The notes under the pieces: generated by a model
Told to the model about the DNA's origin: nothing
What the model saw: the letters and a program-made list of their open reading frames with translations, nothing else
Database searches by the model: none
In this document: positions 1 to 10,796 of the stretch, piece after piece
Numbering within the stretch: position 1 is the stretch's first letter
Layout of the letters: every line of letters begins with the position of its first letter
IMG/VR virus record: IMGVR_UViG_3300049255_000405
Direction: 5' to 3' (one strand)
DNA from: a virus
DNA: 10,796 nt
Position numbers and translations under genes: made by a program

Positions 1-17
1 TGCGCCAGACCGACCTC

Positions 18-410
18 ATGGAGACGGAAGTCCTGGCTCGGGCGGCCGACCAGTCCATCGTCAAGGCCATCCTGCGCAAGAGCACTCGCGCCGTCGACCA
101 GACGATCAACTGGAACTGCTTCCGGCGCGACAACTACACGTGCCGATACTGCGGCAACAACAAAATCGCACTCACGGTCGACCATCTCGTGCGCTGGGAG
201 GAAGGCGGGCCCAGCACCGAGGCCAACATGCTTTCGGCTTGCCGCAAGTGCAACAAGGTCCGCGGCGACAAGTCGTACGCCGATTGGCTGCGCGACCCGT
301 ACTACCTCAAGGTGTCGGTGAACCTGAAGCCGGAAGTGCGGGCTGCCAACGAAGCCATCCTCGGAACGCTCGACGCGATCCCGCGCAAGCTCCACATCGC
401 ATCACGCTAG
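18..410 (+). CDS. HNH endonuclease; the reading frame is open back to the window edge, so the gene may begin upstream of the window
   Basis: ATG at 18. The protein has the HNH/His-Me finger arrangement CRYCG...DHLVRWEEGG...N...CRKCN: two CxxC pairs flanking a DH and a conserved Asn. Third-codon positions are GC-rich. No stop lies in frame between position 3 and 18. Confidence 0.8.
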   Translation: METEVLARAADQSIVKAILRKSTRAVDQTINWNCFRRDNYTCRYCGNNKIALTVDHLVRWEEGGPSTEANMLSACRKCNKVRGDKSYADWLRDPYYLKVSVNLKPEVRAANEAILGTLDAIPRKLHIASR

Positions 411-425
411 GTGTAACGTTGCCTG

Positions 426-454
426 TGGACACTCGCATTCCCGAAGGTTATATT
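426..454 (+). promoter_or_regulatory. candidate sigma70-type promoter, TGGACA (426-431) - 17 nt - TATATT (449-454), feeding the 473..1276 operon
   Basis: It sits in the 62-bp gap after the HNH stop. The -35 element matches the consensus at 5 of 6 positions and the -10 at 5 of 6, with a 17-nt spacer. The predicted transcription start near 461 leaves a short leader containing GGAG before the ATG at 473. Confidence 0.4.
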
Positions 455-472
455 CTCGTCTCCACAGCGGAG

Positions 473-706
473 ATGGCTCGCCTGACTGCGGAAAACGCCC
501 GTCTGCTCGAGCAAATTCGTGAGCTGCAACAGCACGGGACTCTCCGTGAAGAGCAGCTGCGTGCTTATCGTAGACTGGAATTTCCGCAAGAACAACTCAA
601 CAAGCTGAAAGCAGACCTGGAAGCGACGACGAAGAGGGTCCTTGACGCATATGGCCTAAAGCCGATGCACGAGGTCCTTCTTCCGCGTGTGGCAAACGGA
701 GCGTGA
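473..706 (+). CDS. small coiled-coil protein (77 aa), hypothetical
   Basis: ATG at 473, in frame with the tail of the 140..706 ORF. GCGGAG lies immediately upstream but is very close to the start. The product MARLTAENARLLEQIRELQQ... has heptad-like Leu/Glu/Arg periodicity. Its stop TGA (704-706) is 1 nt before the RRM-protein ATG. Third-position GC is lower than in neighbouring genes. Confidence 0.45.
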   Translation: MARLTAENARLLEQIRELQQHGTLREEQLRAYRRLEFPQEQLNKLKADLEATTKRVLDAYGLKPMHEVLLPRVANGA

Positions 707-707
707 C

Positions 708-1097
708 ATGGGCAATCGTATTTTCGTGGGCAACATCTCCTACAGCGTCTCGACCGAGGACCTCAAGTCGGCATTCGAGAGCTGCGGCACCATCACCGAC
801 GCCAAGGTGATGACTGACCGGGAAACCGGCCAGAGCCGCGGGTTCGGTTTCGTGACGTTCTCGTCCGATGCCGAAGCAGCCAAGGCCATCGAGACCTGGA
901 ACGGCGAGAACCTCGGCGGTCGCCAGCTCGTCGTCAACGAAGCCCACGCGCGCCCGGACAACCGCTCCGGTGGCGGCGGGGGTGGTGGCGGGAACCGTAG
1001 CGGCGGAGGCGGGGGTGGCCGTGGAGGCCCGCGTGGAGGCGGTGGCGGTCGGGATCGTGACGACCGCCGGCGTGGCCGCGACCGCGACTTCGGATGA
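708..1097 (+). CDS. RRM-domain glycine-rich RNA-binding protein with a C-terminal Gly/Arg/Asp-rich low-complexity tail
   Basis: ATG at 708 follows GGAG (697-700) after a 7-nt spacer. The protein has a textbook RNP2 motif (IFVGNI) and RNP1 motif (RGFGFVTF) with RRM-compatible spacing, followed by SGGGGGGGGNRSGGGGGGRGGPRGGGGGRDRDDRRRGRDRD. Third-position GC is high. The GTG at 687 opening the listed ORF is a less likely start. Confidence 0.9.
   Translation: MGNRIFVGNISYSVSTEDLKSAFESCGTITDAKVMTDRETGQSRGFGFVTFSSDAEAAKAIETWNGENLGGRQLVVNEAHARPDNRSGGGGGGGGNRSGGGGGGRGGPRGGGGGRDRDDRRRGRDRDFG
967..1086 (+). repeat. simple-sequence (GGN)n and (CGN/GAC) tract encoding the Gly/Arg/Asp tail of the RRM protein
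   Basis: There are runs of ggt/ggc/ggg/gga codons followed by cgg/cgt/gac codons. The tract also explains the spurious Pro/Arg/Ala-rich ORFs called in other frames and on the opposite strand (597..1100, 740..1117, 868..1182). Confidence 0.6.
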
Positions 1098-1276
1098 CAA
1101 AAGACCCGCTGGGTCACCAGTGGGTAATTTGTCAGAGGCCGCAGTATCGCGTCTGGTTATGCTCGCGTTGCGGCGCGACTGAGGTCGAAACCTACCTGCA
1201 CGGTCCCGTTGACTTCAACTCGAACGTGCGAGTGCCGTGTGACGAACACATCGTCCGTGCAGTGATGGAATCCTAG
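1094..1276 (+). CDS. small Cys-containing protein (60 aa), possible zinc ribbon; hypothetical
   Basis: Its ATG (1094-1096) overlaps the TGA stop of the RRM gene (ATGA), which suggests translational coupling. It has four Cys residues (C13, C23 and C26 as CxxC, C49). Its TAG stop shares the palindrome CTAG (1273-1276) with the stop of the convergent minus-strand gene. Confidence 0.5.
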   Translation: MTKDPLGHQWVICQRPQYRVWLCSRCGATEVETYLHGPVDFNSNVRVPCDEHIVRAVMES

Positions 1277-1698
1277 CCGTCTACCCAGTTCTTCGGGAAG
1301 AGGGATTCGAAGTCCTCCTTGTGGATGGACTCGAGCGCCTGCTTGGCGATGTCCTCGTCGAGGTCTTGAGTTTCGACGTGATCTTTCATCCGCGCTTGCG
1401 CCAACTCGCGCAGGTGCTTGACGATGGAGATCTTCCGAAGCCGGAACGCGAGCCCGCCCCACTCGTTTCCGGTCGCCTTGAGGTGCTTCTTGATGGCCGC
1501 CGACGATTCCCGGATGAGCTTGTCTTCCTTGACGAGAACCGGGTGGTCAGCCTCTTCGAGTAGCTGCTGGCTGATGTGTCGGCGGACGACTCTGTTGACG
1601 AACAGCTCGAATTCGTTGGAAACGAAGACCCTTTCGGGTTTTGCTTGTTCGGCTTGTCTGAGAGTTCTGTCCGAGGGCCTAGACCCGACAGCGCGCAT
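1273..1698 (-). CDS. hypothetical protein (141 aa)
   Basis: The minus-strand ATG (complement of 1696-1698) is preceded by a strong Shine-Dalgarno sequence, AGGAGA, with a 5-nt spacer. The charged, helical-looking product is MRAVGSRPSDRTLRQAEQ...FPKNWVDG. The upstream TTG at 1785 that opens the listed ORF lacks an SD. No family was recognised by eye. Confidence 0.7.
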   Translation of the reverse strand: MRAVGSRPSDRTLRQAEQAKPERVFVSNEFELFVNRVVRRHISQQLLEEADHPVLVKEDKLIRESSAAIKKHLKATGNEWGGLAFRLRKISIVKHLRELAQARMKDHVETQDLDEDIAKQALESIHKEDFESLFPKNWVDG

Positions 1699-1728
1699 AA
1701 CCGTCTCCTGTCTGCGTATGAGTATCCA

Positions 1729-1750
1729 CTCCCGAGGGAGCCTTTTTAAA
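1729..1750 (+). other. inverted repeat CTCCC-GA-GGGAG followed by CCTTTTT in the divergent intergenic region; possible operator, or a weak plus-strand terminator-like hairpin
   Basis: The 5-bp arms are reverse complements (1729-1740) and T5 follows at 1743-1747. It lies between the divergent starts at 1698 (-) and 1845 (+). On the plus strand it lies downstream of the 473..1276 operon, beyond the convergent 1273..1698 gene. Confidence 0.25.
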
Positions 1751-1844
1751 GTCAAGCACTTCGAGGCCCCCAACGCCAAGCGCAACTGTGTGCTTGCAGC
1801 CTACACGCCGCCTGTTCAGTCGCACAGAACCCGTAGTGTTACGC

Positions 1845-2300
1845 ATGCCTAGGGCAAGCCTTTCCACAGTCCGGATTCGGCTCACGCCCGAGCTGAGGCG
1901 GGTCGTTGACGACGAAGTGACAAGACTGAAATCGTTGGGAGCAAAAGTGCGTGTGACAAGGGAGCACGCCATTCTTTCGCTCATACGAAGGCATGTCCGC
2001 AATTTGCAACCAGACGAAGTCAAAGGGCTTTACAACGGCTTTCTCGAGGAAGCCGCACGCCTGAAACTTCACGGTAACAGCCGGCGCGACTTGGGTGAAA
2101 TTGGTCCCGCTCGCCAAGCCTTCTTGCGCGCCGCGGCATTTGAACTGCTCGCCCTCTCGTCTATTGAAGACCCTCCGGACAACGCTATCATCCAGCACTT
2201 GGCCGAAGTAGTCGAACTCGCCAAGGATGGCACGGGCTACAAAGCGCTACCGGACGCCCGCCCCTCCACTCGGCTGATGACTACTGCAGGTAGTGCTTGA
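1845..2300 (+). CDS. putative ribbon-helix-helix (RHH/CopG-like) DNA-binding protein with a C-terminal extension (151 aa)
   Basis: ATG at 1845. The N-terminus MPRASLSTVRIRLTPELRRVVDDEVTRLKSL fits the RHH beta-strand and helix pattern. There is no SD, but TAGTGT (1834-1839) lies 5 nt upstream of the ATG, consistent with a leaderless transcript. The listed ORF opens at GTG 1788, which is less likely. The gene is divergent from 1273..1698. Confidence 0.55.
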   Translation: MPRASLSTVRIRLTPELRRVVDDEVTRLKSLGAKVRVTREHAILSLIRRHVRNLQPDEVKGLYNGFLEEAARLKLHGNSRRDLGEIGPARQAFLRAAAFELLALSSIEDPPDNAIIQHLAEVVELAKDGTGYKALPDARPSTRLMTTAGSA

Positions 2301-2622
2301 CGAGGTAGTAGACAGCGGACAGGACCATGGGAAGGCCCAGCGTGATGGCCACCCATATCCACACCAGCCGGCGACGTACTGGAAGGATGAAGGAGCGCGT
2401 GTCGAGTACGTTGGCGAATGATGCGAGCCTCGAGCGCGAATCGTTCGGGCGAGGAACCTTGCACCAGACACAGATGGGTTGATCGATTGGTGATTGCTTG
2501 CCGCAGCTGGGGCAAGTCCAGGCTGGCTGATCGTTGGTCACGCTACTTACCACCGATAACAACTTCAGCAACTTTTTGTCTCTCGTTGGGTCGTGGCACT
2601 TGTCGATCCTAGCGGGAACCAA
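2281..2622 (-). CDS. membrane-anchored zinc-ribbon protein (C-x2-C ... C-x2-C plus a C-terminal transmembrane helix); start uncertain
   Basis: It contains CPSCG and CVWC pairs and a C-terminal hydrophobic helix, LVWIWVAITLGLPMVLSAVYYLV. The listed start is TTG (complement of 2620-2622) with no SD. An alternative GTG start (complement of 2539-2541) is preceded by GGTGG with an 8-nt spacer; it would remove the head-to-head overlap with the phosphatase gene and still retain the zinc ribbon. The 3' end overlaps the convergent RHH gene by 20 bp. Confidence 0.5.
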   Translation of the reverse strand: MVPARIDKCHDPTRDKKLLKLLSVVSSVTNDQPAWTCPSCGKQSPIDQPICVWCKVPRPNDSRSRLASFANVLDTRSFILPVRRRLVWIWVAITLGLPMVLSAVYYLVKHYLQ

Positions 2623-3093
2623 CTACTTTTGCAGCAGGAGCCTGCAACTGCATCCAAGATCCTTGGCAATCTCTGGATGGGTAGCGCTCCTCCGATAGGA
2701 CTAGGGGTCCGCCAGCACTTCGACTGCGTAGTGCTCTGCGCGATGGAGTATCAGCTGCCGCCCGAGTGCTTCCCGGGTGTCGAAGTGATTCACGCGCCGA
2801 TGAACGACGACGGCACTCCGATGACTGCCGAAGAGATGGAGATAGCCGTCCGCACTGCCGGCAAGGTGATCTCGCGCCTAGTCAACAAGCAGCGCGTGCT
2901 TTCCACCTGCCGCGCCGGCCGCAACAGATCCGGCATCGTTTGCGCCCTCGCTCTGTGCATGGGGCCGCCCAAGTACACGCCGCAGCGGGCGATTGCGCGC
3001 ATTCAAGCCGCGCGAGGTCCGTACGCGATGCGGAACAGCTACTTCAGAAACTTCCTGCACCAATTCTGCGGACCTAGAACGCAAGCTCCTTGA
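2593..3093 (+). CDS. dual-specificity (Cys-based) protein phosphatase, DUSP/PTP fold with the CX5R motif
   Basis: The active-site loop VLSTCRAGRNRSG matches VHCxAGxSRS. An upstream acidic loop (IHAPMNDDGTP) plays the role of the general-acid Asp. The N-terminal ILGNLWMGS resembles the DUSP beta1 signature (ILPGLYIGN). The start is GTG 2593 or TTG 2629. ATG 2677 would delete beta1 and is rejected. Confidence 0.85.
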   Translation: MALVDPSGNQLLLQQEPATASKILGNLWMGSAPPIGLGVRQHFDCVVLCAMEYQLPPECFPGVEVIHAPMNDDGTPMTAEEMEIAVRTAGKVISRLVNKQRVLSTCRAGRNRSGIVCALALCMGPPKYTPQRAIARIQAARGPYAMRNSYFRNFLHQFCGPRTQAP

Positions 3094-3487
3094 TTTCGTT
3101 GAGCGGCGTCTTGGCACGATAGTGGATCTGGCCTTCCTGCGGAGTCTTCCACTCCCAGCGCCAGTCCTCGTGCAGGTGTCCGTGACGGAAGCACCACTCG
3201 ATATTGAAGATCTTCACCAGCCGACCGAGGATGGGGTTGGTGATGGAGGTCTTGGCGGTGACGATGACCGCGTCGATGATGACGTCCGGAAGGGGACGCA
3301 GCAGCTTGTGCGGATCCTCGTCACCGGTGGGCACCGTACTCATGGCGCAAAGCTGCGCCAGATGGTCCATTTCCATCTCGCCGATCTCGAGTCCCGGAAG
3401 TGAGTGCGTAACCGCGTCGCGGAGCATTCTGCCCAGCACTGCTCCATGAGTTTTGCGGTCTGGCATTTTGGCTTTCGCCCCCTGCAT
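3074..3487 (-). CDS. hypothetical protein (137 aa); possible all-alpha MazG-like NTP pyrophosphohydrolase (weak)
   Basis: The ATG (complement of 3485-3487) is preceded by GGGAGG with a 5-nt spacer. The product has acidic motifs, LEIGEMEMDHL and LPDVIIDAVIV, reminiscent of the MazG EExxE/D and ExxD helices. The 3' end overlaps the phosphatase gene by 20 bp. The TTG at 3547 that opens the listed ORF is less likely. Confidence 0.65.
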   Translation of the reverse strand: MQGAKAKMPDRKTHGAVLGRMLRDAVTHSLPGLEIGEMEMDHLAQLCAMSTVPTGDEDPHKLLRPLPDVIIDAVIVTAKTSITNPILGRLVKIFNIEWCFRHGHLHEDWRWEWKTPQEGQIHYRAKTPLNEIKELAF

Positions 3488-3500
3488 GACAACCTCCCCA

Positions 3501-3514
3501 CCACGGTACCGTGG
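3501..3514. promoter_or_regulatory. perfect 14-bp palindrome CCACGGTACCGTGG in the 31-bp divergent intergenic gap; candidate operator
   Basis: The sequence is its own reverse complement. It lies between the minus-strand start at 3487 and the plus-strand start at 3519, immediately beside the SD of the minus-strand gene. Confidence 0.35.
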
Positions 3515-3518
3515 CACT

Positions 3519-3896
3519 ATGCGTGTCGTCTCACAATCGATGGTCAAGGCGTTCGGCTATGGCATCTACATGGTGGAAGTCACTCCACCGCCAGTGCAGA
3601 AAGTCCGACCGAACGGTCACAAGGACGTGCAGCAGACCGAAGTATACCGCAGTCTACGCAGGTCCGGGATGCCGTTTACGGAAGTCGTGCTCGATTCCGA
3701 GGACGAGTCGCGCGCTTACGCCATCTCGTCCGAGGGTCACGAGCCCACCAAGTACGAACTCGCACTGATTTCGGACGAGGACTGGGAGCGGATTCGCACG
3801 TCCGTCGACATGTGGGGCTCGGAAGGATTCTCGGAGCGTCTGACCATGCTCGAGCAGCACAAGCCGCAGCCGGTCGAGACCACCGCTACCCCGTAG
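3519..3896 (+). CDS. hypothetical protein (125 aa)
   Basis: ATG at 3519 (MRVVSQSMVKAFGYG...). An alternative ATG lies at 3540. The GTG at 3453 that opens the listed ORF overlaps the neighbouring gene and is unlikely. The body has high third-position GC. There is no clear SD. The 3' end overlaps the convergent 3886..4455 gene by 11 bp. Confidence 0.5.
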   Translation: MRVVSQSMVKAFGYGIYMVEVTPPPVQKVRPNGHKDVQQTEVYRSLRRSGMPFTEVVLDSEDESRAYAISSEGHEPTKYELALISDEDWERIRTSVDMWGSEGFSERLTMLEQHKPQPVETTATP

Positions 3897-4455
3897 CTCT
3901 CAGACCGAGCTGCGTAATATCGATCCAGCCGTTTACCTGCTTCTTCTGACCCGCGCAAGAGAGGTGGTACCCGGCGAATCGGGACACGACTATCAGAGCA
4001 CATGGGTCGCCGAAAGCATCTGCGCACCCGCCGTCTGCCACAACCCACTCGTCACCCATGTTCCAAAGGAACACGCGTACTCCATATGGGTCCCCTTTAT
4101 TGGGGGCCCCTAGATGAATGATATCTCCCGGTTCTGGCATGCGCTCGAGCTGGAACGGCCTCCAGGCGGCAAGCTTCTGCGAGCCTTCGTAGAGCGACTC
4201 TATCCCGTGTTTGTTCCACTCCATCCCCTGTTCCGGGACGTCGCGACACAAAATACGGCTGTCTCGACATCCGAGTTTCCACAGCAACCAGTGGCAGAGG
4301 TCGGCGCCGGGATTGTAACCTCTGTAGTGTATGCGGCCCTGACAAACCTCGGTCTCCAGCCACTCGTCTCCAACGTGGGCGGGCAGCTTGGAGACAAGCT
4401 CCTGGACTGCCGCCCGACGGAGAGGGTCGGATGGTAGGCGCGGGGCGTTAACCAT
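3886..4455 (-). CDS. hypothetical protein (189 aa); possible Cys/His hydrolase of the papain-like NlpC/P60 or CHAP type (weak)
   Basis: It is a long minus-strand ORF with protein-like composition; the competing plus-strand ORF 4114..4437 looks less protein-like. The product has GADLCHWLLW followed about 60 aa later by PGDIIHLG...GVRVFLW, an order resembling the catalytic Cys then His of NlpC/P60-type enzymes. The ATG (complement of 4453-4455) has no SD and shares the palindrome CATG with the plus-strand ATG at 4454. Confidence 0.45.
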   Translation of the reverse strand: MVNAPRLPSDPLRRAAVQELVSKLPAHVGDEWLETEVCQGRIHYRGYNPGADLCHWLLWKLGCRDSRILCRDVPEQGMEWNKHGIESLYEGSQKLAAWRPFQLERMPEPGDIIHLGAPNKGDPYGVRVFLWNMGDEWVVADGGCADAFGDPCALIVVSRFAGYHLSCAGQKKQVNGWIDITQLGLRATG

Positions 4456-4648
4456 GCGCAATACTGTGGACCATAAACGACAAAGCGGAAGTAGTTTTCG
4501 GCTGACGATGAAGCGGGACGAGTATGCGATCCGCGCAGCGAACTCTGTGTATCAACACGCCGAGGAACAGGGTCACGACCTTCGTGACGCAGTCTCTGTT
4601 CTGTTTATCGCCATAGTCGCAATCGCGATTTTCTACACGGCGTGCTGA
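4454..4648 (+). CDS. small membrane protein (64 aa; alternative start at 4508 gives 46 aa) with a single C-terminal transmembrane helix
   Basis: The C-terminus VSVLFIAIVAIAIFYTAC is hydrophobic. The stop TGA (4646-4648) is embedded in the SD of the sigma-factor gene, which suggests translational coupling. The start is ambiguous between ATG 4454, which overlaps the start of the opposite-strand gene, and ATG 4508. Confidence 0.4.
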   Translation: MRNTVDHKRQSGSSFRLTMKRDEYAIRAANSVYQHAEEQGHDLRDAVSVLFIAIVAIAIFYTAC

Positions 4649-4656
4649 GGTGGCTC

Positions 4657-5805
4657 ATGGTACGTCAGGACAAAGACAAGTCGCACGACCCGATCGTGCA
4701 GTATTTCGCCGAAATTGGAGCGCATGATCTTCTCTCGCGTGAAGGGGAAGTCGCTGCTTTCCAGGATTTCGAGAAGGCGGAGGAGCTGCTCGTAGCACAG
4801 ATCGTCACCGGTCGCCGCGCGAAGGCCAGCCTTCCCAAGTTCCTCGAGTCCATCTCCAGTGAGAAGGATGTCGAGCCCGAGTATGTGAAGGTCGTCGAGG
4901 ACTTCTCTCGAGGCCGCTGCCACAACATCAGCCAATTCGTGCGGGCCGTCAGGTTCACAGATGCTGGGCGAGAGTGGCTCGACAAGCGCATCGCCGACCG
5001 TAAGCACGAGGAACTTCCTGCAACGTGGCACTCCAAGGTGCGGAAGCTTCACGCCAGACAGATGGCGCTCAAGAACGCTTTCGTTAGTGCCAACCTGCGG
5101 CTCGTGGTGTCGGTGGCGAAGAAGTATTCCAGGCCCTGGATGAGCCTGACCCTCAACGACCTCATCCAGGAGGGTAACCTGGGGCTCATCAAGGCCGTCG
5201 ACCGATTCGACGTGCACAAGGGCTACAAGTTCGCCACGTACGCCTCGTGGTGGATCAGGCATCACGTCAAGCGCGCGGTCCAGGAGAAAGAACCGCTCGT
5301 CCGCATCCCCGTGCACGTCAGCGACGTCATGGGGCAGCTCACTCGGCTGGACAATGTGCACCACGCCATCACCGGCGAGTCGCTCGACGAAGAGCAGCTC
5401 TCGAAGGCGACGGGCGCATCGGTTCAGAAGGTCAAGGCGGCCATCTCTCATCGTCCTGGGCGCAACGCGATGTCGCTCGATGCCATGGCGGGCGATTCGG
5501 ACGTTCCTTGGGTCGAGATGACACCCGACACTAAGATGCCGGACCCCGAGACTCAGCTCATGGAGTCTCGCATGAACGCGGATGTCCGGTCCATGCTCAC
5601 GGCACTCACGCCAATCGAGTCACGCATCCTGCGGTGGCGGTTCGGGCTCGACGGGGATTCGCAGACCCTGCAGGAGATCGCTGACAAGTTCAACCTGTCG
5701 CGCGAGCGTATCCGGCAGATAGAGTCTCGAGCTTTGCAGAAGCTCAAGAACCGAGCACGAGCCAGCGAGCACGCCCGGGACCTGTTCTTCCGCAAGACCG
5801 GCTGA
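4657..5805 (+). CDS. sigma-70-family RNA polymerase sigma factor with RpoD-like regions 1.2, 2.1-2.4, 3 and 4, and a non-conserved insertion between regions 1.2 and 2
   Basis: ATG at 4657 follows GAGGTGG after a short spacer. Region 1.2 is IVQYFAEIGAHDLLSREGEV. Region 2 is NLRLVVSVAKKYS...LNDLIQEGNLGLIKAVDRFDVHKGYKFATYASWWIRHHVKRAV. Region 4 is LTPIESRILRWRFGL...TLQEIADKFNLSRERIRQIESRALQKLKN. The GTG at 4642 that opens the listed ORF is less likely. Confidence 0.95.
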   Translation: MVRQDKDKSHDPIVQYFAEIGAHDLLSREGEVAAFQDFEKAEELLVAQIVTGRRAKASLPKFLESISSEKDVEPEYVKVVEDFSRGRCHNISQFVRAVRFTDAGREWLDKRIADRKHEELPATWHSKVRKLHARQMALKNAFVSANLRLVVSVAKKYSRPWMSLTLNDLIQEGNLGLIKAVDRFDVHKGYKFATYASWWIRHHVKRAVQEKEPLVRIPVHVSDVMGQLTRLDNVHHAITGESLDEEQLSKATGASVQKVKAAISHRPGRNAMSLDAMAGDSDVPWVEMTPDTKMPDPETQLMESRMNADVRSMLTALTPIESRILRWRFGLDGDSQTLQEIADKFNLSRERIRQIESRALQKLKNRARASEHARDLFFRKTG

Positions 5806-5821
5806 CTGTAGTATTCCCGCA

Positions 5822-6379
5822 ATGCGGGTTTACTTCATTGGCGCGCACAGCACGGGCAAAACCACGATGGCCAGGTACGTCTCTCGGCAGACGGGCCTGC
5901 AGCTGCTGCCGGAGGTTGCCCGGATGGTCTTGGCTGAGCGCGAGCTGTCGATGGAGACCCTGCGGTCCGATCTCGACGTCGTAGATTCTTTCCAGAAAGA
6001 AATCTTTCATCGGCAGATGGAGATTGAAAGGAATCACGACAGTTTTGTTTCCGACCGCAGTTTCGATAATTTGGCCTACGCCGCGCAGCACGCTCGTGTG
6101 CTCCAGTCCATCCTTCAAGAGAAGGAATTCGGAGAGTATCTCGACCGGATGCGTCAACCAGACGTCGTGCTCTTCTACGTCAGGCCGGTCCGAGCTACTC
6201 TCCGGAACGATGGGATTCGGGAACAGATCGACTGGGATGAACTGGTGCGCATCGACGGAGCCATCAAGTTCATGCTAGAAATGTGGGGTCTTCAGTATTT
6301 CATGATCCATTCGTCGAGCATGCAGGAGCGCGCCAGACTGGTCGACGCCGTTCTGCAAAAGAAGACCCGCCGGAAGTGA
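5822..6379 (+). CDS. P-loop NTPase with a nucleoside/nucleotide (or polynucleotide) kinase-like fold
   Basis: ATG at 5822, 16 nt after the sigma-factor stop. It has a Walker A motif, FIGAHSTGKTT, and a downstream VSDRSFDNLAY segment resembling the D/E-R-S substrate-binding motif of deoxynucleoside-kinase and NadR/AAA_28-type kinases. The protein is small (185 aa) and has no obvious AAA+ arginine-finger module. Confidence 0.8.
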   Translation: MRVYFIGAHSTGKTTMARYVSRQTGLQLLPEVARMVLAERELSMETLRSDLDVVDSFQKEIFHRQMEIERNHDSFVSDRSFDNLAYAAQHARVLQSILQEKEFGEYLDRMRQPDVVLFYVRPVRATLRNDGIREQIDWDELVRIDGAIKFMLEMWGLQYFMIHSSSMQERARLVDAVLQKKTRRK

Positions 6380-6404
6380 GAAAAGGCGGGCGGTAGTATT
6401 GCCC

Positions 6405-6737
6405 ATGGCGGACGAGAAACAGGACGAAAATTCGGGGTGCCCGCTCGAGGGCCAGGACATCGTGACGCCGGGTCCGCCCCTGCCGAACGGTGGCCGCCTG
6501 TGTATCCACCATTCGGCCGACCACACTCTGTCGCTCGGGGAAATGCACCCTCTCGAGCACGGGAAGCCCATCCCCGAGGATGCGAACCTCATCCGGAACG
6601 ACAACGGCGTTCTGCGCGTTGGACCCTCAATCCGCGAGATGAAGGCCGCAGGAAACGGACCCGCTCAGGTGGCCACTCAGGAGTATCGTGACAGCTGGGA
6701 GCGGACGTTCGGCAAGCCCCACGTCGGCCAAGCATGA
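6405..6737 (+). CDS. hypothetical protein (110 aa) containing Cys and His residues
   Basis: ATG at 6405. The TTG at 6399 that opens the listed ORF is less likely. Third-position GC is high throughout. It contains C14 and a CIHHSADH cluster. Its stop TGA overlaps the next ATG (ATGA at 6734-6737). Confidence 0.6.
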   Translation: MADEKQDENSGCPLEGQDIVTPGPPLPNGGRLCIHHSADHTLSLGEMHPLEHGKPIPEDANLIRNDNGVLRVGPSIREMKAAGNGPAQVATQEYRDSWERTFGKPHVGQA

Positions 6738-7060
6738 ACCCAGGAATAGTCAAGCTAGTAGCACTCCTTCAAGCCAACGGTTTCAGCACCACAGACAGCG
6801 GCGACGGCGAGACGCACGAATTCGAGTGCGACCGCGATTACGGCTATGTGGTGATAACGGTCGAGCCTACCAAGATGGTCGAGGAGTCGGATAGGCTCTG
6901 CGCGGTTCTCGCGCAGTACGGCATCACCGTCGTCGAAATCAGTGAGCAGGAAGCGCCGTGCATCCAGGCGTCGTACGACCCCGTCACCAAGTCGGCATTC
7001 ATCGACTTGATGTACGTGCACGACAAGCTCCTCAATGGCTCGCCTGGCCCAGCCAACTAA
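6734..7060 (+). CDS. hypothetical protein (108 aa)
   Basis: The ATG overlaps the preceding stop (ATGA), which suggests coupling. It has good coding third-position bias. The product is acidic: MNPGIVKLVALLQANGF...DKLLNGSPGPAN. Confidence 0.6.
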   Translation: MNPGIVKLVALLQANGFSTTDSGDGETHEFECDRDYGYVVITVEPTKMVEESDRLCAVLAQYGITVVEISEQEAPCIQASYDPVTKSAFIDLMYVHDKLLNGSPGPAN

Positions 7061-7220
7061 TCCGTGCCCGACGTGCCTAAATTACGGGTCAGACCCTGAA
7101 AAGGGAACCTGTCCGCGATGCAACCACCCGTGTCCGGCGGGCGCGCACAAGTACAACACCAACTACTACGACAGCTGCCCGTACTGCGAAGCTGCGGTGG
7201 AGCACGTTCACAATTCGTAG
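7035..7220 (+). CDS. small Cys-rich protein (61 aa, 8 Cys arranged CPTC...CPRC..CP...CPYC), probably zinc-binding
   Basis: ATG at 7035. It overlaps the previous gene by 26 nt and has no SD. The four CP-type Cys pairs are typical of a double zinc ribbon. Confidence 0.45.
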   Translation: MARLAQPTNPCPTCLNYGSDPEKGTCPRCNHPCPAGAHKYNTNYYDSCPYCEAAVEHVHNS

Positions 7221-7251
7221 ATAGAGCGCCGGCGGCTGTACACTGGCCCGC

Positions 7252-8463
7252 ATGGCTTACGAGACCGTTCTCGGTGGAAACGTACCGATTCTCGCCTGGA
7301 CCGAAGGCGTCAAGTTCGAAGAGCATGCCAAGGTCCAGCTCCGGTACATCGCTATGTTGCCGATCATCTTCCGGCACGTGGCTGTGATGCCGGACGTCAC
7401 ACCCGAGCACGGGTCGACGGTCGGGAGTGTCATTCCCACCAAGGGCGCGGTCATTCCGGCCGCCGTGGGAGGTGACATCGGCTGCGGAATGATGGCCTGG
7501 CGCACGACGCTGACCTCGCACGACGTGTCGGACAACGCCCAAGAGCTGTACGACACCATCCTCGATGCGGTGCCCGTTCCTACATCCACCAAGCGCGTCA
7601 AGAACGACGGCAGCTGGGATGACGTCCCGCGGGAAGTTGCAGACGCCTGGGCCGGCATGCAGGCCGGTTGGCGCCAGATAGTCGGCCGCCACGGCAGGGC
7701 ATCGGCCAGGGATGTCCATAAGCAGCTCGGCACTCTTGGCGGCGGGAATCACTTCATCGAGGTTTGCCTCGACGAAGAAGATCGCGTGTGGTTCATGCTG
7801 CACTCAGGCTCGCGTCGCGCCGGCAACGCCATCGGCATGCATTTCATCGCGCTCGCGCGCAAAGACATGATGCGCCAGAACGTGCGCCTGCCGAATATGG
7901 ACCTGGCGTACTTCTCCGAAGGCTCCGAGCACTTCAACGACTACGTGTTCGCGGTCAAGTGGGCCCAAGAGTACGCTGCCGTCAACCGCGACCTCATGAT
8001 GCAGCGAATCGTCCGCGCCGTACGCAAGAAGCTCGGCGTGAAGTTCATGCTCGACGAGGAGGCAATCAACTGCCACCACAACTACGTCGAGAAAGAGACC
8101 CACTTCGGCGAAGAGATTTTCGTCACCCGCAAGGGAGCCATCTCCGCGCGCCAAGGGCAACTCGGCATCATCCCGGGCTCTATGGGAACCGAGAGCTTCA
8201 TCGTACGCGGTCTCGGAAATGCCGACTCTTTCTGTTCATCATCGCACGGAGCCGGCCGAACGATGCCGCGAGGGGAAGCTGGTCAGCGCATCACGCTCGA
8301 GCAGCACCGCAAGGACACCGAGGGAATCGTGTGCCGCAAGGACAAGGGCGTGGTCGACGAATCGCCGACTGCGTACAAGGACGTCAACGCGGTCATGGCG
8401 GCGCAAACGGATCTTGTCGAGAAGGTCCACACACTCCGGCAAATTGTCAACATCAAGGGCTAG
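7252..8463 (+). CDS. rtcB: RtcB-family 3'-phosphate/5'-hydroxyl RNA ligase
   Basis: ATG at 7252. The family signature blocks are all present: GGDIGCGM, GGGNHFIE, LHSGSRRAGN, NCHHNY, and the C-terminal HGAGR that carries the guanylylated His. The length of 403 aa matches bacterial RtcB, and no intein-sized insertion is present. Confidence 0.95.
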   Translation: MAYETVLGGNVPILAWTEGVKFEEHAKVQLRYIAMLPIIFRHVAVMPDVTPEHGSTVGSVIPTKGAVIPAAVGGDIGCGMMAWRTTLTSHDVSDNAQELYDTILDAVPVPTSTKRVKNDGSWDDVPREVADAWAGMQAGWRQIVGRHGRASARDVHKQLGTLGGGNHFIEVCLDEEDRVWFMLHSGSRRAGNAIGMHFIALARKDMMRQNVRLPNMDLAYFSEGSEHFNDYVFAVKWAQEYAAVNRDLMMQRIVRAVRKKLGVKFMLDEEAINCHHNYVEKETHFGEEIFVTRKGAISARQGQLGIIPGSMGTESFIVRGLGNADSFCSSSHGAGRTMPRGEAGQRITLEQHRKDTEGIVCRKDKGVVDESPTAYKDVNAVMAAQTDLVEKVHTLRQIVNIKG

Positions 8464-8465
8464 CC

Positions 8466-8621
8466 ATGGCCAAGACTCGCAAAAAGAAGAACTACACCAA
8501 GCACAAAGCGCGAGTCCGCGCGGTGAGCAAGCGAATGGCTGCCGAGCAGAAGAGCCAAGATCGCAAGGTCGCCAGAGAGGAGGCTGCACGTGGGAGACGA
8601 ACTCTTCACGATAAAGCCTGA
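8466..8621 (+). CDS. small, highly basic Lys/Arg-rich protein (51 aa); hypothetical, possibly nucleic-acid binding
   Basis: ATG at 8466, 2 nt after the RtcB stop. The product is MAKTRKKKNYTKHKARVRAVSKR.... It corresponds to the in-frame tail of the otherwise spurious 7764..8621 ORF. Confidence 0.4.
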   Translation: MAKTRKKKNYTKHKARVRAVSKRMAAEQKSQDRKVAREEAARGRRTLHDKA

Positions 8622-8832
8622 CTGGAAGCCTCGGCTTTCTCACGGGCATCGTCTCGGGAAATCGGAAGCCAAGGTGTGGGCCCCTGCCGGGACTCCCCGA
8701 TTCTACTCCGTCCGTACCTGCAAACGCTGTGGAGGTGAAGTCGGCCACCACTCCGCAGGGCACTTCGCTACAGAAGAACTCTTCAAGAAATGCCAGGGAA
8801 CGAATGAACAACAAGATCGCCAGAACCGATAG
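8590..8832 (+). CDS. hypothetical protein (80 aa) with a CKRCGG...HH...H cluster
   Basis: GTG at 8590 is preceded by GAGGAGG (8576-8582) with a 6-7-nt spacer, which is a strong SD. It overlaps the 3' end of 8466..8621 by 32 nt. Confidence 0.45.
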   Translation: MGDELFTIKPDWKPRLSHGHRLGKSEAKVWAPAGTPRFYSVRTCKRCGGEVGHHSAGHFATEELFKKCQGTNEQQDRQNR

Positions 8833-8840
8833 AGCCAGGC

Positions 8841-9101
8841 ATGATCGACGTCGAGAAGCTCGCACGCGGCTTTGATGAGGCCGGGGTTGACCAGCGTCTC
8901 GGGGCGAAGAGGGTCGATCGCCTCAGGCATTGCTCCGCGTTGCCGGCAATTTGCGCACGCGGTCCGGATTGCGTCGTTGTCGATGATGACCGCGGCGATT
9001 GGGTCGGCGGCCACCACTGCGCTGCCCTTGAACTCCATCCACGGTCCCCCCCCGCGGACGATTTCGATTCCGGTGGGAAGTGCATCAGGCGGTGGAAATA
9101 A
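8841..9101 (+). CDS. hypothetical protein (86 aa)
   Basis: ATG at 8841, 8 nt after the previous stop. The opposite-strand ORFs 8703..9038 and 8783..9145 are Ser/Pro/Arg/Trp-rich and look like antisense artefacts. The gene contains a C7 homopolymer at 9046-9052. Confidence 0.45.
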   Translation: MIDVEKLARGFDEAGVDQRLGAKRVDRLRHCSALPAICARGPDCVVVDDDRGDWVGGHHCAALELHPRSPPADDFDSGGKCIRRWK

Positions 9102-9139
9102 AAGACCCGCCTGCGGCCGACAAGAAACTCTATCGCAGG

Positions 9140-9169
9140 TTGCAAGGTCAGGCAGAAGAGTGGTACAAC
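9140..9169 (+). promoter_or_regulatory. candidate promoter, TTGCAA (9140-9145) - 18 nt - TGG-TACAAC (extended -10 at 9161-9169), upstream of 9209..9442
   Basis: It lies in the 107-bp non-coding gap. A TGn motif precedes the -10 hexamer. GGAGAG, the SD for the ATG at 9209, follows downstream. Confidence 0.3.
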
Positions 9170-9208
9170 TGCGACGAAGTCATTGCCTTTTGCATCATGG
9201 AGAGCTGA

Positions 9209-9442
9209 ATGGGGAGCAGCGGCCGGTTATCGATCCCGCCTTTAGTTCTTGAAGAAGGCGGCTTCTACGAGTCACGTGACAAAAACACGTGGTGCTGCTT
9301 CAAGCTCGACCCGGCTGCCGGTCAACACGCGGCAGCGAGATGCATTCGGGTGGACGACGAGCGCGTGGAATACTTCTACCTGGACGGCCGGTACGATGCC
9401 GCGGGCAAGAGGGAACACACGCTCGTGCGTCGTTTGCGCTAG
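9209..9442 (+). CDS. hypothetical protein (77 aa)
   Basis: ATG at 9209 follows GGAG (9199-9202) after a 6-nt spacer. Codon bias is good. Its TAG stop shares the palindrome CTAG (9439-9442) with the stop of the convergent minus-strand gene. Confidence 0.55.
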   Translation: MGSSGRLSIPPLVLEEGGFYESRDKNTWCCFKLDPAAGQHAAARCIRVDDERVEYFYLDGRYDAAGKREHTLVRRLR

Positions 9443-9633
9443 GAATTATGGACTTTGCGAACTGTCTCCCTCTCGAATGCTTCAAGCCGTGAGGCTTGGT
9501 GGTGCAATTGCGTGCTTACATCTTTGAGTTCGCGCGCTGCGTCCCTCTCCCAGCATTCGAAGTCCTTGCCCTCGGCCCACACGTCGGCCAGCTGGCGGGT
9601 TCTTGCGGCCAGCGTTCTTGTTATCTTACTCAT
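9439..9633 (-). CDS. small charged helical protein (64 aa); hypothetical, candidate regulator
   Basis: The ATG (complement of 9631-9633) is preceded on the minus strand by TTGACA-N16-TACATT-N6, which is a leaderless-type promoter. Codon bias in the body is high-GC-like. The product is MSKITRTLAARTRQLADVWAEGKDFECWERDAARELKD.... Confidence 0.45.
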   Translation of the reverse strand: MSKITRTLAARTRQLADVWAEGKDFECWERDAARELKDVSTQLHHQASRLEAFERETVRKVHNS

Positions 9634-9639
9634 ACCTAC

Positions 9640-9667
9640 AATGTAGCATAAGTACGCAAGATGTCAA
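9640..9667 (-). promoter_or_regulatory. near-consensus sigma70-type promoter on the minus strand: -35 TTGACA (complement of 9662-9667), 16-nt spacer, -10 TACATT (complement of 9640-9645), 6 nt before the ATG, so leaderless
   Basis: Read directly from the sequence. The -35 hexamer overlaps the plus-strand ATG at 9661. The inverted repeat CTACA-A-TGTAG (9636-9646) overlaps the -10 elements of both strands; the plus-strand TACAAT is at 9637-9642. Confidence 0.45.
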
Positions 9668-10152
9668 GCACCAACCCGCAGATCGCCATGACCATCCGGT
9701 CAGAGCCGGGTTGGAGGGCCGTTCTCAGAAAGCCTCTGCAGCGTCCTCCACAGCCTGAGGACGTTCCCGGTGAATTGCTGTACAAGCTCGTGATACAGCC
9801 CATCCGGTTTTGGGGCTTCACCCTTCCGGTCTACAGCGAATATCTGCGTCGTAAACCCGTCCCGCCCGCCGTACCCGCGCCGGTGTCTGACTCGGCTGAC
9901 GCTCTGTCGAAGATGTTCGAGGCCGGGATTCTCAGCAATGAGACTATGATCTCGTCCGTCTCCCATATGCAGCCCAACGACGTCGTGCAGCCGATCCCGC
10001 TGGGCAAAGGACGCAAGGCGTTCAGCCACCTGGTGGACGTCGTCAGCCCGGACGAGACCGACGAGCAGGCTCTTTCACGCATCGAGGCGGTTTACGAGAA
10101 CGAACGCATGACCAAGCGCCTGCGGGCAGTTCTCTTCGTGATGGAGTCATGA
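9661..10152 (+). CDS. hypothetical protein (163 aa)
   Basis: ATG at 9661. A TACAAT hexamer (9637-9642) lies 18 nt upstream. Coding bias is good. Its stop overlaps the next ATG (ATGA at 10149-10152). Confidence 0.6.
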   Translation: MSSTNPQIAMTIRSEPGWRAVLRKPLQRPPQPEDVPGELLYKLVIQPIRFWGFTLPVYSEYLRRKPVPPAVPAPVSDSADALSKMFEAGILSNETMISSVSHMQPNDVVQPIPLGKGRKAFSHLVDVVSPDETDEQALSRIEAVYENERMTKRLRAVLFVMES

Positions 10153-10409
10153 GCGATCCTGACACGGCAGCCATGAACAGGCACTTCAAGCGCCTGGTAT
10201 CGATCGCCCTCGAAGTCGAGGAAGAGCAGATCGAGTCATCTGTCCAGGCTGTGCCGTGCGACGACGGAAGCTACATATGCCACTTGAGCGTGAAGCTCGA
10301 TGGAAGAGAGCCTAGCAAGCAGCAGGAACGAGCCATCGTCTTCACCGTGCAGCGCTATGGTTTCCCTGGCATCAGGGTAACTCACTTGAAAATACCTGCA
10401 GAAGCTTAG
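10149..10409 (+). CDS. hypothetical acidic protein (86 aa)
   Basis: The start shows ATGA coupling with the previous gene. GGAG lies just upstream. Confidence 0.55.
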   Translation: MSDPDTAAMNRHFKRLVSIALEVEEEQIESSVQAVPCDDGSYICHLSVKLDGREPSKQQERAIVFTVQRYGFPGIRVTHLKIPAEA

Positions 10410-10433
10410 GAAACTTCAACCAACGGAGAGTGC

Positions 10434-10796
10434 ATGTACGTCAAAAAGGAAGAGGCGACTGTTCGCCAGAAGATCTCGGATACTAGAGCCAACGCGCTCC
10501 GCCAGAAGGCGATCGATGCGGTCAAGAAGGACACCAAGAGTGTCCTCGAGCTTGCCGAGGTCTTGTATGAGACCTGGGTTTGCGACGTCAAGGTCAACGG
10601 CATCGACACGCCTCTCTGGACCGCGTGGGACCACGACTCGTGGGAGCAGTACGTCGAGGTGGAACTCGGCATCCACATGACGACGGCGTCGAAGTTCCGA
10701 CGCCTGCACGTGGTCTACAACATCGACCTCAAGGACGCGATCGACGAAGAGGCCATGGATGGCCTGTCGGCGACCAAGCTCAGCATCCTGACGCGC
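10434..10796 (+). CDS. hypothetical protein, 5' part only (it continues beyond the window end)
   Basis: ATG at 10434 follows GGAG (10425-10428) after a 5-nt spacer. The frame is open for 121 codons to the window edge with strong third-position GC bias. It is absent from the ORF track only because no stop occurs within the window. The minus-strand ORFs 10406..10678 and 10416..10709 are its antisense shadows. Confidence 0.75.
   Translation, partial: MYVKKEEATVRQKISDTRANALRQKAIDAVKKDTKSVLELAEVLYETWVCDVKVNGIDTPLWTAWDHDSWEQYVEVELGIHMTTASKFRRLHVVYNIDLKDAIDEEAMDGLSATKLSILTR

What the first reader, a model, noticed from the sequence alone, without database searches (positions are those of the whole stretch)
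708..1097. Eukaryote- or cyanobacteria-type RRM glycine-rich RNA-binding protein in a phage-like or mobile context
The protein has perfect RNP2 (IFVGNI) and RNP1 (RGFGFVTF) motifs followed by a long GGGG/RGG/RD low-complexity tail. Single-RRM glycine-rich proteins are well known in cyanobacteria (the Rbp family) and plants (GRPs) but are uncommon in phage or mobile-element gene sets. It sits in an operon behind a candidate promoter and a small coiled-coil protein, and it is translationally coupled (ATGA) to a 4-Cys microprotein. It could be an RNA chaperone for the neighbouring RNA-repair genes or a host-takeover factor. The RGG and RD tail is the kind of sequence associated with RNA-driven condensate formation.
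Basis: partly seen in the sequence, partly recalled or inferred. Interest (0 to 1): 0.6.

Follow-up and report, generated by a model that had tools for sequence, protein, structure and literature searches.

The report
RRM RNA-binding protein in huge phage
The window encodes a genuine RNA-recognition-motif protein with a floppy glycine/arginine tail. It is a conserved gene of an uncultivated lineage of very large (about 400 kb) phage-like elements, a setting where this common RNA-binding fold has hardly been reported.

Summary
ORF 708-1097 encodes a 129-aa protein with a canonical single RRM (Pfam RRM_1, E=3e-23). AlphaFold2 gives a beta-alpha-beta-beta-alpha-beta fold with intact RNP1 and RNP2, followed by a disordered tail that is 46% Gly and 24% Arg.

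The DNA is not bacterial chromosome. The same gene order recurs in at least 9 lineages of metagenomic contigs of 242-445 kb: HNH, small helical protein, RRM, then a DSP-like phosphatase and a sigma-70-like factor. Two of these contigs are IMG/VR viral contigs. Most lineages carry two tRNA(UCA) genes and a tmRNA a few kb upstream, and the closest lineage also has IF3. This matches the "huge phage" profile.

The RRM is vertically inherited and better conserved than most neighbouring genes. Its nearest cellular relatives are ordinary bacterial Gly-rich RRM proteins (Myxococcota, Planctomycetota, Acidobacteriota; at most 61% identity), not cyanobacterial or eukaryotic ones.

- The promoter lies inside the upstream ORF and is not conserved.
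- The link to RtcB fails on co-occurrence.
- The 4-Cys ORF is real but restricted to this lineage.

The most likely function is a phage-encoded single-stranded-RNA chaperone or mRNA-binding factor. I rate it a new member of a known kind, of moderate interest.

The parts
708..1097 (+). RRM glycine/arginine-rich RNA-binding protein gene (129 aa)
   Evidence: Pfam RRM_1 E=3.2e-23. AF2 gives the RRM fold. An identical protein, P0001, is found on metagenome contigs up to 85.6 kb. The gene is conserved at 52-82% identity in at least 9 syntenic lineages.
708..953 (+). RRM domain (residues 1-82), with RNP2 at nt 720-737 and RNP1 at nt 837-860
   Evidence: AF2 elements are E4-8, H16-23, E29-36, E43-51, H54-64 and E75-78. 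R44, G45, F46 and F48 of RNP1 are invariant in 34 aligned homologues, and F6 alternates only with Y.
954..1094 (+). Disordered Gly/Arg-rich tail (residues 83-129) ending in an RD-rich stretch and an aromatic residue (..GRDRDDRRRGRDRDFG)
   Evidence: pLDDT is below 50; composition is. Length varies even between the window (129 aa) and the 96%-identical L087 copy (127 aa).
419..706 (+). Upstream partner ORF: a small two-helix (coiled-coil-like) protein, 95 aa from TTG 419 (77 aa if from ATG 473). Its stop codon lies 1 nt before the RRM start.
   Evidence: It sits directly upstream of the RRM in 7 of 9 syntenic lineages, at 33-57% identity, with a conserved core EEQLRAYRRLE. Single-sequence AF2 gives helices 16-52 and 57-77. 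It has no Pfam, PHROG or NCBIfam family.
698..701 (+). Shine-Dalgarno GGAG for the RRM gene, inside the 3' end of the upstream ORF
   Evidence: Read directly from the sequence.
1094..1276 (+). 60-aa ORF with four Cys (C13, C23, C26, C49) and His52 after C49 (possible zinc-binding site); its ATG overlaps the RRM stop codon (ATGA)
   Evidence: Against L087 there are 7 substitutions, 5 synonymous and 2 Ile-to-Val, plus one in-frame 21-nt indel, which indicates a coding sequence under purifying selection. It is absent after the RRM in L088, L091, L094, L209, L210 and L211. It matches no family.
1103..1115 (-). Hairpin GACCCAGCGGGTC followed by TTTT on the minus strand: a terminator-like site for the convergent gene at 1273-1698(-)
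   Evidence: Consensus scan only; such sites were no more frequent than in shuffled sequence, so this is weak evidence.
426..454 (+).
   Evidence: It matches 10 of 12 consensus positions. However, it overlaps codons 3-12 of the upstream ORF, whose amino acids IPEGYIL align with IPEGHIV in L091, and the -10 hexamer is CATGTT in L087.

Best explanation
The gene encodes a phage-borne, bacterial-type, single-RRM glycine/arginine-rich protein that binds single-stranded RNA. It is a vertically inherited gene of an uncultivated clade of huge phages, seen on contigs of 242-445 kb. It sits in a conserved block with a phage sigma-70-like factor and a DSP-like phosphatase, a few kb from a tRNA(UCA)/tmRNA island (plus IF3 in the closest lineage).

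Proposed mechanism. The beta-sheet face (RNP1 and RNP2 aromatic residues) stacks on single-stranded RNA bases with low sequence specificity. The disordered RG/RD tail adds electrostatic RNA contacts and self-association. Together these would let the protein coat, melt or stabilise RNA, acting as an RNA chaperone or mRNA-binding factor. During infection this would support the stability, folding or translation of phage transcripts, probably together with the small helical protein encoded immediately upstream and translated from the same mRNA.

Shown here: the fold, the intact RNA-binding motifs, the disordered tail, the conservation, the gene coupling and the phage-like context. Inferred: RNA binding, chaperone activity, the RNA targets, the timing of expression and the partnership with the upstream protein.
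For: Protein identity:
- Pfam RRM_1, E=3.2e-23.
- AF2 gives an RRM fold plus a disordered tail.
- Solved-structure relatives include the RNA chaperone NtGR-RBP1 (4c7q, 2.8e-19), CIRBP (1x5s, 9.4e-18) and RBM3 (7eb1).
- NCBIfam 'RNA-binding regulator' NF058537 scores 95.5 bits, just under its cut-off of 100.
- The RNP1 and RNP2 aromatic residues are invariant or conservatively replaced in 34 homologues.

Conservation:
- Synteny is conserved in L087, L088, L091, L094, L098, L209, L210 and L211.
- The RRM domain is 68-74% identical in lineages where the sigma factor is 48-51%, the phosphatase 54-68% and the upstream ORF 40-58% identical. This points to strong purifying selection.

Phage-like context:
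- Two syntenic contigs are IMG/VR viral contigs of 393 kb and 63 kb.
- Only about 30% of neighbouring genes have any Pfam hit.
- PHROG hits include a phage sigma factor (5.9e-70), RtcB and HNH, and a UvsX-like recombinase (1.5e-45) and a RuvC-like resolvase.
- L211 carries a collagen-plus-lectin, tail-fibre-like gene.
- A tmRNA and two tRNA(UCA) lie upstream, with IF3 in L081 and L087.
- This agrees with the published description of huge phages (PMC7162821).

Mechanistic precedents:
- The Gly-rich region of NtGR-RBP1 mediates self-association and enhances nucleic-acid melting (PMC4117745).
- Cyanobacterial Rbp3 is associated with ribosomes and with the 3' ends of mRNAs (PMC12232666).
Against: - There is no experimental or expression data.
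- No capsid, portal or terminase gene was seen in the roughly 45 kb examined. The phage assignment, as opposed to a plasmid-like megaelement, therefore rests on IMG/VR classification and gene content. PMC7162821 notes that some large plasmid-like elements carry similar translation genes.
- An RRM fold alone does not reveal its targets; RRMs can also bind single-stranded DNA or proteins.
- The upstream helical partner is missing in L210 and L098, so it is not obligatory.
Confidence: 0.55

Rival explanations
1. Translation-reprogramming factor. The RRM protein associates with host ribosomes or with specific phage mRNAs or tRNA-like RNAs. It works with the neighbouring phage tRNA(UCA) pair, tmRNA and IF3 to bias translation toward phage messages.
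For: - The RRM lies 2-6 kb downstream of two tRNA(UCA) genes in 7 syntenic lineages, six of which also have a tmRNA there, and about 1 kb from IF3 in L081 and L087.
- RRM genes in other huge IMG/VR contigs also sit near tRNA arrays (L095, L099, L100, L115, L117; L210 has tRNA-Leu 29 nt after the RRM stop).
- Among the best solved-structure matches are ribosomal RRM proteins: chloroplast cS22 (1e-25) and mitoribosomal mS86.
- Rbp3 co-purifies with ribosomes (PMC12232666).
Against: - Proximity in a gene-dense phage is weak evidence, and no background rate of tRNA proximity was computed.
- The PDB similarity is generic RRM similarity.
- IF3 was detected by Pfam only in the window's own lineage (L081, L087).
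- L211 keeps the RRM but has only one tRNA(CUA) and no tmRNA within 7 kb upstream.
Confidence: 0.2
2. Host-takeover, anti-defence or condensate scaffold. The RG/RD-rich tail drives RNA-dependent phase separation or sequesters host RNAs (mRNAs, sRNAs, defence-system RNAs), forming a phage RNP compartment.
For: - The tail is longer in the phage clade (37-65 aa) than in bacterial relatives (median 36 aa), and it has an added alternating-charge RD/RE terminal segment.
- The tail is disordered.
- Gly-rich tails mediate self-association in NtGR-RBP1.
Against: This is purely compositional inference. Bacterial housekeeping homologues have similar tails. There is no PADLOC or anti-defence evidence, and none was sought. 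The tail length is unstable, which argues against a precise scaffold.
Confidence: 0.12
3. Accessory RNA chaperone of the RtcB RNA-repair pathway. It would hold broken tRNA or mRNA ends in place for ligation by the RtcB encoded 6 kb downstream.
For: RtcB (7252-8463; Pfam 7.9e-119) lies in the same block in the window, L091, L094 and L209.
Against: - RtcB is absent from the 10 kb downstream in L087 (96% identical RRM), L088, L210, L211 and L098, all of which keep the RRM.
- None of the 80 RtcB-bearing IMG/VR loci showed a tblastn match (E<=1e-5) to the window's RRM protein within the fetched +/-10 kb flanks.
- Nine or more genes separate the two.
Confidence: 0.05
4. An ordinary chromosomal gene of an Rbp-rich bacterium, or a bacterial fragment mis-binned as viral.
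For: - Bacterial genomes are full of near-identical architectures: 598 of 600 pattern hits in species-representative genomes encode relatives.
- Tree support for a separate phage clade is only 64 of 100 bootstraps.
Against: - None of the 80 best genome loci shares the window's gene order; one (L129) has a sigma-like match beside the RRM at 39% identity, and the rest match nothing but the RRM.
- About 70% of neighbouring genes have no Pfam family, and the genes are short and mostly co-oriented.
- IMG/VR classifies two syntenic contigs as viral.
- Independent assemblies reach maximum contig lengths of about 390-445 kb.
- HNH, a phage-type sigma factor, a UvsX-like recombinase, a tmRNA and suppressor-type tRNAs are all present.
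Confidence: 0.03

Closest known systems
Bacterial single-RRM glycine-rich 'RNA-binding proteins' of Myxococcota, Planctomycetota, Acidobacteriota and others (mostly uncharacterised; NCBIfam NF058537 'RNA-binding regulator')
   Same: - The architecture is the same: an N-terminal MGN(R/K)-hydrophobic-aromatic-VGNL start, one RRM, then a Gly/Arg tail ending near an aromatic residue.
- Identity over the domain is 45-61%.
- NF058537 scores 95.5 bits.
   Different: - The score is just below the NF058537 cut-off of 100.
- The phage clade has a longer tail (37-65 aa against a median of 36 aa) with an RD/RE-rich end.
- The genomic context is entirely different.
- It has a helical partner ORF upstream.
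Cyanobacterial Rbp family (Synechocystis Rbp1/2/3, Anabaena RbpA-type)
   Same: A single RRM with or without a Gly-rich C-terminus. Described roles are in cold acclimation and in mRNA and ribosome association (PMC9333190 abstract; PMC12232666).
   Different: No cyanobacterial genome is among the 80 best species-representative hits. Cyanobacterial plasmid copies are 52-55% identical. There is no evidence of cold regulation, and the gene is not in a cyanobacterial or cyanophage context.
Plant GR-RBPs (NtGR-RBP1, AtGRP7) and vertebrate CIRBP and RBM3
   Same: RRM plus a disordered Gly-rich tail. PDB 4c7q scores 2.8e-19, 1x5s 9.4e-18 and 7eb1 1.4e-15. They provide the RNA-chaperone model, with tail-mediated self-association (PMC4117745).
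   Different: They are eukaryotic and more distant than the bacterial relatives; the best eukaryotic hit among the top 120, Tribonema, is 48% identical. The plant tails are described, from memory, as GGYGG-rich rather than RD-rich.
Microcystis phage MaAM05 hypothetical protein (MW495066.1, 176,687-177,340): the only cultured-phage relative found
   Same: An RRM homologue (42% identity over 79 aa) in a 274-kb jumbo phage that also encodes an rpoD-like sigma factor.
   Different: It is annotated only as hypothetical. The ORF is larger (217 aa), the neighbours differ (zur, mggB), and there is no synteny with the window.
Translation- and RNA-related gene repertoire of huge phages (Al-Shayeb et al. 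2020, PMC7162821)
   Same: IF3, tmRNA, tRNAs, sigma-70 and tRNA-repair ligase genes are reported as typical of phages larger than 200 kb, and all occur around this gene.
   Different: That paper's text contains no occurrence of 'RNA-binding' or 'RNA recognition'. An RRM protein is not part of the described repertoire.
RRM proteins of eukaryotic giant viruses and baculoviruses
   Same: They are the only significant structural matches in the viral structure library BFVD (Pithovirus 2.7e-8, Mimiviridae, Marseillevirus, NPV BJDP).
   Different: Identity is only 12-34%, they infect eukaryotic hosts, and they are usually multidomain. No bacteriophage protein matched at E<=0.001.

Membership tests
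RRM (Pfam PF00076 RRM_1) | Profile score above the curated gathering threshold | tested here: met
   81.8 bits against a cut-off of 20.7, E=3.2e-23, covering profile positions 1-69 of 70.
RRM (Pfam PF00076 RRM_1) | RNP1 octamer [RK]-G-[FY]-[GA]-[FY]-[VIL]-x-[FY] and RNP2 hexamer [ILV]-[FY]-[ILV]-x-N-[LI] (consensus recalled from established knowledge) | tested here: met
   RGFGFVTF is residues 44-51 and IFVGNI is residues 5-10. R44, G45, F46 and F48 are invariant in 34 homologues.
RRM (Pfam PF00076 RRM_1) | b1-a1-b2-b3-a2-b4 fold | tested here: met
   AF2 elements E4-8, H16-23, E29-36, E43-51, H54-64 and E75-78, with pLDDT 84-88.
RRM (Pfam PF00076 RRM_1) | Binds single-stranded RNA | not testable with these tools
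   Requires EMSA or CLIP.
Glycine-rich RNA-binding proteins (single RRM plus Gly-rich C-terminus; plant class IVa GRPs, cyanobacterial type-I Rbp) | One N-terminal RRM followed by a disordered Gly-rich region | tested here: met
   The tail is 46% Gly with pLDDT below 50.
   The 80 best species-representative genome hits are Myxococcota, Planctomycetota, Acidobacteriota, Hydrogenedentota and others, with no cyanobacteria. The NJ tree places the clade next to Myxococcota, though support is weak.
Glycine-rich RNA-binding proteins (single RRM plus Gly-rich C-terminus; plant class IVa GRPs, cyanobacterial type-I Rbp) | Cold or stress induction and RNA-chaperone activity | not testable with these tools
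   No expression or biochemical data are available.
NCBIfam NF058537 Rbp_regulator (RNA-binding regulator, equivalog domain) | Score at or above the curated cut-off (100 bits) | tested here: not met
   95.5 bits, E=1.8e-27, covering profile positions 2-79 of 79. This is a near miss.
Huge phages (>200 kb) with translation-related genes (PMC7162821) | Replicon larger than 200 kb | tested here: inconclusive
   The window's exact protein lies on contigs of at most 85.6 kb. Syntenic relatives lie on contigs of 242 kb, 393 kb (IMG/VR) and 439-445 kb. Completeness and circularity were not checked.
Huge phages (>200 kb) with translation-related genes (PMC7162821) | Virion hallmark genes (major capsid, portal, terminase, tail) | tested here: inconclusive
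   The only candidate is a collagen-plus-Laminin_G_3 protein with tail-fibre PHROG hits (1.7e-54) in L211. IMG/VR classifies two syntenic contigs as viral. No capsid or terminase gene lies within the roughly 45 kb inspected.
Huge phages (>200 kb) with translation-related genes (PMC7162821) | Phage-encoded tRNAs, tmRNA, initiation factor and sigma factor | tested here: met
   - tmRNA: Rfam 116.6 bits.
- Two tRNA(UCA) genes.
- IF3_N and IF3_C domains.
- Sigma-70 regions 2 and 4, and phrog_351 at 5.9e-70.
RtcB RNA-repair module (as a functional partner) | Consistent co-occurrence of the RRM gene with RtcB | tested here: not met
   RtcB is absent near the RRM in L087, L088, L210, L211 and L098. 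No RRM match was found in the fetched flanks of the 80 RtcB-bearing viral loci.

The most novel reading that the evidence does not exclude
The RRM protein and its co-translated helical partner form a phage-specific module that reprograms translation. It would act together with the adjacent UGA-reading tRNA pair, the phage tmRNA and IF3. It might do this by marking phage mRNAs or ribosomes, or by nucleating an RNA-protein condensate through the RG/RD tail that serves as a phage translation compartment. If so, RRM proteins would be a recurrent, so far unrecognised component of the translational takeover kit of huge phages.
Probability: 0.12. Interest if true: 0.8.

Novelty: new member of a known kind. 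Interest (0 to 1): 0.42.

Why it matters
RRM proteins are the commonest RNA-binding proteins of eukaryotes but are poorly studied in bacteria and essentially undescribed in bacteriophages:
- No PHROG family matches.
- Only 3 of 50,697 phage records hold a relative.
- No phage hit appears in the viral structure library.
- Five full-text literature searches aimed at RRM proteins in phages or viruses found no report, and the key huge-phage paper contains neither 'RNA-binding' nor 'RNA recognition'.

Here the RRM is a strongly conserved gene of a whole clade of roughly 400-kb phage-like elements. RRM genes are also markedly enriched on very large viral contigs: 11 of 33 RRM-bearing IMG/VR contigs exceed 200 kb, against 1 of 80 RtcB-bearing contigs (p=3e-6).

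This adds post-transcriptional RNA binding to the known list of host-like gene-expression functions carried by huge phages. It also offers a compact, easily expressed protein for testing what bacterial-type Gly-rich RRM proteins do.

Tried and rejected
1. Searching IMG/VR with the single protein found nothing. An alignment-based search was needed.
2. I looked for a close cultured phage or plasmid relative by DNA. The only hits were about 72% identity over about 550 nt of RtcB in three phage records (two phages), and a 170-nt sigma-like stretch in a Nonomuraea replicon.
3. The promoter at 426-454 is rejected because it lies in coding sequence and is not conserved.
4. I tested whether the conserved 9-mer GTGTAMCRT after the HNH stop codon is a repeated phage promoter motif. 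It occurs once per locus and no more often than chance in the window, so it remains unexplained.
5. A G-quadruplex autoregulation idea (RGG tail binding its own GGN-rich mRNA, after PMC11789052) found no canonical three-tetrad motif in the gene, only two-tetrad runs. It was not pursued.
6. A crude test for stop-codon recoding, counting stop codons inside cross-lineage tblastn alignments, was uninformative because off-frame ORFs contaminated the query set. All 22 window genes are intact under the standard code.
7. Read-through of the RRM's TGA stop would add only 11 residues and does not fuse it to the Cys-rich ORF.
8. Walking along the contigs to reach virion genes was blocked by tool restrictions on which proteins may be looked up. 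One step downstream gave recombination genes only.
10. The phylogeny of an 82-aa domain is weakly resolved (64 of 100 bootstraps for clade monophyly; Myxococcota on the sister side in about 28 of those 64). Host assignment to Myxococcota is only a lead.
Full report

Sequence search of solved structures returns only RRM proteins. They include the plant RNA chaperone NtGR-RBP1 (4c7q, 2.8e-19), CIRBP (1x5s, 9.4e-18), RBM3, and the ribosomal RRM proteins cS22 and mS86. The 50 residues after 'VNEA' are 46% Gly, 24% Arg and 12% Asp/Glu, with net charge +6. A GGAG lies 6 nt upstream of ATG 708. All homologues start with MGN(R/K), which fixes the start codon. The ATGA overlap with a 60-aa, four-Cys ORF (1094-1276) is present.

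**2. What kind of DNA is this?** It is not an ordinary chromosome. The identical protein (P0001) occurs on several metagenomic contigs, up to 85.6 kb. Close and more distant relatives lie on contigs of 242 kb, 439 kb and 445 kb, and on an IMG/VR viral contig of 393 kb.

tblastn with all window proteins shows one conserved gene order: HNH, small helical ORF, RRM, a convergent ORF, a DSP-like phosphatase, a sigma-70-like factor, then AAA_28 and RtcB in some lineages. This order appears in L087, L088-90, L091-93, L094 (IMG/VR, 393 kb) and L098 (IMG/VR, 63 kb). It also appears in the contigs of P0003, P0022 and P0019 (L209-L211). That makes at least nine lineages, with RRM identity of 52-82%.

Only about 30% of the called genes in these loci have any Pfam hit (10 of 31, 10 of 36, 11 of 40). 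The genes are short and mostly co-oriented. The following features point to a phage:
- a phage-type sigma factor (phrog_351, 5.9e-70), RtcB (phrog_1075, 8e-129) and HNH;
- a UvsX-like recombinase (1.5e-45) and a RuvC-like resolvase just downstream of the window;
- a collagen-repeat plus ConA-lectin protein with tail-fibre PHROG hits in L211;
- two normal-sized tRNAs with anticodon UCA a few kb upstream of the RRM in seven lineages, with a tmRNA in six of them (ARAGORN; Rfam tmRNA 116.6 bits and the general tRNA model);
- IF3 in L081 and L087.

This is the profile described for huge phages by Al-Shayeb et al. 2020: IF3, tmRNAs, sigma-70 and tRNA ligation genes (PMC7162821).

Against a chromosomal origin, none of the 80 best species-representative genome hits to the RRM shares the window's gene order. 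One, L129, has a sigma-like match at 39% identity beside the RRM; the others match nothing but the RRM. No cultured phage or plasmid resembles the window at the DNA level beyond a piece of RtcB or of the sigma gene.

One caveat remains. I saw no capsid, portal or terminase gene in the roughly 45 kb I could inspect. PMC7162821 warns that some large plasmid-like elements carry similar translation genes. 'Huge phage' is therefore well supported but not proven.

**3. Where does the RRM come from?** Single-RRM Gly-rich proteins are abundant in bacteria. In species-representative genomes, 598 of 600 pattern-matched stretches encode relatives. The best 80 are Myxococcota (Polyangia, Sorangium), Planctomycetota, Acidobacteriota (Pyrinomonadaceae), Hydrogenedentota, Nitrospirota and others, at 45-61% identity. 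None is cyanobacterial. The best eukaryotic protein in the top 120 is 48% identical.

In a neighbour-joining tree of the 82-aa domain, the syntenic sequences form one clade next to Myxococcota. Bootstrap support is modest: 64 of 100 for the clade, with Myxococcota on the sister side in about 28 of those 64.

Within the clade the RRM domain is 68-74% identical in lineages where the sigma factor is 48-51%, the phosphatase 54-68% and the upstream ORF 40-58% identical. The gene is therefore old in this lineage and under strong purifying selection. Tails in the clade are 37-65 aa long, 36-57% Gly and 13-28% Arg, with net charge +3 to +7. They typically end in an RD/RE-rich stretch with an aromatic residue. 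Bacterial relatives have shorter tails (median 36 aa), ending in W or Y in 54 of 68. Tail length differs even between the window and its 96%-identical relative (129 against 127 aa).

**4. How unusual is an RRM in a phage?**

| Collection | Result |
|---|---|
| PHROGs (38,880 families) | no family matches at E<=0.01 |
| Phage records (50,697) | 3 hold a relative: jumbo Microcystis phage MaAM05 (42%) and two 'Acinetobacter phage MD-2021a' records (35%) |
| BFVD viral structure library | all significant matches are giant viruses of eukaryotes or baculoviruses; no phage protein at E<=0.001 |
| Plasmid records (72,556) | 211 hold a relative |
| IMG/VR viral contigs | at least 33 encode relatives; 11 of these exceed 200 kb |

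For comparison, only 1 of the 80 RtcB-bearing IMG/VR contigs exceeds 200 kb (Fisher p=3e-6). One of the 11 large RRM-bearing contigs looks like a giant virus. Several of the others carry tRNA arrays near the RRM. Five full-text searches aimed at RRM proteins in phages or viruses found no paper describing a phage-encoded RRM protein. The huge-phage paper, found by a separate search, contains neither 'RNA-binding' nor 'RNA recognition'.

**5.

(a) Promoter. TGGACA-17-TATATT at 426-454 matches 10 of 12 consensus positions. Protein and DNA alignments show, however, that the upstream ORF starts at TTG 419 or GTG 425. Its residues IPEGYIL align with IPEGHIV in L091. The '-10' element is CATGTT in L087, through changes that are amino-acid replacements toward the L091 residues. 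It behaves as coding sequence.

(b) Upstream coiled-coil protein. This is supported. It is a 95-aa (or 77-aa) protein predicted as two helices. It is conserved directly upstream of the RRM, with spacing of -1 to +12 nt, in 7 of 9 lineages. It belongs to no known family.

(c) 4-Cys ORF. Against L087 it shows five synonymous and two Ile-to-Val changes plus an in-frame 21-nt indel, so it is a real gene. The 1-nt deletion at its start in L087 sits in an A-run, in a contig that also shows breaks in the reading frames of AAA_28 and the upstream ORF. It is therefore probably an assembly error. The ORF is absent in all other lineages and so is not part of the conserved unit.

(d) RtcB link. RtcB is missing near the RRM in five lineages, including L087. 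A dedicated partnership is unlikely. The DSP-like phosphatase and the sigma factor, in contrast, accompany the RRM in every lineage.

**6. Most likely mechanism.**

Shown: an intact RRM with its RNA-stacking aromatic residues; a disordered cationic RG/RD tail; strong conservation; translational coupling to a helical partner; and a location in a block of gene-expression functions of a huge phage-like element.

Inferred from established knowledge of RRM and GR-RBP proteins (PMC4117745; PMC12232666):
- The beta-sheet binds single-stranded RNA with low specificity.
- The tail adds RNA contacts and self-association, giving chaperone or coating activity.
- During infection this stabilises or remodels phage transcripts, or helps their translation.

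I put about 0.55 on this general RNA-chaperone or mRNA-binding role. I put about 0.2 on a more specific ribosome or translation role tied to the neighbouring tRNA(UCA)/tmRNA/IF3 island, about 0.12 on sequestration or condensate roles, about 0.05 on an RtcB accessory role, and about 0.03 on the DNA being chromosomal.

**7. Comparison with known families.** It works like, and belongs to, the RRM superfamily: score, motifs and fold were all tested and met. It has the GR-RBP architecture. It is not a member of the cyanobacterial or plant lineages by similarity, and it narrowly misses NCBIfam NF058537 (95.5 against 100 bits). The closest cultured-phage counterpart is an unannotated ORF of Microcystis jumbo phage MaAM05.

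**8. Verdict.** This is a real, well-conserved RRM RNA-binding protein in a huge-phage-like genome: a new member of a known protein kind in an unusual and essentially undescribed setting. Interest is moderate (0.42). A specialist would find it noteworthy rather than startling, and its function is readily testable. The more novel possibility is a dedicated translation-takeover or condensate module acting with the suppressor-type tRNAs, tmRNA and IF3. That is not excluded, but it has little direct support (probability about 0.12).

Noticed in passing
L081 4337-4410 and 4626-4699 (upstream of the window); also L087, L088, L091, L093, L094, L209, L210: There are two normal-sized (73-76 nt) tRNAs with anticodon UCA, which would read the UGA stop codon. 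ARAGORN labels them 'SeC', but Rfam matches the general tRNA model (65 and 59 bits). They are conserved in seven syntenic lineages. L211 instead has a tRNA(CUA), and the unrelated huge contig L115 has two. In the window, 10 of 22 genes end in TGA. The phage may recode or suppress UGA late in infection; the amino-acid identity of these tRNAs is unknown.
   Followed up: partly
L081 5387-5793 (upstream of the window); also L088, L091, L093, L094, L098, L209, L210: A phage-encoded one-piece tmRNA (Rfam RF00023, 116.6 bits, full length). The tag peptide is ANDNAFAVAA in L081 and varies between lineages (ANDNSIRQAA, ANDNALAAAA, ANDNGTALQAAA). It lies between the tRNA(UCA) pair and IF3.
   Followed up: partly
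L081 6012-6545 and L087 8594-9127: A translation initiation factor IF3 gene (IF3_N plus IF3_C) lies about 1 kb upstream of the RRM, separated from it only by the HNH gene and the helical ORF.
   Followed up: no
window 2593-3093 (+): A DSP-like cysteine phosphatase (Pfam DSPc 2.1e-5, below its cut-off) with an intact CX5R(S) loop, 'CRAGRNRS'. It accompanies the RRM and the sigma factor in all nine syntenic lineages. Some members of this superfamily are RNA 5'-phosphatases (from memory: baculovirus BVP, DUSP11), so an RNA-end-modifying role is conceivable.
   Followed up: no
window 4657-5805 (+): A phage-encoded sigma-70 family factor with regions 1.2, 2 and 4 (region 3 weak); phrog_351 scores 5.9e-70. 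It is 40-51% identical across the more distant lineages (96% in L087). The nearest cultured-phage relatives are at most 41% identical; the identifiable ones are jumbo phages, Vibrio 2.275.O and Microcystis MaAM05, at 26-36%.
   Followed up: partly
window 7035-7220 (+) and 7252-8463 (+): A 61-aa Cys-rich (CxxC ... CxxC ... CxxC) zinc-ribbon-like microprotein sits directly upstream of RtcB. L091 has a 61%-identical copy in the same position, which suggests a small partner or regulator of the ligase. The RtcB block itself is present in some lineages and absent in others.
   Followed up: no
window 411-419 (+); same position in L087, L088, L091, L209: The 9-mer GTGTAMCRT immediately after the HNH stop codon and before the helical ORF is conserved in five lineages whose flanking sequence has diverged. 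It occurs only once per locus and is not a repeated promoter motif. Its function is unknown.
   Followed up: partly
L081 1334-1516, L091 4306-4488, L209 1061-1243, L210 6039-6221: Another 60-aa ORF overlaps the preceding 102-141-aa ORF by 4 nt and has the same size and position across lineages. The L081 and L091 copies are clearly similar (MK(L/V)G(D/E)(K/Q)L(H/Y)VVVC...); the L209 and L210 copies were not compared by sequence. It is unrelated to the Cys-rich ORF next to the RRM.
   Followed up: no
L081 535-1029: A 164-aa ORF with OrfB_IS605 / Cas12f1-like_TNB Pfam hits. It looks like a truncated TnpB-like remnant within the phage-like contig.
   Followed up: no
L087 (JGI 3300062134, 242-kb contig), e.g. 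9826-10040, 10420-10430, 15281-15836: The closest relative contig shows breaks in the reading frames of the helical ORF, the Cys-rich ORF (a 1-nt deletion in an A-run) and AAA_28. This pattern is typical of homopolymer errors in an assembly, so gene calls there (for example a 140-aa RRM) should be treated with care.
   Followed up: partly
L093 111-2113 versus L091 1-3800: Two otherwise near-identical contigs differ upstream. One carries TatA, a bacterial globin and an FMN reductase. The other carries a Dam methylase, a response-regulator receiver and an OMP decarboxylase. This indicates a variable accessory-gene region in this phage population.
   Followed up: no
L095, L099, L108, L112 (IMG/VR contigs of 192-417 kb): A second, separate cluster of RRM Gly/Arg-rich proteins groups together in the tree and shares no window-protein match other than the RRM. 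L095 and L099 have tRNA arrays within 1.5-3.3 kb of the RRM. This suggests independent or ancient acquisition of RRM genes by other huge phages.
   Followed up: partly

What the first reader, a model, noticed from the sequence alone, without database searches (positions are those of the whole stretch)
4454..5805. Element-encoded RpoD-like sigma factor, translationally coupled to an upstream transmembrane microprotein
The protein has regions 1.2, 2.1-2.4, 3 and 4 with near-canonical recognition helices, so it should read TTGACA and TATAAT-like promoters. This matches the candidate promoters in the window at 426-454 and 9640-9667. There is a non-conserved insertion between regions 1.2 and 2, as in group 1 and group 2 sigma factors. 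A housekeeping-like sigma factor alongside phosphatase, kinase and ligase genes, rather than a minimal ECF or gp28-like sigma, suggests programmed takeover of host RNA polymerase while keeping sigma70-type promoter specificity. The upstream 46-64-aa membrane protein ends inside the sigma factor's SD. A membrane-tethered anti-sigma-like partner is a speculative possibility.
Basis: partly seen in the sequence, partly recalled or inferred. Interest (0 to 1): 0.55.

Follow-up and report, generated by a model that had tools for sequence, protein, structure and literature searches.

The report
Megaphage sigma factor with coupled membrane microprotein
An uncultivated giant phage (about 390-440 kb) carries its own RpoD-like sigma factor, always translated just after a conserved 64-residue membrane-anchored protein.

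Summary
Window 4657-5805 (+) encodes a 382-aa sigma-70-family protein with regions 1.2, 2, 3 (weak) and 4, an ~85-aa insert after 1.2, and no region 1.1. A 64-aa tail-anchored membrane protein (4454-4648) stops inside the sigma gene's Shine-Dalgarno sequence.

The pair, the coupling and the gene order recur in 8 of 8 related loci. Two of these are IMG/VR viral genomes of 393 and 436 kb, so the element is a megaphage and not a host chromosome.

- **Region 4.2** is canonical.
- **Region 2.4**: the two residues that read -12 are changed (Q437H, T440K). This is a family signature, rare in other RpoD-like sigmas.
- **Promoters**: TTGACA/TATAAT sites are not enriched. Site 426-454 lies in a coding sequence, and site 9640-9667 largely mirrors plus-strand signals.
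- **Enriched motif**: the lineage instead carries a -35-less TGTAnnnT element, often 5-8 nt before ATG, which suggests leaderless mRNAs. Window examples are 5807-5814 (kinase-like gene) and 7237-7244 (RtcB).

Whether this sigma reads TGTAnnnT, and whether the microprotein regulates it, remain inferences. RpoD-like sigmas in jumbo phages that lack their own RNA polymerase are already described, so novelty is moderate.

The parts
4454..4648 (+). Microprotein gene, 64 aa: basic N-terminus, conserved motif, C-terminal transmembrane helix ending in Cys; TGA stop
   Evidence: An ORF with the same design lies directly upstream of the sigma gene in 8/8 lineage loci. dN/dS is 0.20-0.28 in the closer pairs. 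Conservation extends upstream of the internal ATG 4508, and L004 lacks that Met, so the 64-aa form is favoured. Gene callers report the 46-aa form (P0121).
4514..4543 (+). Conserved cytoplasmic motif RDEYAIRAAN (family pattern [RK]D-x-Y-A-[IL]-[RK]-x-A-N)
   Evidence: Alignment of seven orthologues; L010 has KDVKRALEEAN. No match in Pfam, NCBIfam or PHROGs.
4589..4645 (+). Predicted C-terminal transmembrane helix AVSVLFIAIVAIAIFYTAC (tail anchor)
   Evidence: Kyte-Doolittle 19-residue mean is 2.56 here and 2.37-2.77 in all eight orthologues. The N-terminal part carries a net positive charge.
4646..4653 (+). Coupling junction: microprotein stop TGA (4646-4648) overlapping the Shine-Dalgarno GAGGTG(G), 4 nt before sigma ATG 4657
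   Evidence: Sequence. TGAGG (as TGAGGTG in four loci, TGAGGTA in L170, TGAGGAA in L172) is kept in 6/8 loci. L004 has TAG overlapping the GTG start. Many neighbouring genes lack any SD.
4657..5805 (+). Sigma-70-family factor, 382 aa, group-2-like architecture (1.2, NCR-like insert, 2, 3, 4; no 1.1)
   Evidence: (PHROG 351, 6e-70).
4675..4797 (+). Region 1.2 (residues 7-47; core DPIVQYFAEIG at 4687-4719)
   Evidence: Aligns to RpoD region 1.2 in three PDB sigmas. Pfam r1_2 3.9e-4, just below its cutoff.
4798..5052 (+). Insert of about 85 aa between regions 1.2 and 2.1 (NCR-like, five short helices)
   Evidence: It is conserved within the family (FTDAGREW motif) and matches the equivalent stretch of Polyangia sigma paralogues (LPDSDRVW).
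5248..5274 (+). Region 2.4 helix WWIRHHVKR: H202 (= sigma70 Q437) and K205 (= T440)
   Evidence: A basic residue at 440 occurs in 26/27 family members against 2/137 other RpoD-like sigmas; His at 437 occurs in 22/27 against 3/137. Q437H and T440I change -12 specificity in E. coli (PMC2613000).
5302..5328 (+). Region 3.0, RIPVHVSDV: H220 (= H455) kept, D223 (= E458, conservative change)
   Evidence: H455/E458 read the extended -10 G:C pair (PMC2613000).
5695..5748 (+). Region 4.2 recognition helix LSRERIRQIESRALQKLK: R349, E350, R353, Q354 (= R584, E585, R588, Q589) all canonical
   Evidence: RERIRQ is invariant in 27/27 family members.
5807..5814 (+). TGTAGTAT, a -10-like element 7 nt before ATG 5822 of the AAA_28 kinase-like gene, directly after the sigma stop codon
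   Evidence: The same arrangement is present in L007, L170, L173 and L010.
7237..7244 (+). TGTACACT, a -10-like element 7 nt before ATG 7252 of RtcB
   Evidence: TGTAnnnT sits 7-8 nt before the RtcB ATG in L004, L007 and L171, although the surrounding sequence differs.
412..419 (+). TGTAACGT, 5 nt before GTG 425 of an uncalled conserved 93-aa gene (425-706)
Evidence: The protein is 53-57% identical to called genes in L170 and L171.
9642..9649 (+).
   Evidence: conserved in L170. The minus-strand TTGACA (9667-9662) is the reverse complement of ATG-TCA-AGC, the start of the plus-strand gene.
3886..4455 (-). Divergent 189-aa gene whose ATG (4455-4453) overlaps the microprotein ATG (4454-4456) in a CATG
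   Evidence: conserved from Met1, with a CHWLLWxLGCRDSR motif. The same CATG overlap occurs in L173. No match in Pfam, PHROGs or NCBIfam.

Best explanation
**What it is.** The gene at 4657-5805 encodes a full-length sigma-70-family factor of group-2-like build (regions 1.2, 2, 3 and 4 plus a short NCR-like insert, no 1.1). It belongs to an uncultivated megaphage lineage with genomes of about 390-440 kb.

**How it most likely works.** As in other jumbo phages without their own RNA polymerase, the sigma probably binds the host core RNA polymerase and directs it to phage promoters. Its -35-reading helix (region 4.2) is canonical. The two residues that read position -12 are replaced by His and Lys/Arg throughout the family, so its -10 preference should differ from TATAAT on the upstream side.

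**Best candidate target.** The lineage's own over-represented promoter-like element is TGTAnnnT, that is T-14 G-13 T-12 A-11 ... T-7, with no -35 hexamer. It often lies 5-8 nt before the start codon, which would give leaderless mRNAs. It precedes the kinase-like gene and RtcB next to the sigma gene.

**How it is made.** Sigma is translated by termination-reinitiation coupling from a conserved 64-aa tail-anchored membrane protein, so the two are made together.

**Shown:** the protein's identity and domains, the residue changes, phage context, the microprotein's conservation and coupling, and the motif's enrichment and position.

**Inferred:** binding to host core polymerase, the sigma-TGTAnnnT assignment, and any functional link between the microprotein and sigma.
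For: **Domains and residues:**

**Family signature:** Q437H/T440K, with a basic residue at 440 in 26/27 members against 2/137 other RpoD-like sigmas. These positions set -12 specificity (PMC2613000).

**Phage context**
- Gene order is shared by loci whose sigmas are 37-53% identical to this one.
- Two contigs are IMG/VR viral genomes of 393 and 436 kb.
- Most neighbouring genes are orphans. UGA-suppressor tRNAs, a tmRNA and IF3 lie upstream.
- The lineage-specific neighbour gene has no homologue in GTDB representative genomes, and sigma has no close relative there.

**Motif**
- TGTAnnnT occurs 56 times in sense upstream regions against 13.3 +/- 3.6 in shuffles, or 3.7/kb against 0.25/kb in coding DNA.
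- 32 of 161 occurrences lie 5-8 nt before the start of an ORF of at least 50 codons, against 2-7 for permuted patterns.
- The position is kept at orthologous genes while the sequence around it diverges.

**Microprotein:** present in 8/8 loci, dN/dS 0.2-0.3, with the stop/SD overlap conserved.

**Literature:** jumbo phages lacking an RNA polymerase encode RpoD-like sigmas (PMC7824862; PMC13282480).
Against: - No experiment or transcript data link this sigma to TGTAnnnT. The host's primary sigma, another phage sigma (L171 carries a second one) or an unseen phage RNA polymerase could read it.
- TGTAnnnT also lies upstream of the microprotein-sigma operon in L171 and L004. That would require autoregulation, or an earlier promoter, if this sigma reads the motif.
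- Strict conservation of the -35-reading residues fits poorly with a -35-less promoter class.
- No capsid, portal or terminase gene was seen, because only about 20 kb around each locus could be read.
- The motif counts include orthologous sites, so they are not fully independent.
Confidence: 0.6

Rival explanations
1. Cascade model. TGTAnnnT promoters are read by the host primary sigma, so this whole region, including the microprotein-sigma operon, is early. The phage sigma then reads a different promoter class with a TTGACA-like -35 elsewhere in the ~400-kb genome, for example at late virion genes, as in SPO1 gp28.
For: - Region 4.2 is invariant and canonical.
- TGTAnnnT lies 29-39 nt upstream of the microprotein in true intergenic DNA of L171 and L004.
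- The genes around sigma are 'early-type' functions: tRNAs, tmRNA, IF3, RtcB and RecA.
- Only a small part of each genome was sampled.
Against: - G at -13 next to TA is not a feature of known primary-sigma promoters (my own knowledge).
- It coincides with a family-specific basic residue at the -12/-13-facing position.
- No TTGACA enrichment was seen in about 130 kb.
Confidence: 0.33
2. The microprotein is a membrane-tethered partner of the phage sigma, either an anti-sigma or a localiser. It is made at a fixed ratio through coupling and holds sigma at the membrane until it is released.
For: - The adjacency and coupling hold in 8/8 loci despite sigma identity as low as 37%.
- It has an N-in tail-anchor topology with a conserved ~40-aa cytoplasmic part.
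- It is absent upstream of the nearest cellular sigma homologues.
- A conserved FtsH-protease-like gene (Peptidase_M41) lies nearby.
Against: - No similarity to any anti-sigma domain.
- Known anti-sigma genes usually lie downstream of their sigma (my own knowledge).
- Operon neighbours in phages are often functionally unrelated.
Confidence: 0.15
3. The microprotein is an independent small membrane protein, for example acting in host-membrane or superinfection functions, or targeting a host protein. It shares only an mRNA and a ribosome hand-over with sigma.
For: - It evolves as a real protein under purifying selection but has no recognisable sigma-binding domain.
- SD-less and leaderless starts are common here, so coupling may simply be the way to translate an internal cistron.
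Against: The pairing is never broken in eight divergent loci, while other neighbours (the 189-aa gene, AAA_28, HicA-like inserts) come and go.
Confidence: 0.4
4. The locus is an ordinary chromosomal group-2 sigma gene of a bacterium.
For: The nearest cellular relatives are chromosomal sigma paralogues of Polyangia/Myxococcota at 36-38% identity. They share His at position 437 and a homologous insert.
Against: - Those homologues sit among ribosomal-protein and tRNA-synthetase genes, with no microprotein and no shared gene order.
- The window's gene order is found only on IMG/VR viral contigs and orphan-rich metagenome contigs.
- Nothing was found in GTDB representative genomes.
Confidence: 0.03

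Closest known systems
RpoD-like sigma factors of jumbo phages without their own RNA polymerase ('group 2' of Iyer et al. 2021, PMC7824862; PHROG 351)
   Same: A phage-borne, near-complete sigma-70 homologue presumed to recruit host core RNA polymerase. It matches PHROG 351 at 6e-70.
   Different: - No close relative in 50,697 annotated phage records: the best match is 41% identity over 61% of the protein.
- A family-specific His/Lys pair at the -12-reading positions.
- An obligatory coupled upstream membrane microprotein.
- An associated TGTAnnnT motif.
Sigma-70 paralogues of Polyangia/Myxococcota (P0030, P0058, P0112 and similar; 440-520 aa)
   Same: They are the closest cellular sequences (36-38% identity over 93-96% of the query). 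They share His at position 437, a homologous insert after region 1.2, and the LSRERIRQ helix.
   Different: - The cellular proteins have long N-terminal extensions.
- They have Ser, not Lys, at position 440.
- They sit in a chromosomal housekeeping context with no microprotein.
E. coli sigma70 / sigmaS (group 1 and group 2 sigma factors)
   Same: Regions 1.2-4 are present. The melting residues Y425, Y430, W433 and W434, plus H455, R584, E585, R588 and Q589, are all conserved.
   Different: - No region 1.1.
- Q437H, T440K and E458D.
- Every NCBIfam RpoD, RpoS or SigA model scores far below its cutoff, e.g. 239.8 against 555.
SPO1 gp28 / T4 gp55 (minimal phage sigma factors)
   Same: By analogy, a phage-made sigma that reprograms host RNA polymerase in a temporal cascade (my own knowledge).
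   Different: Those are minimal and highly diverged. This one keeps regions 1.2, 3 and a canonical 4.2.
Membrane-anchored anti-sigma factors of ECF sigmas (RseA, RsiW) and small phage sigma-binding proteins (T4 AsiA)
   Same: A single-pass membrane anchor with a cytoplasmic N-terminus, co-expressed with a sigma. AsiA shows that proteins under 100 aa can bind sigma region 4 (PMC7824862).
   Different: - No anti-sigma domain detected.
- Essentially no extracytoplasmic part.
- The gene lies upstream, not downstream, of sigma.
- The partner is an RpoD-like sigma, not an ECF sigma.
- Binding was not tested.

Membership tests
Sigma-70 family | Region 2 and region 4 domains above the Pfam gathering scores | tested here: met
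   Sigma70_r2 62.8 bits (cutoff 24) and Sigma70_r4 61.3 bits (cutoff 24.1). TIGR02937 superfamily 113 bits (cutoff 42.9).
Group 1 (primary, RpoD/SigA) sigma factors | N-terminal region 1.1 | tested here: not met
   Region 1.2 begins at residue 10. The ORF cannot extend more than 5 codons upstream.
Group 1 (primary, RpoD/SigA) sigma factors | Score above the curated RpoD/SigA equivalog cutoffs | tested here: not met
   NF004208 239.8 against 555; TIGR02393 211.1 against 354; NF006666 194.7 against 572.
Group 1 (primary, RpoD/SigA) sigma factors | Canonical -10/-12 reading residues Q437 and T440 | tested here: not met
   H202 and K205. Q occurs in 132/137 and T in 112/137 other RpoD-like sigmas.
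Group 2-like sigma architecture | Regions 1.2, 2, 3 and 4 present, with 1.1 absent or reduced | tested here: met
   Region 3 is detected only weakly (Pfam 4.7e-3), but it aligns and is modelled as helices.
Group 2-like sigma architecture | A non-essential paralogue of a cell's primary sigma | not testable with these tools
   The gene is phage-borne, so the definition does not strictly apply.
Phage RpoD-like sigma factors (PHROG 351) | Profile match and a phage genomic context | tested here: met
   PHROG 351 6e-70. Syntenic IMG/VR UViGs of 393 and 436 kb.
Phage RpoD-like sigma factors (PHROG 351) | Absence of a phage multisubunit RNA polymerase in the same genome (group 2 of Iyer et al.) | not tested
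   Only about 20 kb around each locus could be read.
MzaA (sigma of the MZA anti-phage system) | Score above the NF041931 cutoff | tested here: not met
   236.9 bits against a cutoff of 800, and only the C-terminal 253 residues align.
Membrane-anchored anti-sigma factor (for the microprotein) | A recognisable anti-sigma domain | tested here: not met
   No hit in Pfam, NCBIfam or PHROGs.
Membrane-anchored anti-sigma factor (for the microprotein) | A single transmembrane segment with the sigma-facing part in the cytoplasm | tested here: met
   C-terminal hydrophobic helix (KD19 2.4-2.8) and a positively charged N-terminal part in 8/8 orthologues. The topology is predicted, not measured.
Membrane-anchored anti-sigma factor (for the microprotein) | Direct binding to, and inhibition of, the cognate sigma | not testable with these tools

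The most novel reading that the evidence does not exclude
The 64-aa tail-anchored microprotein is a dedicated membrane tether, or anti-sigma, for a phage-encoded RpoD-like sigma. The sigma's His/Lys-substituted region 2.4 reads the lineage's -35-less TGTAnnnT leaderless promoters. A membrane event, such as proteolysis by the nearby FtsH-like protein or later read-through of the microprotein's UGA stop by the phage's suppressor tRNAs, would then time the transcriptional switch of a megaphage.
Probability: 0.1. Interest if true: 0.75.

Novelty: new variant of a known kind. Interest (0 to 1): 0.45.

Why it matters
- **Transcription programmes.** How uncultivated megaphages organise transcription is essentially unknown. 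Here a sigma clade with a defined change at the -12/-13-reading positions co-occurs with a strongly enriched promoter-like element of matching geometry (TGTAnnnT, G at -13). That gives a directly testable sigma-promoter pair.
- **Annotation.** The motif helped recover one uncalled gene in the window (425-706).
- **A possible new regulator.** The invariably coupled tail-anchored microprotein is a candidate regulator of an RpoD-like sigma. If so, it would be the first membrane-tethered one for this sigma class.
- **If neither link holds,** the locus is still a well-documented example of an already known strategy: a jumbo phage carrying a cell-derived sigma.

Tried and rejected
1. **Megablast against phage records.** The whole window matched only weakly, over RtcB.
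2. **Metagenome scan with the sigma alignment.** It was swamped by generic sigma-70 genes because the patterns were too general, so it gave no lineage loci. I used exact-protein look-ups instead.
3. **Consensus sigma70 promoter scans.** No excess in the window or across seven loci.
4. **Unbiased 5-mer/gap/5-mer dyad search of 121 upstream regions.** Nothing exceeded shuffles, so no -35 partner for TGTAnnnT was found. The position-specific profile also shows none.
5. **k-mer enrichment.** It first surfaced tRNA-like words, which led to the tRNA and tmRNA genes. These were masked before the motif work.
6. **TGTAnnnT at 4314 and 4323 as the operon promoter.** Rejected as evidence. One of them is the reverse complement of conserved GYN codons of the minus-strand gene.
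8. **Homologue search for the microprotein.** Only three clusters were found, because small ORFs are rarely called.
9. **Rfam scan of the window.** No match.
10. **Microprotein read-through fusing to sigma.** Considered and rejected. The two genes are in frame only in L170.
Full report
**1. What is in the sequence**

The ORF table shows a 387-codon frame at 4642-5805. The likely start is ATG 4657. It is preceded by GAGGTG at 4647-4652, and the resulting 382-aa protein is identical to database protein P0001, whose relatives start at the same place.

- Pfam finds Sigma70_r2 (2.6e-17) and Sigma70_r4 (6e-17) well above their cutoffs. Region 1.2 (3.9e-4) and region 3 (4.7e-3) fall just below theirs.
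- Against solved structures, residues 7-47 align to RpoD region 1.2 and residues 133-370 to regions 2-4 (best E about 5e-51).
- The ~85 residues in between are a short helical insert. In the AF2 model (27-sequence alignment, mean pLDDT 79) they form five short helices. Foldseek returns sigma70/SigA chains of holoenzyme complexes (E 1e-15).
- There is no space for region 1.1.
- Every NCBIfam RpoD, SigA or RpoS model scores far below its cutoff. Only the sigma-70 superfamily model passes.

The protein is group-2-like in build and is not a housekeeping RpoD.

**2. Recognition residues**

I numbered residues on E. coli sigma70, using the HMMER alignments and the coordinates.

- *Kept:* the melting and -11/-7 pocket residues (Y425, F427, T429, Y430, W433, W434). 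E420 and R423 are conservatively changed to D and K.
- *Kept:* the extended -10 residue H455. E458 becomes Asp.
- *Kept:* the -35 helix, which is canonical (R584, E585, R586, R588, Q589 as SRERIRQ). It is invariant in 27/27 family members.
- *Changed:* Q437 and T440, the two residues whose substitutions (Q437H, T440I) alter -12 specificity in E. coli (PMC2613000). Here they are H202 and K205.

The change is a family signature. A basic residue occupies position 440 in 26/27 family members, against 2/137 RpoD-like sigmas fetched in the broad scans, and one of those two belongs to this lineage. His at 437 occurs in 22/27 against 3/137. 'Near-canonical' is thus right for region 4.2 and wrong for region 2.4.

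**3. Where it lives**

The exact protein occurs on several contigs. The longest fetched contig carrying sigma is 50.7 kb, one search lists a longest contig of 85.6 kb, and the microprotein cluster lists one of 242 kb.

About 25 relatives (39-76% identity, 366-385 aa) form a tight family. After them, identity falls to 36-38% with chromosomal sigma paralogues of Polyangia/Myxococcota MAGs.

The gene order is HNH, RRM protein..., DSP phosphatase-like..., microprotein, sigma, AAA_28 kinase-like..., RtcB... It is kept in loci whose sigmas are 37-53% identical to the window's.

- One such contig (393,220 bp) is IMG/VR UViG 3300012980_000004. Another syntenic one is a 436,316-bp UViG.
- Most neighbouring genes have no Pfam or PHROG match.
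- Upstream of the window, its own contig carries IF3, a tmRNA and two 74-nt tRNAs with anticodon UCA.
- The nearest cellular homologues sit among rpmI, rplT and pheS or other housekeeping genes, with no shared neighbours.
- Neither the lineage-specific 189-aa neighbour nor a close sigma relative was found in 185,579 species-representative genomes.

I conclude that this is a megaphage gene, probably captured long ago from a Myxococcota-type sigma paralogue. That paralogue shares His437 and a homologous insert after region 1.2. I did not see virion genes, because only about 20 kb per locus was readable.

**4. The microprotein**

An ORF ending at or within a few bases of the sigma start exists in all eight lineage loci examined.

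- The products are 49-67 aa long.
- Each has a basic N-terminus, a conserved [RK]D-x-YA[IL][RK]xAN motif and a variable linker.
- Each ends in a C-terminal hydrophobic helix (Kyte-Doolittle 19-residue mean 2.4-2.8) that finishes in Cys.
- dN/dS is 0.20-0.28 for the less saturated pairs, so it is a real protein.

Conservation extends upstream of the internal ATG 4508, and L004 lacks that Met. This favours the 64-aa form that starts at ATG 4454. That ATG overlaps the ATG of the divergent 189-aa gene in a CATG, and the same overlap is seen in L173.

The stop codon overlaps the sigma Shine-Dalgarno sequence in six loci: TGAGGTG in four, TGAGGTA in L170 and TGAGGAA in L172. It overlaps the start codon itself in L004. 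Many neighbouring genes have no SD at all. The cellular homologues have no such upstream ORF.

The observation of coupling is therefore confirmed, and it proves to be a conserved trait. The protein matches nothing in Pfam, NCBIfam or PHROGs. A complex prediction could not be run. An anti-sigma or tether role is possible but untested.

**5. Promoters**

- Across seven loci, such sites are not enriched in intergenic DNA: 11 against 16.6 +/- 4.8 in shuffles, or 0.55/kb against 0.47/kb in coding DNA.
- TTGACA, TATAAT and TGnTAnnnT show no excess either.
- Site 426-454 is codons 1-10 of a conserved but uncalled 93-aa gene (GTG 425-706), which is 53-57% identical to called genes in L170 and L171.
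- In site 9640-9667, the minus-strand TTGACA is the reverse complement of ATG-TCA-AGC, which opens the plus-strand gene at 9661. Its -10 overlaps a plus-strand TGTAGCAT. A real minus-strand promoter for the 64-aa gene at 9633 is not excluded.

What is enriched is TGTAnnnT in the sense orientation upstream of genes.

- It occurs 56 times against 13.3 +/- 3.6 in shuffles, and at 3.7/kb against 0.25/kb in coding DNA.
- 32 of its 161 occurrences lie 5-8 nt before an ATG or GTG that opens an ORF of at least 50 codons. Permuted control patterns give 2-7.
- No -35 partner appears.
- At RtcB and at the AAA_28 gene, the element keeps its distance to the start codon in three to five divergent loci each, while the flanking bases change.
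- In the window it lies at 5807-5814 (7 nt before ATG 5822), 7237-7244 (7 nt before ATG 7252), 412-419, 9642-9649 and 1798-1805 on the minus strand.

This geometry, TAnnnT at -12 to -7 and a start about 7 nt downstream, is that of a sigma-70-family -10 element driving leaderless mRNAs, with TG shifted to -14/-13.

**6. How it most likely works**

The shown facts are consistent with a phage sigma that takes over host core RNA polymerase, the known strategy of jumbo phages without their own polymerase (PMC7824862; PMC13282480).

The unusual G at -13 abuts the base pair faced by residues 437 and 440. The family has fixed His and Lys/Arg there, and Lys-guanine contacts are common (my own knowledge).

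The main rival is a cascade in which the host sigma reads TGTAnnnT and the phage sigma reads an unseen late class that has a -35 element. Three observations favour that rival:
- the invariant region 4.2;
- TGTAnnnT upstream of the microprotein-sigma operon in L171 and L004;
- the small fraction of each genome that was sampled.

A phage RNA polymerase reading the motif cannot be excluded without the full contigs.

For the microprotein, the most economical reading is co-production with sigma through ribosome hand-over. Whether it also binds sigma is open.

**7. Comparison and novelty**

Phage-borne RpoD-like sigmas are a described class (PHROG 351; PMC7824862). This clade has no close relative among annotated phages: the best match is 41% identity over 61% of the protein.

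It differs from the described class in three tested respects:
- the His/Lys signature in region 2.4;
- an obligatory coupled tail-anchored microprotein;
- a co-occurring non-canonical promoter-like motif.

I rate it a new variant of a known kind, of moderate interest.

Noticed in passing
L001 2845-2918, 3134-3207, 3895-4299 and 4520-5053 (the window's own contig, 5-7 kb upstream of the window); also L004, L007, L170, L171, L172: There are two 73-75-nt tRNAs with anticodon UCA, which ARAGORN labels SeC but which are likely UGA suppressors. A tmRNA (tag ANDNAFAVAA) and an IF3 gene lie alongside. L172 has a tRNA with anticodon UUA instead. TGA is the commonest stop codon in this region, so suppression would cause widespread read-through. 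This hints at stage-specific stop-codon recoding, as described for other phages.
   Followed up: partly
L170 9806-11149: In this one locus the microprotein and sigma are in the same frame, separated only by TGA plus three codons. UGA suppression would give a membrane-anchored microprotein-sigma fusion. The other five TGA-terminated loci are out of frame, so this is probably coincidental.
   Followed up: yes
window 425-706 (+): A conserved 93-aa coiled-coil-like protein (GTG start) was not called on the window's own contig but is called in L170, L171 and L007. It is preceded by TGTAACGT at 412-419.
   Followed up: yes
window 4453-4456; L173 6070-6073: The divergent 189-aa gene and the microprotein gene overlap at their start codons in a palindromic CATG, leaving no intergenic space for either promoter.
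   Followed up: partly
window 3886-4455 (-): The 189-aa protein has an invariant C-x-W-[LM]-L-W-x-L-G-C-R-D-S-R motif and no match in Pfam, PHROGs or NCBIfam. It is present in the window, L007, L172 and L173, appears truncated in the L170 gene call, and has no counterpart among the called genes of L004 and L171.
   Followed up: partly
window-wide and related loci (e.g. starts at 7252, 5822 and 9661): Many genes have no Shine-Dalgarno sequence, and a -10-like element sits 5-8 nt before the start codon. This suggests frequent leaderless mRNAs, which is unusual for most well-studied phage-host systems.
   Followed up: partly
L171 4567-5337 (-): A second, shorter sigma-70-family gene (256 aa, regions 2 and 4) lies about 5 kb upstream of the main sigma in this relative. 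It was not seen in the equivalent part of the window's contig.
   Followed up: no
L001 17236-17940; L170 18074-18769; L171 17198-17899: A conserved ~233-aa protein has an FtsH-type Peptidase_M41 hit and is too short for a full FtsH. It lies about 7 kb downstream of sigma.
   Followed up: no
window 708-1097 (+): An RRM_1 RNA-binding protein (3.7e-23) with a long Gly/Arg-rich tail, conserved in nearly all related loci.
   Followed up: no
window 8622-9208: A stretch of about 590 bp has no called gene, no tRNA and no Rfam match. The equivalent stretch in L007 is also uncalled, whereas L171 has small genes there.
   Followed up: no
L172 and L173 downstream of sigma: More distant lineage members carry RecA, a RuvB-like AAA protein, a RuvC-like resolvase, an SbcC-like ATPase, RNase II/R with a dsRBD, ferritin and a HicA-like insert next to sigma.
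   Followed up: no
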